Shown one piece after another: positions 1 to 64,000 of a stretch of DNA of 64,000 nucleotides (the stretch's first letter is position 1; the number at the start of each line of letters is the position of its first letter). The notes under the pieces are model-generated. The model did no database searches. It saw only the letters and a list, made by a program, of their open reading frames with translations, and was not told where the DNA came from. The position numbers and the translations under genes are program-made. Location of the stretch: the NCBI RefSeq assembly GCF_006345805.1, contig NC_043018.1:2914001-2978000 (forward strand). The letters are read 5' to 3'. The DNA comes from Octopus sinensis. Lineage: Eukaryota.

Positions 1-250
<250 letters not shown>

Positions 251-675
251 ATTTACATTTGTTATCGTTAGGCGAGTGCATCCGATTTCCAGTCCCAGCC
301 ACAACATCGCTAAAGTACCGTTGAAATAAATGAACGTAATAACAATCGCTAGTCGTGCAAAACACACCATAAACGTCAAATTACCTTTGCTTTCTAAATG
401 ATCGGTGATTTGTCAGAAAACCAGTCACATGATCACCAATCACATCATATTCTCTCACGACATGACAGACAACATTAATGCTATTGTCTTAGGAATCATT
501 TTCAGACGAGAGAAAGAGAGTGGTTGCGTTACTTTTCATCATAATTCTGTACAACTCTGTTTCGACTGAAACTAAACAAGTGGTCAGCGATGCGCTAAAC
601 ATATCAGTCGCATTCCTGACAATCGCAACGTGAGTTCTTGTGACATGGAAGTACACATTGAATGCTATCACCCAA

Positions 676-1094
676 TACTCTTTACTCTTTTACTCTTTTA
701 CTTGTTTCAGTCATTTGACTGCGGCCATGCTGGAGCACCGCCTTTAGTCGAGCAAATCGACCCCGGGACTTATTCTTTGTAAGCCCAGTACTTATTCTGT
801 CGGTCTCTTTTGCCGAACCGCTAAGTGACGGGGACGTAAACACACCAGCATCGGTTGTCAAGCAATGCTAGGGGGACAAACACAGACACACAAACACACA
901 CACACATACATATATATATATACATATATACGACAGGCTTCTTTCAGTTTCCGTCTACCAAATCCACTCACAAGGCATTGGTCGGCCCGGGGCTATAGCA
1001 GAAGACACTTGCGCAAGATGCCACGCAGTGGGACTGAACCCGGAACCATGTTGTTGGTTAGCAAGCTACTTACCACACAGCCACTCCTGCGCCT
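676..1094 (-). mobile_element. tRNA-derived SINE, family A (full length)
   Basis: Minus strand starts GGCGCAGGAGTGGCTGTGTGGTAAG (A-box-like) ... GGTTCAGTCCC (B-box-like), has an internal (TA)/(TG) tract and a (GAGTAAAA)n tail. Closely similar copies at 31020-31398 and 48447-48875. Confidence 0.92.
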
Positions 1095-1813
1095 ATACAT
1101 TATTTTCAGAGGAGAGAAAGAACATGGTTGGGTTATTTTTTGCCCTGATTCTGGACAATTCGGTTCCAACTAAACAAGGACTCCTCAACTTAAGAAAAAA
1201 AAAATGACATTCACATGTCCATCACCCACACAGCACTCTCTTTAGATCTGAGAGGTCACATTCAATGCTGGTGTAAAAAAATAGGATAAAAGGAGAGAAC
1301 ATGCGCGGTTGAATTACCTTCGATCATAATCCATTACAATTAGGATTTGAAAGAAGTATACTTACTGATATCAGGTATAAAAGCGATCTCTGTGGCCAGT
1401 GGATTTACTGTAACCAGCGGCTATATTTTACACTAATCTTAACTCAAATTGGAAAGAAATATCATCATCGATTGGATCATTTGGTCAGGAATATATTATA
1501 CATTCCATAGACAAAATCGGCGTGATAGTCATGGTGGGAATTTACATGATGATACATATGCTCCATTGTGGGCTGTTTCAGGCAGAACCGAAAGAATAGC
1601 AAAAAGAATTAGTGGTTCATGACACTACCTAATGATACGTCCAAGTGAAGTCAGTCAAATCGCTAGACACAGCAGCTAATACTTCCTCAATTATCACCAT
1701 AAGGTTCTCAAAATACGTGATCAGAGCGGATATATTGCTGAGCTGAATGAGATGGGATTCCATTGATTAGAACATCACACACACTAGAACAACCGCCACA
1801 CACTCACGTGTGT

Positions 1814-1845
<32 letters not shown>

Positions 1846-2419
1846 TGTGTGTGTGTTTGTGTGTGGTGTGTGTTCTGGTGTGTTTGTGTCTTTGTATATG
1901 CGTACATGAAATGATGATCTTTTTACACTCAGTGCATTGTATGATTTAAAGTCAGTAGAATCCATCTAATTTTGCTTCTATTTTATTGCAATATTACATA
2001 TTGCCATTTTGGTTATATCATTAATGAATGAATTCGGTGGTTTATTTTACTCAATGTTCAATTCAATAAAACAATTTACCTCTTGGAAATGCTTCCACCA
2101 ATAGATATATATGTGTGCGGGAGTGTATGTATATGTATGTAGGTATGAATACATATATACATACATAAATATGTACACAAGCATATCTCTCATTTCGATA
2201 TATATATATATATATATGTGATGTGTGTGTGTATAACTATAAATATCATACATTTATTTGCTTCATATATATATATATATATATTGATTATTTGTAAAAT
2301 ATGGTCAACACTTCACACAAAAAAAATATGTATTTTTAATACGCTACACGATAAATTGCTCAGCATTTTTTTCTATATAAATGCATTGAAATTTAAATAG
2401 GATTTGTCCAAAAACTATC

Positions 2420-2521
2420 ATTGTTATCATTATTATCATTATTATTATTAACATTATTATTATTACTATTATTATTATTATTATTATTATATTATTACTA
2501 TTATTATTATTATTATTATTA

Positions 2522-2596
<75 letters not shown>

Positions 2597-2630
2597 CATC
2601 ATCATCATCGTTGTTGTTATCATTATTGCT
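2420..2630. repeat. (TTA/TCA)n microsatellite
   Basis: Triplet run, followed by shorter (GTT)n/(GGT)n tracts to about 3300. Confidence 0.95.
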
Positions 2631-2966
2631 GTAGTTTTGTGTTTGTTTGTTTTAGTATTGTACAGTTTGGTCCTAAGCTCTGCTGCTCCATACGCAATCG
2701 TTCTTCGACGTAGTAGTAATATTAGTACTAGTAATAGCAGAATTTGAAGTTGTTGTTGTTGTTGTTGTTGCCGTTGGTGTTATGCCGTTGTTGTTGTTGG
2801 TGTGTGTTTTCATAGTATTTGTTTCAGTGGTGGCAGTAATTTCATAATCAAAATTATTGTTATTATTAGGCATTTCATTATATTCATCCTTTTGTGTTTT
2901 TTAACTATTTTTTGTTTATATGCAATTTAATATTGCACTTAATATTGTTGATATTTATTGACGCTC

Positions 2967-3009
<43 letters not shown>

Positions 3010-3543
3010 AATCATTTATGTATATATTCATTTATTCGTGTTCGTAAATATCGCAGGGATATCATATTCTAACTAGATTTGTGATTTTAATCTAAACAAT
3101 AACCTTTGGTTTCTTCTTGTTTTTTTATTCTGTTCTGCTTTATGCAATATTAGCACCAATATTTTTTTGGAAACAGTTGGCGGCGAGGGATTATTCAAAT
3201 GATATTTCACTTGAAATCAGAACAAGTTAATTATGTGTTTTGTTGTTGTTGTTGTTGATTATGGAAGCGGCGGCGGTGGTGGTGGTGGTGGTGTTAGTAG
3301 TGGAAGTGCTGGTGATGTAGCGTGTGCTGTGAGTTGTTCTAGATTTGTTTAGTTTTAAAATATTTTTTTATTGCATTATTCTACTGGAAATATCTTGAAT
3401 AATTTTTTTCCCTTCTTGCTTCTCTGTTTGTTTGTCAATGCCTCTAATATAATTTGACAACAAAATGGCTCTTCATAAATTAGAGTGGTTTCACACACAA
3501 AAAAAACGCTAGGACGTAATCATGGCATTCTACTATATTTACA

Positions 3544-3544
<1 letters not shown>

Positions 3545-3587
<43 letters not shown>

Positions 3588-3661
3588 TAACAACAATAAT
3601 AATAATAATCATAATAATAATAATAATAATAATTAATAATAATAACGACAACAATAACAAC

Positions 3662-3730
<69 letters not shown>

Positions 3731-3745
3731 TAATAATAATAATAA
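3545..3745. repeat. (AAT)n microsatellite
   Basis: Direct inspection. Confidence 0.97.
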
Positions 3746-3829
3746 CGACAACAACGTAATGGTGACAACACTTTTTGTCAGCATTAGAGAATGCTGACAG
3801 AAATATAGTGTAAACCTATAATGGCTTCA

Positions 3830-4075
3830 GAGAATGAATGACAGTGCAGCCTCCGTCCAAGATATGACAATTCCAATCCATATCGACAGAGAAATTAAGC
3901 TTAATTAGCTGGGTATTGTTGTCATGAACCACTACGGAAAGAAGTGCCATTTAGTATAAGTACCACAATCACAAGAGGATAATGCATTCCGAAATCCATT
4001 GAGAACATTTTCTAAATATATTGATCTTGAAATTGAGATAACCAGAATATGGAAATTTGTAAAAAGACACAACAG
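3830..4075 (+). mobile_element. R4/Dong-like non-LTR retrotransposon relic, restriction-like endonuclease region
   Basis: Manual translation IPIHIDREIKLN*LGIVV...KKC...FSKYIDLEIEITRIW matches the recalled RLE pattern PIHTDREIKANRPDIVV...LSKYKDLEIEITRMW; contains stops. Confidence 0.75.
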
Positions 4076-4223
4076 TCATAGAAAATTGTTCCTCGAAATT
4101 CATAGCAAATGATATAAGCCAACAGCAAAACAAGACGCTCAGGTCTTAGCGTTAAATAGTTCAAGGCCTTTTACGGAATTTGATAATCACATTGCATTCT
4201 CTCCTGAGATTGGTTTGCATGAA

Positions 4224-4454
4224 AGCGGCGAACTGGCAGAAACGTTAGCACGCTGGGTGAAATGCATAGCCGTATTTCGTCTATCTTTACGTTCTGAGTT
4301 CAAATTCCGCCGAGGTCGACTTTGCCTTTCATCCTTTCGGGGTCGAGAAATAAAGTACCAGTTACGTACTGGGGTCGATATAATCGACTTAATCCGTTTG
4401 TCTGTCCTTATTTGTCCTCTCTGTGTTTAGCTCCTTGTGGGTAGTAAAGAAATA
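4224..4454 (+). mobile_element. SINE family B, full length with TSD
   Basis: GCGGCGAACTGGCAGAAACGTTAGC...GAGTTCAAATTCC...GGTCGACTTTGCCTTTCATCC core; flanked by the 12-bp direct repeat GGTTTGCATGAA (4212-4223 and 4455-4466). Confidence 0.95.
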
Positions 4455-4469
4455 GGTTTGCATGAATAA

Positions 4470-5900
4470 AAGTCAGGTCAGATATGGGTACATGTGCACT
4501 TGTAGCACGTCACTGCATCCACCTGCTCGGGTCGTCCCGGGAACCTACTGTGCATTTTGTCAGTCAGTCCTCACACCCATGAAATACTTCCTCATGTGCT
4601 GTGACCATCAGCATGTGATCGACTTACACGAGCTGTAATACTAGCAGGGTCCTCAGGGAACACGGTACACAATATCAAACTCGGAAAATCGATCAGCATG
4701 ACTGAACGGTTTGAGCTGACGCCCGCGATATACATAAGAGGCTGCTTCTCACTTGCTTACAAAATCCCACTAACCGTAACCCACAATCTTTCAGAACGTC
4801 TCGCTACTGAAAGAATTTAAGCATCATCTGTTCAAATCTCTCCACTTTAGAGCAAGACGGTGAGTATCAGAAACCTGAAAACCCGAAGGTTTCTCCTCTC
4901 GCTCAGATATCGGCAGCGCTAAACACCCTTGCTCATTTATTCCAAAACTGTACCAGCACACCCAATTCTTTTTATGACTTCAGACTCTCAGTTTTTTTTG
5001 CTATGAGTCATGCTGCCAAGAGAAGTAAAAACAGTCAACAGCGTTGACATTCTCACCCGTTACAGAGACAGAGGTGATGGAGTTTCACAGGAAGAACAGA
5101 TCTTTTTCTTGTTTCAAGAAATTTTAAGGTCAAGTGGTTCCGCTTATTTACTCAATAAAGGAGAACATTCCTTATGAGATTTAGCAAGACTAATGGCATT
5201 ATCACAGAAACCCATGTCAGTAATCCTAGTTTTATCAATGATCGCTCCAAAATTCAATCGATCCACCATCAGTCTAATTATCCAGCCCGTGCGCACATTG
5301 AACAAAGTGAGGGTCTAAATACAACCCTGATAGATCCCATATATAAAAGGTAAAAAGTCGGATTATGAGCCTTCAATTTGAAGTGCGTTCTCTGTTCAAG
5401 TATACAAGGACGCCCTCATCCCAACTAGTCAAAATCCTTCACAACATATCCCTGTCCACCGAGTCAAACGCCTGGCGGAATTTGATATAAGCTGCGAGTA
5501 GCTCCACCCTAAACACATATGCGTTGGAAGTGTACACATATAGCCATGATCCTGTCAGTCATTGACATCATTGAAGTGAACCCAGATGACCTAGGAAAAA
5601 ATTTTACCGGGCACGAAGAGGTGTGCAACACTCCGTATTCCACATGACCAAAGACGCGTCCCTGTTGCAGATATGCTCCATCATAGAGCTCCACTTACCC
5701 GCTTGCCACTCATTACTGTCCAAGTGTACACCTCAACCAGAAAAATAACTCTCAGATCATACTGAATCGTCGTTCGCATAATACGCTCGCTGAAAGTTTT
5801 ACATCTGATGCCGTTAGAACCAGCCAGTCGGCCAGTTGGAGCAACAACCTTCTCCCTCCAAAGTAGTCGGCACCTCGAGTTCTCCCTATTTGGTGAGTGT
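4470..5900 (-). mobile_element. RTE-clade LINE relic (RT to 3' end)
   Basis: Minus strand gives SSGFTSMMSMTDRIMA and LLAAYIKFRQAFDSVDRDML*RIL (RT motif DxxKAFDSV); the 3' end reads CCCATATCTGACCTGAC, the short tandem tail typical of RTEs. Heavily decayed; 5' limit approximate. Confidence 0.8.
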
Positions 5901-7844
5901 TGGGTCCGCTTCACGAAACACGCCTTATAGGCAGTCGTGGAACTACCCCAGATAAAGTGATAAAGACCTGCTTCTTATTTAGTTAATTAGCCTCTTGAAA
6001 ATTTCTTTAAATATAATTTAATATATTTTTAAGAAAATGTGGTTATCAAGATTCTGTTAATATCGAAGATTTCAACTACCCGATGCAATGAGAAATATTG
6101 TTGCAATACTGGCGTTCTCTGCTTTATGGCTACAGCAGGCTTGTCACGGTAGTCTTTGCTGGAGAGGGTTTGTGAGGTCAAAGCGGGAAAGCTACCTTTA
6201 TTTCTTTTAGCCTATTCTTTGGTATGCTGATTGCTGGATAATAAAACCAGTTCACACAGAGCACACATGACAGTGATCATCTAAAATTCTTCAGATTTTT
6301 CTTACGGACTTCCAAGAATTTTACTACAATAAAATAAAATATTATATTACTCTTCAATTTTAACTCTGCTAATGGCATGTTCCAAGACATTAACGAATGC
6401 TTAATAAAAATCTGTTACCATATATTCGAATATCGAAACTAGATCTGTTCCTTAGATGTCTAGGAATCTGCATTTATTAGTACATGAAAGTCATTAAAAT
6501 AAATAGCAGAAACTCATTAGTTTTGATTCCATCAACGAAATATAACGTTTCCAACTTTCACAGAAATTAAGAGAATGTTTCAGCTTTACTGCCGAGCAAA
6601 GGCAATTTGTGTATATAATTACGTTTTTACCAATTACTCATTTCTCATTTCTGATATTACAGCTTGGTAGGCAACATGCCAAAGTATGTGCTGGTTTCTC
6701 TGACACATAAAAAGATGAAAATCTTAAAACGCCGATCGTGTGCCAAATAGCTATTTATCGCTCCATACTATTGACATCTCTGACTTTTCAGAATATCTTG
6801 GAATCCATGCTTTGTTGTATACTTTACAACATGAATTATCTTAGAAATCTAACACATCTTCTCTTAGTGCCAAATGCGAAATTTTCTAAGGCCGTCTTCT
6901 GCACAAAATTTTAGAGTTAAGTGCATGCTAATATAATTAAAATAGTGGGAGAAATGTGAATTTTATTGAACAGAAATTACACATTTTTGCAGAAGAAAAC
7001 TATTACTGTTAATGACAATTCTTTCCAAGCAAGACTAGGAGAGGCATCAGTAAAACAATTGCTTTGACAATCAAATGAAGACACAGAAGGTCGTATAGTT
7101 AGTAAGAATGGTGTGAAAGTTTATTATAATTCACCTTCCCTCGAGCTGCTCAGAAAGAATACATCAATATAGACTCACCGATTTTAGCAGTTTGAAAGAA
7201 CGATATTGAAATATAAATCAGAAGAGATAGCTTCTGCTTGAAGAAGTTATTGCTAAGTACAGATTAATATACGTATGGTTGGGAGACAAAACGGATTTAC
7301 TTTAATGGAACTAGAGGTTTAAAGATGTTCTGAGACATCACCAGACAACACATGGTTGTGAAGTGACGTTTTATTGAAATATATATTGCGATGAAAATTA
7401 AGAAAGTCAAGGAAGTTTAATCCGTGTGGCATCACCATCCGAAAAATCTTTACAAGATCTGCACCTGCAACTATTATTCCATGCCAACGTTCATAGAAAT
7501 GAATGATAAAATCAATTGCCGGGGGTTGCAGAGATACTAACGGTGAAAGGCAGAGAGGGTGAGAGCTTGGAAACAGTAGAACTGCCTTAGCAGCATGCGA
7601 GAAATTTTAAGTCGTGTCAAAATATTAAAGTTAATGCAAAGTTCCTGAGAATATTCATTCACACACACACACACAGAGGCAAAAGCGCGCGCACGCACAC
7701 ACACATACATACACACACGGATGGACGCACGAACACATGCACATAGATATCTGTCTCATGTATTTCATATGAAAATACGTTTTGTTATTTATGATATCAC
7801 CGAAAATAATTGAGTCAAGTAATAAAAACGACGCTTTAGCTTTC

Positions 7845-7845
7845 A

Positions 7846-7886
<41 letters not shown>

Positions 7887-8200
7887 CTATATATATATCA
7901 GTCTATCTATCTGTCTATCTATCTATCTATCTGTCTACCTACCTACATACATACATACACACATACATACATACATACATACATATATACCTATCTATCT
8001 ATCTACCTACCTACCTACCTACATACATACATACATACATACACACACACATACATACATACCTACCTATATACATACATACCTACCTACATACATACAC
8101 ACACACATACATACATACATACATACATACATACATACATACATACATACATACATACATACATACATACATACATACATACATACATTCCTACCTACTA
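7845..8200. repeat. Compound (TATC)n/(TACC)n/(TACA)n tetranucleotide repeat
   Basis: Direct inspection. Confidence 0.97.
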
Positions 8201-8659
8201 TACTATAGAATCCTGCTTATGAATTAGTTATGGTTATGTAAATTTTACGAAAAGAAAGCAAACTCACTTAAAATTATTTGTTAAAACTCAATATAGTTTT
8301 AAGAAAATCTGTTTCTCACGATTCTCTTATTATTGAATATTCCAACTATCCGATTCAATGAAAAAAGTATTTTTAATACAGGTATTTCCCGCGCTACGGC
8401 TATATCAGTTTACGGATTTCCGATTATTAATTGCAGGATTCGGTCTATAATTTCGCTCTTAAGCAAACTCTTATTGTGTCGTCATGAATTGCTAAAAATT
8501 TAAAGCTACACTCTCTTCCTAGTTCAACGTCCACTTATGTTTGGTTTTTGTTAAGATCAATGTGTATACAGAGCGATTTGGAAAACTAGCATCACGTTAC
8601 GCAATTACATGCATAGACATGCGACATGTTACTTCATGTATATGTTTATGTGATTCAGC

Positions 8660-9600
8660 ATTACGGAACAATCCATCTATTATCAGCCTCATGCTGTCCG
8701 ATAGTTGCTCTGAAACCGCCGTCTTCTGGTTTTCTCCGTCTGTATGATGGCTACCTATCAGCACTTCTCTGAGTTTCTTGTAGGAACCTCTTTGGAAACG
8801 TTTTCGAACATTAGCTGTCTTTCAAGCATGGTGAGTTTATGTTGAATCCACGCTCTTATGGACCACGCACCATGTTTGCCTTAACTATTGCGTATTGTAC
8901 TTTCTGTAAAGCTGGATCAGGAAGATTTGCAGAGATCATCTTATCGATGTCAGTGGATTTGATCTTCGTTGACAGCCAAAGCAGGATATGAGCATGTGGA
9001 AGGCCCCTTTTTGACATTCGATTGTGTACATGTCACATTTTATGGGTCCGAAGACTTGTCCCTTTTGTTATGAGCTCCATGAGAGTGATTAACTCCAGAT
9101 GGAAAACTCGGGCGAGGAGGTCATGCCTGTCTGTAGGTTTTTGACGGAAGAAGAGTTCGGCCTGAATCTTTTTCCACTTGGGATTGAATGTGAAAGTTAT
9201 GAACAGGTCAGGCCTGCCCTAATGGCGGACAAAGGTCATTGCATCCTCTGTTCTTTCATGCATGTATCGGGGACTTCCACTGAACGTGCGGGGGTGGGGG
9301 TGGAAGAGGCAAACTCTTTCTATGCTTGTTGGAGCAGAATCATTTTTGATGAAATCTCGGAGATGGATGTAGCTGTCAGAACGCAATTTTTTAATGTGAC
9401 CTGAAGCAACACAATCTCTCTGTTTCCATTTTTGCGCACATATCAACTTCAGATCGATGAAACAGCTCTCAAGCCTGGTGGAGGTGGTTGCAGCAGTTGT
9501 TTCGGGTCTTTGCAGCTCATGCAGTAGCAGTTGAAGCAGCATCAATAGTTCGTTGACCTTTACGCTGGTCATCTGTTTGGAATGCTCTTGAAGTGGCTGT
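8660..9600 (-). mobile_element. Helitron RepHel fragment (Rep/HUH domain), pseudogenised
   Basis: Minus strand: LRSDSYIHLRD...TFSGSPRYMHERTEDAMTFVRH*GRPDLFITFTFNPKW...DRHDLLARVFHL...MYTIE..KRGLPHAHILLWL (HUH motif); stops and frameshifts present. Confidence 0.93.
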
Positions 9601-9647
9601 ACGTTCAGCCTTTTGTGATCGTCTAAGGAAGATGAGATCGTGAGGTG

Positions 9648-10121
9648 ATGGATAATGAAAGCAAAAAAAGTGAAAAAGTGTCAGAGCCAGAGGTATATAA
9701 GGATGAAACATCTAAGAATTTACTGATTGTGCCAGCGAAGGAAGGAGATGCAGGAGTTTAATTGAGCGAAGGTGAGATGGAGGGACTGTTCATAGTGGAG
9801 GACGAGAAGAGTGTACAAAGAGTTCAGCAAGATAAAGGAAAGAAATTACGAGGAGATGTTCAATGGAATTACGTAACGTACCCAAAATGCAAAGAGACGG
9901 AAAAGAAGATACTTACGTTCAAATCCAGAATAAAAGTTAAGCTGCCATCGTATGTATACGCAGGAGATATAAAGGCGATAGTAGCTGACAAGGACACCTA
10001 TAAGAAATTAAAAGAGTTGTCTGGAGATAGTATTGACCCACCAGGAGTGAGGGTGGAATTCAAAGAATTGCCACCAGAAGTACAATTAGAAGTTATAGAA
10101 CCCCTTATGAAATATTATTAA
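9648..10121 (+). pseudogene. Unidentified coding-like frame (157 codons) with one in-frame TAA at 9759-9761
   Basis: ATG at 9648 is in frame with track ORF 9762..10121: MDNESKKSEKVSEPEVYKDETSKNLLIVPAKEGDAGV*LSEGEMEGLF...VRVEFKELPPEVQLEVIEPLMKYY. Non-repetitive and protein-like; family not recognised. Confidence 0.45.
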
Positions 10122-11269
10122 AAAGAAAAATAGTAAGTCAAATTATGTCATTAAAAAAAGTAAAATGTTTTATGTTATAAATAGGAAAAATAATAACGAT
10201 GATAAAGAAAAAAACAATTGATTAATAACAATGTGTATAAAGGTTCAAATGGTATTGCATGAGGAGTGGGGCCCGTGAACCCATTTCACTTTTCTTCATT
10301 TTCATCTCATATTCACTCGTTTCATATTTTTGGCCCCACCGTAGTGTTGTGTCTGTCCTTGTAGTGTTCCCCTTTGTGTTGAGCCCTTAGTGCCTAAATA
10401 AAGAAACCAGGACTGAATAAGTGAAGCCTTTAACAACTGGACTCTTACTATGTAATGCCTTCCTGGATTTAACCTGGTGAAAGGAACCCTAAAGAGGGAA
10501 ATGTTTTTATAGAGTGAGCTGAATTTAGACTATTTCCTACAACCCGTTAAAATTTTGTGAAATGGCCGCAGGTTTGTACTAATTCTTTTAATCGCCTGTT
10601 TTAATTTATTTTTTAGCTTCATGATACCTCTTATAATATTTTAGGTTTTTATGTTCTTATATTTCTTTTTCATGTTTATATTTCTATATTCTTATCCTGA
10701 AACTCTTAATATAAATATGTGGATATTGGATTGGAATAACACCTCATGTCCCACATGTGAATTCTGAATTTGCTTGTCTGAACATTTTAAGAGAAATAAT
10801 TGCAATTTTTATCGTATGCCAAATTTTATTAATCTTTACCTCATATACGGGCGAAAAAGTCATTGTACTATATAGTGCAGCTTTACTTCCAGTAAACGTC
10901 TCGTATTATACATACAATCAACACATAGCAACTTTATTCTAGTAGGTTTCAAGTTTATAACACGTTAATATCTCATCTTTTCTGGTATTATTTTGTATTC
11001 GGGTTTTTATATATCTGTTTATTTTAATACTTTATGTCTATAATTTTTTAAAGGGAAACATAAAAGGGATTTTGTACAGTTCTGGAAACATCTTATTAGA
11101 ATCCTTGTACAAAGAAAAGAAGAAATGACCTCAGGACATTTTGTCTGGTATTCCTTCGTGTCTGTAATGGATGATGACATTTGCGATATATTTGCGACAG
11201 CAGAAGAAGTGTGATGATTATCGTAGAGAAGCTTAAAGGCCCGAATGTAAGCGACGACGTTATTATGTA

Positions 11270-11720
11270 TCAGGTCATCCTATAAGTTTCTGTCCGAATT
11301 TTGAATGAAGAAAACAATTGATCAAATGTTATATTTAATTGAAATTTAATCATCAATGAACTTTCCCTGATTATCTATGACTTCCTTCCATCTATTTACA
11401 AGCTTTTAAATCCCATCAATATAAAACTCTTTTGGCTTCAAATCAAAGATCTTTGAAATATCAGTTTCAATCTCTTCTTGGCTTGCGAAAGTTATGTTCA
11501 CCAAATGATTCTGTAAACTACAAAACAAATACTAGTCTGAAGGAGCAAGGTCGAGAGAATAAGGTGGATGAGGAATTTTTTCCCAAACAAGCTCATCGAT
11601 CTTCTATGATCTTCTTTTTGTTAATACCATTTTGTAGAAGACAGAATCGTAAAGATTTGGTGCGCAAATTTCTGTTTTCATTTTCGTTTATAGCATAGAT
11701 AATTTTTTTAGTCTGAAACG
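11270..11720 (-). mobile_element. Internally deleted mariner (3' transposase end plus one TIR)
   Basis: Minus strand: WEKIPHPPYSLDLAPSD*YLFCSLQNHL...EFYIDGI*KLVNRWKEVIDNQGKFIDD*; TA at 11268-11269 followed by TIR-like TCAGGTCATCCTATAAGTTTCTGTCCG. Confidence 0.88.
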
Positions 11721-11944
11721 CCACCTTCGGCCTCCAGGACGCGTTGGTCGGCCCGCGGCTATGGTTGAAAACATTGGCGAACGGAGTGGGGAGAAGAACA
11801 GGACATTTCACACGATCCGATTTTTTTCCCTAAAGAAAATGGATATTCTTCCCGACCACACGGTTCTGGGTACAGTCCCACTGCATGGTACCTTGGGCAA
11901 ACACTGGAGTTTAAATGACATGTACACATATTACATTACATTTA

Positions 11945-12270
11945 ATTATTTTTGCTCGGGTCAAACACTAGAGTTTAAAGGTCATGCTCTGAGGATGTGA
12001 ATTTCCAGAGTCCTCTCATCGCCCCCCCCCCCCAGTTCGAGAGAGCGCATTTTTTCATATTCGTTTACTGCATGCTGTTGTATATCTATTACACTATTAT
12101 TATTTTTTTTTTGCTCAGAGTTTAAAGGTCATGGTCTGACGATGCGAATTTTTCGAGTCCTCTCCCCGACACCCCGTTTGCGAGCGCGCATTTTTATTTC
12201 ATATTCGTTTACTACATGTTGTTGTACACCAATTACACTATTAAGTTTTCTTTGCCCTGGTCAAACCCTT
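11945..12270. repeat. Diverged tandem repeat, about 150-bp unit x2
   Basis: AGAGTTTAAAGGTCATG...GAGTCCTCTC...GCGCATTTTT..CATATTCGTTTACT..ATTACACTATTA occurs twice (from about 11970 and about 12117). Confidence 0.85.
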
Positions 12271-14409
12271 TAGTTTGACCGATTTCTTGCTCTCCCCAAA
12301 TGGGTGTAGAAATATGAAAATCACGAATTTCTTACAGCTGACGTAGGGTTAAATCGTTTCCAACTTTTAAAGCCATAACAATTCTTTAGAGAATATTTCA
12401 ACATAGATCTATTTGTCTTGCTAATGGTTCACATGTTAAAAATACTTTTACATGTATAAAACTGAAACGAAAATTATTCATTCAACCATAAAGATAGTAA
12501 TTGATACTTGTCACCGATATATTTTGCAAACAAGAAACGAAATTTCAGCCTTCATATAGCTAGTGTACATTTCTATTTTCGTTATATCCATAAATGTCGT
12601 ATTCTGGTGGTATGTATTCTGTGAGGCAAATTAAAATCAAATACAAATTGACTGTTACTTCAATCAATAACGGCTGGGCTTCAATTTAGTATTCCTTCAC
12701 TGGATTTAGTATCATTAACGTCGTAAGTAATAATTCTCGTTCCTTGTCATGCTTGAATGTGTATCTCTTAACACCGCTTTGCACCGGTAATTCTGTTATA
12801 CAGTTCAGCAGTCAACATCTCTTGTCATCCTCTGTAGTGTAGATCATGTGTTATTAATACAAAAGACGTGTATTTAAGAAGATGCAGGAGCGGTATTTCT
12901 AGTGAAGCTCGTTAAACGGTGTCTAGGTCTACATTCATTGCAATCAATTTTTCCTAAGTTTGTCTAAGTATCTGTCTTTTATATTTTAATTCATCACTGA
13001 AAAAAAAAAACAATAAAAAATCAAAGAAGGAATTATCGTATTTATTATAATATCAAAACGAGACGTTGAGTCTTGCTTTAAAATTTTCAATGGTATTTTA
13101 TATCGTTCTAACTGGAGCGTTGTCGTCTGTTTTTTTTGTGCTTTTTTGCCTATCGTAATGTGTTCATGAAACATAGCTAAGTGCTCCTGCGATGTAACGA
13201 ATATTCATATAAAACATTCAATTCTTGGAATAGGAGTTTCAAGGTTCAGCTACTCTAAAATATTTTCCTTGTAATCGCTTTTGCACTTCATGAAATTTAG
13301 AATAATACAGCTTGATGAAACAAATGATTCTTACCCAACCGCTGTCGATTAGTTTGTTATGAATCGGCATCATTAAGGAATACCATTGCTGATTAAAATA
13401 TAATCAACAAGCATCTTTTTACTTATCTCCACCACAGAACAATCTACAACTGAAAGTAACAGAAGCAGTTGAAATGTTTGTGCAAACTTTGAGTGTCTTT
13501 TGCATTCACCTGTACTTTGCTTTTAAGCTTGATGCCCTACTTTGGAAGTGTTACGTAGGAGGACATTAAGGTTTCGAGGTAGTCATGGTGCCTTACATGA
13601 AGCACTGATTTATTCTCCGTATTTTACGAACACATTCTTTACTCTTTTACTTGGTTCAGTCGTTGAACTGCAGTTATGCTGATGGACCGGCGTGTAGGTT
13701 TAGTTGAAGAAATTGAACACGAGTTCTTTCTTCTCAGACCCGGTGCTATTTCGACCGGTATCTTTCGTGGGAATAAAACGTTATGCGGTTGTAAACAAAC
13801 AAATACCAGCTGTCAAGCGACAAGGATATAGTCACAAAGGCCAACACTCTCATACACGCATATGAACGCACATGTGTATGCTTGCATACATGTGTGTGTG
13901 TACGTGCATATATGTGTGAGTGTGGGTGGTTGTGGGTGTTCGTATGTCTAGTTTCATTCATAAGACTGTGGAAATATTAGGGCTTCACTTCGATGAGTTT
14001 CCAGTCCAGTGATGCGAACCCAGTAGTTTAAAAAAAAAAAAAACTGTTGCTTATACTGTCAATCACTTTCACTGAACTACTAATTTATGGGGACGTAAAT
14101 AAACCAAGACCAATTGCCAAACGGTGGTGGGAGGACACAAACAAAGAAGCAGAAACACACACACATACACACACACACCTCTTTAGTCAGCCCGATGCTA
14201 TAATAGAATGCACTTGCTCAAGCTGTCACTCAGTGGTACTGAACTAGAAACCATGAGGTTCAGAACCCAGCCTCTTACCACACAGCCACACTTGGGCCTA
14301 TATTTGATGGGCTTCCACACAGTTTCTGTCTATCAAGTTTACTCACATGCAATTAGTCTTCCCCGTTCTACAGTAAAACACACTTGCCCAAGTGCTGAGT
14401 AGTAGCATG

Positions 14410-15110
14410 CCATGCCACCGGTAATGTTATTAAAGGTATCGTATTTTTCCAATAACAAACATAAAAATCGTTTCCTCCCTTTGGATCAGACTAACGATAC
14501 TTAACTAATCGAAATTCATCACCAATACATTTTTTTACCTTCCGTAGGCCATGAGAATATAAGGACCTACAAGCGATAAATTGAAAAAGTTACACTGTGG
14601 AAATTCGGAATTACCGTCTTTTCAATATCTTCAGCCATTAACTCAATGATCCATTGTAATGTATTGTTGCTCAGGAGAATACCTTAATCATAAGTTCAAT
14701 GTCCTTCCTTGTTATGGTTGCTATGATTTCATTAACGTTTTGTATGCTACTATCTCCCCCCGATCAAACATGGCGATTTTCCATTATTCATTTTTATTTT
14801 AATTTATATTTTTATTTTTATTATAGCAATGTTCAAGGACATACTGTGAAAGGTTTCCATTCCTCCTTTAGCATCAGCAGAGATGTTCACTTGAGAAATG
14901 ACATTATATTTGGACGTTTTCCAAATTTTTCTTTCACTGTTCTAAACGAATCGAAACTCTTTGTTTTTCTTGTATGAATGCATCCTTTTAATGGTTCTCT
15001 TTCATCTTTGAAGGTTTCATTGCATCACCGCGCCATTGCATCGCTGCATCATTTCCAAGTGTCTTTTCATACAACCAACAAATAAGTATTGTCTCATTAG
15101 TGATCAAAGA
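14410..15110 (-). mobile_element. hAT (Buster/Charlie-like) transposase relic
   Basis: Minus-strand pieces DAMKPSKMK..H, KEKFGKRPNIMSF, LSNNTLQWIIELMAEDIEK, ILMAYGR and ETIF occur in the order expected for Buster-type transposases; many lesions. Confidence 0.75.
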
Positions 15111-15489
15111 CGTGAAACCAAATTTCAAATATTCGTTATAATATTACCGGTAGTTTTCTTTTTAACAACGAGGGTTAAACATGCAGTAAAATTAATGTAC
15201 CATGTTAGAAATCCAGATTCTCTAACATATGAATATAATACATAAACTAGTCTCTTCAAAGTTCCCGTGATAAACTTCAATTATATAAAACAAAAATGTA
15301 ATTATATTACAATATAATAGCGATTTACATATTTCCTTTCTCTTTTATCTCTTCATTTGAGTTGTCAATTTTCACAAAGATGAAGAATACAAAGCAAATA
15401 CGCATAGCGAAAAATAAAATATATTGCCGTGATAGCCATTAATGTTTAGATGATAATGTGTATGTGTGTGTGTGTTATATGTGTGTGTT

Positions 15490-15541
<52 letters not shown>

Positions 15542-16422
15542 TGTGTGTATCAGATACATATATATGTGCTGTATATAAGTGCTGTATGTGTGTGCTATGA
15601 CCGTGTGTATGCGAGTGTTTACACATGTATGCTCAGGTGTGCCTGTATACGTTTTTTCTTTCCAATTTTTTTTTGTGAATCCTCTTCATGTAAGTAGGGA
15701 CCAGGTTTCTCACAAAGAAACAAACTCACCATTTCCGAAATAACAACAATCTGGATATTACCAATGGATATTGTTACGTATCAAACTTCAAGAATGTCTT
15801 GCGCATCTATATTGTTCTACTTACGGATTGTATATGTAAACGACGCACTGGCGGTCTCCTTCATTGCTTGAATAACATAGCTTTCGTAGATTGTCGCTTA
15901 AACATTTTCTGACATAAAACATTTAATCCATGCGTGTATGCATACATGTATCTATATATGTAAATATATAATTACATATGTATGTATATAATCCTTAAAT
16001 AAACATGTATGTCTACAGTGTTCCAAAGGTAACTGAGAATGTTGTTATTTGTAAAGGGTTTCAAGAAGAAACTCTTTATAAATAAATGTAAATCCATGTT
16101 TTCCAGATTCTATTCGCTTGTACATAAAGAAATTCATAGAGATGAAACAACATAGAATAGTTACAATGAAGAGCAAATGTTGAGAGATTAGGTGGCTGGA
16201 TATCAGTACTTGTACGGATTATTGTATCTATGCATGAATATATATAATGCGAGTGCAGGCACATGTCCTAGTGATGAGGTTGTTGTGGTCTCAAGTGCGA
16301 AATCGTGGGTTCAGTCTCTGGATTGGATGGTGCACTGTGTTCTTCAGCACAAGACATAACCTCGTCCTGGAAGCGAACTTACAACCACAAGCCCGACGCT
16401 TTTTAACATCGAGCCATGCACC

Positions 16423-16463
<41 letters not shown>

Positions 16464-16670
16464 ACTCACACAAAGAAAACACTGACTCACACACATATAA
16501 ATATACAGGTATGAGATAGATAGATGCATTCATGCATTAATAGAAGTATATAAATATATATATATATATGTGTATATACACATATATATGTGTGCGAGCG
16601 CGTATGTGTATGAATGAGTCTGTATAAATGCATATATCAATATATATGTATATACATAATTCATATATAT

Positions 16671-16709
<39 letters not shown>

Positions 16710-16757
16710 CATATATATATATGCATATATATATATTAATATTATATATGTATATAA

Positions 16758-17195
<438 letters not shown>

Positions 17196-17206
17196 TATAT
17201 ATATAT

Positions 17207-17275
<69 letters not shown>

Positions 17276-17699
17276 GCGACCAGTAAGAAAATGTTGCAGT
17301 AATTTGGAATCATTTGAAACGCTATGGTGCCATAATAGATATACGTGTATACGTACATATAGAAGCGCAAAATCACTCCCACACATTCCCACATACTCCC
17401 ACGCAAATACACACATAAACACACTCACACGTCTGTGAGTGTTTGTGTGTGTGCAAGAGGAACTTTTGATATATATATACAGATGAATGTAAAAATACAC
17501 GACGTAAGCAATGTTGATTGTTTGTGCAAGTAAACAGAAAAATGTGCGCCATTTCTAAACATTTAACAAAGATATATCAATCAATGATTTAGTCTTGGAA
17601 GTAACATCGTGTAAACGCTTCCCATTATTTTACGTATATAATTGAGGTTCCGCTCTCTGCACATTATCCTCTCTGCTGTGCGTTGCACGTCGTACCACG

Positions 17700-17975
17700 C
17701 CTTGAAGTTTTCGCGTAATTTCCTGATGATTCACACAGCTTTTGGTTTATCCAATGTGTACGGTTCATTGGCTATCAATTTGCGTTTGATGTAGCCACCA
17801 TAAAGTAAATATTCACAATCCAAATGATGGAGCTTTTGAACAGGCTATGGCATATCACTGCACTGAGAAATGACATGGTCAGTAAGCATTTCTTTAATAA
17901 TACCCATGGAAACTCATTGCCGTTCATACAGACAGGCTCCGTTGTTGAGACCACGTGGGTCATGCACTGCTGTCA
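17700..17975 (-). mobile_element. Highly decayed Tc1/mariner-superfamily transposase fragment
   Basis: With frameshifts: TWSQQ-GA...VSMGIIKEMLTDHVISQCSDMP*P...LDCEY...GYIKRKLIANEPYTLD, resembling WFQQDGA...MFPxxVISxxGDxxWPxRSPDL..D..LWGYLK. Confidence 0.6.
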
Positions 17976-18429
17976 CCTTTGTTCAATCATGTGAAAAGAA
18001 AGCTGCACAATATGAACAAAGAGAGATTACAATTCAATTTCACTGCATTGTTGTTACAAAAAACCATAGAGGAGGAATGACAATAATATTAATCTGTAAA
18101 TTCTATCAAGATTGCATCAAAAAAACGTTGAATAGAATATGAACGTTGACTATTAGTTTAGGCTAATGAAATAAAACAGATGAGAGAGAAACAAAATGTC
18201 TCCTGTAGAGTGTCACTAGTTTTGTTCCATCTTCTGTTCAAACTTGAATTTCCTCATCGACATATTAATGAATATTTGATGTTTTTGTACTGAAAAATAG
18301 ACGCTTATCTCTACCATCACTAGACTGGTGTTTATTTTATTGTTATTTAAATACACTGCCGCTGAAAGATAGACCTACTATTTTAACCAGATGATTATGT
18401 ATCTATTTATCTATCTGTCTTCGTCGGCA

Positions 18430-19020
18430 ATAACTTGTGTCTGAGTAGATAATCTATAACGAGATAGTGAGCGTCTTCAAGAGATGTATGCGGACAGTGC
18501 CGGTGCCTGAGATGGCTGTTCAGGCGTAGAGTTGTAGAGAGAAGCCGAGGGCATTTATAGCCAAGGGGGTTAGCGAGAGGCGAGGGAGTGCGAGTCTTTC
18601 TTTGCGGCTTTGATGTCCGATCTCTGTCTTTTAACGCCTGGTCCCTCGATGATGACATGCCGCCATTTTGGGTATTGATTAGCGATTGTCTCCCAGTTAC
18701 ATGGGTCATTGCAAGAGCGGAGGTGAGTGGCCTTGAGCTGGTCTTTAAAACAGAACTAGGGAGCTTTCACAAGGTCTGGTACCTGAAGCTAACTCCGCAA
18801 AGAATAGTTAACGGAGGAGACGCATTTGGGACGTACATATCATGTGTTCCATACAGCGGATTCGTGCTAGTGTAGCTTCTATTCTGAACAGTCGGGCCCC
18901 GAGAAGGACCAGATCACTGGCACTATAGCCCTTCCATCAGATCCTAAGATTTGCACGATGTTTGTGCAGTTTGAAACGTTCAATACAATACCCACGACTC
19001 AAAGCCGTAGAGCTCTGTGC
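18430..19020 (-). mobile_element. RTE/BovB-like LINE 3' fragment
   Basis: Minus strand: LYGFESWVLY...IEATL...LFFAELASGTR...FKDQLK...NWETIA...KWRHVIIEG...KCPRL..TTLRLNSHLRHRH (decayed C-terminal zinc-finger-like motif). Confidence 0.8.
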
Positions 19021-19098
19021 AAACGGTCTATGTCAGGTGTAGTATGATGTATTAATTATATATAAGCATATACACATATGTCTGTGTATCTATATATA

Positions 19099-19179
<81 letters not shown>

Positions 19180-19371
19180 CGTACGTATCTTATATGTACT
19201 TATATTTTATAACTCGCTTGCCGCAAGTGGTGGTATCTTAATAACACCATCCCCTCTTATATCTAATTATAAATAAGTTCACGCAATTCATTTGTTTAAA
19301 TAGTGTTTGGTCACTTCAAACGAACTTTTGTAGGCACGGAGGGGGAAAATTTTAATAGTAGTATGCCGGCA

Positions 19372-19432
19372 GACTGTGGCTGAAGAGAAACGGGCACCTA
19401 TTTGGCACTAATTTCGAAACCGTTATCAAGTT
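19372..19432 (+). ncRNA. Degenerate type I hammerhead ribozyme motif
   Basis: CTGAAGA-GAAA...TTTC-GAAAC-CGTTA: core boxes and a 4-bp stem II intact, stems I and III mismatched; inside a roughly 410-bp island between (TA)n tracts. Confidence 0.55.
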
Positions 19433-19590
19433 GACCAGTATTGTTTGTACAGTCTTAGCAGGGATAAGACATTTTAATATTCACTGAAAGTTTTTCCTAT
19501 CGTGCCTGTAGTAGATTTGTGACTATTCTGTCGTATAGAAGTTTTTGTGACTCGTATTTCTAGCAATGTAGGTTCTCATGTATTGCCTTC

Positions 19591-19651
<61 letters not shown>

Positions 19652-19918
19652 TAGATAGATATATATATATATATAGCGTGATAGATTGATAGATGGAGAA
19701 ATATATATATCTCCATCTATCAATCTATTATACTATCTACCTACCTATATTTCTATCTTTCCATCTCCGTTGTCATGGAAACTCGCCCCCCAAAAACAAA
19801 AACAATATTCTCTTCTACCCCAATAACTCTTTTATATAAATGAACAAGCTGTTTGTACATTCACAAAATTTTATTTGACTAATGTATATATATATATGTA
19901 TGTATATATATATAATAT

Positions 19919-19987
<69 letters not shown>

Positions 19988-20078
19988 TTAAATCCACATC
20001 TTTACCTATATATCTACCTTCTTTATTATGTTATCACTTGATATGCAAAATTATGTATTAATGGAAAACCTCTATTAA

Positions 20079-20162
20079 TGGCTGATGAGTGCTCAGCCTT
20101 TTAAAACTGTTGTAATACTTACAACACTTAATAAAATGATGTAGTGCGAAACGATCGTACCA
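20079..20162 (+). ncRNA. Type I hammerhead ribozyme, canonical core
   Basis: TGG | CTGATGA | GTGCT...AGTGC | GAA | AC-GATC-GT | A | CCA. Stem I TGG/CCA; stem II closed by G-C and extended by the hairpin TGTTGTAA/TTACAACA; palindromic stem III ACGATCGT; GUA triplet, predicted cut after 20159. Confidence 0.85.
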
Positions 20163-20195
20163 AAATACCGAAGTTCTTCTTGTTGCTTATTTTGA

Positions 20196-20266
<71 letters not shown>

Positions 20267-20573
20267 TATAATGTACTTTTGCAACATTATGTGTTTTTTT
20301 ATGTTGACGGATTACTGATAAAAGTAAGTTCATAATTGACTGGCAGAGGCAACTTCAAAAATTTCACTTAGCTCCGTACTCTTTGTTAATTCCTCTAAAA
20401 ATATCTTATTTACTTTTGTATTTTTCTGTTAGCGGCTTTTTTCAGGTTCCTCTTCTGGTTCTTTGATTTACTGACAATTCTTATTCACTTTCTGCCCGTC
20501 GTATTAAAAATATAATTTCCGTTTCCGTTTATTACCTTCTTCACCCGTGTATTTATTGTATACGTATATAACC

Positions 20574-21160
20574 ATGCCTAGAAGGAAAGTGTCAAATTTG
20601 TTTACAATGTCAAGGTCAGCCAAAAGAATATCTCTGTCCAGGGAAAGAGAGAAGCATACCAAGAAACGAACTGTCTGTGCACTACAAAACCAGAGCATCT
20701 CAAAGTAATGAACAGAGGTATGCACAGCTGACAAGGAGGATCTAGACTGCAGAACGAAGAGTGGTTGCAACAACTCAGAGAAGCAACTTCTATGATGCAG
20801 CTTTTAATTACGATCCAGAAGTCGATTATGCAGATGACAATATAGTCTCCATTGGTGCGATGACAAATGAGTGTTTACATTGTGAAGCAGGGAAATGGGT
20901 TGGAGACACACCTGCACTGTTCTTCAGTGGAGGAAAGTTTAAACTCCCTGCAATCCCCCAACGTCCAGAGATATTGAAAAACCTATTTTCATCAACTGAC
21001 CTTGATCCCAAGCACTACCAAAACAAAATTAGACAATACAACGCTATACTACAGATGACATCATTTGGAACCACAAGAGATTTAACTGAGCCAGATTAAT
21101 GCAAACCTTCAACATCCAAGGTTAGATTTATCATCGGATTGACTCTCTAATACCTTATCA
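20574..21160 (+). mobile_element. Helitron RepHel N-terminal fragment (Zn-finger region)
   Basis: MPRRKVSNL... then AAFNYDPEVDY...IGAMTNECLHCEAGKW..DTP...SGGKFKLP...IRQYNAILQMTSFG and, after a frameshift, TFNIQG*IYHRIDSL: recalled animal Helitron N-terminal motifs. Confidence 0.88.
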
Positions 21161-22769
21161 AAGGAATCACCAAAATCAGTCTTTCATTATTTATAATCTC
21201 TACCTGTTTTTTTGGTTACGAAATAAGCTACACAAAACGGTCTCATTCAAATTTGCATTATTGAAAATACTTCACATATGGAAACAGGCTCTGCATGGTA
21301 TGTCTACAACTGTAGAAAACTATATGTATGGCGTAGTTTGAATTAGCAGCTGGGCTCTGAATCCAGAAATTATACACAATAGAAAGCATTTCTTAATGAG
21401 ATGAACGTCATCGTTTTGCCTTAGCTCAGCTTTATTCTTATAAATTTATGAAAGTGATTTTACAGTTGTAATCATGTATTAGGACTGCTTTCGCAAGTGT
21501 TAAGAGTCTAACACATTGTTTACCGCTGGTGAATATAGCATCAAGGGGTGAGTATCGCTCCCAAGTTAAATTAAGTGACGATCACGCATATCTAATTATT
21601 AATATTAAATTTTTTCTCTTCTTGAAAGATTTTGCCTTTGATAGCCGTGTATAGCGCCATTCTATCCTCCTTTGGAATATTCAGCGGAACACAACTCGAG
21701 ACACAGGTTCATAAAACTATAAAGCTTAATTCAGAATTCTATGAAGTTACTTTATTAAAATTAGAGAAATAAAGAATTATATCACAGGCTAGAACATATC
21801 AGGTTTCTACATTTTTTCGTCGCAAATTTTTAATTCTTTAACAGTAAAGAAAATAGAGAAGAATTTAAGAGCGTTATATATAATTTAGTATAAAATTGGT
21901 TGTATAATGTCCTTCCTTATTGACTTGCAAGATGTAAGTTAATCGTTAACGATACTTCACATTTCTGACATGTGGCTACATCATTCCGTCTTTCTCCGTT
22001 TACTATTGAGGCACAATGCAGTTAAATTTACAAAGACATTTCCTTCTTGTATTGGAAAACGATAAACACAGTAGCTGATTTCGAAAGAATGAGTGCAAGC
22101 AACATTCAACTGGAGTAGCAGTAATTCTATAGAACAATGACGGTTCAAAATGGAGTGGTTCTGTTTTGTATATTTATACGAGGCGATAGCAAAAGTCGAG
22201 ATCGATAAAAGCGTACGAATATTAACACCGGGATGGGAGTAATGTTCTGCGGATGTAATTTTAATTTGTAAAGCAGATCTTTAATTGAGACTGTCTATGG
22301 TTATTAAATAATTAGAAGAAATACATAATGCAAATGTTTGAAAGTTATGTAATAGCACAACCTCTAGGTTTCTTACTCTTGATTCGGTTTACCAAAGCCA
22401 AAAGACGAATGTTGCTGTACAGTAAAATGCTTCAATGTCTGAAAAAAGTTAGCAAATCTGCTATGACAGGAGTCAGACTCAAATTACCAACTATTTAACT
22501 CGGGTACCTTTTTGCATGACTTGAAGCCTTTCATAGCCCCTGCGACTCTAATGTATTACATATAAATGCGTGGTGAAGAGGTCGGTGCATGCCGTGGATA
22601 ATAGCGTGAAATCTATTCAGGTATCGTAGACGAATCATTGTAGATGATTATACGCAATTTCTTAGAACATGAGTTTATAAAAATATTTCCACACGGTCAA
22701 GATTTTGATATATGTTATATACGTAATTAACTAGCAGCTCTTTGATTATGGTAGATTCACCATGATAGA

Positions 22770-22956
22770 TCCTTAGCCACTAAACCTTTTTCCTATTTTC
22801 TCTCCCAGTTTATTTCTGTGTTCCTTTCTGTCGTAGAGCGTAGGCTCGAAACGTAAAAGACATTCTCAATTCCCGAGCGTTAAACTAATACATCTGTTTG
22901 TTGTTTACACACCCGTCTACGTCTTTTGTGTTGTTTTGTTTTGTAAATTCCAACTA
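22770..22956 (+). mobile_element. Solo Penelope-type pseudo-LTR with variant minimal hammerhead (22824-22859)
   Basis: CTTT-CTGTCGT-A-GAGC-gtag-GCTC-GAAAC-GTA-AAAG; shares this motif and the downstream GAGCGT..AA..TAATAC with the Neptune-like end at 38597-38790; ends at (TA)n. Confidence 0.7.
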
Positions 22957-23049
22957 TATATATATACATATGTGTATGTATGTATATATGTGTGTTTGTG
23001 AGTGTGTGTGTTTGTGTGTGTGTCTGTGTGTATGTGTTTGTATGTGTGT

Positions 23050-23250
23050 CTGTGTGTTTTGTGTCTGTGTTCGTTCCCTGCCACTGCTTGATACCGATCG
23101 GTGTGTTTATGCCCTCGTAATGTGGCGGTTCTGCAACAGAAACCAAAACATTAAATACGAGCTTGGGAGCAATTCATTCGACTAAAATTTCTATTTAAGG
23201 CGGTGCCCCAACATGGCCGCACTCCAGTGAGTGAACCAAATAAAAGGTAA
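23050..23250 (+). mobile_element. SINE family A, diverged 3' half
   Basis: CTGCTTGATACCGATCGGTGTGTTTATG...GCGGTTC...AAGGCGGTGCCCCAACATGGCCGCA matches the family A body. Confidence 0.8.
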
Positions 23251-23484
23251 ACGATATAGCATCCTGTGTGTGTACCAGAAAGTGTTTATTCCCAATACTT
23301 TTTTGATGATGTGTAGCAGGTGAATGATGTAGATATGGCGGATTAAAATGGACGGTAGACAGGACTTGTATAAAACAAATCAAAGTAAAGTTAGCCGATA
23401 AATTTTTGAAAGAAGTACGCACACACACATTTCTATATATAGGTAAGTAAGTAAATAGATAGATAAATATATATATATAGATAG

Positions 23485-23515
<31 letters not shown>

Positions 23516-23579
23516 GATAGATGATAGATAGATAGATAGATAGATAGATAGACAGACATATGTGCATGCATAATTTCAT

Positions 23580-23615
<36 letters not shown>

Positions 23616-23687
23616 TAATATATTTTTCTCTCTCTATTTACATATATATATATATATATACATATATATATACATATATATATATAT

Positions 23688-23822
<135 letters not shown>

Positions 23823-24555
23823 ACATATATATATACATATATATACTTTCATAGAAAGTGTGAACGATGAACACTTGGCTAGCTGTGGGCGTAATATTTG
23901 AACACGTCAAGCCAAAGGCGACCTTATTGATGACATTATACATTGTACTAGAGAGCAGAGAACTTTCGAAATGAGGTTGAATATTTTCTGGTAAAATTTA
24001 TGTATACATAAGGACTTACATAGAATTTTTACTACGACTCGGATAAAAAGGTAGCAAATATAATTTGCAAAAGAGAAATGGGATTTCTGAAAGAAGAAAA
24101 GTGTGAAAGAAAACAAAATAGAAAAAAATTCAGTTAATTGAAGAAAAAAAAGACAGTTGAACAACTTCTATCTAGCTCTCAGGTAAATATTTGAAGAACT
24201 CTGGATGATATTAACCAGCTGATGCCAAAATAAATTACATAATATTATCTGTGATGCCATACCTATTAAACCGACCGTTAAAATGTTCTTCAATCAGGTG
24301 ATATCTAGTGAAGAGTATTCTTGTATATTTTCTTTTTTTCTGTGCGTATATGTGTGTGTAGAAACCAATAATGCATTACAAACACGGATTTGTACAGTAT
24401 CTTTTAGAATATGAGTAGCATTAAGGCTACCGAGGAATGAGTATTCGTTGTAGTAAACATTGCGATTTATCTTAGATGCGAGCCAGGTGAATTTAATGTT
24501 ATTGAAAATGCAGTGTTTCGACTGAAGAAAAGAGACAATATTTATATACAATGTT

Positions 24556-24770
24556 AAGGCGGCGAGCTGGCAGAAACGTTAAGCACGCCAGGTGCAATGC
24601 TTAGCGGAAATTTGTCCGTCTTTACGTTCTGAGTTCAAATTTCACTGCGGTTGATTATGGTTTTCATCCTTACAGAGTTAATAAAATAAGTTCCAATTTT
24701 TCACTGGGGTCGATGTAATAGACTTTCCTCCTACCAGGAACAGCTGGCCTTGTGCCAAAATTTGAACTCA
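24556..24770 (+). mobile_element. SINE family B, diverged, alternative tail
   Basis: AAGGCGGCGAGCTGGCAGAAACGTT...GAGTTCAAATT...GGCCTTGTGCCAAAATTTGAA. Confidence 0.85.
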
Positions 24771-25436
24771 ATATTTAGATACAATGTTTATACATGCAAT
24801 CTCACAGAGTCATACTAGTTCCTTAGATTAGCTTGATGCCGGAAATATAGGTGGGAAGCAACAGCCGATTATACCTTTCCATATCAGAAATGCACGGGTA
24901 TTGACTGGGTATGAGCAAAAAGGTTCTTTTCACTCGGCAGGCACTTTAGACAAACGTAGTTTATGACACTTCTGTGCCATTAGAATGTATTCTGAACTGG
25001 AAAATACACGCAAACGTCGAGTTCAAATTCATTCAGTATAGGTATGTTTGTTGATCTTCGTCGATACATATATTTTACCTGAAGATAATATTGATCTTTC
25101 CCATAACTAATCCTTTATAAATGTAAATATTGATATGATGCCGAATGAATTATCCATCAGGTGGGGACCGAGATCACCTACCACAGTCCTACACCCCAGA
25201 TGCCCAGGCTTAGATTTCACTTGAATCCTCGGTGTTTCTTCACCAGAGAGAATCTATGGTAAGATTTGACTGACAAATGGCGAACGCAAACTACCAGGTT
25301 CTAGAAAAACTTGGAGAGGAGACAGCCCTGGCGAATGTCTCCGTGACATCTCATACGACACGGCGAGCCTTCCACGCAGTATTTCTGGGTTAGATTGGGT
25401 AGCCTTTATGCTCTTAATCTGTTCCTAGTTACATAA

Positions 25437-25652
25437 GGTGGTGGGGCGAGCTGACAGAATCTTTAGCATGGCGGGTAAAATGCAACGGAATTTCGTCGGT
25501 TTTCACGTTCTAAGATCAAATTCCGCCGAGGTCGAGTTTGCATGTCAAGGTTTGGGAAAGATAAAATATGTAGCAATTGAGAAGTGGGATCGATGTAATC
25601 GACTTACACCCAAGCCCAAATTTGCTGGCCTTGTGCCAAATTTTAAAATCAA
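25437..25652 (+). mobile_element. SINE family B, diverged
   Basis: GCGAGCTGACAGAATC...CAAATTCCGCCGAGGTCGA...GATGTAATCGACTT...GGCCTTGTGCCAAATTT. Confidence 0.8.
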
Positions 25653-26881
25653 TACGTTCCTTGTTACTAGATGCTTTGAGCACTGGTTCGAATCATACTC
25701 TAACCCCCAGGATTATAAGTGCAAAAAACCACAGGTTTTAAGTTAGAAGTCTATGGACTCCCGCTCATCAATGCATGTTTGCCTATCTAAAATCACTTCA
25801 GAATAGACCCGACCTCCTCTGTTTCAGTGGTGTCCAATAAAATCGAGATAAGCTTATCTACCTCATCTTTCCACCTTTCTGTTTAGTCTAACTTCAACAA
25901 TAAAAGTTCAAGAGTTGCGAATTAATAGCGAAATCACGTGGGATGTTTGAGGTAAAATTTGGTTCCGATTAGTTGCGTTCACCACAGAGCAATTGCTGCT
26001 TAAACTAGGCGCAAAATCAAACTTCCGAGTATTTAATCTATCCATATCTATGCAGCATTTTAAGTGTAACAAAACTCATCTAAATTTTCAGTTGTATACA
26101 GAAAAAAAAAAACATCGCGATGCATGCAAAACACAGAGTTTATTCATTTTGAGAAAAGATTTAATGAATTGATTAGTGAAAGCTGTGAGTTGTGTGGTTG
26201 AGGGCACCCAGACCAAATTAATTACCGGAGTACTGACCACAACAACATATATTTCAGGAGACATACGGCCGAGAAAAATTATTTGCCAAACCTGAACTCC
26301 CAAGGTCAGTGTACCACTCAGATGAGCCAAAGATTTTTATGAGTTAACAACACAACACAGTAACCACAAAAATCACTACAATAATAACGACCTCATTAAA
26401 ACGATCAAATAATGACTTCTAATGAGCCCGATTAAAAAATTCTGTTTTTTAATGAAACCACACGGAAGAAAATCACAATTCACAACCATCTGTTGATATA
26501 ATAAATATTTGTCTGTTTGTCTGCCTGTCGCGCTCTCTCTCTCCCCCATACACATACACACACACTGTATATGATTACATGTTTGTGCGTGTTACTTCGT
26601 ATGTGTTCGTGTTTGTGTGTTTGTGTGTGTGTAGTGTGAGCTTGTGTTTGGCGAATATCTATCTCATTGATTCGACCCATTTCTAAGTGTCGATGCACGC
26701 ATATAATTCCACTTTATTCAGCAACCGTACACATTCTCGCTTTGCAGGAAGTTCCTTAATGTGTGCGAAAAATCACTCTAAAATTACTATGAAACAATGA
26801 GGAATCGAAGCAGAACGACACAGTTTTATGTTTGAGGCTAAGCATTTGCGATGTCCTATGAACCCCTTGCTCTGTTTCCCA

Positions 26882-26914
<33 letters not shown>

Positions 26915-27058
26915 ACTACCACTCACACAAACGCATACAAAAACATACGTGTGTGTGTGTATATGTGTGTATACTTATGTCTGTGCATCAACTCACACAG
27001 TATGTTTATGTCTTTCTAACCACTTAATTTTCCTACATCTCTTCCTTTTTCTCTCTTC

Positions 27059-27098
<40 letters not shown>

Positions 27099-27242
27099 AC
27101 TACCACTCACACAAACGCATACAAAAACATACGTGTGTGTGTGTATATGTGTGTATACTTATGTCTGTGCATCAACTCACACAGTATGTTTATGTCTTTC
27201 TAACCACTTAATTTTCCTACATCTCTTCCTTTTTCTCTCTTC

Positions 27243-27273
<31 letters not shown>

Positions 27274-27690
27274 CTTCCCTTTCACTCATTATCTCTTTCT
27301 CTCACTACCACATTATTATATATATATATACACACATACGTGAGTGTGTGTAAATATATACTTGCACACTCCCCCTATATCACTCTAACTCTATTTCCCT
27401 ATTTCTTTCCATTTCATTCATTCTTCCCCTCCCTCCCCCTCACTCTCCTCCCCTCTCTGTCTCTCTCTCCCTCCCCTTCCCTTTCACTCATTATCTCTTT
27501 CTCTCACTACCACATTATATATATATATGCACACATACGTGAGTGTGTGTAAATATATACTTGCACAGCACCCCTACATCTCTCTAACTCTATTTCCCTA
27601 TTTCTTTCCATTTCACTCATTCTTCCTCTCCCTACCCCTCACTCTTCCCCACTCTTTGTCTCTCTCTCGCTCTCTCCCCATCTCTCTATC
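26882..27690. repeat. Four-unit tandem array (A,A',B,B'; periods 184 and about 200 bp) on a (CT)n scaffold
   Basis: Track ORFs at 26949 and 27133 start with identical sequence (period 184); second pair about 27275-27475 and 27476-27675; all units share TCTCTCACTACCAC...CATACGTG. Confidence 0.9.
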
Positions 27691-28154
27691 TCTCTATCAT
27701 CTGTCGAGATACTTTGAGACGCACAGATACCAAGTATGCCATAAAAATTAATGTGAATCGAGGGTGTAACTAAATAGCGAAATCTCGGAAGAGACATTAT
27801 TACGTGAATCAAATGACTTGTGCCTGTGAAACGTAATGGTTATTATAGCAAAACGAAAGCAAAACCTTATATTTCATTAATTAATTGAAACACGATAAAG
27901 CGCAGAGAACAGTATTCCGTTCCCAAGCGTTTACCTAGGCGTAATTTTAAGGTTTATATCTATTATTTCATCATCTAAAGGGGACATAGCTGTAGATTTT
28001 AATAGCAATCTGAAATTATAATAATTACATGAATGTAAGAATTCCAATTCGAAATTATGTTTCCACGTAATTAACTGGGACGTCTTTAGTAAGGAAGCAT
28101 CGATGTAAAGCGGGAATAATGGTTGAACATTTAATTAAATAATGCTGGATTTTA

Positions 28155-28735
28155 AGACGGTGACTGGCGGAATCGTTAGCACACCGGGCGAAATGCTTAG
28201 TAGTATTTCGTCTGCCGTTACGTTCTGAGTTCAAATTCCGCCGAGGTCCACTTTGCCTTCCATCCTTTCGTGGTCGATTAAATAAGTACCAGTTACGCAC
28301 TGGGGTCGATGTAATCGACTTAATCCGTTTGTCTGTCCTTGTTTGTCCCTTCTGTGTTTAGCCCCTTGTGGGTAGTAAAGAAATAAGTATTTCGTCTGCC
28401 GTTACGTTCTGAGTTCAAATTCCGCCGAGGTCCACTTTGCCTTTCATCCTTTCGTGGTCGATTAAATAAGTACAAGTTACGCACTGGGGTCGATGTAATC
28501 GACTTAATCCGTTTGTCTGTCCTTGTTTGTCCCTTCTGTGTTTAGCCCCTTGTGTGTAGTAAAGAAATAAGTATTTCGTCTGCCGTTACGTTCTGAGTTC
28601 AAATTCCGTCGAGGTCGACTTTGCCTTTCATCATTTGGAGAACGATAAATTACGTACCAGCTGTGTACTGGGATCGATTTAATCGGCTGGCCCCTCTCCA
28701 AAATATTCGGGCCTTCTACCGAGAGTAGAAAAGAA
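28155..28735 (+). mobile_element. Head-to-tail trimer of SINE family B
   Basis: GTATTTCGTCTGCCGTTACGTTCTGAGTTCAAATTCCG recurs at 28203, 28387 and 28571 (period 184); only the first unit has the 5' head; the third has a different tail. Confidence 0.93.
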
Positions 28736-28919
28736 TGATGTTGTAGTTTTTTCGGATTGTTTTAGATTGTTTCAACCTTTGCGGTTTAGGCCATGCTACA
28801 GCAAGGGAGACATACTAATTAATATCTGAACATAAGTATCTATCTGTTCTGTCTGTCTGTATTTATGTGCATATATATAATGCAATGTATATGCATATGT
28901 TATGTATATATATATATAT

Positions 28920-28984
<65 letters not shown>

Positions 28985-31019
28985 GTGTGTGTGTATGTAC
29001 AGTCTACTGTTCCCTGGTGGTAAGATCAACAAAAAGTACTTCATGTGCACACATGCATACACACACAAACACACACATATGCAGGAACGCTCTCATTCGT
29101 ACATGTGCATGACCACATGCTACATACACGCGCTCGCCCATATACACATACACAAACTCACATATTAACTAACATAAACACACAAGCATCCGCATACACA
29201 CCTGCGTACACACATAAGTCACAGTTGTCTCCCTTGCCACTGATTGTACTAAAGACGAATTTGGGTTCTTGAAACAGTTCGTTGTAAATTCTCACTGATT
29301 ATTGACACGTGACTGTGTTCATGAGTGGGTACCTACATAACTGTCACATCTGTATAAAGTCACGTAAATACAAACATACAGATAGCTATATCAATATTTG
29401 CAACGGTTTCTATTGCAGTTTCGGGTAACACCTGTTGGGACAGTATTCTTCAACTAAAATGCGTGCGCAAATGTTCATCACCGCTCACCATCCCACGGAA
29501 TCATTCTACAAAATAGATTATCAATTTACTAACTCGTTTGAAATTATTACTATATTTAACATTACCTTAAAACCGTCGTGCAATGTTGGTTTGCGTATGT
29601 AATAATGTATCTACGTGAAATATGGCATAAGGTAAACGAATCTACTACAGAGAGCCTAACATTTCTTTTTTTTAGGATTTCGCAAATATCGTTTAAAGGA
29701 GTAATTAATACCTTTGAATAGCATGGTTCCTGTCACAAAAATCGGTGAGCAAAAATCGTATTGGGAAAATTAGGAACGGTACATAAAATTTCATGACCGA
29801 TGCCAAATACTTGATTTGGGACTATTTCGTAATATCTCAATTTCCTGATAAAGTCTCTGTAAACTTGAGCGAGCATCACGCTAATACGATAATCGTCCTT
29901 CGTTCACATTTATTTAATCTATGTCTCTAAAACAATCTGAAACCGAAAGAACAATGCTTAAAGATGCAGAAATAAAGAGTTGCCGCATTGCTTTTGAGGC
30001 GTAGCAGATGACCTGGTATTGCTATATCGCTTACTATATATCTCTCTTCGTTGCCAGAAGAAATGAGACGTTTATTGTTGTTTGATGATAACTCAACAGG
30101 CATTCGTTTACAATATCCTTCTATTTCCCGGGGGCGAAGGGGGTTGCAAATATAATTACATCTGTTAAAATTTTATAGCTAAGGCTTGAAGTTTCCTTAT
30201 TAACTAATTTCAGTTAGAAATTAATTTACTAATACACTGGAGGGCGTATTTCCTTATAAAATATTAATTCACGTCATCATGGAATGTATTTCGTGGAAAT
30301 TGACGGAGACATTACGGCAAAGTTCTGGATTGTGTTTAATATAAATAGTGAATTCAATGAAGTTCTTTTTTTCTCCTAAACGAAAAGAAAATCAAAAGTG
30401 CGGTTAATTTATTTTAGTATTTTATAACAAGGGATACAAAATCTTTAGTTCAGCTACATTACCATTATCTAATAAACAGTTTGTCGTGCAGAAATATTTA
30501 TTCTATGTAACGTATTTATTCGCACGTAACTTACAATATTTGCGATATCTAAATTTAATGCGGGATGCGTATACGACGGTCAGTAAAGATATTGAAGTAA
30601 GTCTATCATTACCAAAACCACAAACTATTATGAGTAACAAAGAATGCTCGAAGAGTCGGAACCACCTTGCACAAACTAATATTGTTCTCAATGTGAGACA
30701 GTGAAGCCAAGATGAAAGTATTTTAGGCGTGACGTTTTGATTTTGCCGACTGTAAACATGTCAGAGGAAAGTGCAGAGGCTAGACAGATACAATGAATTG
30801 TAATTGATGAGATAAGCAAAAGGAAATGGCAGAAATGAATGTGAGAGGGGAATGGAGTCTGAGTGAAAGCGTCTGGTCATTAAATATACAACTGAGGCTG
30901 CAATAAACTGGATTGCTACAATGAAGCATTAGTACAAAGGAGTGTATATTAATGTATATGAATATATATATATATATATATATATGTTTGTGTGTGTGTA
31001 TGTATGTATATATATATAT

Positions 31020-31150
31020 ACCACATGGTCCGGGTTCAGTCCCACTGCGTGGCATCTTGGACAACTGTCTTCTACTATAGCCTCGGGCCGACCAAAGCCT
31101 TGTGAGTGGAATTGCTTGACGGAAACTGAAAGAATCCCGTCGTATATATG

Positions 31151-31185
<35 letters not shown>

Positions 31186-31395
31186 TTGTGTGTCTGTGTT
31201 TGTCCCCCTAGCACTGCTTGACAACCGATGCTGGTGTGTTTATGTCCCCGTCACGTAGCGGTTCGGCAAAAAGAGAGCGATAGAATAAGTACTGGGCTTA
31301 CAAAGAATAAGTCCCGGGGTCGGGTTGCTCGATTAAAGGCGGTGCTTCAGCATGGCCGCAGTCCATTGACTGAAACAAATAATAGAGTAAAAGAG

Positions 31396-31398
<3 letters not shown>
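31020..31398 (+). mobile_element. SINE family A, 5'-truncated
   Basis: Matches the reverse complement of 676-1094 from CCACATGG..GGTTCAGTCCC to the GAGTAAAA tail; both ends in (TA)n. Confidence 0.92.
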
Positions 31399-31482
<84 letters not shown>

Positions 31483-31496
31483 CACGCACAGAAGTA

Positions 31497-31604
31497 TGCT
31501 CAGTGTAATATCACGTGATGCCTTTCTTCTCTATAGAGCCGAACTGCCAGCCCTGATTCAAATATGTTCATTAATGGCTGGAAAAAAGTTATAGTTGTCG
31601 AATA
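31497..31604 (+). repeat. Left arm of a roughly 108-bp inverted repeat (partner 34235-34343)
   Basis: CTCAGTGTAATATCACGTGATGCCTTTCTTCTCTATAG...CAAATATGTTCATTAATGGCTGGAAAAAAGTTATAGTTGTCGAATA. Confidence 0.9.
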
Positions 31605-31682
31605 CGTAACATTCTAAATTTTATATAATATAATATGATACAATATATATACATGCGTGTGTGTGTGTGTTTGCGTGTGTGC

Positions 31683-31723
<41 letters not shown>

Positions 31724-31819
31724 CGTACACATATTAAATCGCAAATAAAATGACAGATAAATAGAAAATAGTTGATTGTAATATTTGAAGGCAAAGTTAG
31801 AGTAAAGCTAGACATAATA

Positions 31820-33030
31820 AGATGAGGTGGGAGAAGGGGAAAGTATCATTTCAAATGCCAGGAAACCATTACTTTTCTTTGACTATTTCACCTTGGTCGA
31901 AAACGGTGCAGATTCCTTATTTGTGTCTGATGTGTCGATGGGTACATACGACGGTGCGGAATTATGCATTCTAGTAGGTGTTTATATCCTGTCCAAATTG
32001 CAATTAGAATTCCCTATCTTTAAATGATGATTAAATAGGTATAATGGCGTCATAGATCCCTGTAACATAAATAGGCATGAACTTGATGTTGTTAGGAAGA
32101 ATTTTATTGAAATCTTCCACAGAATGGGCTTAAAATTTACAATAGACACAAACCTCAATAGAATCAGATAGATTTAAACCATTTCGTCAGCCTAATGAAA
32201 AGCAATTCTTTATTGATAACGGGTTTAATCACCCACCTGGCATTCTTGGAAATATGGTTAGCATCATAGGAAAGGGCGCTTCATCACAATTTTCCGACCA
32301 GGCTGCCTCGCAATATTATAATGACACTTTGCAAAATGACTCTTTGCAAAACAGTGGATTCTCAGAGAAGATCTGATATATTCGTAATGAAGGTAATCAT
32401 ATTAGAGCCCGCAGAACTAGAATGAGAACGATTTTGTGGTTCAGCCTAGCTTTTCGAACCACTGTTAGAACTAAGGTAGGCAGACAAAGTGTCATTCTAC
32501 ATTCTAGATACTTTCCAGTCAATCATAAGTATCGTGAAACTTTCAAAAGAAGAACGCTTCGGGTTAGCTATTCTGATTGTAAAACTTTGTTTCTTTAAGA
32601 AACAAGCGTAAGACAAAGATCCATTGCAAAACTAATGGTTCCACGGAAAAAAATTACCCAAAATATATTTGTAAAGACCAGAGCAGCTGTTTTTAGACGC
32701 AAATTACTTAAAAGGCATAGTTTATAGCGCCACATTTCAGAAGGACAACACAAGGCATACATAGGTAGCACAGAGAACACTTTCAAAATAAGACTATACC
32801 CTCACAAAAATTCCTTTCAATACATGGAGTATAGACCTGCAACCAGGTTGGCCAAACACATATGGTAGTTAAAAGGAGCAGATTTTTTCCCATTTAAAAT
32901 TTACTTGTCTATATGTTGTTTGTTTGATATTTTTTGTTTCTGATAAGGCAGCTCCGACAGGTACGTGCCACACGAAAGCTCAATGAGATGCCATTTATGT
33001 TTGAGCGACAAGATTTGTTATATTTTTCCT
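31820..33030 (+). mobile_element. Penelope-like retroelement relic (RT plus GIY-YIG), Naiad-like
   Basis: DVSMGTYDGAELCILVGVYILSKL (RT), then KGIVYSA...KAYIGSTENTFKIRLYPHKNSF...TRLAKHIW*LK...RCHLCL (GIY-YIG with a downstream CxxC). Many stops and frameshifts; clade call is from recalled motifs. Confidence 0.85.
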
Positions 33031-33122
33031 GGATAAACATGCTTTGAACCACAAAACGTAGCTCCTATATTTTTGCAGACATTCTTCAAGAGGGAGAGAA
33101 GGAAAGAGAGAAAGAGAGGGAA

Positions 33123-33211
<89 letters not shown>

Positions 33212-33606
33212 CGGATAGATATATAGAGATGTATATATAGGTGTGTATGTACATGCGTGTGCGTGCATCCAACTAACGGTAACGTAAAACTTTAAGTAAG
33301 AGTGTGTGGAAATTTTTTCCGCTTTAATAAAAAATATTACTCTACTCTCGGTATTCGAGAACTATTTTGCTATCATGCTTCGCATTTATGAGGTTGCTTA
33401 TATGTATATATATATACATGTACACTAAATAATGAACCGAACACTGTGTTCTGATAAAAGTGACGGGAGGAGAATATTTCGAAATTCTTATCACAAAAAA
33501 AAAAAACGTGTTACCGACCAAACAGGCAAAAATATATAACAATAAAACTCGCATTTCAACTCGTAAAACAGAATTCTCGGGATTTTAGCGAAAATACTCT
33601 ACGAAT

Positions 33607-33649
<43 letters not shown>

Positions 33650-33732
33650 CATATGATACGTGATTTAATTCAAACAACGTGCTAAACACATACATACACA
33701 CACATAATTATACATATACATACATACATACA

Positions 33733-33796
<64 letters not shown>

Positions 33797-34234
33797 CAGA
33801 AGTAAATATAATTGTAGACTGAAGAGCAGCAGTATGATATTGGCAACGCTGTAGAATCTGAGATAAAATACACAGAGATATTGTCAACAGTGAGTCGGAA
33901 ATGAAGTGAAATACGAAAATATAATGCCATAGAAATGATGTAGGTATGGGGACATATCAATACACACAAGAGATTAGATAAAAGCCAAATTTTAACTTTC
34001 GCTGTTTGCTTATTTCATGTACAACTTTGTCTGTTAATGTTTGCTTTGAACTCTGCTAACTCTGCTAAAAATGTCTGTGGAAGCGAGCCAACAGCAGAGC
34101 ATCTGAGAAAGCGTCGCCAAAACTTCCTTAAATAAACGGCCATCCTCTGTGATTCATTAAAACAGAATAAGATAGAGAATGTTATGTATATTAATAAAAG
34201 AGACAGAATGGTTCTGCTCCATAAGTATCTGGTT

Positions 34235-34343
34235 TATTCGATAACTATAACTCTTTTCCAGACATTAATGAACATATTTGGATCGGGGCTTGTCAGATCG
34301 GCGCTATAGAGAAGAAAGGTATCACGTGATATTACACTGAGTA
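34235..34343 (-). repeat. Right arm of the inverted repeat (partner 31497-31604)
   Basis: Reverse complement reads CTCAGTGTAATATCACGTGATACCTTTCTTCTCTATAG...CAAATATGTTCATTAATGTCTGGAAAAGAGTTATAGTTATCGAATA. Confidence 0.9.
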
Positions 34344-34751
34344 TCGTTTCGGTCCGAGTTCTAATTCTGTCGAGGTACACTTTGCCTTTGTACTTTTTTT
34401 AGTCGCTATTATATTTAGTTTCGATGTAGCAATGATTAATATAGTTGACCAAAGCAATGCAATTGATACTTCGCCATATCAAATGACTTCAGCCAGATTC
34501 AACTATTTTAAGAATAACAAAATTAACTCTTTAACAAATGACTGCAAAAATATATTGCTTTCAGCTCTAGCACAAATTGCGATGTATTACATCAGACATG
34601 ACCGGCGGTCAAGCAGAAACTGTAGTGTGTCAGACAAAGTGTTTAGTATCCAGTTGTATGTGTTAAACTTGTGTATTGAAATACCACTGAGGTCAACTTT
34701 ACCTTCTAAGCCAGTGTGATGAGTTCAAATTCAATATCAGTCAAATTCAAA

Positions 34752-34960
34752 GGGACGGCGAGCTGGCAGAAACGTTAGCACGCCGGACGAAATGCTTAGC
34801 GTTATTTCGTTTATCTTTACGTTCTGAGTTCAAATTCCGCCGAGGTCAACTTTGCTTTTCATCATTTCGGGGTCGATGCATTAAGTAGCAGTTGTGTTCT
34901 GGGGTCGATGTAAGCGACTCGATTCCTCACTAACAATTTCGGGCTTTGTGCCTCGATTAA
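34752..34960 (+). mobile_element. SINE family B
   Basis: GGCGAGCTGGCAGAAACGTTAGCACGCCGG...GAGTTCAAATTCCGCCGAGGTC. Confidence 0.9.
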
Positions 34961-35059
34961 AAAAAATATCAGTCAATTATAATTTTTTAAAGCTCCCCAA
35001 TAAATATGCGGTCGTAGGTAAAAAAAAAAAGCTAGGTATCTCAGACTCACTGTATATTC

Positions 35060-35288
35060 ATTTCTTTATTGCCCACAGGGAGCCAAACATAGAGGGGACA
35101 AAGAAGGACAGGGAAAGGGATTAAGTCGATCTCATCGACCCCAGTGTGTAACTGTTAGTTATTAATGGATCCGGAATGGATGAAAGGCAAAGTCAACCTT
35201 GGCGGAATTTGAACTCAGAACGTAACGACAGACGAAATATCGCTAAGCATTTCGCCTGGCATACAAACGATTCTACAACTCGCCACCC
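35060..35288 (-). mobile_element. SINE family B (tail-to-tail with the previous copy)
   Basis: GATGAAAGGCAAAGTCAACCTTGGCGGAATTTGAACTCAGAACGTAAC is the reverse complement of the family core. Confidence 0.9.
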
Positions 35289-36113
35289 ACCCTGTATATT
35301 GAATCTGACTGTATATCGAAACCTCGTTCTGTTACTTCTGTCTTCCCTCTTTCTTAATCTCCACCCCACTCTCCTAAACCTACAAACTCGACCATACTCA
35401 CAGCTATGTACAAATAGCAGCAAGTCTTTGAATCTGTTTGATTGCTAATTCGTTGTCATAACATAAATTACTAACATAATGCATTACTTCAATAGAATGT
35501 ATGATTAATGAAGTCAAATACAGTACTTGGTGGTTATTTTAGTGCACAAAAACAACACCATAAAATTCTTGTAACAGTCTTATATTCTTAAACAACAAAA
35601 TACTTTATAAAATGTATTAAACACTATCGACGTTTTGTTATTTAAAATTCCACTAACGACCAATTTATAGATTTTTATGAAAAGAGTTAAGCAGGTTAAT
35701 AAAAGTAAATATACTTCAACGTCAACAAGATAATAAAAATAAATACATCGTCGACAATACAGTGAAAAATTATAATGTAGAGTGTACAGTTGTTCATATT
35801 TGCTCTCTATAGCATTTCCTGATATAATTTTAATTGAATAAAACAAGCCATGAGAAGAGATTAGAAAGCATTCTTCCTATCTGCTCAGCACAACCAATAA
35901 GATATTACCTGAGTTAATCGGTTGCTGAAATAATAGAAATAATTTGATTACACACCGCTCTCCCTCTAATTTTCGCTTCCCCTTACTCTCCATACGTTCA
36001 TACATCTATACATGTATAGGTATATATGCATACATAGATGTATGCATTCATATATGTATATATATGCCAATATATATATATATAATATACATATATATAT
36101 ATATATATTATAT

Positions 36114-36190
<77 letters not shown>

Positions 36191-36195
36191 TTGCA

Positions 36196-36234
<39 letters not shown>

Positions 36235-37329
36235 ACACACACATGCATATATATTCGACTGAAATGACTTGTCATTACGTTGTTTTACGTTAACTCATTT
36301 AGCCAGGCCGCATAAGGAGAATTAGAAAACGTTACATGTGTGTGTTGTGTGTGTATATGTTTATATATACACATATACATACATACATACATACATACAG
36401 ACATGCATGCACACACACACACACATATATATATAATAATATATATATATATATATATATAGATATTCAGAATGAAAGATGTACGTGTGTGCCGTAAATG
36501 TGTGTGTGTCTGTATCAATATTATGTCAGTAATGAAAAAATTAGTGCTGTTATATTATAAAATTGATATTGATGCAGCATATAAGAGGATATGCTTTAAT
36601 TTAAGGAATTACTGTTCGAAAGACAATATTATATGCAATTACATTTTTAATAGAAAGATAATATATTATTGCAGATTAATGTAAGCTGAAATAGATATAA
36701 TCGCAAAAAGAAAAACCAAGCGGAATATTTGCATCTACGCTACCTCAGCATGAGTATACAAAGCAAGATCGCCCTAATCGCACATGGGGAGAAGTTCAAC
36801 GAAACTGTGCCTGGTTCTGTAAAAGGGATTTATTTTCGTATACGATTTATCGAAACGCCTTGGGTTTAGCCTATTTTTATATATCTCTATAAATATATGG
36901 ACCCGGGTAAAGGGAATATAATTCATTTGCGTATAAGTCATAGCAGCCTAAGATAAATTTATTGTTTGCTTCTGATTGCTCGTATATGTTGGTATTCAAG
37001 TTAGATCAAACTTAGATGTAGGAAATTGGCTTTTGTAACCTACTGAAGTTAACTCCACACTTAGCGGCTAAATTTCTCTCTACCTATTGCATTCATCCAC
37101 AAATTCATCGTAACACACAGAAGTAAATTTAAACACCGAACAGCATTTTGCAACGCAAACGCGACATTCCGTTGGCAATTCCAACCAACCCATTGCAGCT
37201 CCACATTAAATTATTATGTCCCACTACCTGTTGCTTTCGATACCTGCTGCCGCCGCTGTTGCTTCATTTACTGCTGCTGCTACTACTACTACTACTACTA
37301 CTATTACTACTACTACTATACTACGGTGG

Positions 37330-37409
37330 TGGCAGATGGCCTAGTGGTTAGAGCAGCGGAATCGCGGTCGAGGGATCGCGGGTTCGAATCTCAGACGTGG
37401 GCGAATTTG

Positions 37410-37412
<3 letters not shown>
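37330..37412 (+). mobile_element. Isolated tRNA-like SINE head (family C type)
   Basis: TGGCCTAGTGGTTAGAGCAGCGG..TCGCGGTCG..GGATCGCGGGTTCGAATC; same head type as 54914 and 62790. Confidence 0.8.
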
Positions 37413-38190
<778 letters not shown>

Positions 38191-38194
38191 TTTG

Positions 38195-39335
<1,141 letters not shown>

Positions 39336-39378
39336 TGGATGCAAGTTGTGTGAGCGGAGGGGTATATATATATATATA

Positions 39379-39598
39379 TAATCCCTCGCCATATCTCGGT
39401 TCACCTATCGCGGTTTATTATTTAAGCTTACGCCGATTTCTTCGTGGGGTTGATTTGCACATATAATAAAAGAAATACGTGCAAATTATAAAAATAATAA
39501 TAAAAGAATCTACAGTATAGTACTCTTTCTACTTCGCGGATTTTCATTTACAGCTGGGTATTTTAGAAAGTAACACCTGCGATACTGGAGGTATTAGG
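39379..39598. mobile_element. pogo/Tigger-type MITE relic
   Basis: Left TAATCCCTCGCCATATCTCGGTT and right CCTGCGATACTGGAGGTATTA are degenerate inverted ends; AT-rich non-coding interior. Confidence 0.55.
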
Positions 39599-39609
39599 GA
39601 ATATATATA

Positions 39610-40901
39610 CGAGGGACGTTCAATAAGTAATGCCTCAGACCCACTTGCAGTTCTTTGATCTAGCTGAAATTTTGTCTGTGCAATTATTTATATCTCTATA
39701 GATTAAGTGGCAAATTACAGCTCTGAAATAATTGTGGTTTCTGATTTACAGGTGTTTGAACTGAGTCAAGTGTGAAATGGAGCCTGTTGAGTGTCGAGCA
39801 GTGATCCGGTTTTTGTATTTGAAAGGACGCACACCACGTGAGACATTTGATGAAATGAAAGTAACTTATGGTGATGATGCCCCATCATATGACCTTGTAA
39901 AACCCTGGCATCGTGAATTCAAACATGGTCGGAACTCTGTGGAAACAGCTCCCAGATCTGGTCGCCCCCCTTCTGCCATTGATGAGGCATCTGTCCGTCA
40001 AGTTGAGGCTGCCATTTTGGAAGATCGACGCATAACAATTCGCCAAATAGCCCATCAGGTCAAGATTAGTACCGGGTCTGTGGAAACTATCATTCATGAC
40101 CACTTGCATATGCAAAAGGTGTCTGCCAGATGGATTCCCAGGCTGCTCACACCTTTCCAGAAGCAAGAACGCGTCGAGTGCTCGAGGATGAATTTGGAGA
40201 TGTGCCAAGAAGATGAGTCAAAATTTTTCAAAAGACTGATTACACAGGATTAAACCTGGGTCCATCACGATGATCCAGAGACCAAAGCCCAGTCAATGCA
40301 GTGGAAGCACCGTGACTCACCTCCTCCAAAGAAGGCAAGGGTGCAGCCCTTCGCTGGCAAGGACATGCTCACAGTCTTCTGGGACCAGGACGGAGTAGTG
40401 ATGACAGATTTCCCGGCAAAGGGTACCACAATTACAGGAGCCTATTATGCTTCACTTTTGAGGAAATTAAGAGAAGCTATCAAAATCAAGAGGCGGGGCA
40501 AGATCAGAAAAGATATCCTCCTCCTGCAGGACAACTCTCCGGTCCACAACTCGCGTGTCGCCAGATCAGAAGCACAGGCGTGCGGCTATGAACTCCTCCC
40601 CATCCCCCCTACTCTCCTGACCTTGAACCCTCTGATTTTCACCTCTTCCCAGCCATGAAGTTGTTTCTGAAGGGAAAGCGTTTCACAGATGATGCAGCCT
40701 TGATTTCTGAAGTCACGTCGTGGTTGGAGGACCAAGCTGGGGGTCTTCTACAAAAACGGTCTCCAGAGCTGCATCAAACAATGGGAGAAATGCGTAACTC
40801 TGGGTGATTCCTATGTAGAAAAATACTAATAACTGTGCTAAGTTTCGTTGCTCTACTGCAATGGGAAGTGGGTCAGGGGCATTACTTATTGAACGCCCCT
40901 C

Positions 40902-40902
<1 letters not shown>
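39610..40902 (+). mobile_element. Full-length mariner transposon (DD34D; CGAGGG-type TIR, irritans/Hsmar2-like)
   Basis: About 37-bp TIRs CGAGGGACGTTCAATAAGTAATGCC...GACCCACTT and AAGTGGGTC...GGCATTACTTATTGAACGCCCCTCG; TA on both sides; 1293 bp. Confidence 0.97.
39777..40829 (+). pseudogene. Mariner transposase pseudogene
   Basis: HTH region, WIPRLL motif, TQD*TW (TAA at 40251-40253 where Glu is expected), QDN and HPPYSPDLEPSD with 34 residues between the last two Asp; frameshifts near 40600 and 40740; stop at 40827-40829. Confidence 0.96.
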
Positions 40903-40944
<42 letters not shown>

Positions 40945-41502
40945 CATACATACATAATTTTATAATAAATCCAGAAGTCTTTTGGATTGCAGCTGCTCGA
41001 GTACCTATATGAGGCACAGGTTTCAGCGAGTTATGCCAACGAAAATAACCCTGGATAGCGGTATTCAACAAGACTTGTGCTTTTATCATAACATAATCTT
41101 TACTTTCTGAGCTGATCGAGTGCTATTCTGTTACCTGAAGTTTTACGACAACATTATATTTCATATAACATAGTTGTATATCTATGCGTATTTCTGTGCT
41201 GAAGACTGAATTGTTCTAGTGAGACGCGAATGCGTAATACTGCAGTATTAATATCTGACGTAATTTTAACCAAACACATTATGGTCGTTGAAGGTAGTCA
41301 TTGACACACAAGTCATTCACTATAGTTTAAAACTTCTTAGAAAGAAAGCCAATTAATGGTGCTGATAAGAACTGGATACGTTTTACAGAAGTACGTAGCA
41401 GATTTAGCTGTTCCTCGTCTATTTCTTTAAATCCAAACAAATGCATGTATATAATTGTATGTGGGTGTGTTTATGTGTATACACACACACTCTCTCTCTC
41501 TT

Positions 41503-41579
<77 letters not shown>

Positions 41580-41824
41580 TGTCTGTGTGTATTTGTGTGT
41601 GTGTCTGTGTGCATTTTTTGTTGTATATAAAACCAGACTATATCCACATAAACATCAACTCTGTTTTAATTCCACCAACGTGAATAAAGTATGAATTAAA
41701 TGTTTTAATCTGCGATACGAACAAATGATCTCCCACGTACGTACATACACGCTCGCGCACGCACACACGCACATATTACATACATACACAGTCCATTATC
41801 ATTGTGAGTCCAGCAACATAGTGA

Positions 41825-43150
41825 ATGAATAGCAGGCAGGGTCAGGCATGGGAAGAATTTTTGATGAACAAAGTTCTACTGTCTGAAGTAAACAAAAATG
41901 AACATCTTAGATGCCTTGGGATCGTATGGCTTGATTATAGGAGAGCATTGAACTCTATTCCCTACTCATGGCTGTTGATGTATCTACCTTTAGCCAAAGT
42001 GCCAGCCACCTTAGCTGCTGCCATTGAGAGACTCATAATGAATTAGGCAATACTTCTCATACTTACAATTGAGAGTGAAACGATTGACGCATAATATAGA
42101 TTTCAAAAAGAATAATTGAACAAGATATTATTTCTGTAATTCTATTCATTTTGCCATTAAATCCATTATCATTCCTGCTCCAAAAATTGAAGTGTTTGAA
42201 CACCAAGAGATAACAATGTAACCTATTATTTCTTGGTGGATGACTCAAGTTGTTTGTGTTTTCCTTGGCTACTAATGGTGAACATGCCAAAAGCTGACGA
42301 AATTAATAACAACATTTTCCGGTGACATAGGAATGGTATTTGCGAGCTGACAGAAACGTTAGCACGCCGGGCGAAATGCTTAGCGGTATTTCGTCTGCGT
42401 TACGTTGTGAGTTCAAATTCTGCCGAGGTCGACTTTGCCTTTCATCCTTTCGGGGTCGATAAATTAAGTGCCAGTTACGCACTGGGTTCGATGTAATCGA
42501 CTTAATACCTATGTCTGTCCTTGTTTGTCCCCTCTGTGTTTAGCCCCTTGTGGGTAATAAAGAAATAGGTACTTGGCTATAAGAAACGTTCGTATTTGTT
42601 TGATGGACTTAGAAAATCTGTGCCTCAAAGCCAAACCCTACGCGCCAATGGCCTCATTGTCTTTCCTCCACTGCACCAAGAATACTACAAATACCTAGGC
42701 ATTGACGAAAGCATATCACACCAATGTGACTGGACAATATTCTACCAGACTTAGGAAAGTATGGTAGTCAGGACTCTACTCTTACACCGTTAGATCTCCA
42801 CAGTGCATTTGCAGTACCAGTGCTGATTTCAATACTTGGGATACCTGAAATTTCGGTAGAGGTAATCCACTCTGTAGACATTAAAAGCCGCAAGATCCGA
42901 GCATCGACTAAAATCTTCCGCAGAAACAATGATATTGACTGCCTCTAACCAAGGAAGACCTGCAGGCAGTAGAGGTTCCAGATCAGTGTAGACAGTCTTC
43001 GAATGTCGTAGAGTCTCAGACAGTAGTTGCTAAACAGCAGCGTCCAAAGTAAATACATAAACTTAGTGCTGGAAAGGAAAAAAAAGACAACGTCCTACGT
43101 GTCGGCAGGGAGCAAAATAGGAAGCACTCTCTTCATAATGGCCTCCAATA
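41825..43150 (+). mobile_element. R4/Dong-like non-LTR retrotransposon RT relic
   Basis: WLDYRRALNSIPYSWLL..L.LAKVP; FSGDIGMV[SINE]LGYKK; YYKYLGIDE; RLRKVW*SGL; AFAVPVL; DIKSRK...DIDCL; interrupted by a SINE. Confidence 0.87.
42343..42567 (+). mobile_element. SINE family B nested in the LINE RT
   Basis: Family core intact; imperfect duplication GGTATTTG / GGTACTTG at the junctions. Confidence 0.93.
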
Positions 43151-44754
43151 CAACCCTAAATCCGCTGGAATAATATAAGAGGCAGACACTCTTAGAATGG
43201 TATGATATTGCTAATGTAGTTTTCGTATTCAAATAGATATTGGTCGTCTACATCGCCTTGCCAAAATGTTTGAAAATAAAGATCCCAGTACAAATATTTA
43301 GGTTGATGGATTTTGTTGTACATATTTTTGTCAGCTTTAGGCGTTGATTATATGAATTTAATTTGGTGGTCACTTTCTGTTCCCTGCAAAAATTAGGGAT
43401 TTTGGGGGGAGAAATCAAGTGATAGGGTAGATTTAAAATATATATTGCCATACCACAAGCTTCAAGTAAATGAAATGATTGCAATCTGGATTGTTCTACG
43501 TTGATAAATAACTAGATTCAATGAAAATTGAAACTGAGTATAGATTTCGAGAAATATAAGTGGTTTCTGATGATAAGAGAAAAGTATATTTATATCCTTA
43601 TCATTAAACATAATTAAAATTTAAATGATTTGTATAAAGCATGTAGAAGTTTCTAAAAAATAAATCCTATAACGAAAGAGAGGCTTCATGAATTTGTCAC
43701 ATACATATGAGTCATTAAGATAACAACTTTTCAACAACAAAACCTCCTTAATCCTTGATAATAGTTTCCAAAGTAGTCATCATTACATTTTGGAGTGTTT
43801 CATAACCAAAGTGAAGTTTTAAGCTTCTTCTCTAAGTAATGCATTAATTTAAATAAGTAAGATCTTCATCATGTTTTAAATTTTCTCTTAGTACAACCCA
43901 TTTTGTATTCTTAATATATGAAAACAGCACTTTACAAATGATATCACGTTTCCTTGAACTTAGAAGCATGAAAGCAGATCAACAGAATTATGCATGTGGA
44001 AATGTTAAACACACTCACACACTTACCCTGTCTTTCTCTTTCACCTGTGTATTGTCGATTTTATTACTGAGTTTAATAGATAATGTTTTATGCTTCCACG
44101 TTTGAAGATGATAATACATTAAAAAAATGTGAAATTAATTTTTAATGCATAGTTTTTTCTCACGTTCTTACCTTTTTTCTATTAAAAAAAAAACCATGAA
44201 AATTATTTTTGTGTTAAATATTTATAGATAGGTGTAAATTTTAAACTCTACAGTATTTCCTCTGAAATGCGTTTTTTGCTGTTAATATTTTCAGTATGAA
44301 GGAAACAATACGAAGACCAAAGAAGACCTTAGTGTAAAACGCTCAGAATACCAAAAAAATAAAAAAATAGAAAGAAAACAAATAGACAACAAACAATATA
44401 TGGGTATATTCCCGAAAACTTGACAGCAATATCGACATGAAGGGCATCCTCCTTTCGATTCTTGACCTCTACAACACATTTCAAACGCTACGCATTTGCA
44501 ATCTAGAAAAGACAGGTACGCCGTTGGTACTTCAAGATGTAACCAAAAATAGATCATACCATATTACAATGTAAGCCGTCACAGGTGATTAGCAACTGCA
44601 ACAACGACGTTAAGTTTCTCGCCCGTTATGCAATACGACGTTGTTACAAGAATAATGTGCGATGCGGTTGGGAAAAAAGAATGTCTCGGAACAATTACTA
44701 AGAATCCCACCTCTTATTTAATAATATACACGAACATAAATATAAAGAATAATG

Positions 44755-45125
44755 GTGGAACATTTCACCAGTACTCCTTTTCATTATGAGTGGCTATGGC
44801 TTCTACCATACTGTGGGTTCTTATTACTTTGTCTTCGGGGTTATCCTTCCGAAGGATTTCTTTATAAAGTATCCTAGCAACAACATAACGTCTCATCGGT
44901 AGAAAATATCGTTATGACATTTTTGGACAAATGCATAGGATGTGGGTGATATATTCGGTGTTCACTCTACAAAGTCTGCATCGGGTGTCACATTTTACTG
45001 CTTTTCCTGCATCTCCAACCCTTTTGTCATCAGGTACTTGGTTGCTATTTCCTGTTCCTCTATTGCAAACGCATACCCTTCAAAGTGGGAGGTAGTAATC
45101 CGGCTGTTCGTTCATGATGGACTAC
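44755..45125 (-). mobile_element. R4/Dong-like LINE fragment, CCHC zinc-knuckle region
   Basis: Minus strand TSHFEGYAFAIEEQEIATKYL...CDTRCRLCRVNTEYITHILCICPKMS*RYFLPMR..VVARILY...KEYW*NVP. Confidence 0.87.
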
Positions 45126-45140
45126 TTTGATGTATGTATG

Positions 45141-45174
<34 letters not shown>

Positions 45175-46504
45175 TGTATGTATGTATGTATGTATGTATG
45201 TATGTATGCATGCATGTATGTGTGTGTATCTCTTATGATAACGTACATATAAATTAAAAAGCAAAGGACTTCGCCCAGAATGCCGGTGAGTCAACAAACG
45301 TAATGATTCAACTTGACAGTGTCCCCTAAGTCACGACTACTCTAGAAGTTTTGAACTAATTCGAATATGCTTGCTTCGATATCTAAATAATTAACCTAGA
45401 CATTTATTGATTTGTGAAAGAGCTAGCTAAAATATAGTTAAATTAATATACGTAGTTAAAATGGCATTTTCATTAAAATACCTGTGTAAGTCATTTATAA
45501 TGTGTATACGGACGTAGGAATGTTTTGGCTGTAATGATTGTCACAAACAAAAACTTCTAAAAAAAATTATGCATATTTATTTTCAGGATCTAGATAATTC
45601 ACATCGTCGCTAGTACAGTTTCTTGCTATTTTAGATCGTTCAGACGAAACCAAATTTATCTATTTTGTCCACCCGACTTGTCACTTTTATGCAAACAACA
45701 TTTCTTTATGCAAACAACATGTCTGAGCAGAACTTCATGTTTCTTGGTCAATACCCAGCATCTGATTATATCACTTAAAAATTTCTCAGACAATGTGTCC
45801 TGATACTATGCTATCACAAATATATAATAAGAGTGGATGGTCACATTTGACACATCTACGATACGTCGGTTTATTTAAAGCTGACTTGTGACTAGGCAGT
45901 TCTACATGGGTGCTCAAACTTTCTTTTACTACTTTTTTGCGGAAAATTGTATTTAAGATTCTTTCAATTTAAACATTAGTCTTTGAGAAGATTCTGAAAA
46001 ATACAGAGATGCATGTGGGTATAGAATTGTATTCTGCTACTAGACTTAACCAACAACATGTGGCCATATTGGGACAAGATATTCAAAGTTTGGTCGATCG
46101 TGGTATTTTTAATATTTTCTGAGTTTTAGCTATAATCTATTTCCTACTTCATCGACATCTATCTATAGTGTTATTTACGTGGATTTTCATAGAAAGAAAA
46201 ACAACTTTACACGATCACAAATAGATGTGTGTGTTGGTGTTCGTGTCTGTGTCTGTGTCTCGGTGTGTGTGTGTATGTGTGTCTGCGTGCGTGTGCATAT
46301 AATTCCTGTACGGTGTCCACCATATTCTGTTCTTAAGGCACTGGTCAACCCGAGTCTAACTTAAAATAAAATTAAAGCGGACACCACCATGCAATCCGCA
46401 CCTTGGACTATTCATATGCGAAAGTTTCTGTTATAACACACACACGCACACAAACGCACGCACACACACACTCACACATACATATGAGGAAATATTCTAT
46501 ATTT

Positions 46505-46893
46505 TTATTTGTTTCATTCATTAGACTACGGCTATGCTGGAGCATAGTCTTGGATTGAATCGGCTCGAAGTCTTGTGTTTTTCAACCTGGTGCTTATTCT
46601 ATCGGATCTCTTTAGCCGAACCGCTACGTTACGAGGACGCAGATACACCAACACGAGTTGTCAAGCGGTAGGGGGACGGAAACAAACACAAAGATACACA
46701 TAAACAATCACATACACACACACACAAAATGACGGGATTCTTTTCAGTTTCCGTCTACCATATTCACTAGCATAGCTTTGATCGGCCCGGGGCTTTAGTA
46801 GAAGACACTTGCCCAAAGTGCTATGCAGTTGAGCCGAACCAAGAACCATGTGGTTGGGAGGCAAGCTTCTTACCACACAGCCAAGCCTGTGCT
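46505..46893 (-). mobile_element. SINE family A, diverged
   Basis: TTTCAGTTTCCGTCTACCA...GAAGACACTTGCCCAA...GAACCATGTGGTTGGGAGGCAAGCTTCTTACCACACAGCCA. Confidence 0.9.
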
Positions 46894-46975
46894 TATGTGT
46901 GTGTGTGTGTGTGTGTGCGTGTATATCTATCTATCTAGCCCTGTGTGGCTAATAAAGAAATATATCTGTCTATCC

Positions 46976-47008
<33 letters not shown>

Positions 47009-47031
47009 CCCATCTATCTATCTATCTATCC

Positions 47032-47084
<53 letters not shown>

Positions 47085-47170
47085 CCTGTCTGTCTTTCTA
47101 TCTATCTATCTATCTATCTATCTGTCTGTCTGTCTATCTATCTGTCTGTCTATCTATCTATCTATCTGTC

Positions 47171-47201
<31 letters not shown>

Positions 47202-47216
47202 CTCTCTCTCTCTCTG

Positions 47217-47249
<33 letters not shown>

Positions 47250-47902
47250 GGATTAAAATCAGCTCTAGTAATGTAAAGATTATCGATCACGTATACGCAA
47301 TATATGTGCGATCACATAATAGTCATACACACACACACACAGACGCCGACGTCAGTTTCGGCATATGAGGATCCAACAAACTACACTTTGTTTGTTAGTG
47401 GTCCTGCTTAAGCGGAACGTGACACTTGCGTCCCGCCAATTACTTGCAAAGAAGCCCGCAGATGTTGCAAGTATTAGGTCATCGCAGGCGGTGTATTTGT
47501 AACCGCGTTTATTCTCTGCTTTGCACTGCTTGACCTGTTGATGTTGGTTGAAACAAATTCTCCTGAGTAGAATAAATCAGGACAATTGTTTTACCGGTTA
47601 CGAGAATTCTCCAAACATTCTGGCATTTCCAATAAAAAAAAAGAAAAATGATGTTTTTATAAATTGTAATATTTATTTTCTTGCTTTTTATAAATGTTAG
47701 AGGCTTTGCAGCCTTGATCTTTTCAGGTTTCGCCTGATGTTACTGCAACATATGCTCAGTTTGATTTACCTTTAGGTAAACGTTGACAGAAGAGAGAGTG
47801 GCAGCAGTTGGGATGTAGGGAAAAGCAGAATGAATGAGAGAATTGTCTAATGTATAATTGTGTGTTTGTGCGTGTCTGTATATGTATATATATATATATA
47901 AT

Positions 47903-48017
<115 letters not shown>

Positions 48018-48446
48018 TTTGTATGTATACTGCATGAGTGGGTTTATCGTATGCGTGTACAATTATTTGAATACGAGTTCTTTGTCATAATCTCATCGCC
48101 ACTGATGGGGCCAAACCAAGTTGAGACCTGAGTATTTTGAATAGTTTCCTGTGATTTTTTTGATTTATACATACATACATTCATGCATGAATGTGTGACC
48201 GGTTGTTCGTTTCATCAATTAAGTGAACCAACAAACATGATTTTCATATTTTGTATCTCGTTTACGGAATAAAAACAGTGTTGATGTTTCCCGCGTGAAT
48301 GATGTGGGAATGCACAAACACACAGGACATGTAGCACAAACACACACTCGCGTAAATACAGCACGCACTCACACACACATAGCACACACACAAACGTATA
48401 CAGACATATAAACACATACAAATACACACACACACAAAACACAAAT

Positions 48447-48875
48447 AGGCGCAGGAGTGTCTGTGTGGTAAGTAGCTTGTTTACCAACCACATGGTTTCG
48501 GGTTCAGTCCCACTGCGTGGCACCTTGGGCAAGTGTCTTCTACTATAGCCTCGGGCCGACCAAATCCTTGTGAGTGGATTTGGTAGACGGAGACTGAAAG
48601 AAGCCCGTCGTATATATGTATACATATATATGTGTGTGTGTTCGTGTGTGTTTGTGTGTCTGTGTTTGTCCCCCTAGCATTGCTTGACAACCAATGCTGG
48701 TGTGTTTATGTCCCCGTCTTTTAGCGGTTCGGCAAAAGCGACCGATAGAATAAGTACTGGGCTTACAAAGAATAAGTCCTGGGTTCGAGTTGCTCGATTA
48801 AAGGCGGTGCTACAGCATGGCCGCAGTCAAATGACTGAAACAAGTAAAAGAGTAAAAGTGAGAGTAAAGAGTAAA
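48447..48875 (+). mobile_element. SINE family A, full length
   Basis: AGGCGCAGGAGTG..TGTGTGGTAAG through to the GAGTAAA tail; closely matches the reverse complement of 676-1094. Confidence 0.94.
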
Positions 48876-50495
48876 TGCACACTGCGTCATTGTGCTACTT
48901 CCGTGTCATAAAGGGCTCCACTTCTACTGACTGGAACAGAAGCAACTAAAATGATACTCACCACACTGACGTGTGCCATCTTTCTCTAGTTACAGAATCG
49001 TTGATAACGTACGAAGTATCGATGCTGGGATTGCAGACCGGACTTGGAGCATACGAGCTAAATATCGGCTTTGTAAATCATTTAGGAAAGTGCCATGCCT
49101 GGAAATAATTGGCTAGTTATTTTATACTTTGCTTTTGTTTCGAAATTTAATTTACATTCCTATGGTTAGCATTAGGACTAAATGAAAACATGAATCGAAT
49201 ATAGTAACATAATCTCCATGTTCGTCAAATAAATAAAAAATATATAAAATTACATTTTTGAGGGTTGAGTGATGACAGATTCAGGATTGAGTAGAGTGGT
49301 GTGTGGCGCAAGAGAAAATTAGTAACTTTCGTGCAAGTGAGAAACACAGAAAATAAATACAGAAACAAGCACTTTAAACATTGAAAGAAGACAGAAATAG
49401 TCAAATATACAAACAATTGCAAAACACATTAGAGTGGCAAGATTGTGCTAGTGATTACTTAAGCATTTGTTATAATTTAGAATATTCTTTTTTTTTTTAT
49501 ATATATCGCATGTCATTTCTGTCTTATTTTATATTGAAAAAAATATGTAATATTGAACAGAATTACGCAGAAATTACAAAGAATAGAAGAAAATCAAATG
49601 AAATTATGTAAAACGCGAAAAGTACTATACGGATTGTGTTTATTTATTTTGCTTTCAATATAATTTTCTTTCTCGAAAAGAGAACATTATATGCTATGAT
49701 GACAAGCGCAGTCATATTTAAAAACAAACAATAAAATCTAAACTTAAAAATATGAAAGATGCAAAACAAATACAAGAATAGATAAAAAAAAAAAAAACGT
49801 ATCACTATGGCTTCATTTCTTTTTTGTTTTCTAAGATTTCTTCAAAATTTTATTTTTCCCCGAAAACAAGACAGTTTATAGTAAAACATACCGAAAAGAT
49901 AACAACAACAACAGCAGCAGCAATAATAACAACAACAAAAACAACAACAACAACAACAACAACAATAATAATAATAATAATAATAGTAATGACATTCCTA
50001 ATAGAATTTGAAGAGAATATTGAATATGACGCCAAAAAATTAGAAAATAAAAGACGTAATGTTATGTTATGTGGTTTTTTAAACGAAATAATTAAATATG
50101 CGAGTGTTGGTTGTTTTATGGTGCAATTTATCTGCACCGAGAAATGCATGTTGTGAATACCATTAAATGCTAATGCAGTATTATAGTTTCAATGACTTTA
50201 TTTATTATGTCGATGCTAATTTCAATATTGCTGCTGCTGCTGCTGCTGCTGCTCCCACTGCAGCTGCGTATTGTAATTTTACTGTTCGTTCTTTTACGAC
50301 TGCTAATCATACTACATGTTATAAAGATAAATAATACAAATGATCGACGTGAGGGTCATGATAATGACGACGGTGAAAGAGGAGATGAAGTCGACGAATA
50401 TGGTGATGAAAACGGTGACGATGACAATGACCAGGTGAATGGTAATTATGGTGACATCGAGAGCGATAGCGATGGCGAGAAGGATAAAGATTACA

Positions 50496-50545
<50 letters not shown>

Positions 50546-51348
50546 CATGATGACGATGGAGATTTCGTTGATAAAGGTGATAATGGTAATGGTGGTACTG
50601 CTGCTTGTAGTAGTAGTTGTTGTTAAGCAACAAGACGGGTAAGGGTGATTAGGTGATGGTCTAGGGCTTAGGGGCAGGAGACCCCAGACCTTGGAAAAAA
50701 AAACATTGGTCGTCTTGTTGATTGCTCTTCGTAGACGCCCGCACCATTGGGAGGTGGCCCTCGAAGTCGCTGGAAATAGAGATCTCCAGGTCTAAATTCT
50801 TGAACGGCTGCTGCTTGTAGAGATGTTGCTGGTTGCATTGGTGGTAGTGGTGCCACCACTGTCGACGATGACCCTAATGGCCACAACAACGCTCAAGAAA
50901 TTGTTTCCGCTTTGTGACACACTGCACCATAAACAATGGTTTAGATTTTGCCCTCAGTCCAGCAATTCCGCGGAATGGTAGTCAACTGGTACTCACTTTA
51001 TCTACATCAAAAAAATAAAATGCAAAATTTACCTCGGCGGAATTTGAACATTATCGATAGTGAAATGCCGCAAAGCAGTTTTTCGTGTGTGCCAGCTCGG
51101 TGCCTAACAGGAGCAACATAAATAGTACAAGAAAAACCAAAATTCCACTCCACTCAGGGTTGTAGGAGGAAAATGTTCGATCCTTAACACATTACTGATT
51201 AGAACCTTTAACACCACAGAGAAAAGAAATTCATAGACACTTGCATTAGATAAATGTCCCAAAGCAACACTGAAGAGAAGTTTGAGAACATCTACGGTGT
51301 GTAAGATAAAGTGAAAACGATAAGAGAAGTAGACTGAACGGAGATATA

Positions 51349-51583
51349 TGTTTCTTTATTATCCACAAGGGGCTAAACATAGAGGGGGCAAACAAGGATA
51401 GACAAACAAATTAAGTCGATTTCATCGACCCCAGTGCGTAGCTGGTACTTAATTTATCGACCTCGAAAGGATGAAAGGCAAAGTCGACCTCGGCGGAATT
51501 TGAACTCACAACTTAATGGCAGACGAAATACTGCTACGCATTTCGCCCGGCGTGCTAACGGTTCTGCCAGCTCGCCGCCTTCA
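51349..51583 (-). mobile_element. SINE family B, full length with TSD
   Basis: Flanked by the 13-bp direct repeat GAACGGAGATATA (51336-51348 and 51584-51596). Confidence 0.95.
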
Positions 51584-51881
51584 GAACGGAGATATAGAAA
51601 ACGTTAAGAATTAATAAATGAAAGAATAAATAATTTCATAACAGAAACAAATACAAGACATTTTCTGACAGTATATTGGAAATATACCAGGTTAACATTT
51701 AAAACGGGTATTACACCAAAGGAATGTTACAATAGGCTTCAATATCACAATACAACAGCTGTCTCGTAATAATGTTTGCTGAAACAAAGACTGCAGGGAA
51801 AACGACTGGAAAATAAATTGTTGCAGAATGCAGCATCCAAACACGGCAGACGTAGAACATATCTACCACAAATAAATATGA

Positions 51882-51915
<34 letters not shown>

Positions 51916-51916
51916 A

Positions 51917-51954
<38 letters not shown>

Positions 51955-52019
51955 AATATATATATATACATGTATATATATGTATATATGTATGTATGTA
52001 TGTATGTATCTGTATATCT

Positions 52020-52215
52020 AGCTGGCAAAAATGAGTTGTAACTGTATTTCAAAGGGCTGACTTGTCACACTCTGTGTCACGCTGAAACTCCCTGAGAACT
52101 ACGTTAAGGGTACTCGTGTCTGTGGATTGCCAGTCACTTGCACGTTAATTCCACGAGCAAGCTGTTCCGTTGATCGTATCAGGTGGGACCCTCGTCGTCG
52201 CAACCGACGGAGTGC

Positions 52216-52218
<3 letters not shown>
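52020..52218 (+). mobile_element. SINE 3' tail shared with family C
   Basis: TATTTCAAAGGG...CTTGTCACACTCTGTGTCACGCTGAA...GCTGTTCCGTTGATC...CCCTCGTCGTCG.AACCGACGGAGTGC, as in 62408-62590 (minus strand). Confidence 0.88.
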
Positions 52219-52272
<54 letters not shown>

Positions 52273-52443
52273 ATATATGTATGTATGTATATAAGCAATA
52301 GATATCCATAATTTTATGACTGTACCGTAATTGTTTCCGTCATTAGCCTACCGTCTTACTGAGCCACAGCGTTGACAGGTTTCATCATATGAAACAATCC
52401 CAGATCTTATGTTTCTGTGTGATGAAGAGCCTTTATATAAATT

Positions 52444-52570
52444 ACTAGTCGAAGTGGTTCCCCATCTTGATTGTTGTTTTCGCTACGTTTCGGCTGTGTA
52501 CGCCACAGCCTTTTCAGGTACTTTTCGATTCACTATAGTGCCTTGCCCAAGATTGAACTCAAAACCTCCC
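52444..52570 (-). ncRNA. Hammerhead-like repeat copy with upstream B-box-like motif (core 52481-52518)
   Basis: Minus strand GAGTTCAATC...CCTGAAAA-GGCTGTG-gcgta-CACAGCC-GAAAC-GTA...AACAATCAAGATG; perfect 7-bp stem II; first core box deviates from CTGAnGA. Confidence 0.65.
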
Positions 52571-52858
52571 GTTGATATCTTATGTGATCTCTCTATAGAT
52601 TGGATAAATATAACTCAAAATATTTCTGAGATTACATCCGAGTGCCGCCCTCATCTTGATTACTTTTTGGTTGCGTATGTTCCAGTCTATTTTGGGAAAC
52701 TTGTAATTTACTTTAATACTTTGTGTATTCCAATCAGTTGGAAGCCGACATAATATATAAATGTGGCTTTATACACCTTAAATGTCACTCTCACACCATC
52801 GACATACATAGCGTTGAAGATAGACAAAGAGTTTGTAATGCTGTGCCGTCACCTAGCG

Positions 52859-52983
52859 ATTCTGTGCGCAATCCGGAACAAAGCGCTAAGGTGAACCACA
52901 AGACACCTGAAGAGGGTGGGGGCATACACAACCGAAACGTAGGGAAAGCAACAATCAAGATGAGGACATAACTCCGACTGATA
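52859..52983 (+). ncRNA. Hammerhead-like repeat copy (core 52906-52944)
   Basis: CCTGAAGA-G-GGTGGGG-gcata-CACAACC-GAAAC-GTA...AACAATCAAGATGAGGACA; core boxes intact, stem II has mismatches; homologous to 52444-52570 in the opposite orientation. Confidence 0.65.
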
Positions 52984-54506
52984 CTTGTAGTATTTTTGTT
53001 TTTAATATCGAACTCCTTTTCACTAAATGCTACATAAATGACGTAAGCAAGTCTTGTCCTCATACAAATACACATGGGTGTACTTATTTTTGTGTATGTT
53101 GAGTGTAAATATGTTTATATGTGAGTTTCTATATGTGTTTAAGGGATTCTGCACACTTTCTCTTTAGCAAATATTTTTAATACGTCACTGCTGGGACCGA
53201 GTCTGCAACAAAGCGACAGATAGTAGGCCTGGCCGACAAAATATTCTGAAGCAAGTAATCCCCTAAATTACATGGGCAATTTAGAGTGATTTTTGTTTAG
53301 TTGTTTTAGGGGAATTTTTTTGCAACTATCGTTTCTTATTGTTACGATTAACCATGTAGAGGGCGGGATTTGATGACCTCTTCAGATTTTGAAACATAAA
53401 GTATTGCTGATCGTTCTAACGATGATTGCCCTTCGATTGCCTTACGTGAGGGTCCTTTGAGTTTCGAGTCAAATTCCAAACATCTTTGTATTCACAAATG
53501 ATTCCTTTCAACAACACATTTGAAATAAAAAGACACATCCGTAGTTTGGTTACACATTGCATCGTAAATAGGACGAGGTTGTCCAAAATGCGGTGATGCC
53601 AGATCTCACCGCTTTACTACACACGGTGAATTAGCCAACCAAGAGAATTACCAGTGACATGTTGGATCACGAATACGTATGTGATTATGTTCGTGATGGT
53701 CTAGATTCACTGTTTGGTGCGGCTTCAAATCCTGCAGGATGATCAACAGTGTATTGCAAATAAGCAAGTTCTTAAAGCTGTATAACTTCTTTTTTTATAT
53801 TGAAGCACAGGAAACATATGAGTCTGGGGTTAACCCAGTTAACAGTTTATTTATAAAATGGCAATGTCTACGATTCAAACTCGTGAGGTGTACACTAATT
53901 TCTGTGTGGTAGAGTAAATATTTGGGGCAGCTGGTAACTCAACTTGTTGAGCACCATTGATATCACTAAATAAGAATTCTAGATTCCTGAAATATCCTCA
54001 AGTGTTCAAACTGAGAAAACTGAAGTAGCACGTCCAAAGATGGCGTTCCTAATCATTTAAAGCAAAAACGAACAAAAGGATGGAGTAAAAATAATATTAT
54101 GAAATATTATCATTATCACCACATGAATCAGCACCTGACTGATAGGAAACATACGAAGCATGCAGTGTGAGTATAAGAGAATATCTCAGGTACAACGACC
54201 AAACATCGTGCATCAAGTGCGAAATAATGAATGGTGTAAGCGGGAACATGGTCAATAATACTTCAAGCTATAATTTCAGAACTCATTAATTTTAAGCGGA
54301 GACGAGCGGCTGATTTGAAGGCAGTTAAGCGAATGTCGGATGAGAATGAATAATTAATTAAACCTTAATTGCTCCAAATTTATTTCGTCCTCAGAATTTC
54401 CTGAATAAATCGGTAGAATAGAATCTTTTTGTGTCTAATTCTCCTTACACAAGCACAGTGACATACACTCAGCTATCCATCCGGATATATATAGATATAT
54501 GTGCAT

Positions 54507-54539
<33 letters not shown>

Positions 54540-54788
54540 ACACGCGCATATATATATATACATACACACATATACGCGCATATATATATATATATATGTA
54601 TAAAATTTATAAAAATATGGTAAAGCAAAAGAATTCACTTTCACACACCGAACTTTTCAGAAATAGCAGCCAAAAATTTGGCTTTTCTTCAACTGCAAAT
54701 AAAAGTCTCCAGACAATGCATACTCAGAAAAATAACTCACATAGGTATAAGGGAGAAAAACAATGAAAGATCAATCCATATACGATAC

Positions 54789-54848
54789 CCGAGGACAGTC
54801 TGTTTCTGGATTTGTGGGTAAAACGCCACTTTTCCTTCATCAGCTCAG
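54789..54848 (-). ncRNA. Type I hammerhead ribozyme, canonical core with GUC site
   Basis: Minus strand CTGAG | CTGATGA | A-GGA-aaa-GTGG..CCAC-aaa-TCC-A | GAA | ACAG-a-CTGT | C | CTCGG. 5-bp stem I (one GU pair), interrupted stem II, near-palindromic stem III; predicted cut between 54794 and 54793. Confidence 0.82.
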
Positions 54849-54913
54849 AGATTTCTTGATCAGTTCAAATCTAAATTAGTATATATATGTATATATATAT
54901 ATATATACATATG

Positions 54914-55204
54914 TGGAAGCGCGATGGCCCAGTGGTTAGGGAAGCCGACTCGCGGTCGTAGGATCGCGGTTTCGATTCCCAGACCAAGTGTTGTGAGTGT
55001 TTATTGAGCGAAAACACCTAAAGCTCCACGAGGTGGTGGCGACCCCTGCTGTACCCTTTCGCCACAACTTTCTCTCACTCTTTCTTCTGTTGGCCCGCTC
55101 GTTTAGCCAGCGTCATTTGAAGGCTAAAACAATGCGAAACGCATTGTGACCGGCGATGTGTAGCAACATCTGATACCCTGGTCGGTCACGGTGATCACGG
55201 TGAT
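54914..55204 (+). mobile_element. SINE family C with a second tail type
   Basis: TGGCCCAGTGGTTAGGG..GACTCGCGGTCGTAGGATCGCGGTTTCGATTCCCAGACC head plus central domain; tail ends in (CACGGTGAT)2. Confidence 0.9.
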
Positions 55205-55252
55205 ATGTGTATAGATACACACACACACTAACACACACACATACACACACTA

Positions 55253-55332
<80 letters not shown>

Positions 55333-55367
55333 ATATATATTTATAATTCTGCAAGCTATAATAAAAT

Positions 55368-55622
55368 GTTGTGCGTGTTTATTGAGAGAAAACACCTAAA
55401 GTTCCACGAGGCTCCGTCAGGGGGTGGTGGCGAACCTTGAGGTACACGTTCCCCACAAGTTTTTTTCATTCTTTCATTCCTGTTTCTGTTCTACTTGTAT
55501 TTCAAAGGGTCAGCCTTGTCACACTCTGTGTCACACTGAATTTCTCTGAGAACTACGTTAAGGCTGGTCCGTTGAATCGGATCAAGTGGAACCCTTGTCG
55601 TCGTAACCGACAGAGATCCACG
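55368..55622 (+). mobile_element. SINE family C, headless diverged copy
   Basis: GTGTTTATTGAG.GAAAACACCTAAAG.TCCACGAGGCTCCG...GCCTTGTCACACTCTGTGTCAC...GTCGTCGTAACCGAC. Confidence 0.87.
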
Positions 55623-55623
55623 A

Positions 55624-55695
<72 letters not shown>

Positions 55696-55788
55696 ATATA
55701 TAGTATCTATTATATATATATATATATATCTATATATATATGTGTATTATATATTTGTTTATCTATCTATCCATTTATCTATGTTGTG

Positions 55789-55825
<37 letters not shown>

Positions 55826-56405
55826 ATTTATGAATGAATGAGTGCGCCTGTGTATATCTGTTTTCGTGTTCTCATATATATGTATGTGTGTCTATGTATG
55901 ACTGAGTGTGCAGTCTGCGTGCATTGGATCTTAAATATGCATATATATGGCGCCCAAAACACAGAATTCTCTACGTAAATAGCGTTTAGTTGAACGATTT
56001 TTTTTTCAGTGTCGATTATTTCGATTTAACGCATTTTAGACACATGCACGTATATATATGTATGTGTATATTATATATATATGATATCTTATATATATAT
56101 ATTATATATATATATATATATGAGTGTGTCTCTGTGTGTGTATACATTTACATACAAACACATTTGCACACGCACATATATATGTGTGTGTGTGTCAGCA
56201 AGTTGGCATTATTTAAACTAAGTAGTTTGCACGAAATGAGAATTTCCATTTACGGCCATAGTTAATACTGATTAGAACTCCGATAATGACCTCATCCATT
56301 CTACCAAAACCAACAAAACCAATAGAAAATAATGACAAACTGTTGAAGAATTCATCTATTTCCTGTGCTGTTATAAATATTTCAGCGCTAAACCATATTT
56401 CCTCA

Positions 56406-56456
56406 GTAATTAGAAGCTATAACGCTTTTACCGAAAACGTTATAGCTTCTAATTAC
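56406..56456. repeat. Perfect 19-bp inverted repeat (hairpin)
   Basis: GTAATTAGAAGCTATAACG - 13-nt loop - CGTTATAGCTTCTAATTAC. Confidence 0.92.
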
Positions 56457-56494
56457 CGTTAGCAAAAATATGAAATAACAAAACAAATTATTCA

Positions 56495-56594
56495 NNNNNN
56501 NNNNNNNNNNNNNNNNNNNNNNNNNNNNNNNNNNNNNNNNNNNNNNNNNNNNNNNNNNNNNNNNNNNNNNNNNNNNNNNNNNNNNNNNNNNNNN
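56495..56594. other. Assembly gap (100 N)
   Basis: Run of N characters. Confidence 1.
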
Positions 56595-57294
56595 TATATA
56601 TATATATATATATATACATAGACACATGTGTCTATCTGGGAAAGAGAAAGAGGGAAGGAGAGATGATAGATAAATAGATAGATAGATACATACATACATA
56701 TATACATATATACATACATAAATAAATCCAAACATCGATTTAGAATAGACTCGCACAGAAAAACACAAACCCATACGCACATACCCAAATGCGCACTTTG
56801 GTACACACGTCTATACACGTTCTGAGAGAGAGCGAAAACACGTCGGATAGAAAAGACTACAAAAGAAAGAAAATTGGACTCGACATGACTTATTCAGTTT
56901 ACATTTAGACATGCTGCAATGGTCTGAATAAAAAATCGTTTCTTCAAGATGGAAGAATTTGAAGTGGTTGTCTTCGATTTGATTGCTTGGTTACTTAATA
57001 GCCAACTCTGAAAACAATGCAACCATGTGAGTGTGTGAGTGCGTATGTGTAATTCTATTTGTGTGCGTGAGTGTGTATGTGTTGTCTCTTCTGACATACA
57101 TACACGAATACGCACACACATGTTTACACACACACACACACATCTCACTCATATAAGGACATGTATGTGTGAACTGGATAAAAATCAATTAAAATCAAGT
57201 ATGGTTGTTCGTGTGTGCGTGTGTATGTATGCGTGAGTGCGTCTGTTAAAGTATGCGTGTGTGAGTGTCTACGCGCGCGCGCGTGATGCACATT

Positions 57295-57535
57295 GGTTTC
57301 CTGCCAAGGAGAACCACTATTAATGATCTCTTTATAGCTCGGCAACTACATTAAGCAAGTAGTAGACCCTTTGCACTTAGCATTCGTTGACCTGCAGAAA
57401 GCTTTGAGCAGTTTGCCTGGATCTCTTGTCTCATGGTCTCTGTAAAAGCTAAGATTAGTCGAATGACCAGTGAGAGCTGCTGAACTAACGTTCAGGGAAG
57501 CCGTTAGCAAAATTAGCGTAAACAACGAGTGGAGC
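57295..57535 (+). mobile_element. RTE-clade RT fragment
   Basis: GFLPRRTTINDLFIARQLH* ... PLHLAFVDLQKAL..LPGSLVSWSL*KL...VRA....REAVSKISVNNEWS. Confidence 0.8.
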
Positions 57536-60500
57536 GTTGTCCTGCAGGTCATAACGGGGTTATTTAAGAGGATTTACTGTAGGAACTCTTCTTTTTATAT
57601 GACTTCCTGTTGCTGTAACTGTAGAAGAATTAGATTTAAAATTCCAATTATGGAAGCACATCCTGAAATTAAAATTTACCGTAGCACAGACTAAATCCTT
57701 CTCACAAAATTCAACATTGTATTTTTAACCCGACACATGTTTCGCGACTGACTAAGTGTCCAAAATCCTTTGGTGTAGCATCACTTGGTTCCTTTGTAGT
57801 AAATATTCATCTTATGCAGCTTTGTTTCATGTTTTGCGCGTGCGTTTGGGAGAAGCCAACGGACGAGTCAATTGTTAGAAATGCTGTAGAATATATTTTC
57901 AAAGAACATGAAGGAAATTTGTCGCTATGGCGACAGAGGTGTAAATACACCTGGTCAGTTCACAAAGCGCGTAACCACAGAGGGGTACTGACGCATTTCG
58001 GAGTGACAATCTCCTCTACACCCAAAGACAAACACAGACACACACACACAAGCACGTACCCTAAACTATGCCAAGAAACTTCAATTTATTATATTTTGTA
58101 AGTAAACTATTTACATTCCTGCAACTCTATAAAGGATATTTAAAATCAAGAAATGTTGCATCGAAAGATTATTATTTAAAACGGACATTCCTTTCACTTG
58201 ATAAGTTAGCTTCATATCTGTATAGATTTAAAAGAATTTTAAAGATATTGATGCAGACCTGTAAGTAATGTATTTATATTAAAATATAATAAAATAAATT
58301 ATATTTGCATATAAGTTATGAAACAGTTGTAGTGATATAAGCATTTCCAATGGTTAAGTAAATTTAATCCTATTAATTCTTTCGTCTTTTATAACTAATT
58401 CACTCCTTAAGGTTTTTGTCTCATACCATACGATATATTATTTATGATTTGTAGAATAATCGTTTAAGGAGGTTTTTGCAATGAGTAATAGGGGATAAGA
58501 TAAATCCATATAAGTAGATTGTATCTTTAAACTGAGTAAACACACACACACTAACGCGCACACACAAACATACACACACACATAGCTAAATATCTATCTT
58601 TATATATATAGATGCATACATGCATATATCTATGCATAAATATAAATGTAAGTGTATACATATTTAATACATTCATGCAATTGTGTGAACATACACATAT
58701 GTGTATGTATATATATATATATATATCTATATACACGCAAGCATATCTATTTATACATATGTATACATGTATCAATGTGTGAGTGACTATGTATATACGT
58801 TTACTTGTATATATACATGTGAAATTACCGAATACGATTGTGATTTCAGCCCTTATACAGTTAAAGTAGAAATATTGTGCGTATTCAAAATGTTGCATAT
58901 ATAAGTACGTACATATATGCATATATATATGTATATATATAAATTTGTATATATATATACAAAGATGTATATATAAATATGTGTGTTATTGTGTATGCAT
59001 ATATATACATATATATATACATAGATATATGTGTGTGCGTGCGGGGGTGTGTGTGTGAATACATATATTCATACACATGCTGAAAAGTTTGCAGATATTC
59101 TCAATCGTGTGTGCGATTCTGTGTGTGCTTTTGTTTTAAAATATTTTATGATGAATATAAACTTTTATTCTAGTTCTCCTTTATCTGATAGTTGCAACGA
59201 TTTTATATAAAATGTGTTGTGCAGTCTCATGGGTCCTTTTCTAGCACTTATATATTTGAAAACAATGTGAATAAAAAAAAAGCTAACCGGAAATATCATA
59301 CATTTTGTTTGCAATATTACAACATTCATGCATTCATCATTTTATATTTTGTTATTTTCTTTCGTTTAAAAGACAGCCATATTTTATTCAATCATTTTAA
59401 TCTTGTTGCAACTGTATATCGCTTGAAACAGGAAAAAAAATATACATATGAACAACAAGAAACGTCTATTCATACCCTTCTCTCTAAATATAGGAAAATC
59501 TCTGGTGAAAATTGGCGTCAAAAAAGTTCTGTCACCAATCTCATGATGCTTCTGTACCCACATAATGTTGCAAACTTTGTTCAAATTTCTCTGCAATATT
59601 GTAAATGATTAAAATCGTGTAAAATATTTAATGTTGTGTTGCTCAAATGTTTTGACGTCATCGCAAGCTGCAGATGAAATATTTGTTTCAAATTTTTACG
59701 CAAGGCCAGCAATAGTGTGGAAGGAGATACGTCGATGTTATCGATCAGAATGTTCAACTTGTGCGTATTTTATCGACCATTAAATGCAAAGCTGACCTCC
59801 ATGGAATTTGTTCTCAATCCATGAAGACGGACAAAACTATGCTAAGTGTTGTATCCGGTGTGCTGACGGGTTTGCCAGCTTGCAGGTCTGCTGCAGAACA
59901 TAAATTGGTTTCAAATTCTGGAACAAGGCCAGCAATTTCGAGTTTGGCGAGTAAATCGATTACATCGACTGCAATGCTCAAACTGGACCAAAATTTATCG
60001 ACACCTAAAAGATAAAAAGAAAAGTAGGCCATGCCTCTCTTGAACTCAGAACGTAAAGTCGGATGAAACGCCCCCAAAACAATTTTTCCGACGTAGTAAC
60101 TGGTGATCAAATATTATGGTAGAGGTGCACTTGACAAGGTGGATAAAAAAGATATTAGATGTGTTTTAATCTAGAAAGTAATCAAAAGAAAAATTTGAAA
60201 AATTTTGCCTCATTAATTACGCTTGGAAAACAGCGTGCAAGGAAAAATCACTTTTCTAAATATATATTTTTTTGCAAACATATAATTCTCTTTCTTGAAT
60301 GTTAGTTGAGAAACGCGTAGCTTTAAAGGGAAGAGCAGAAGACTACGAGACACCTGTGCATTGTTTACTGACGTCACTTAATGAAAGGTAAGATGGTGAA
60401 TCTGCCTGACTAATGAATTAGATACATTCGATACACGATCATAAATTTGATACACGGCAGACCGTTGTGTCCTTGAGCAAGAATTTTATTTCAGGACAAC

Positions 60501-60543
60501 CCTGTCCAATCAGATGGCAAAAATGAGTTGTACGTGTAATTTA

Positions 60544-60787
60544 TTAGGTTTTCAATGAAGGTCTAGTGGTTTTTAACCTTTAAATTCAGATGCATGTATC
60601 TCGGCTCAAACAAAACTTTATTAATCATAATAAACATCGTCCGAATCAACACACTTTTGCCAACGCGAAACAAGTTTATTTATGTCAGTACCATAAAACC
60701 CTGCGTTCTTTTCCCGATGAAGTCGTTGAAGGCGTGTTTGGCATCGTCTTGGTTTTTGAAGCATTTTTTATGCAGGAAGTTGTCGTA
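60544..60787 (-). mobile_element. Mariner 3' end, Hsmar1/cecropia-like
   Basis: Minus strand DNFLHKKCFKNQDDAKHAFNDFI...INKLVSRWQKCVDSDDVYYD*, then TAATAAAG..TGTTTGAGCC and a decayed TIR ending AACCTAA-TA. Confidence 0.85.
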
Positions 60788-60970
60788 GCTGTCTAAAGTC
60801 TTTCAGTATGATGTATGGCCTATTTGCATCTATCTTTCTGTCAGTTTGAATGGTGAAGTTCTAGAGGAGTGAGATGTGATCATTTTCAAGCTCTAGGGTT
60901 GGTTTGTGTTCCCACCAGTTTTTATCAGGAGAGAATTCCAGGTTTTTGAAAATTACCCTGTGAATATATT
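60788..60970 (-). mobile_element. R4/Dong-like LINE fragment (RLE start)
   Basis: Minus strand YIHRVIFKNL...KNWWEHKP..LENDHISLL*NFTIQTDRKIDANRPYIILKDFRQ. Confidence 0.85.
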
Positions 60971-60979
60971 ATGCAGCTC

Positions 60980-61031
60980 TCGAACTCCGAATCTTAGGGT
61001 TAGTAGCCCGCGCTCTTAACCACTACGTCAT
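60980..61031 (-). mobile_element. tRNA-like head fragment
   Basis: Minus strand ATGACGTAGTGGTTAAGAGCGCGGGCTACTAACCCTAAGATTCGGAGTTCGA (A and B boxes); homologous to 61241-61290. Confidence 0.7.
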
Positions 61032-61240
61032 TTTAAAATCTTCCCCCTGTGGGATGTTGTTAAAATAATAGACAGAACGGCAGTGGAACATACGAAAACT
61101 AAAAGAAGCAGCACATATGCTAGGACACAACAACCTCCTAAGCAGATCGAGTGCAGATACGAGTAGCTATTGGAACAGGTATTAAGGCTAGGAAAATATT
61201 AGATTTATAAACCTTAAAATTCACTCCTTAATTGCCCACG

Positions 61241-61300
61241 GGGATATGGCGTAGTGGTTAAGAGCGCTGGATATTAATCCCAAGATCCCTATAATAATAG

Positions 61301-61389
<89 letters not shown>

Positions 61390-61692
61390 GCTGCTCATGT
61401 ATTTTAATTTAACTTAAAAAAAAAAAAAATGAACGAACTATTGAGTTTGGTTTAATGGCCTACCAATGTATACTATGAGTTTCTTCGCCCTAGGAGTCGG
61501 GAAGACACTCGGCAAGAAATGGAAGCAAATTTGAAAGGAGAAAAAAAAGTAATAAAAATGATAATAATAATAACATAGAAAAATACCTTAGGAATGGAAA
61601 CCCAGATGAAGCCTGGAGGGTATTTGAGCCGAAACGTTGTGTTAACAACAAACAAGATGAGGACAAATATCCGTCAAATGTAAACAATGTAT
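61241..61692 (+). mobile_element. Composite: tRNA-like head + (TAC)/(TAA)n + hammerhead-like tail (61601-61640)
   Basis: TGGCGTAGTGGTTAAGAGCGC head; tail CCAGATGAAG.CTG...GCC-GAAAC-GTT...AACAAACAAGATGAGGACA resembles the 52.5/52.9-kb copies. That head and tail belong to one element is inference. Confidence 0.5.
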
Positions 61693-62407
61693 AAAACAAA
61701 CTGTCTCAGAACAATGTTTCCAAAATAAGTGGGCATCATTCACGATGCAAAGTCTAACATGCCACGAAAGTAGATTTCTAGATGCTGATTGTGGATCAAG
61801 AAGGGAGATCGTCAGCATTTCGCTGTTCTCTATCTTTCTTTTGCTGAGGTTCCTACTTTTATTTGAATTTCCACGTTAGGTTGATGAACCGATTTACTAA
61901 AATTTAATAACCACAACCCCAATCAGTCCACCAAACTACTTAGTGTTCGTGAAAGAAGAGCAAGTAATTGTTTCAGATTAGGCACACCGGCAGACTTGAA
62001 GGAAGGTCGGTGAAATCGACTGCAGTACTGGACAAGTACCTTCCGTAATCGAATCCGAAAGATGTTCAGTGTTTAAACCGATGGCGTTTGAAATCAGAAA
62101 GATAAATAGCGGCAACATAACATAAACGAATTTATTGTGACGGCTTTAATTATTCCCACCAGCTAATTACTTTTAAACTGGCAGATGATATAAGAGTTAT
62201 TCATAATGGCTACTTCGTTGCTACTGTGCAAAACATGATTAAGACATAGACGAGTTGAAAGGTGTGTATACTCTTTAATCGTGGCCGGGGAATATAGAAG
62301 TCTAACTTTATTGCACTCTCTAAGAACAGAAAGTTTCTATTGACTCATGGGAAGTATTAAAGTTATTGATGATCACGTGGTTAAAATCACAATTCTAATG
62401 TTTAGTA

Positions 62408-62790
62408 TGGAAGCACTCCGTCGGTTCCGACGACGAGGGTTCCGGTTGATCCGATCAACGGAACAGCCTGCTCGTGAAATTAACGTTCCAGTGGCTGAGC
62501 ACTCCACAGACACGAGTACCCTTAATGTAGTTCACGGGGATATTCAGCATGACACAGAGAGTGACAAGGCCGGCCCTTTGAAATAGAGGTAGAGCAGAAA
62601 CAGGAAGTAAGAGTGAGAGAAAGTTGTGGTGAAAGAGTACAGCAGGGATCACCAGCATCCCCTGCCGGAGCCTCGTGGAGCTTTAGGTGTTTTCGCTCAA
62701 TAAACACTCACAACGCCCGGTCTGGGAATCGAAACCGCGATCCTACGACCGCGAGTCCGCTGCCCTAACAACTAGGCCATTGCGCCTCCA
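62408..62790 (-). mobile_element. SINE family C, full length with TSD
   Basis: tRNA-like head GGAGGCGCAATGGCCTAG...GGTTTCGATTCCC on the minus strand; flanked by the 13-bp repeat CTAATGTTTAGTA (62395-62407 and 62791-62803). Confidence 0.95.
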
Positions 62791-63187
62791 CTAATGTTTA
62801 GTAAGCTCAAGTAAGACTTGTGAGAAGATAAAGTCATTAATGCAGAAAAAGAAAACAAGGTCCTCATTGTCGCAAATTCTGGAGTCGGTACGTAATTAGT
62901 TGGTTTCAGCGCATTTGTGGACTAATGCAAAAAAAGAAATGGGGGACAACGCCCTTCATTAATATGTGTAAAATTTATTTCAATATTATACAAAGGGATT
63001 CATTTAATTGAGGGAGAGTCTGAAGCACATGACAGATATTTAAGGTTACATGTTAAACCCAAAAGAGGTCATTAAGCCTACACACACAAACACACACACA
63101 TGCGCGCACACGTACACATACACAGACAAACACACAAATATATGTATATATACATATACGTATAATACACATGCAAATATACATGCA

Positions 63188-63228
<41 letters not shown>

Positions 63229-63417
63229 TTGTGTGTATATATATCCATATAAATACATACATACATACACATGTATTTATATATATAAACATATATAACA
63301 CATATACACACAGAGAGGTTTATATTTAATATACATATTAGGCATATATATGTATATATATATATATACAAACACGCACACAAACGCATATATATTATGT
63401 ATGTATAATGTTATATA

Positions 63418-63465
<48 letters not shown>

Positions 63466-63476
63466 ATAATATATAT

Positions 63477-63513
<37 letters not shown>

Positions 63514-63546
63514 GTCTATATAATATATATATATATAATAGATAGG

Positions 63547-63579
<33 letters not shown>

Positions 63580-63876
63580 TAGACATACATACATTCACCA
63601 ACAAGGTTGCGGCGTCTTGAGCTCATAGACATAGTTGGTTCCACCGCTTCCATATTTAATTTTACGGTGGATTTACAAGACAAATCTTCACACCTCTAAC
63701 AAGCTACGATATTTGTCAGACAAAAAACAAAAATATATCTTACATTTTCTTCAAAGTACTTCAAAGTATCATTGTGTTGTATGTACTAAATGAATGACAG
63801 CTTAAAAACTTAACAATAACTAATCAGCACGTACAATGTGAATACATATGTATATATGAGTGTATACATATGTATG

Positions 63877-63939
<63 letters not shown>

Positions 63940-64000
63940 TTATATATATATATGATAATATTTATTTATTTATTTATCTGTTTTATATATATATATATAT

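Follow-up and report, generated by a model that had tools for sequence, protein, structure and literature searches.

Organization of the Locus

The window, meaning the whole 64,000-nt stretch (64 kb) analysed here, belongs to the 2.7 Gb, microsatellite-rich genome of Octopus sinensis. Between two (TA)n arrays it contains a short island in which a hammerhead ribozyme motif can be read. The features, in positions of the window, are as follows.

19885-19987, no strand: (TA)n microsatellite, left flank of the insertion (repeat scan)
19986-20200, plus strand: 3' end, almost certainly, of a Hydra-type Penelope-like element (PLE) pseudo-LTR (pLTR), 5'-truncated; 94% to positions 2589-2802 of locus L033 and to the L033 3' pLTR (genome comparison)
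20079-20162, plus strand: type I hammerhead motif, stem I 20079-20081 / 20160-20162 (sequence read and covariation)
20082-20088, plus strand: core CUGAUGA (C3-A9; sequence read)
20089-20147, plus strand: stem II, 59 nt, with outer helix, internal loops and 8-bp apical hairpin at 20108-20126 (folding and covariation)
20093-20098, plus strand: UCAGCC; through the private C20098 it can form 6 bp with GGCUGA 20080-20085, a pairing that is predicted to tie up the core (folding and family comparison)
20130-20135, plus strand: AATAAA, which is likely a poly(A) signal; its first letter lies 30 nt ahead of the predicted cut, and it is partly paired in the predicted stem II
20148-20159, plus strand: GAAA, stem III palindrome ACGAUCGU (20151-20158) and A17; predicted cut after 20159
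20177-20193, plus strand: U/GU-rich tract conserved across subfamilies (alignment), a possible polyadenylation downstream element or part of the element terminus
20197-20270, no strand: (TA)n microsatellite; the copy ends at the shorter of two family 3' termini, at about +37 from the cut

All nucleotides of the conserved core, C3-A9, G12-A14, A15.1-U16.1 and H17, were read directly (CTGATGA 20082-20088, GAAA 20148-20151, GTA 20157-20159), as were stem I (TGG 20079-20081 / CCA 20160-20162), the closing pair G20089-C20147 of stem II, the arms of the 8-bp inner hairpin (20108-20115 / 20119-20126) and the stem III palindrome ACGATCGT at 20151-20158. The hammerhead motif is real, and its parts lie exactly where the initial annotation of this DNA had placed them, with (TA)n on both sides as it had described. 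The roughly 210-bp island delimited there also holds in its extent, about 19986-20200, which corresponds by comparison with L033 to the last ~213 bp of the pLTR. No second convincing hammerhead was found in the 64-kb window, where three other loose matches lacked stem I or II.

Abundance and Covariation of the Hammerhead Motif

The case for the hammerhead rests on comparison, because the scan with the Rfam hammerhead models, which had been proposed as a check, reported no hammerhead (0 among 34 matches at E ≤ 5 and 0 among 2 at E ≤ 10). This miss is probably due to the 59-nt stem II. The exact pattern CTGANGA-N45..75-GAAACGATCGTA occurs at 4397 places in the host genome versus 2 for the reversed control. 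With spacers of 45-75 nt, 4397 places carry stem III ACGATCGT and 15,607 carry ACANNTGT (controls 2 and 62), which amounts to approximately 20,000 long-stem-II motifs detected by exact patterns. A short-spacer form of the ACGATCGT pattern was found 1503 times (control 2), and a 30-nt pattern for the window's family and its nearest subfamilies 997 times (control 0). Moreover, similarity search with the island gave 1885 first-look candidates, the best 40 of which, when scored, provided at least 42 matches at 90-100% identity, which speaks against a chance motif.

Covariation was analysed in 16 subfamily representatives, in all of which the core is invariant (16/16 rows). Paired cells reached 86.3% versus 76.6% when shuffled (0/500), and 11 of 22 pairs changed on both sides while slid controls paired at only 26-46%, values obtained with a shuffle that ignores kinship, on hand-picked rows sharing ancestry and with a structure drawn from the same sequences. 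Changes on both sides are distributed over stem I (3/3 pairs), outer stem II (4/5) and stem III (1/3). Of the whole fold, RNAalifold returned stem I and the apical hairpin only, and the MAFFT alignment was shifted in the middle of stem II.

Stem III changes as whole palindromes (ACGATCGT, ACAATTGT, ACATATGT, ACACGTGT and ACAGCTGT). Its two central letters, too close for pairing in cis, are complementary in 16/16 rows, and a pattern leaving those letters free returned CG, TA, AT or GC in 25 of 27 loci-level motifs. Since this centre is unpairable in one strand yet complementary, pairing between two RNAs is supported. Sequence comparison thus points to cleavage as a predicted dimer and agrees with the type I assignment and the short dimer-type stem III of the initial annotation. 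Such pairing between two RNAs has been proposed for PLE hammerheads (Cervera and de la Pena 2014, PMC4209133); that source describes the same type I fold with short stem I and palindromic stem III, predicted dimer cleavage and mostly solitary truncated copies. Of the 7 sequences folded as two unconstrained strands, 2 (L078 and L052) have the double hammerhead as their minimum free energy (MFE) structure; the other five, the window copy included, do not.

Identity of the Element

The island almost certainly derives from a Hydra-type Penelope-like retrotransposon, whose 3' end it represents; the copy is 5'-truncated and sits in (TA)n. In 28 of 29 other loci the common sequence runs on upstream of the island, over a variable length, and reaches the 3' UTR and ORF of an element with reverse transcriptase (RT) and GIY-YIG. 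The left end of the island is therefore a truncation point, and only the right end is a true element end. In L033, 288-bp direct repeats (2511-2798 and 7465-7752; 97.6%) enclose a disrupted ORF in which pieces of RT and of a C-terminal GIY-YIG can be recognized, giving the full copy the order pLTR, RT, C-terminal GIY-YIG, pLTR. This bears out the link to Penelope pLTRs made by the initial annotation; as for the solo pLTR that it offered as one reading, the island falls short of the full pLTR length, which is 288 bp in L033. L033 is 5.2 kb long with two insertions and ~4.4 kb without. The insertion at L033:3836-3986 is a ~150-bp repeat that is also present at 54929-55065 and 62626-62773 of the window, and that at L033:5186-5830 is a non-LTR-like coding fragment matching window 60790-60980.

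Comparison of the RT piece with the host genome yielded 11,431 candidates, with open frames of up to 1124 aa among the best 150 scored, and in sister copies RT and GIY-YIG lie in a single open frame. Pfam returned below-threshold matches for the L033 pieces (RVT_1, E 0.05; GIY-YIG, E 0.0075) and nothing relevant for whole ORFs, and PDB comparison gave weak RT hints only. The motif RWK is found in L054 and DKT in L051, L052, L054 and L033; L051 and L033 read RWR and RWI. By-eye comparison with the published alignment located the CxCX5C linker and the C-terminal CxxC and CxH, with no CCHH; the third C is Y in L033. Insertion in (TA)n is the rule, 32 of 33 family-A instances running into a TA tract and one continuing into the ORF.

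These characteristics correspond to the Hydra clade of C-terminal EN+ PLEs, which includes Hydra-1_Obim and Penelope-1_NV (Craig et al. 2021, PMC8557442): the same single ORF of RT and C-terminal GIY-YIG, RWK, DKT, CxCX5C, CxxC, CxH, no CCHH, a (TA)n target and a type I pLTR hammerhead. The elements described here differ in size. The clade is given as generally under 3 kb, stated as a tendency (PMC8557442), whereas L033 without insertions has ~4.4 kb, and the proteins, of ~950-1100 aa, are longer than the published Hydra proteins because of Asn-rich inserts. Further differences are the copy number, in the thousands, and a long branch in the RT tree. In that tree (85 rows, quick search, no non-Hydra outgroup, L064 left out and identical RT stretches collapsed) the host-genome elements form a single long-branch clade with SH-aLRT 100 beside 67 metagenome rows. 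The metagenome set is anchored to Hydra because the hammerhead and flanks of its member L181 are the same as the Penelope-1_NV row.

Two related sequences were also observed. In the public gene model P0013, annotated as an ankyrin-repeat protein, a stretch of ~200 aa shares 68% identity with the RT region of the element; the model is probably a chimeric annotation. The most frequent long-stem family (L104-L130, L239, L240; on C1) is another Hydra-type element with 46% RT identity, whose endonuclease linker appears to be without CxCX5C.

The retrozyme monomer suggested by the initial annotation would be a non-autonomous unit of ~210 bp spreading via circular RNA. Its size is near that of metazoan non-LTR retrozymes, 220-240 bp in coral, which resemble the island in type I hammerhead and low-GC unit as well (PMC7229834), and a preprint derives retrozymes from pLTRs (10.64898/2026.07.22.740005). 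Metazoan retrozymes are, however, head-to-tail non-coding repeats (PMC7229834), whereas the island is the truncated end of a coding element. The variable upstream extension described above speaks against a monomer, and no head-to-tail array of a 210-bp unit was found among the 42 listed matches or in the window, although tandem arrays had been suggested as a thing to look for. The tandem repeats of 3.2 kb on C28 provide no support either, since they include the flanks and constitute a segmental array. A retrozyme is accordingly a highly improbable reading, and the truncated PLE end is retained in what follows.

3' Termini and Arrangement of Copies

Two 3' termini can be distinguished in family A. 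Nineteen of 33 instances stop near +37 (range +36 to +49) from the predicted cut, as does the window copy at about +37. In the other 14 the sequence goes on into a tail, which ends at +126 to +145 in 13 cases and in one continues into the ORF. This parallels the two RT start sites and the tail signature of PLEs reported in PMC11167929. Because both 3' ends lie past the cut, we infer that the inserted RNA had not been cut at the ribozyme site. Inverted neighbouring copies are present among the family loci, and partial tandem or inverted copies, 5' truncation and an optional tail are all seen in the family.

The segmental tandem array mentioned above (L031-L032, C28:14563001-14583000) has a period of ~3.2 kb and five units, each a truncated pLTR copy with its flanks; as a candidate for tandem PLEs it was ruled out, the flanks being repeated too. 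Furthermore, a hairpin GCTC-N5..35-GAGCA with a varying inner stem lies 27-57 nt past the cut in L161-L237 (for example L171:3807-3828 and L183:4940-4958). It occurs in 52 of 64 metagenome Hydra-type loci, uncollapsed to families (control 0/52). Located at the start of the tail, it may be a structure for RT binding or initiation; the tail of the window's clade is different.

The Long Stem II and the State of the Window Copy

In the window's clade the stem II region measures 47-61 nt, and in other host-genome motifs up to 77 nt. The extra 8-bp hairpin of the initial annotation is present at 20108-20126; it is not separate, folding showing it to be the tip of one long interrupted stem II. The remark that this stem is unusual was well founded, given at most 26 nt in the 25 published Hydra families by a count made by eye (PMC8557442) and a range of 10-25 nt throughout the motifs that 64 of 78 metagenome loci with related RTs yielded. 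The hammerhead of Hydra-1_Obim is different and short (PMC8557442), and helix II has 6-8 bp in the PLE hammerheads of PMC4209133, in contrast to the long interrupted hairpin with a conserved hexamer found here. A precedent for a long loop II, of ~54 nt, exists in the spike-moss PLE-X1 rows of Craig's table (PMC8557442). The pLTR hammerheads of Hydra elements were already known; what is new is a stem II of 47-61 nt in such elements, and no report of long-stem-II hammerheads in octopus was found in the open-access literature.

Compared with the 31 other 59-nt copies of its family, the window copy is unique at 20098, 20127, 20165 and 20176. The change A20098C is private (0/31 other family copies) and in folding predictions extends a hairpin to 6 bp over the core. 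The active fold has -10.7 kcal/mol against an MFE of -20.9 kcal/mol, compared with -15.1 and -19.1 kcal/mol for L002, so that the gap is 10 kcal/mol in the window copy and 4 in L002. It is therefore doubtful that this copy still self-cleaves, as had been thought possible: A20098C is predicted to trap the core, and the copy is probably weak or dead, a decayed relic. Taken singly, it is an unremarkable, ordinary decayed fragment.

A Probable Poly(A)-Signal Hexamer within Stem II

Inside stem II lies a hexamer that went unmentioned in the initial annotation. Twenty loci were fetched by RT similarity alone, 16 of them had a detectable motif, and in all 16 stem II contains AATAAA or ATTAAA. These are the two strongest known poly(A) hexamers, and poly(A) cleavage takes place 10-30 nt after such a hexamer; in the window's clade the hexamer starts 23-32 nt before the predicted cut. 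Only position 2 of the hexamer column varies (A 12, T 4) while the neighbours vary freely, counts that are partly circular in being anchored on the hexamer, with F and K placed in the clade by resemblance. By composition, the chance of a hexamer in a single stem II is 2-25%. The hexamer is kept in a family only 63% identical in RT, where it is predicted to be unpaired in L060. Moreover, a U/GU tract 17-34 nt past the cut is conserved in the 16 rows, and AAUAAA/AUUAAA followed by a U/GU-rich tract is, at the level of sequence, the canonical layout of a poly(A) site. The stem II hexamer is thus probably a poly(A) signal. Searches of the open-access literature yielded no description of a poly(A) signal lying within a PLE hammerhead.

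A TG(T/C)A motif in the apical hairpin (L048-L112; window 20111-20119) is nearly invariant and precedes the hexamer by ~20 nt. UGUA is the CFIm site, and this exact form is present only in some subfamilies.

The metagenome relatives, which supply the independent test, were analysed as 29 families collapsed at 70% identity from 72 motifs with full flanks, a few of which may belong to co-contig elements. A hexamer starts at -1 to +9 from the cut in 13 of these 29 Hydra-type families (500 dinucleotide shuffles: mean 1.2, maximum 5) and lies nearby in 15 (shuffle mean 3.7, maximum 10); the remaining 14 have no canonical hexamer within the tested flanks. Upstream background windows of the same set contain AATAAA in 8 of 68 cases. 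In several families the predicted cut falls directly after the first A of the hexamer. Among the published Hydra families, 8 of 25 show a hexamer by eye in the listed 20-nt flanks (PMC8557442). Within the host genome, 32 of 46 motif clusters carry the true hexamer, compared with 22 for its reverse complement and 22 for the reversed form, so that these controls are common too, and approximately 14 of the 46 are without it in the region -90 to +45.

Alternatively, the island may be an ordinary Hydra PLE pLTR fragment that tolerates a lineage-specific expansion of stem II, with AWTAAA serving a structural or protein-binding role, be it in a tertiary contact or in binding a protein of the element itself. 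The 3' half of the hexamer is predicted to be paired in most subfamilies, so that structure could explain part of its conservation, and other letters of stem II (T45, G46, T50, T53) are invariant as well. The most frequent long-stem family, Hydra-type with 46% RT identity, is also without a stem II hexamer (0/16); it has AATAAA at +6 instead. The position relative to the cut varies among families (about -53, -44, -30, -1 to +9 and +20), which a fixed tertiary contact would disallow, and the hexamer switches precisely between the two strongest poly(A) forms. This explanation is regarded as rather unlikely, though it deserves more weight than the following one.

According to that further reading, the hexamer would be a TATA-like pLTR promoter element for the next tandem unit, with transcription starting ~30 nt further on, near the cut. 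The spacing of 23-32 nt would fit, and promoters do exist in PLE pLTRs (PMC2377424); the same source describes the Penelope promoter as TATA-less. TATAAA substitutes in 0 of 16 rows and appears in 1 of the 29 metagenome families, where AATAAA is the commonest flank hexamer (10/29). A promoter role is accordingly very unlikely, and a poly(A) signal is preferred.

A search for retro-copies polyadenylated downstream of the hexamer or of the cut had 0 matches, and such copies may simply be rare. Four contig sets compared with L033:2511-3150 showed few joints, each in single contigs, and no poly(A) loose end among the matches listed, contigs being unable to show ends.

Proposed Mechanism

The whole is best, and probably, explained by a PLE 3' end with a hammerhead that is predicted to cleave as a dimer and whose long stem II harbours a likely poly(A) signal. 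The comparisons show how the element is built, how many copies exist, that the stems covary and where the hexamer sits; from this we infer the following sequence of events. At the window locus, the RT-endonuclease of the element would have nicked a TA tract. Reverse transcription would then have been primed ~37 nt past the ribozyme cut, on a template RNA neither self-cleaved nor polyadenylated there, and halted after ~213 nt, leaving the window copy. For active members, the RNA's 3' end would have two exclusive fates. In the first, host cleavage and polyadenylation directed by the stem II AAUAAA/AUUAAA and the U/GU tract would occur at about the ribozyme site, with loss of the 3' strand of stem I. 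In the second, two transcripts would pair by the 8-bp palindrome and self-cleave, which would leave the hexamer and the downstream tract on different RNA pieces. When stem II folds, the hexamer would be masked in part, and read-through RNA, the template for insertion, would be favoured. Polyadenylation and self-cleavage would be mutually exclusive in each arrangement seen, whether the hexamer lies just 5' of stem I, inside stem II or at the cut.

Such folding-controlled competition between polyadenylation and self-cleavage is a tentative model. It is equally tentative that the Hydra clade in general has a poly(A) signal built into the hammerhead, at the cut or stem I in many animals and in a lengthened stem II here, the fold possibly acting as a switch among polyadenylated mRNA, self-cleaved RNA and read-through template. 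A fold opposing a poly(A) signal, in a repeat present at both ends of an element, is known from the HIV-1 poly(A) hairpin, which is non-catalytic. In the hammerhead of the CLEC2 3' UTR the ribozyme cut is likewise set against a poly(A) signal; CLEC2 is a host gene, and its signal follows downstream of a ribozyme that is split (PMC6765202), whereas here the hexamer is inside the ribozyme's own helix.

Why PLEs retain hammerheads is stated to be an open question in PMC8557442. According to PMC11167929, cleavage is dispensable for insertion in vitro and lizard RNA-seq contains no reads ending at the PLE hammerhead site. If the proposal is true, PLE hammerheads would act in 3'-end control even when they cut rarely, and it would also bear on how a repeat at both ends escapes premature termination. 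The clade-wide overlap of ribozyme and poly(A) signal offers a concrete and cheap test of a role in 3'-end choice, a lead worth testing. Furthermore, since ~20,000 long-stem motifs in one genome were missed by the Rfam models, ribozyme censuses of such genomes are likely low.

Two features in the surroundings of the island may be added. Broken reading frames at window 20570-21170 resemble by eye, as we presume, the N-terminal part of a Helitron Rep protein; if this is a Helitron, the (TA)n target lay in or adjoining that element. Tandem repeats with a period of 184-199 bp, unrelated to the element, occupy window 26882-27672 and 28202-28685.

Follow-up and report, generated by a model that had tools for sequence, protein, structure and literature searches.

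A back-to-back hammerhead pair in Octopus sinensis is a Penelope-like derivative, from a lineage whose pLTR carries a tRNA-derived segment and likely Pol III promoter

What kind of element leaves two hammerhead-bearing copies pointing away from each other in an octopus genome? In the window (the whole 64,000-nt stretch of DNA analysed), an earlier note recognised such a pair and proposed a ribozyme-carrying candidate SINE family. The homology and divergent orientation of the two units are borne out: their local alignment scores 114, where the best of 300 shuffles reaches 36, and blastn aligns them at 77% over 101 nt (E 3e-15). The description as units of ~125 bp with ~290 bp between them was wrong, as the intervening ~290 nt are element and there is no spacer. 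The whole of ~52403-52983 belongs to a single composite insertion, whose source is a non-autonomous Penelope-like element (PLE) of 307 nt, here called F1. Mapping to the F1 monomer gives the architecture: a minus-strand partial tandem, joined head-to-head at ~52722 with a whole plus-strand F1 monomer. The pair is composed of decayed pieces of this short, protein-less offshoot of a Penelope-type element:

52403-52442 (left end approximate), minus strand: decayed PLE tail extension of the minus copy, from the F1 monomer alignment
52443-52575, minus strand: F1 3' part with B box, minimal hammerhead and tail start; 81% to the family majority
52484-52517, minus strand: hammerhead core of the minus copy, stem II perfect, G8 lost, predicted inactive
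52484-52491, minus strand: GAAACGTA of the minus copy
52511-52517, minus strand: core CTGAAAA of the minus copy
52551-52560, minus strand: B-box-like motif of the minus copy; its A box is gone through internal deletion
52562-52632, minus strand: tail of the preceding tandem unit and Penelope ORF-start remnant; 77%
52637-52723, minus strand: third hammerhead unit, belonging to the partial tandem and heavily decayed; 66%
about 52721-52723: head-to-head junction between the third hammerhead unit and the plus copy
52721-52983, plus strand: whole F1 monomer, with ORF-start remnant, deletion junction, UTR, tRNA-like segment and hammerhead; 77%
52809-52874, plus strand: decayed A box (52809) and B box (52864) of the plus copy
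52907-52941, plus strand: hammerhead of the plus copy, core letters intact, stems broken, predicted inactive (motif starts 52907 and 52934)
52984-53050, plus strand: possible decayed tail extension of the plus copy, from a weak alignment

The inverted layout, correctly taken as typical of Penelope, is an ordinary Penelope 5' inversion (PMC8557442, PMC4209133). PLEs regularly have inverted 5' copies (PMC8557442), and opposite-strand minimal hammerheads 100-700 bp apart had already been noted in Schistosoma (PMC4209133). A search of the 2.72-Gb genome gave at least 43 F1 matches, a lower bound because only 40 of 420 candidates were scored. Arrangement was counted in 58 distinct F1-related loci (68 fetched, 10 duplicates removed). 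Divergent inverted pieces occur in 29 of the 58 and convergent ones in a single locus, making back-to-back pairs the normal insertion form of F1; tandem pieces occur in 30/58. The arrays are short and decayed. Pieces of at least 100 nt (n=93) differ from the monomer by 13.7% on average, and the window copies are 19-23% off the majority. The 3' ends of copies cluster near 245-260, 270-280 and 305-310, which fits an optional PLE tail of 30-40 nt. F1-like fragments also lie within longer contigs of four presumed-RNA runs; ends, strand and level are unreadable from such contigs. The inverted pair itself is ordinary: a Penelope inversion of a non-autonomous derivative, and no SINE.

Both window hammerheads are broken and predicted inactive. 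Their defects are complementary, as first described: the minus copy has a perfect stem II and lacks G8; in the plus copy the core is intact, and the stems fail to form. A complete minimal hammerhead was expected in the consensus, and the family majority does fold into stems I and II of one. The complementary defects might suggest that the host keeps the pair, for use as a promoter in both directions or as a ribozyme in two parts, each copy filling the gap of the other. This is exceedingly improbable, given that the copies lie on opposite strands, exceed the family mean in divergence (19-23% against 13.7%) and have decayed boxes, and that intact hammerheads are rare family-wide. Core and both stems are intact in 1/24 F1 copies and in 0/29 and 9/46 copies of the related families F3 and F2, respectively. 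CpG decay has reached the F1 majority itself, changing G12; stem II does not differ between families, and copies decay neutrally. Rfam returned no family at gathering score in the window, and neither a hammerhead nor a tRNA at E up to 5-10 in 16 loci and a 281-nt stretch.

The origin of F1 can be read from F3, a longer form of the F1 UTR. A putative endonuclease end precedes the F1-type UTR in 8/9 F3 loci, and at locus L265 the F1 "start" continues into ORF sequence; F1 therefore derives from F3 by loss of the ORF and ~110 nt of UTR. The junction of this ORF deletion is crossed by 36 of the 58 F1 loci. What F1 keeps are the boxes, the hammerhead, the tail and the first ORF codons; the ORF and ATG region are lost. 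The product is a non-coding tandem monomer with a type I hammerhead, within the size range of non-LTR retrozymes (150-450 nt). Penelope ancestry of F1 via F3 is well supported, and we regard it as very probable.

The SINE proposal stands in part. F1 is non-autonomous and Penelope-dependent and has a minimal hammerhead and tRNA-like A/B boxes; it is not a SINE with its own head, and it retains a remnant of the Penelope ORF start. The boxes that the earlier note suggested seeking are present in the F1 family majority and decayed in the window copies, and the F1 3' end is a PLE tail. The unit is a pLTR in structure, which the earlier note had named as grounds against its own reading, though no annotation of the element was found. 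The head was not independently acquired: it lies inside the pLTR/3' UTR of autonomous Penelope elements (27/30 F2 and 8/9 F3 loci). A tRNA-derived SINE was considered and rejected: the tRNA-like segment is internal to F1 and also occurs in F2/F3, so the head is not 5'-terminal; the window flanks (one old locus examined) show no target-site duplication; and the 3' end is a PLE tail, not a simple repeat. A more specific version has a SINE with its own tRNA head borrow a hammerhead tail from Penelope. Read from the head, the monomer does run head, body, hammerhead tail, like the promoter-plus-hammerhead tandem repeats described in Schistosoma (PMC6765202). We consider this origin very improbable, as the head is already present in the autonomous parent, F1 retains ORF-start codons and upstream UTR, F1 forms tandems (30/58) and inversions (29/58), and the window flanks share no direct repeat of at least 6 nt. 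It is largely refuted already by the F3 ORF-end/UTR junctions. Other abundant SINE-like repeats, 84-92% alike, lie in the window at 687-1096, 4220-4452, 28164-28577, 42400-42565, 48445-48858 and 51341-51583.

Another hammerhead copy in the window, at 61601, had been grouped with the pair. It belongs to the sister family, F2, which is younger than F1/F3, and here the ORF end is found upstream in the window:

60980-61031, minus strand: part of the F2 tRNA-like segment in inverted orientation, from a 5' inversion of the F2 insertion
61042-61210, plus strand: end of the F2 ORF, broken, coding for the C-terminal region (putative endonuclease); stop at ~61208-61210
61240-61289, plus strand: A-box half of the F2 tRNA-like segment, remainder deleted
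61550-61691, plus strand: F2 ATG region, hammerhead with broken core, and tail

The F2 and F3 families represent the autonomous parents. The F2 majority is a single open frame of 778 codons, and the parent ORF includes a reverse transcriptase (RT) domain (PF00078, E 3.5e-10). The C-terminal 214 aa of the F2 ORF lack a Pfam match and contain a YSIPCSC..YKGET motif with conserved C/H residues, which may mark a GIY-YIG endonuclease; this region is 23-32% identical to GIY-YIG PLE ORFs of the same genome. A CxxC linker between RT and endonuclease is present in a control family, and none was seen in F2. The parents share one order: ORF stop; tRNA-like segment; in-frame ATG; hammerhead; tail; and remaining ORF. 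In both F2 and F3 the ATG precedes the hammerhead, and no stop interrupts the frame across hammerhead and tail. Among 30 F2 ORF-end loci, the tRNA-like segment comes next in 27 and a hammerhead or tail follows in 23. The two families are ~80% identical near the ORF end; they are sisters, so they do not count as independent. A search for further F3 RT copies returned mainly F2 copies, and F2 still has copies ~96% identical to its majority. Homologs P0001-P0017 are 50-67% identical. One of them, P0010 (52% identical and from another source), carries a hammerhead/tail-like peptide in frame at its N terminus, and the overlap of ribozyme and ORF start is therefore old in the lineage. Metagenome relatives are 28-35% identical, with one short match at 45%, and pattern search of these found no hammerhead. 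No relatives were found in the viral contigs searched, and a PDB search gave no match.

The segment shortly after the stop codon of F2 and F3 is tRNA-like, with A and B boxes. All three families have both boxes, at a spacing of 32 or 42 nt, and the boxes are kept in F2 and in F1/F3 although the inter-box stretch differs by 10 nt. Compared with 33 host tRNA sequences of seven amino-acid types, the closest is tRNA-Arg(TCT), with z of 7.0 for F1 and 8.7 for F2. A profile built from 42 host tRNAs gives 17.6 bits for F2, 10.9 for F1 and 8.0 for F3; the shuffle maximum is 8.4 (n=300). The same profile gives 2.1 bits for the minus copy of the window, no match for the plus copy and no match in five control UTRs. 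ARAGORN called no tRNA in 11 element loci; its silence and that of Rfam fit boxes retained without the tRNA fold. The best 30 matches to the F2 segment lie in Penelope context in 24 cases. In the other six (among loci L365-L393), the match runs into (AAT)n, without any other Penelope part; such matches may represent truncated copies or a mini-SINE derived from the pLTR.

If this segment acts as a Pol III promoter, T4 terminators should be missing from the unit that it transcribes. The F2 ORF has no run of four or more T (T4) in 2358 nt, against 28 such A runs. Null expectations are 2.7 and 3.1 (P 0.037 and 0.025), by itself a modest result and one among several T measures tried. TTT occurs 12 times against 19.7 expected (P 0.008), and five windows with T at four of five positions are found where 14.3 are expected (P 0.0095); depletion of windows with five of six is not significant in this ORF. 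In real copies, T4 frequency rises from 0.13 per kb at ≥94% identity to 0.49 at <90%. F3 copies have none in 3112 aligned nt, partly overlapping, and the F1, F2 and F3 UTRs also have none. Together, the tRNA-like segment and the lack of T4 runs in the parents suggest that these are likely Pol III-transcribed.

Other PLEs of the same genome behave differently from F2. All 15 loci of other GIY-YIG PLEs (~four families) have T4 runs, and A/B motifs were shown in none of these control PLEs. Control ORFs of 762-883 codons have 8-13 T4 runs in 8/8 cases, and a control Penelope family with the same T content as F2 (21%) has 8-9. Distant metagenome ORFs have 4-23 in 10/10; two of the ten fall under their own null, yet with 4-6 runs. 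Among host tRNA genes (n=53), 43 have a run of T4 or longer within 40 nt, the first run being exactly four in 20, a count that is weak because the flanks are AT-rich. Seven clustered tRNA-Cys genes, four of them at ~156-nt spacing, were seen at L167:493-3006. Separately, L353-L358 (G000) belong to a GIY-YIG PLE family that is young, possibly still active, and has several intact ORFs of 781 codons. The UTR 3' of its 781-codon ORF repeats CCAAT-like and TGACGTC motifs, presumably of Pol II type, and pattern search found no hammerhead in this family.

The second line of evidence is where copies end. For copies that reach +3 of the tRNA-like segment, 5' ends were counted in the interval -14 to +3 around tRNA +1. 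This interval holds 11/15 F2 ends with a hammerhead query and 28/30 with a tRNA query, and 4/6 F3 ends; the F1 count is 1/13, thus no pile-up. In the next interval downstream, 8/23 F2 copies end. A short palindrome lies at the pile-up point in both lineages and could produce the pile-up as an inversion hotspot. This palindrome, at 61232-61246 and at the F1/F3 equivalent, spans the predicted start, and a change between F2 and F1/F3 is matched on both arms. Read by eye, many F2 copies meet unrelated DNA at the head, without the first arm of the palindrome. A near-perfect palindrome of ~215 nt, MITE-like, was also seen at L112:810-1026.

The known PLE promoters are Pol II promoters. It may be that the tRNA-like segment is a passenger SINE head in an ancestral pLTR, that Pol II makes the RNA, that the palindrome causes the 5' pile-up, and that T runs are lacking for another reason, such as avoidance of splice or polyadenylation signals. 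Known PLE promoters do sit in the pLTR (PMC6765202), the F2 segment with (AAT)n resembles a simple SINE, F1 lacks the pile-up, and the boundary palindrome is present in both lineages. We consider this explanation unlikely, if still a serious one: the same-genome control PLE family that lacks the segment is not poor in T runs; at the head, many F2 copies are joined to unrelated DNA and lack the palindrome arm; the two boxes have been kept in both lineages; and 24/30 of the best segment matches are in Penelope context, the other six running into microsatellite. The reading we favour, and hold to be probable from the sequence evidence, is that this lineage comprises Penelope elements driven by a captured tRNA-derived Pol III promoter. 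What appears new is a PLE lineage with a tRNA-derived pLTR segment, and this segment likely acts as the Pol III promoter.

If so, the replication cycle would likely involve: Pol III initiation at or just before tRNA +1 in the upstream pLTR; read-through of the T-run-free unit into the next pLTR; binding of the parent protein, with its RT and putative GIY-YIG parts, near the tail, where reverse transcription would start (cf. anole Poseidon, PMC11167929); and completion of a cDNA ending at tRNA +1, with a template switch yielding the inverted 5' copy. In anole Poseidon, the hammerhead overlaps the ORF start, reverse transcription begins inside the ORF start, and hammerhead cleavage requires protein (PMC11167929). 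F1 would move in trans, with multi-unit or circular RNA as the template, and this would account for the lack of F1 5' ends at the head. Cleavage by the hammerhead, predicted to act as a dimer, would split the ATG from the ORF. Hammerhead cleavage can permit cap-independent translation (PMC13725137), and the protein could come from an mRNA made by Pol II read-through. Counting against the Pol III reading, transcripts of this polymerase carry no cap and tend to be short (PMC10886601).

The interest of the lineage is that Pol II is the polymerase assumed for autonomous retrotransposons, with Pol III promoters taken to be limited to short non-coding elements (PMC10886601). If the Pol III reading holds, an ORF of ~830 codons with a ribozyme just behind its start codon would be read by Pol III, a natural example of long transcripts from this polymerase and, probably, of translation without a cap. 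The fuller proposition is that an autonomous, protein-coding lineage switched to a Pol III, tRNA-derived pLTR promoter and purged T runs from its 2.4-kb ORF, and that its short deletion derivatives illustrate a direct route from Penelope elements to Sm-alpha-like promoter-plus-hammerhead repeats; we would give this even chances. F1-F3 provide a traceable series from parent to retrozyme, and F2 copies ~96% identical to the majority make the Pol III idea amenable to reporter assays.

Octopus genomes reportedly contain tRNA-derived SINEs, OK, OR1 and OR2 (attributed to Ohshima and Okada, 1994). They resemble F1/F2 as tRNA-related octopus repeats, a likeness drawn from description only. For Octopus vulgaris, 190 Penelope-like families are listed (PMC13282606). 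The supplement that lists them makes no mention of a hammerhead, and the library may therefore contain the F1-F3 families unlabelled. The literature searched, with most subscription papers, Repbase, Dfam and SINEBase outside its reach, does not describe F1, F2 or F3, nor any Penelope pLTR with a tRNA-like segment.

With Penelope/Poseidon PLEs (anole PAc, PMC11167929; PMC4209133), the parents share: a single ORF that encodes RT and, towards its C terminus, a putative endonuclease; a minimal type I hammerhead in a pLTR overlapping the ORF start, with an optional tail; and partial tandems with opposite-strand hammerheads 100-700 bp apart. F2 and F3 differ from these elements, as described in the accessible parts of the sources, in the A/B boxes of the pLTR, the T-run-free ORF and the 5' ends at tRNA +1. 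F1 resembles animal non-LTR retrozymes, which are non-coding 150-450 nt tandems with type I hammerheads (PMC7229834; bioRxiv 10.64898/2026.07.22.740005) and have been proposed to derive from PLE pLTRs (bioRxiv 10.64898/2026.07.22.740005). The main text of the latter does not mention tRNA, Pol III, promoter or octopus. Unlike the retrozymes described there, F1 has short, decayed arrays and a traceable parent and deletions.

In layout, F1 also resembles Schistosoma Sm-alpha, in which a Pol III-type promoter is followed by a hammerhead in tandems, the upstream unit transcribing the next (PMC6765202, PMC8490949). Compared by description only, Sm-alpha differs from F1 in that the accessible parts of these sources give no coding parent with the same promoter. 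TRIMp3 elements (Cassandra, Helenus and Ajax; PMC10886601) similarly place small-RNA-derived promoter boxes in a terminal repeat, with no functional tRNA. The autonomous partners of Pol III TRIMs, it has been argued, must use Pol II (PMC10886601). TRIMp3 elements are of LTR type and non-autonomous (PMC10886601), whereas here it is the autonomous elements that carry the boxes.

What the first reader, a model, noticed from the sequence alone, without database searches (positions are those of the whole stretch)
54600..54880. Second intact hammerhead (GUC site, minus strand) in an unrelated 280-bp TA-flanked island
Seen: a canonical core with a GUC triplet, 5-bp stem I, bipartite stem II with an extra A on each side, and stem III ACAG-a-CTGT whose 1-nt loop cannot close intramolecularly. 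Outside the core the sequence shows no evident similarity to the 20-kb island, but the setting is the same (short, non-coding, between TA tracts). Inference: an independent family with the same architecture, probably an obligate-dimer ribozyme.
Basis: partly seen in the sequence, partly recalled or inferred. Interest (0 to 1): 0.75.

Follow-up and report, generated by a model that had tools for sequence, protein, structure and literature searches.

The report
Hammerhead motif in a 562-bp retroelement
The TA-flanked island is a truncated copy of a 562-bp non-coding repeat that carries a complete hammerhead-ribozyme core of the kind known from Penelope-like elements and animal retrozymes; it is predicted to cut its RNA only when two copies pair, so it is a new member of a known class, not a new kind of element.

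Summary
On the minus strand, 54849-54788 holds all the conserved hammerhead core bases, a GUC site (predicted cut 54794|54793), a 6-bp helix I, a two-part helix II closed by A/A, and the helix III near-palindrome ACAG-a-CUGU. Rfam does not recognise it. A relaxed motif scan expects 0.033 such hits per 64 kb by chance.

The "island" (54857-54604) is a 5'-truncated copy (unit 306-561) of a 562-bp, 35% GC, ORF-less repeat. About 250 motif-bearing copies exist in the 2.72-Gb genome. The repeat forms tandem arrays of up to 8.5 units and head-to-head inverted arrays. It has variable 5' ends, and its 3' ends lie at AT-rich sites fused to (TA)n. This is the insertion behaviour described for Penelope-like elements and non-LTR retrozymes.

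The motif shares several traits of Penelope-type minimal hammerheads: an extra base after A9, a long helix II and a palindromic helix III. Folding predicts that helix III forms only between two copies.

Cleavage, expression and circular RNA are untested. The copies are too alike for a covariation test. No Penelope partner was found. Instead, a LINE-type element (ORF2: endonuclease plus reverse transcriptase) sits inside the unit in at least 10 loci.

Verdict: a new member of a known kind.

The parts
54604..54857 (-). 5'-truncated copy (unit positions 306-561) of the 562-bp repeat unit, 97.3% identical to reference copy L018:1758-2319
   Evidence: BLAST of the unit against the window and against locus L001; own-genome search
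54788..54849 (-). Type-I hammerhead motif: helix I 54849-54844 with 54793-54788; core CUGAUGA 54843-54837; helix II 54836-54807; GAA 54806-54804; helix III 54803-54795; C17 at 54794
   Evidence: Sequence; relaxed scan, the only hit in the window; 0.033 expected per 64 kb; folding
54793..54794 (-). Predicted (untested) self-cleavage site, 3' of C54794 (GUC|C), which is unit position 369|370
   Evidence: Position of H17 in the motif; no cleavage data
54864..54876 (-). 13-nt exact match to the reverse complement of unit 290-302, directly upstream of the truncated copy: a miniature version of the family's head-to-head 5' junctions
   Evidence: larger inverted 5' copies at other loci
54879..54915 (.). 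(TA)n-rich tract on the 5' side of the copy, likely part of the target microsatellite
   Evidence: Sequence; 13 of 49 family segments have a (TA)>=3 run within 40 nt upstream
54483..54603 (.). (TA)n/(TG)n microsatellite fused to the 3' end of the copy
   Evidence: Sequence; 42 of 49 family segments have a (TA)>=3 run within 40 nt downstream; the mir-297/mir-466-like Rfam hits here are low-complexity matches below gathering score

Best explanation
The island is a 5'-truncated copy of a 562-bp non-coding retroelement whose sense strand carries a complete type-I hammerhead core, and that core is predicted, not shown, to self-cleave after C54794 only when two copies pair through their near-palindromic helix III.

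Shown: the motif itself. Shown: the 562-bp unit, with about 250 motif-bearing copies. Shown: tandem arrays of up to 8.5 units and head-to-head inverted arrays. Shown: variable 5' ends, and 3' ends at AT-rich sites of the unit (about position 562 or 101, more rarely 385, 421 or 446) fused to (TA)n. Shown: the motif lies on the strand that this polarity defines as the RNA template strand.

Inferred: arrays are transcribed into multimeric RNA, and neighbouring hammerheads form a double ribozyme and cut at unit 369|370. The 562-nt RNAs are then likely circularised by a host ligase. A reverse transcriptase acting in trans, primed by a nicked (TA)n target annealed to an AU-rich stretch, would copy the circle or multimer into new tandem insertions. 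This is the life cycle proposed for animal non-LTR retrozymes. The driver enzyme is unresolved: my estimate is a Penelope-type RT about 0.55 and the nested LINE's RT about 0.25.
For: Motif: all conserved core bases, the GUC site and three helices are present. The chance expectation is 0.033 per 64 kb over both strands, which by my arithmetic is about 1.5e-4 for one strand of a 562-nt unit.

Family: 209 exact copies of the 50-nt core and 250 copies of the 62-nt motif with <=3 mismatches; reversed-pattern controls gave 0.

Structure: arrays of 8.5, 5.4, 4.8, 4.2, 3.6 and 3.1 units, and inverted head-to-head arrays. Among 49 mapped segments, 25 end at about unit 562 and 10 at unit 101, and 42 have (TA)n within 40 nt downstream. 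5' ends are scattered, apart from a cluster at 233-235 explained by the LINE junction.

These traits (5' truncation, partial tandems, an inverted truncated copy at the 5' end, (TA)n bias, a hammerhead near the 3' end) are described for Penelope-like elements in PMC8557442 (passages read). Tandem type-I hammerhead repeats with low GC are the definition of non-LTR retrozymes in PMC7229834 (passages).

The unit has 35% GC and no ORF: the longest open stretch in a dimer is 95 aa. The cut-to-cut monomer RNA folds far better than shuffles (-167.7 against -124.0 +/- 5.9 kcal/mol, z = -7.4).

Motif traits match the Penelope 'min-HHR' description, namely a base between A9 and 10.1, a G-C pair next, a 7-bp helix II and a palindromic helix III (PMC4209133, passages). 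The same genome holds Rfam-grade type-I hammerheads (7 of 74 scored candidates over cut-off) and Penelope loci whose hammerheads have a long helix II and a palindromic helix III. An active precedent for a mismatch at the foot of helix II is axolotl HHR_Amex2 with U-U (PMC7229834).

Dimer: helix III pairs have probability below 0.01 in the monomer, and the helix III self-duplex is -8.3 kcal/mol.

In contigs from two other organism labels, the two changes seen at good depth inside the motif keep the fold: C to U turns a G-C pair into G-U, and A to G falls in the internal loop.
Against: No Rfam hammerhead model matches the site, even at E<=10 on 101 nt.

An extra A between 11.1 and G12 is not part of the published Penelope min-HHR description, and Penelope min-HHRs cleave poorly in vitro (PMC4209133).

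The hammerhead fold is not the minimum-energy fold of the 62-nt segment (-9.0 against -13.2 kcal/mol). My estimate for the double hammerhead (about -25.1) is no better than two alternative monomers (-26.4).

None of the 49 mapped segments starts within 365-375 of the unit, so there is no genomic trace of templates ending at the cut site. This fits circles or uncut multimers equally well.

Copies are 95-100% alike, so there is no covariation. The motif's lower variant rate (13/2389 against 24/2785 to 87/3904 in other parts) comes from copies selected for similarity, and insertions decay neutrally anyway.

One low-depth contig from another organism label carries C3 to U in the core.

No sampled GIY-YIG locus (0 of 36) resembles the unit. 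The only coding sequence found between unit halves is a LINE.
Confidence: 0.6

Rival explanations
1. The motif is a genuine but decayed hammerhead that is now catalytically dead. The 562-bp element would spread without any ribozyme step, by reverse transcription of uncut read-through transcripts of arrays.
For: There is no Rfam match. The unusual A/A at the foot of helix II includes an extra A before G12. The hammerhead fold is not the minimum-energy fold. No insertion starts at the cut site (0 of 49). Penelope clades that lack hammerheads proliferate very well, and hammerhead function in Penelope elements is called unclear (PMC8557442). Min-HHRs show low activity in vitro (PMC4209133).
Against: All conserved core bases are intact in 209 exact copies. 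The core is also intact in the well-supported contigs of other organism labels, where the two changes seen preserve pairing. A U-U mismatch at the same place is compatible with cleavage in axolotl (PMC7229834).
Confidence: 0.25
2. The element is driven by the nested LINE rather than by a Penelope-type enzyme. The 6.06-kb composite (unit 1-250, a 5.5-kb LINE with ORF1 and an APE-RT ORF2, unit 233-562) would be the autonomous form, and the 562-bp unit its non-autonomous companion sharing both ends.
For: The composite, with the same 18-bp duplication (unit 233-250), occurs in at least 10 loci. 16 of 30 loci found with the LINE 3' end continue into unit 233-562. 2 of 8 composites have uninterrupted ORF1 (523-589 aa) and ORF2 (1131 aa) with full APE, RT and zf-RVT domains. 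L114 is truncated inside the LINE body and carries the family's inverted 3' fragment at its 5' end, so the composite is copied as a whole by the unit-type process. Arrays mix composites and 562-bp units. PMC7229834 names LINEs as possible mobilisers.
Against: The LINE has its own termini. 10 of 30 loci, the older ones at 93-95% identity, end at ...AATAAAGAAAT next to unrelated flanks that are not (TA)n. The LINE's own integration therefore differs from the (TA)n-linked unit type. The 18-bp duplication flanking exactly those termini is the signature of a LINE inserted into a pre-existing unit. The LINE and unit 3' ends share no sequence.
Confidence: 0.25
3. The hammerhead-like motif arose by chance in an ordinary repeat and has no ribozyme ancestry.
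For: By my arithmetic, relaxed-motif hits are expected about 1,400 times in 2.7 Gb of random sequence at the rate. There is no Rfam support and no covariation.
Against: The chance of such a motif on the sense strand of one given 562-nt unit is about 1.5e-4. This unit independently shows the insertion behaviour of the one class of elements known to carry such hammerheads (PMC8557442). The motif has the specific Penelope-type traits.
Confidence: 0.05
4. The hammerhead works as a monomer, with helix III closed as 3 bp (A-U, C-G, A-U) plus a GAC triloop, so no dimer is needed.
For: A 3-nt hairpin loop is sterically allowed. The hammerhead structure with this helix III evaluates to -9.0 kcal/mol.
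Against: Helix III pairs have probability 0.006-0.009 in the ensemble. Hammerheads with such short helix III cleave poorly or not at all as single motifs (PMC4209133; PMC7229834).
Confidence: 0.08

Closest known systems
Minimal type-I hammerheads of Penelope-like elements (Cervera & de la Pena 2014, PMC4209133)
   Same: It has the conserved core, an unpaired base between A9 and 10.1 followed by a G-C pair, a long helix II (7 bp), a palindromic helix III expected to pair between two copies, and a location some 190-250 nt from the element's 3' end in tandem or inverted repeats.
   Different: It has an additional A between 11.1 and G12, a 3x3 internal loop inside helix II, and an odd central base in the helix III palindrome. 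No RT plus GIY-YIG element with matching terminal repeats was found (0 of 36 sampled).
Animal non-LTR retrozymes (Cervera & de la Pena 2020, PMC7229834; Li et al. 2026 preprint 10.64898/2026.07.22.740005)
   Same: It forms tandem arrays with one type-I hammerhead per unit. It has low GC (35%), no ORF and a strongly self-paired unit RNA. Array sizes are typical, and monomeric and truncated dispersed copies exist. Dimer-dependent hammerheads are known from amphibians, including a mismatch at the foot of helix II.
   Different: The 562-nt unit is above the 170-400 nt reported in 2020, though within the 51-972 bp of the 2026 preprint. Expression and circular RNA are not shown here. A full LINE is nested in the unit and travels with it.
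Schistosome Sm-alpha and newt satellite-2 hammerhead repeats (recalled; cited within PMC4209133 and PMC7229834)
   Same: They are dispersed or tandem short repeats that carry a type-I hammerhead with a weak helix III, which acts through dimers.
   Different: They have a short canonical helix II with loop-loop contacts and are matched by Rfam RF00163. This motif is not.

Membership tests
Hammerhead ribozyme, type I | Conserved core C3 U4 G5 A6 N7 G8 A9, G12 A13 A14, the A15.1-U16.1 pair, and H17 before the cut | tested here: met
   CUGAUGA 54843-54837, GAA 54806-54804, A54803 paired with U54795, C54794
Hammerhead ribozyme, type I | Three helices around the core, with helix I open | tested here: inconclusive
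   Five of the six helix I pairs and the three basal helix II pairs are predicted at 0.94-0.99 (the outermost helix I pair at 0.30). Helix III is below 0.01 in the monomer and forms well only between two copies (-8.3 kcal/mol self-duplex). 10.1/11.1 is A/A.
Hammerhead ribozyme, type I | Match to the curated covariance model (Rfam RF00163 or other hammerhead families) | tested here: not met
   There is no hammerhead match at gathering score or at E<=10 on 901 nt and 101 nt. The same model does find 7 sites elsewhere in the genome.
Hammerhead ribozyme, type I | [quoted passage not shown] | not testable with these tools
   Only contigs were available, and they cannot show RNA ends.
Penelope-type minimal hammerhead | Unpaired base between A9 and 10.1, then a conserved G10.1-C11.1 pair | tested here: inconclusive
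   A54836 follows A9, and G54835 pairs with C54808. However, a further A (54807) lies between that C and G12, which the description in PMC4209133 does not include.
Penelope-type minimal hammerhead | Enlarged helix II (7-8 bp) and palindromic 15.2-16.2 / loop 3 | tested here: met
   Helix II is 3 + 4 bp. Helix III is CAG-a-CUG between A15.1 and U16.1, and 8-nt palindromes occur in this genome's Penelope loci.
Penelope-type minimal hammerhead | Lies in the terminal repeats of an element encoding RT plus GIY-YIG endonuclease | tested here: not met
   0 of 36 sampled GIY-YIG loci resemble the unit. This is a small sample of 5029 first-look candidates. The ORF2 found between unit halves has APE + RT + zf-RVT domains.
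Non-LTR retrozyme | Tandem repeats, each unit with one type-I hammerhead; low GC; no LTR and no ORF | tested here: met
   Arrays reach 8.5 units with period about 560. GC is 35% and the longest open stretch is 95 aa.
Non-LTR retrozyme | Unit-length linear and circular RNAs in tissues | not testable with these tools
   No RNA holder is on record. Runs only guessed to be RNA hold the unit, including a 597-nt contig that closes on itself, but tandem DNA would give the same result.
Non-LTR retrozyme | Strongly self-paired unit RNA | tested here: met
   The cut-to-cut monomer L018:1566-2126 has MFE -167.7 kcal/mol, z = -7.41 against 100 shuffles.

The most novel reading that the evidence does not exclude
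The hammerhead-bearing unit and an intact LINE (ORF1 plus APE-RT ORF2) have fused into a 6.06-kb composite that is copied as a whole. Its 562-bp internal-deletion form is the retrozyme. That would make this a retrozyme family driven by a LINE reverse transcriptase rather than a Penelope-type one: an autonomous, ribozyme-carrying LINE with tandem, inverted and (TA)n-linked insertions.
Probability: 0.2. Interest if true: 0.65.

Novelty: new member of a known kind. Interest (0 to 1): 0.33.

Why it matters
The finding adds a well-delimited, young family (about 250 motif-bearing copies, arrays of up to 8.5 units) to the animal hammerhead retroelements.

The motif escapes Rfam. That shows covariance-model scans undercount Penelope-type hammerheads with a long, interrupted helix II.

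The nested LINE that travels with the unit gives a concrete system for asking which reverse transcriptase mobilises animal retrozymes. PMC7229834 left this question open (LINEs or Penelope elements), and the 2026 preprint answers it in favour of Penelope elements for vertebrates.

Tried and rejected
**RNA evidence.** No RNA holder is listed. The request to lay four runs only guessed to be RNA failed nine times because the machine was busy and was answered. Their contigs hold the unit and cross the predicted cut site. One 597-nt contig (depth 285) closes on itself ('goes back 562'). Contigs cannot show ends or strand, and cannot tell RNA from tandem DNA, so I draw no conclusion on expression, cleavage or circles.

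**Covariation.** Within-genome copies are too alike. The searches list or score only the best matches (the best 40 of 915 candidates; only 100 of the 250 places, all exact), so older copies could not be sampled. 'Diverged' partial copies in the first loci turned out to be the same family with decay.

**Covariance model.** I tried a custom model built from this genome's other hammerheads. MAFFT could not align long and short helix II forms (alignment A1), so no model was built.

**Strict scan.** The scan that requires a 10.1-11.1 pair found nothing.

**Cut-site test.** I looked for insertions that start at the cut site as a genomic trace of cleavage: 0 of 49.

**Recurrent start at unit 233-235.** I first read this as a transcription start or truncation hotspot. 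It is in fact the junction with the nested LINE.

**The 1026-aa ORF between unit halves.** I took it for the expected Penelope ORF. Pfam shows APE + RT + zf-RVT, which is a LINE.

**ORFs in the window.** ORFs of 150 aa or more gave no RT or GIY-YIG.

**Wrong stretch folded.** One search folded unit plus flank by mistake; one search is the intended fold. It lacks the first C of the monomer.

**Earlier findings of this scan.** Nothing was found for this genome or sequence.

**Supplementary files.** Those of the papers were not read; they may hold hammerhead families of more species.

Full report
**1. The observation**

On the minus strand of 54849-54788 the sequence reads UCUGAG, CUGAUGA, then A-GGA-AAA-GUGG-(CGUUUUAC)-CCAC-AAA-UCC-A, then GAA, ACAG-a-CUGU, C, and CUCGGG.

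- All conserved hammerhead core positions are present: C3-A9, G12-A14, A15.1/U16.1 and C17.
- Helix I has 6 pairs, two of them G-U.
- Helix II has 3 + 4 pairs around a 3x3 internal loop, with an unpaired A on each side of its foot.
- Helix III is a 9-nt near-palindrome.
- A strict scan found nothing. A relaxed scan that allows one unpaired base at the foot of helix II found this site alone in the window. 300 simulated 64-kb sequences gave 0.033 hits on average.
- Rfam reports no hammerhead at gathering score or at E<=10 on 901 nt or 101 nt. The strong-looking microRNA hits lie on the TA/TG microsatellite and are below gathering score.

**2. What the island is**

The window lies at C22:2914001-2978000 of a 2.72-Gb assembly. 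The stretch 54857-54610 recurs at 96-98% identity (40 scored of 915 first-look candidates). Flanks of the other copies are shared beyond the window's copy.

The full unit is 562 bp, and I use the real copy L018:1758-2319 as reference. The window holds unit 306-561 only. It is preceded by a 13-nt exact match to the reverse complement of unit 290-302 and followed by (TA)n.

In unit coordinates the motif is 314-375 and the cut is at 369|370.

The genome holds 209 exact copies of the 50-nt core and 250 copies of the 62-nt motif with at most 3 mismatches. Reversed-pattern controls gave 0. The unit has 35% GC and no ORF: the longest open stretch in a dimer is 95 aa.

**3. How copies are arranged**

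Six regions taken from the list of exact matches show:
- tandem arrays of 8.5, 5.4, 3.6 and 2.6 units;
- two pairs of head-to-head inverted arrays, 4.2 with 3.1 units and 2.3 with at least 4.8 units.

This sample was chosen from exact-match places and is biased towards arrays.

I mapped segments over 32 loci, after dropping four loci (L009, L011, L012, L029) that overlap others. That gave 49 segments.
- 3' ends fall at about unit 562 in 25 segments and at unit 101 in 10. Others fall at 385/386/388 (4), 421 (2) and 446 (1). Two end at 250, which is the LINE junction, and five are pieces of inverted junctions or lie at the edge of a locus.
- The preferred 3' ends are AT-rich stretches of the unit.
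- 42 of 49 segments have a (TA)>=3 run within 40 nt downstream. Of the 7 without, one ends in a GATA repeat, two abut the LINE, one abuts the next copy, one is at the locus edge and two are small inverted pieces.
- 5' ends are scattered, and none lies within 365-375.
- Inverted truncated copies often sit directly at the 5' end.
- Units within an array are slightly more alike (97.9%) than units between arrays (97.1%), and some arrays are at 99.6%.

This set of traits is what Craig et al. describe for Penelope-like elements: 5' truncation, partial tandems, an inverted truncated copy at the 5' end, (TA)n bias, and a hammerhead near the 3' end on the strand whose 3' end is fixed (PMC8557442, passages read). 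Tandem low-GC repeats with one type-I hammerhead each are how Cervera and de la Pena define animal non-LTR retrozymes (PMC7229834, passages). The 2026 preprint (sections 12 and 14 read) gives consensus lengths of 51-972 bp and mostly up to seven units, and it derives vertebrate retrozymes from Penelope terminal repeats.

**4. The motif against known hammerheads**

Cervera and de la Pena 2014 (PMC4209133, passages) list these features for Penelope 'min-HHRs': a larger helix II (7-8 bp), a short helix I, an unpaired base between 9 and 10.1, a conserved G10.1-C11.1 pair, and palindromic 15.2-16.2 / loop 3. They also report action as dimers and low activity in vitro.

Here the A after A9, the G-C pair that follows, the 7 helix II pairs and the palindromic helix III all fit. 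The second A, between that C and G12, is not in the description. Read the other way, the foot of helix II is an A/A mismatch. The axolotl HHR_Amex2 has a U/U mismatch there and still cleaves, better as a dimer (PMC7229834).

The genome itself holds Rfam-grade type-I hammerheads: 7 of 74 scored candidates are over cut-off, and five of the seven have helix III ACAUGUGU. GIY-YIG loci also carry hammerheads with a helix II of up to about 55 nt and 8-nt palindromic helix III. One of these shares its helix III (ACGAUCGU) with the window's other site at +20082.

**5. Folding**

- In the 62-nt segment, five of the six helix I pairs and the three basal helix II pairs are predicted at 0.94-0.99; the outermost helix I pair is at 0.30. 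The helix III pairs are at 0.006-0.009.
- The hammerhead fold evaluates to -9.0 kcal/mol against an MFE of -13.2, in which CUG of the core pairs with CAG of helix III.
- The helix III segment self-pairs at -8.3 kcal/mol. My rough sum for a double hammerhead is -25.1, against -26.4 for two alternative monomers.
- Dimer dependence is therefore plausible but not forced, and a 3-bp plus triloop monomer form is possible.
- The cut-to-cut monomer RNA is strongly self-paired, with z = -7.41.

**6. Variation**

Copies are young, so no covariation test is possible. In 58 aligned segments the motif has the lowest variant rate:
- motif: 13/2389;
- unit 233-313: 24/2785;
- unit 376-480: 87/3904, of which 34 come from one site where the reference differs from the majority;
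- unit 481-562: 28/3237;
- unit 1-232: 96/5114.

The copies were selected for similarity to this region, and dead copies decay neutrally, so I give this little weight.

Contigs of runs labelled as four other organisms hold the unit at mostly 90-99%.
- Inside the motif, the well-supported changes are A to G in the internal loop (L018 2107) and C to U (2112), which turns a G-C pair into G-U.
- One low-depth contig (depth 2.3, 28 changes in 186 nt) has two pairing-compatible changes in helix I and a C3 to U change in the core.
- The motif is not clearly better kept than the 3' part of the unit.

**7. The nested LINE**

Copies that 'start' at unit 233-235 all share one upstream flank. Locus L074 shows the following order:
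- an inverted unit 562-177;
- unit 154-562;
- unit 1-250;
- a 5.5-kb body with a 1026-aa open frame;
- unit 233-562;
- unit 1-101;
- (TA)n.

The frame has APE endonuclease, RT and zf-RVT domains, not GIY-YIG. Two of 8 composites have uninterrupted ORF1 (523 and 589 aa) and ORF2 (1131 aa, with a full APE domain). The body is flanked by an 18-bp duplication, unit 233-250.

A search with the LINE's last 187 nt found 91 candidates, of which 40 were scored at 87-100%. Of the 30 loci returned:
- 16 continue into unit 233-562;
- 4 continue with the 18 bp and then the LINE's 5' start, which makes tandem LINEs;
- 10, the more diverged ones, end at the same terminus next to unrelated, non-(TA)n sequence.

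The LINE is therefore an older, independent family that entered a pre-existing unit.

Eight more composite loci show:
- seven full or nearly full composites with the family's partial upstream copies and inverted 5' fragments;
- arrays that mix composites and 562-bp units;
- one composite (L114) truncated inside the LINE body with an inverted unit fragment at its 5' end.

So the composite is copied as a whole by the unit-type process. Whether the LINE's enzyme drives this or rides along is open. The different target behaviour ((TA)n against none) speaks for a separate, Penelope-type driver, but none of the 36 sampled GIY-YIG loci matches the unit. Those 36 are a small part of 5029 first-look candidates, of which 147 of 150 scored matched.

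**8. Mechanism**

Shown: the motif, the family, the arrays, the junction types and the strand.

Inferred: arrays are transcribed, neighbouring hammerheads pair through helix III and cut at unit 369|370, and unit RNAs are circularised by a host ligase. Priming from nicked (TA)n at AU-rich stretches of a circular or multimeric template then yields new tandem, 5'-variable insertions.

The use of several internal AT-rich 3' ends, and insertions longer than one unit, fit a template without a fixed 3' end. The absence of insertions starting at the cut site fits circles or uncut multimers alike.

**9. Verdict**

The family is independent and has the Penelope/retrozyme architecture. Dimer dependence and activity are predictions.
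- This is a new member of a known kind.
- The most interesting loose end is the LINE that lives inside the unit and is copied with it.

Noticed in passing
L074:2603-8079 (G000:C11); also L111-L118, L073: A 5.5-kb LINE with ORF1 carrying a weak zinc knuckle and ORF2 carrying APE + RT + zf-RVT is nested at unit position 250 with an 18-bp duplication, in at least 10 loci. 2 of 8 copies examined have uninterrupted ORFs. One copy is truncated inside the LINE yet carries the unit family's inverted 5' fragment.
   Followed up: yes
L080, L086, L096, L097; L099/L101 (G000:C9:70499077-70514774); L122: LINE-only tandem arrays with a period of about 5.4 kb. Copies are joined by the 18-bp unit fragment, by a 27-nt junction, or directly. 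Flanks of older copies repeatedly contain ...YCGAT(AC), which hints at a target preference.
   Followed up: partly
window 54920-55000 (+): A tRNA-like sequence with box A/B-like motifs, probably a SINE head, sits just beyond the upstream TA tract. ARAGORN finds no tRNA in the window, and Rfam lists no tRNA at E<=10 here.
   Followed up: no
window 20082-20160 (+): This is the window's other hammerhead-like site: CUGAUGA, a long helix II, GAAA, and helix III ACGAUCGU followed by A. It has the same helix III as a hammerhead in GIY-YIG locus L046. Its helix I is only about 3 bp, so my scan (minimum 4) did not list it.
   Followed up: partly
L018:2244-2298 (unit 487-541): A 55-nt module with hairpin-forming sequence occurs in many other contigs of the laid runs with different flanks: loose ends at 2244/2246 and 2295-2302, and depth up to 7-12 times that of the rest of the unit. 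It may be a 3' module shared with other repeat families.
   Followed up: no
L018:2400-2688: The flank of this copy contains a long, nearly perfect inverted repeat. The 562 nt folded by mistake gave -257 kcal/mol, z = -22.7. It is probably an unrelated foldback element.
   Followed up: no
G000, genome-wide: There are 5029 first-look GIY-YIG candidates, and 147 of 150 scored match, many with identical scores and open frames of 781-883 aa. Penelope-like elements are abundant here and look young.
   Followed up: partly
window 9219-9680 (-), 39765-40253 (+): ORF fragments show a weak Helitron_like_N match (below cut-off) and a Mos1-type HTH_48 match. They are remnants of DNA transposons elsewhere in the window.
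   Followed up: no
window 56495-56594: A run of 100 N, which is an assembly gap.
   Followed up: no
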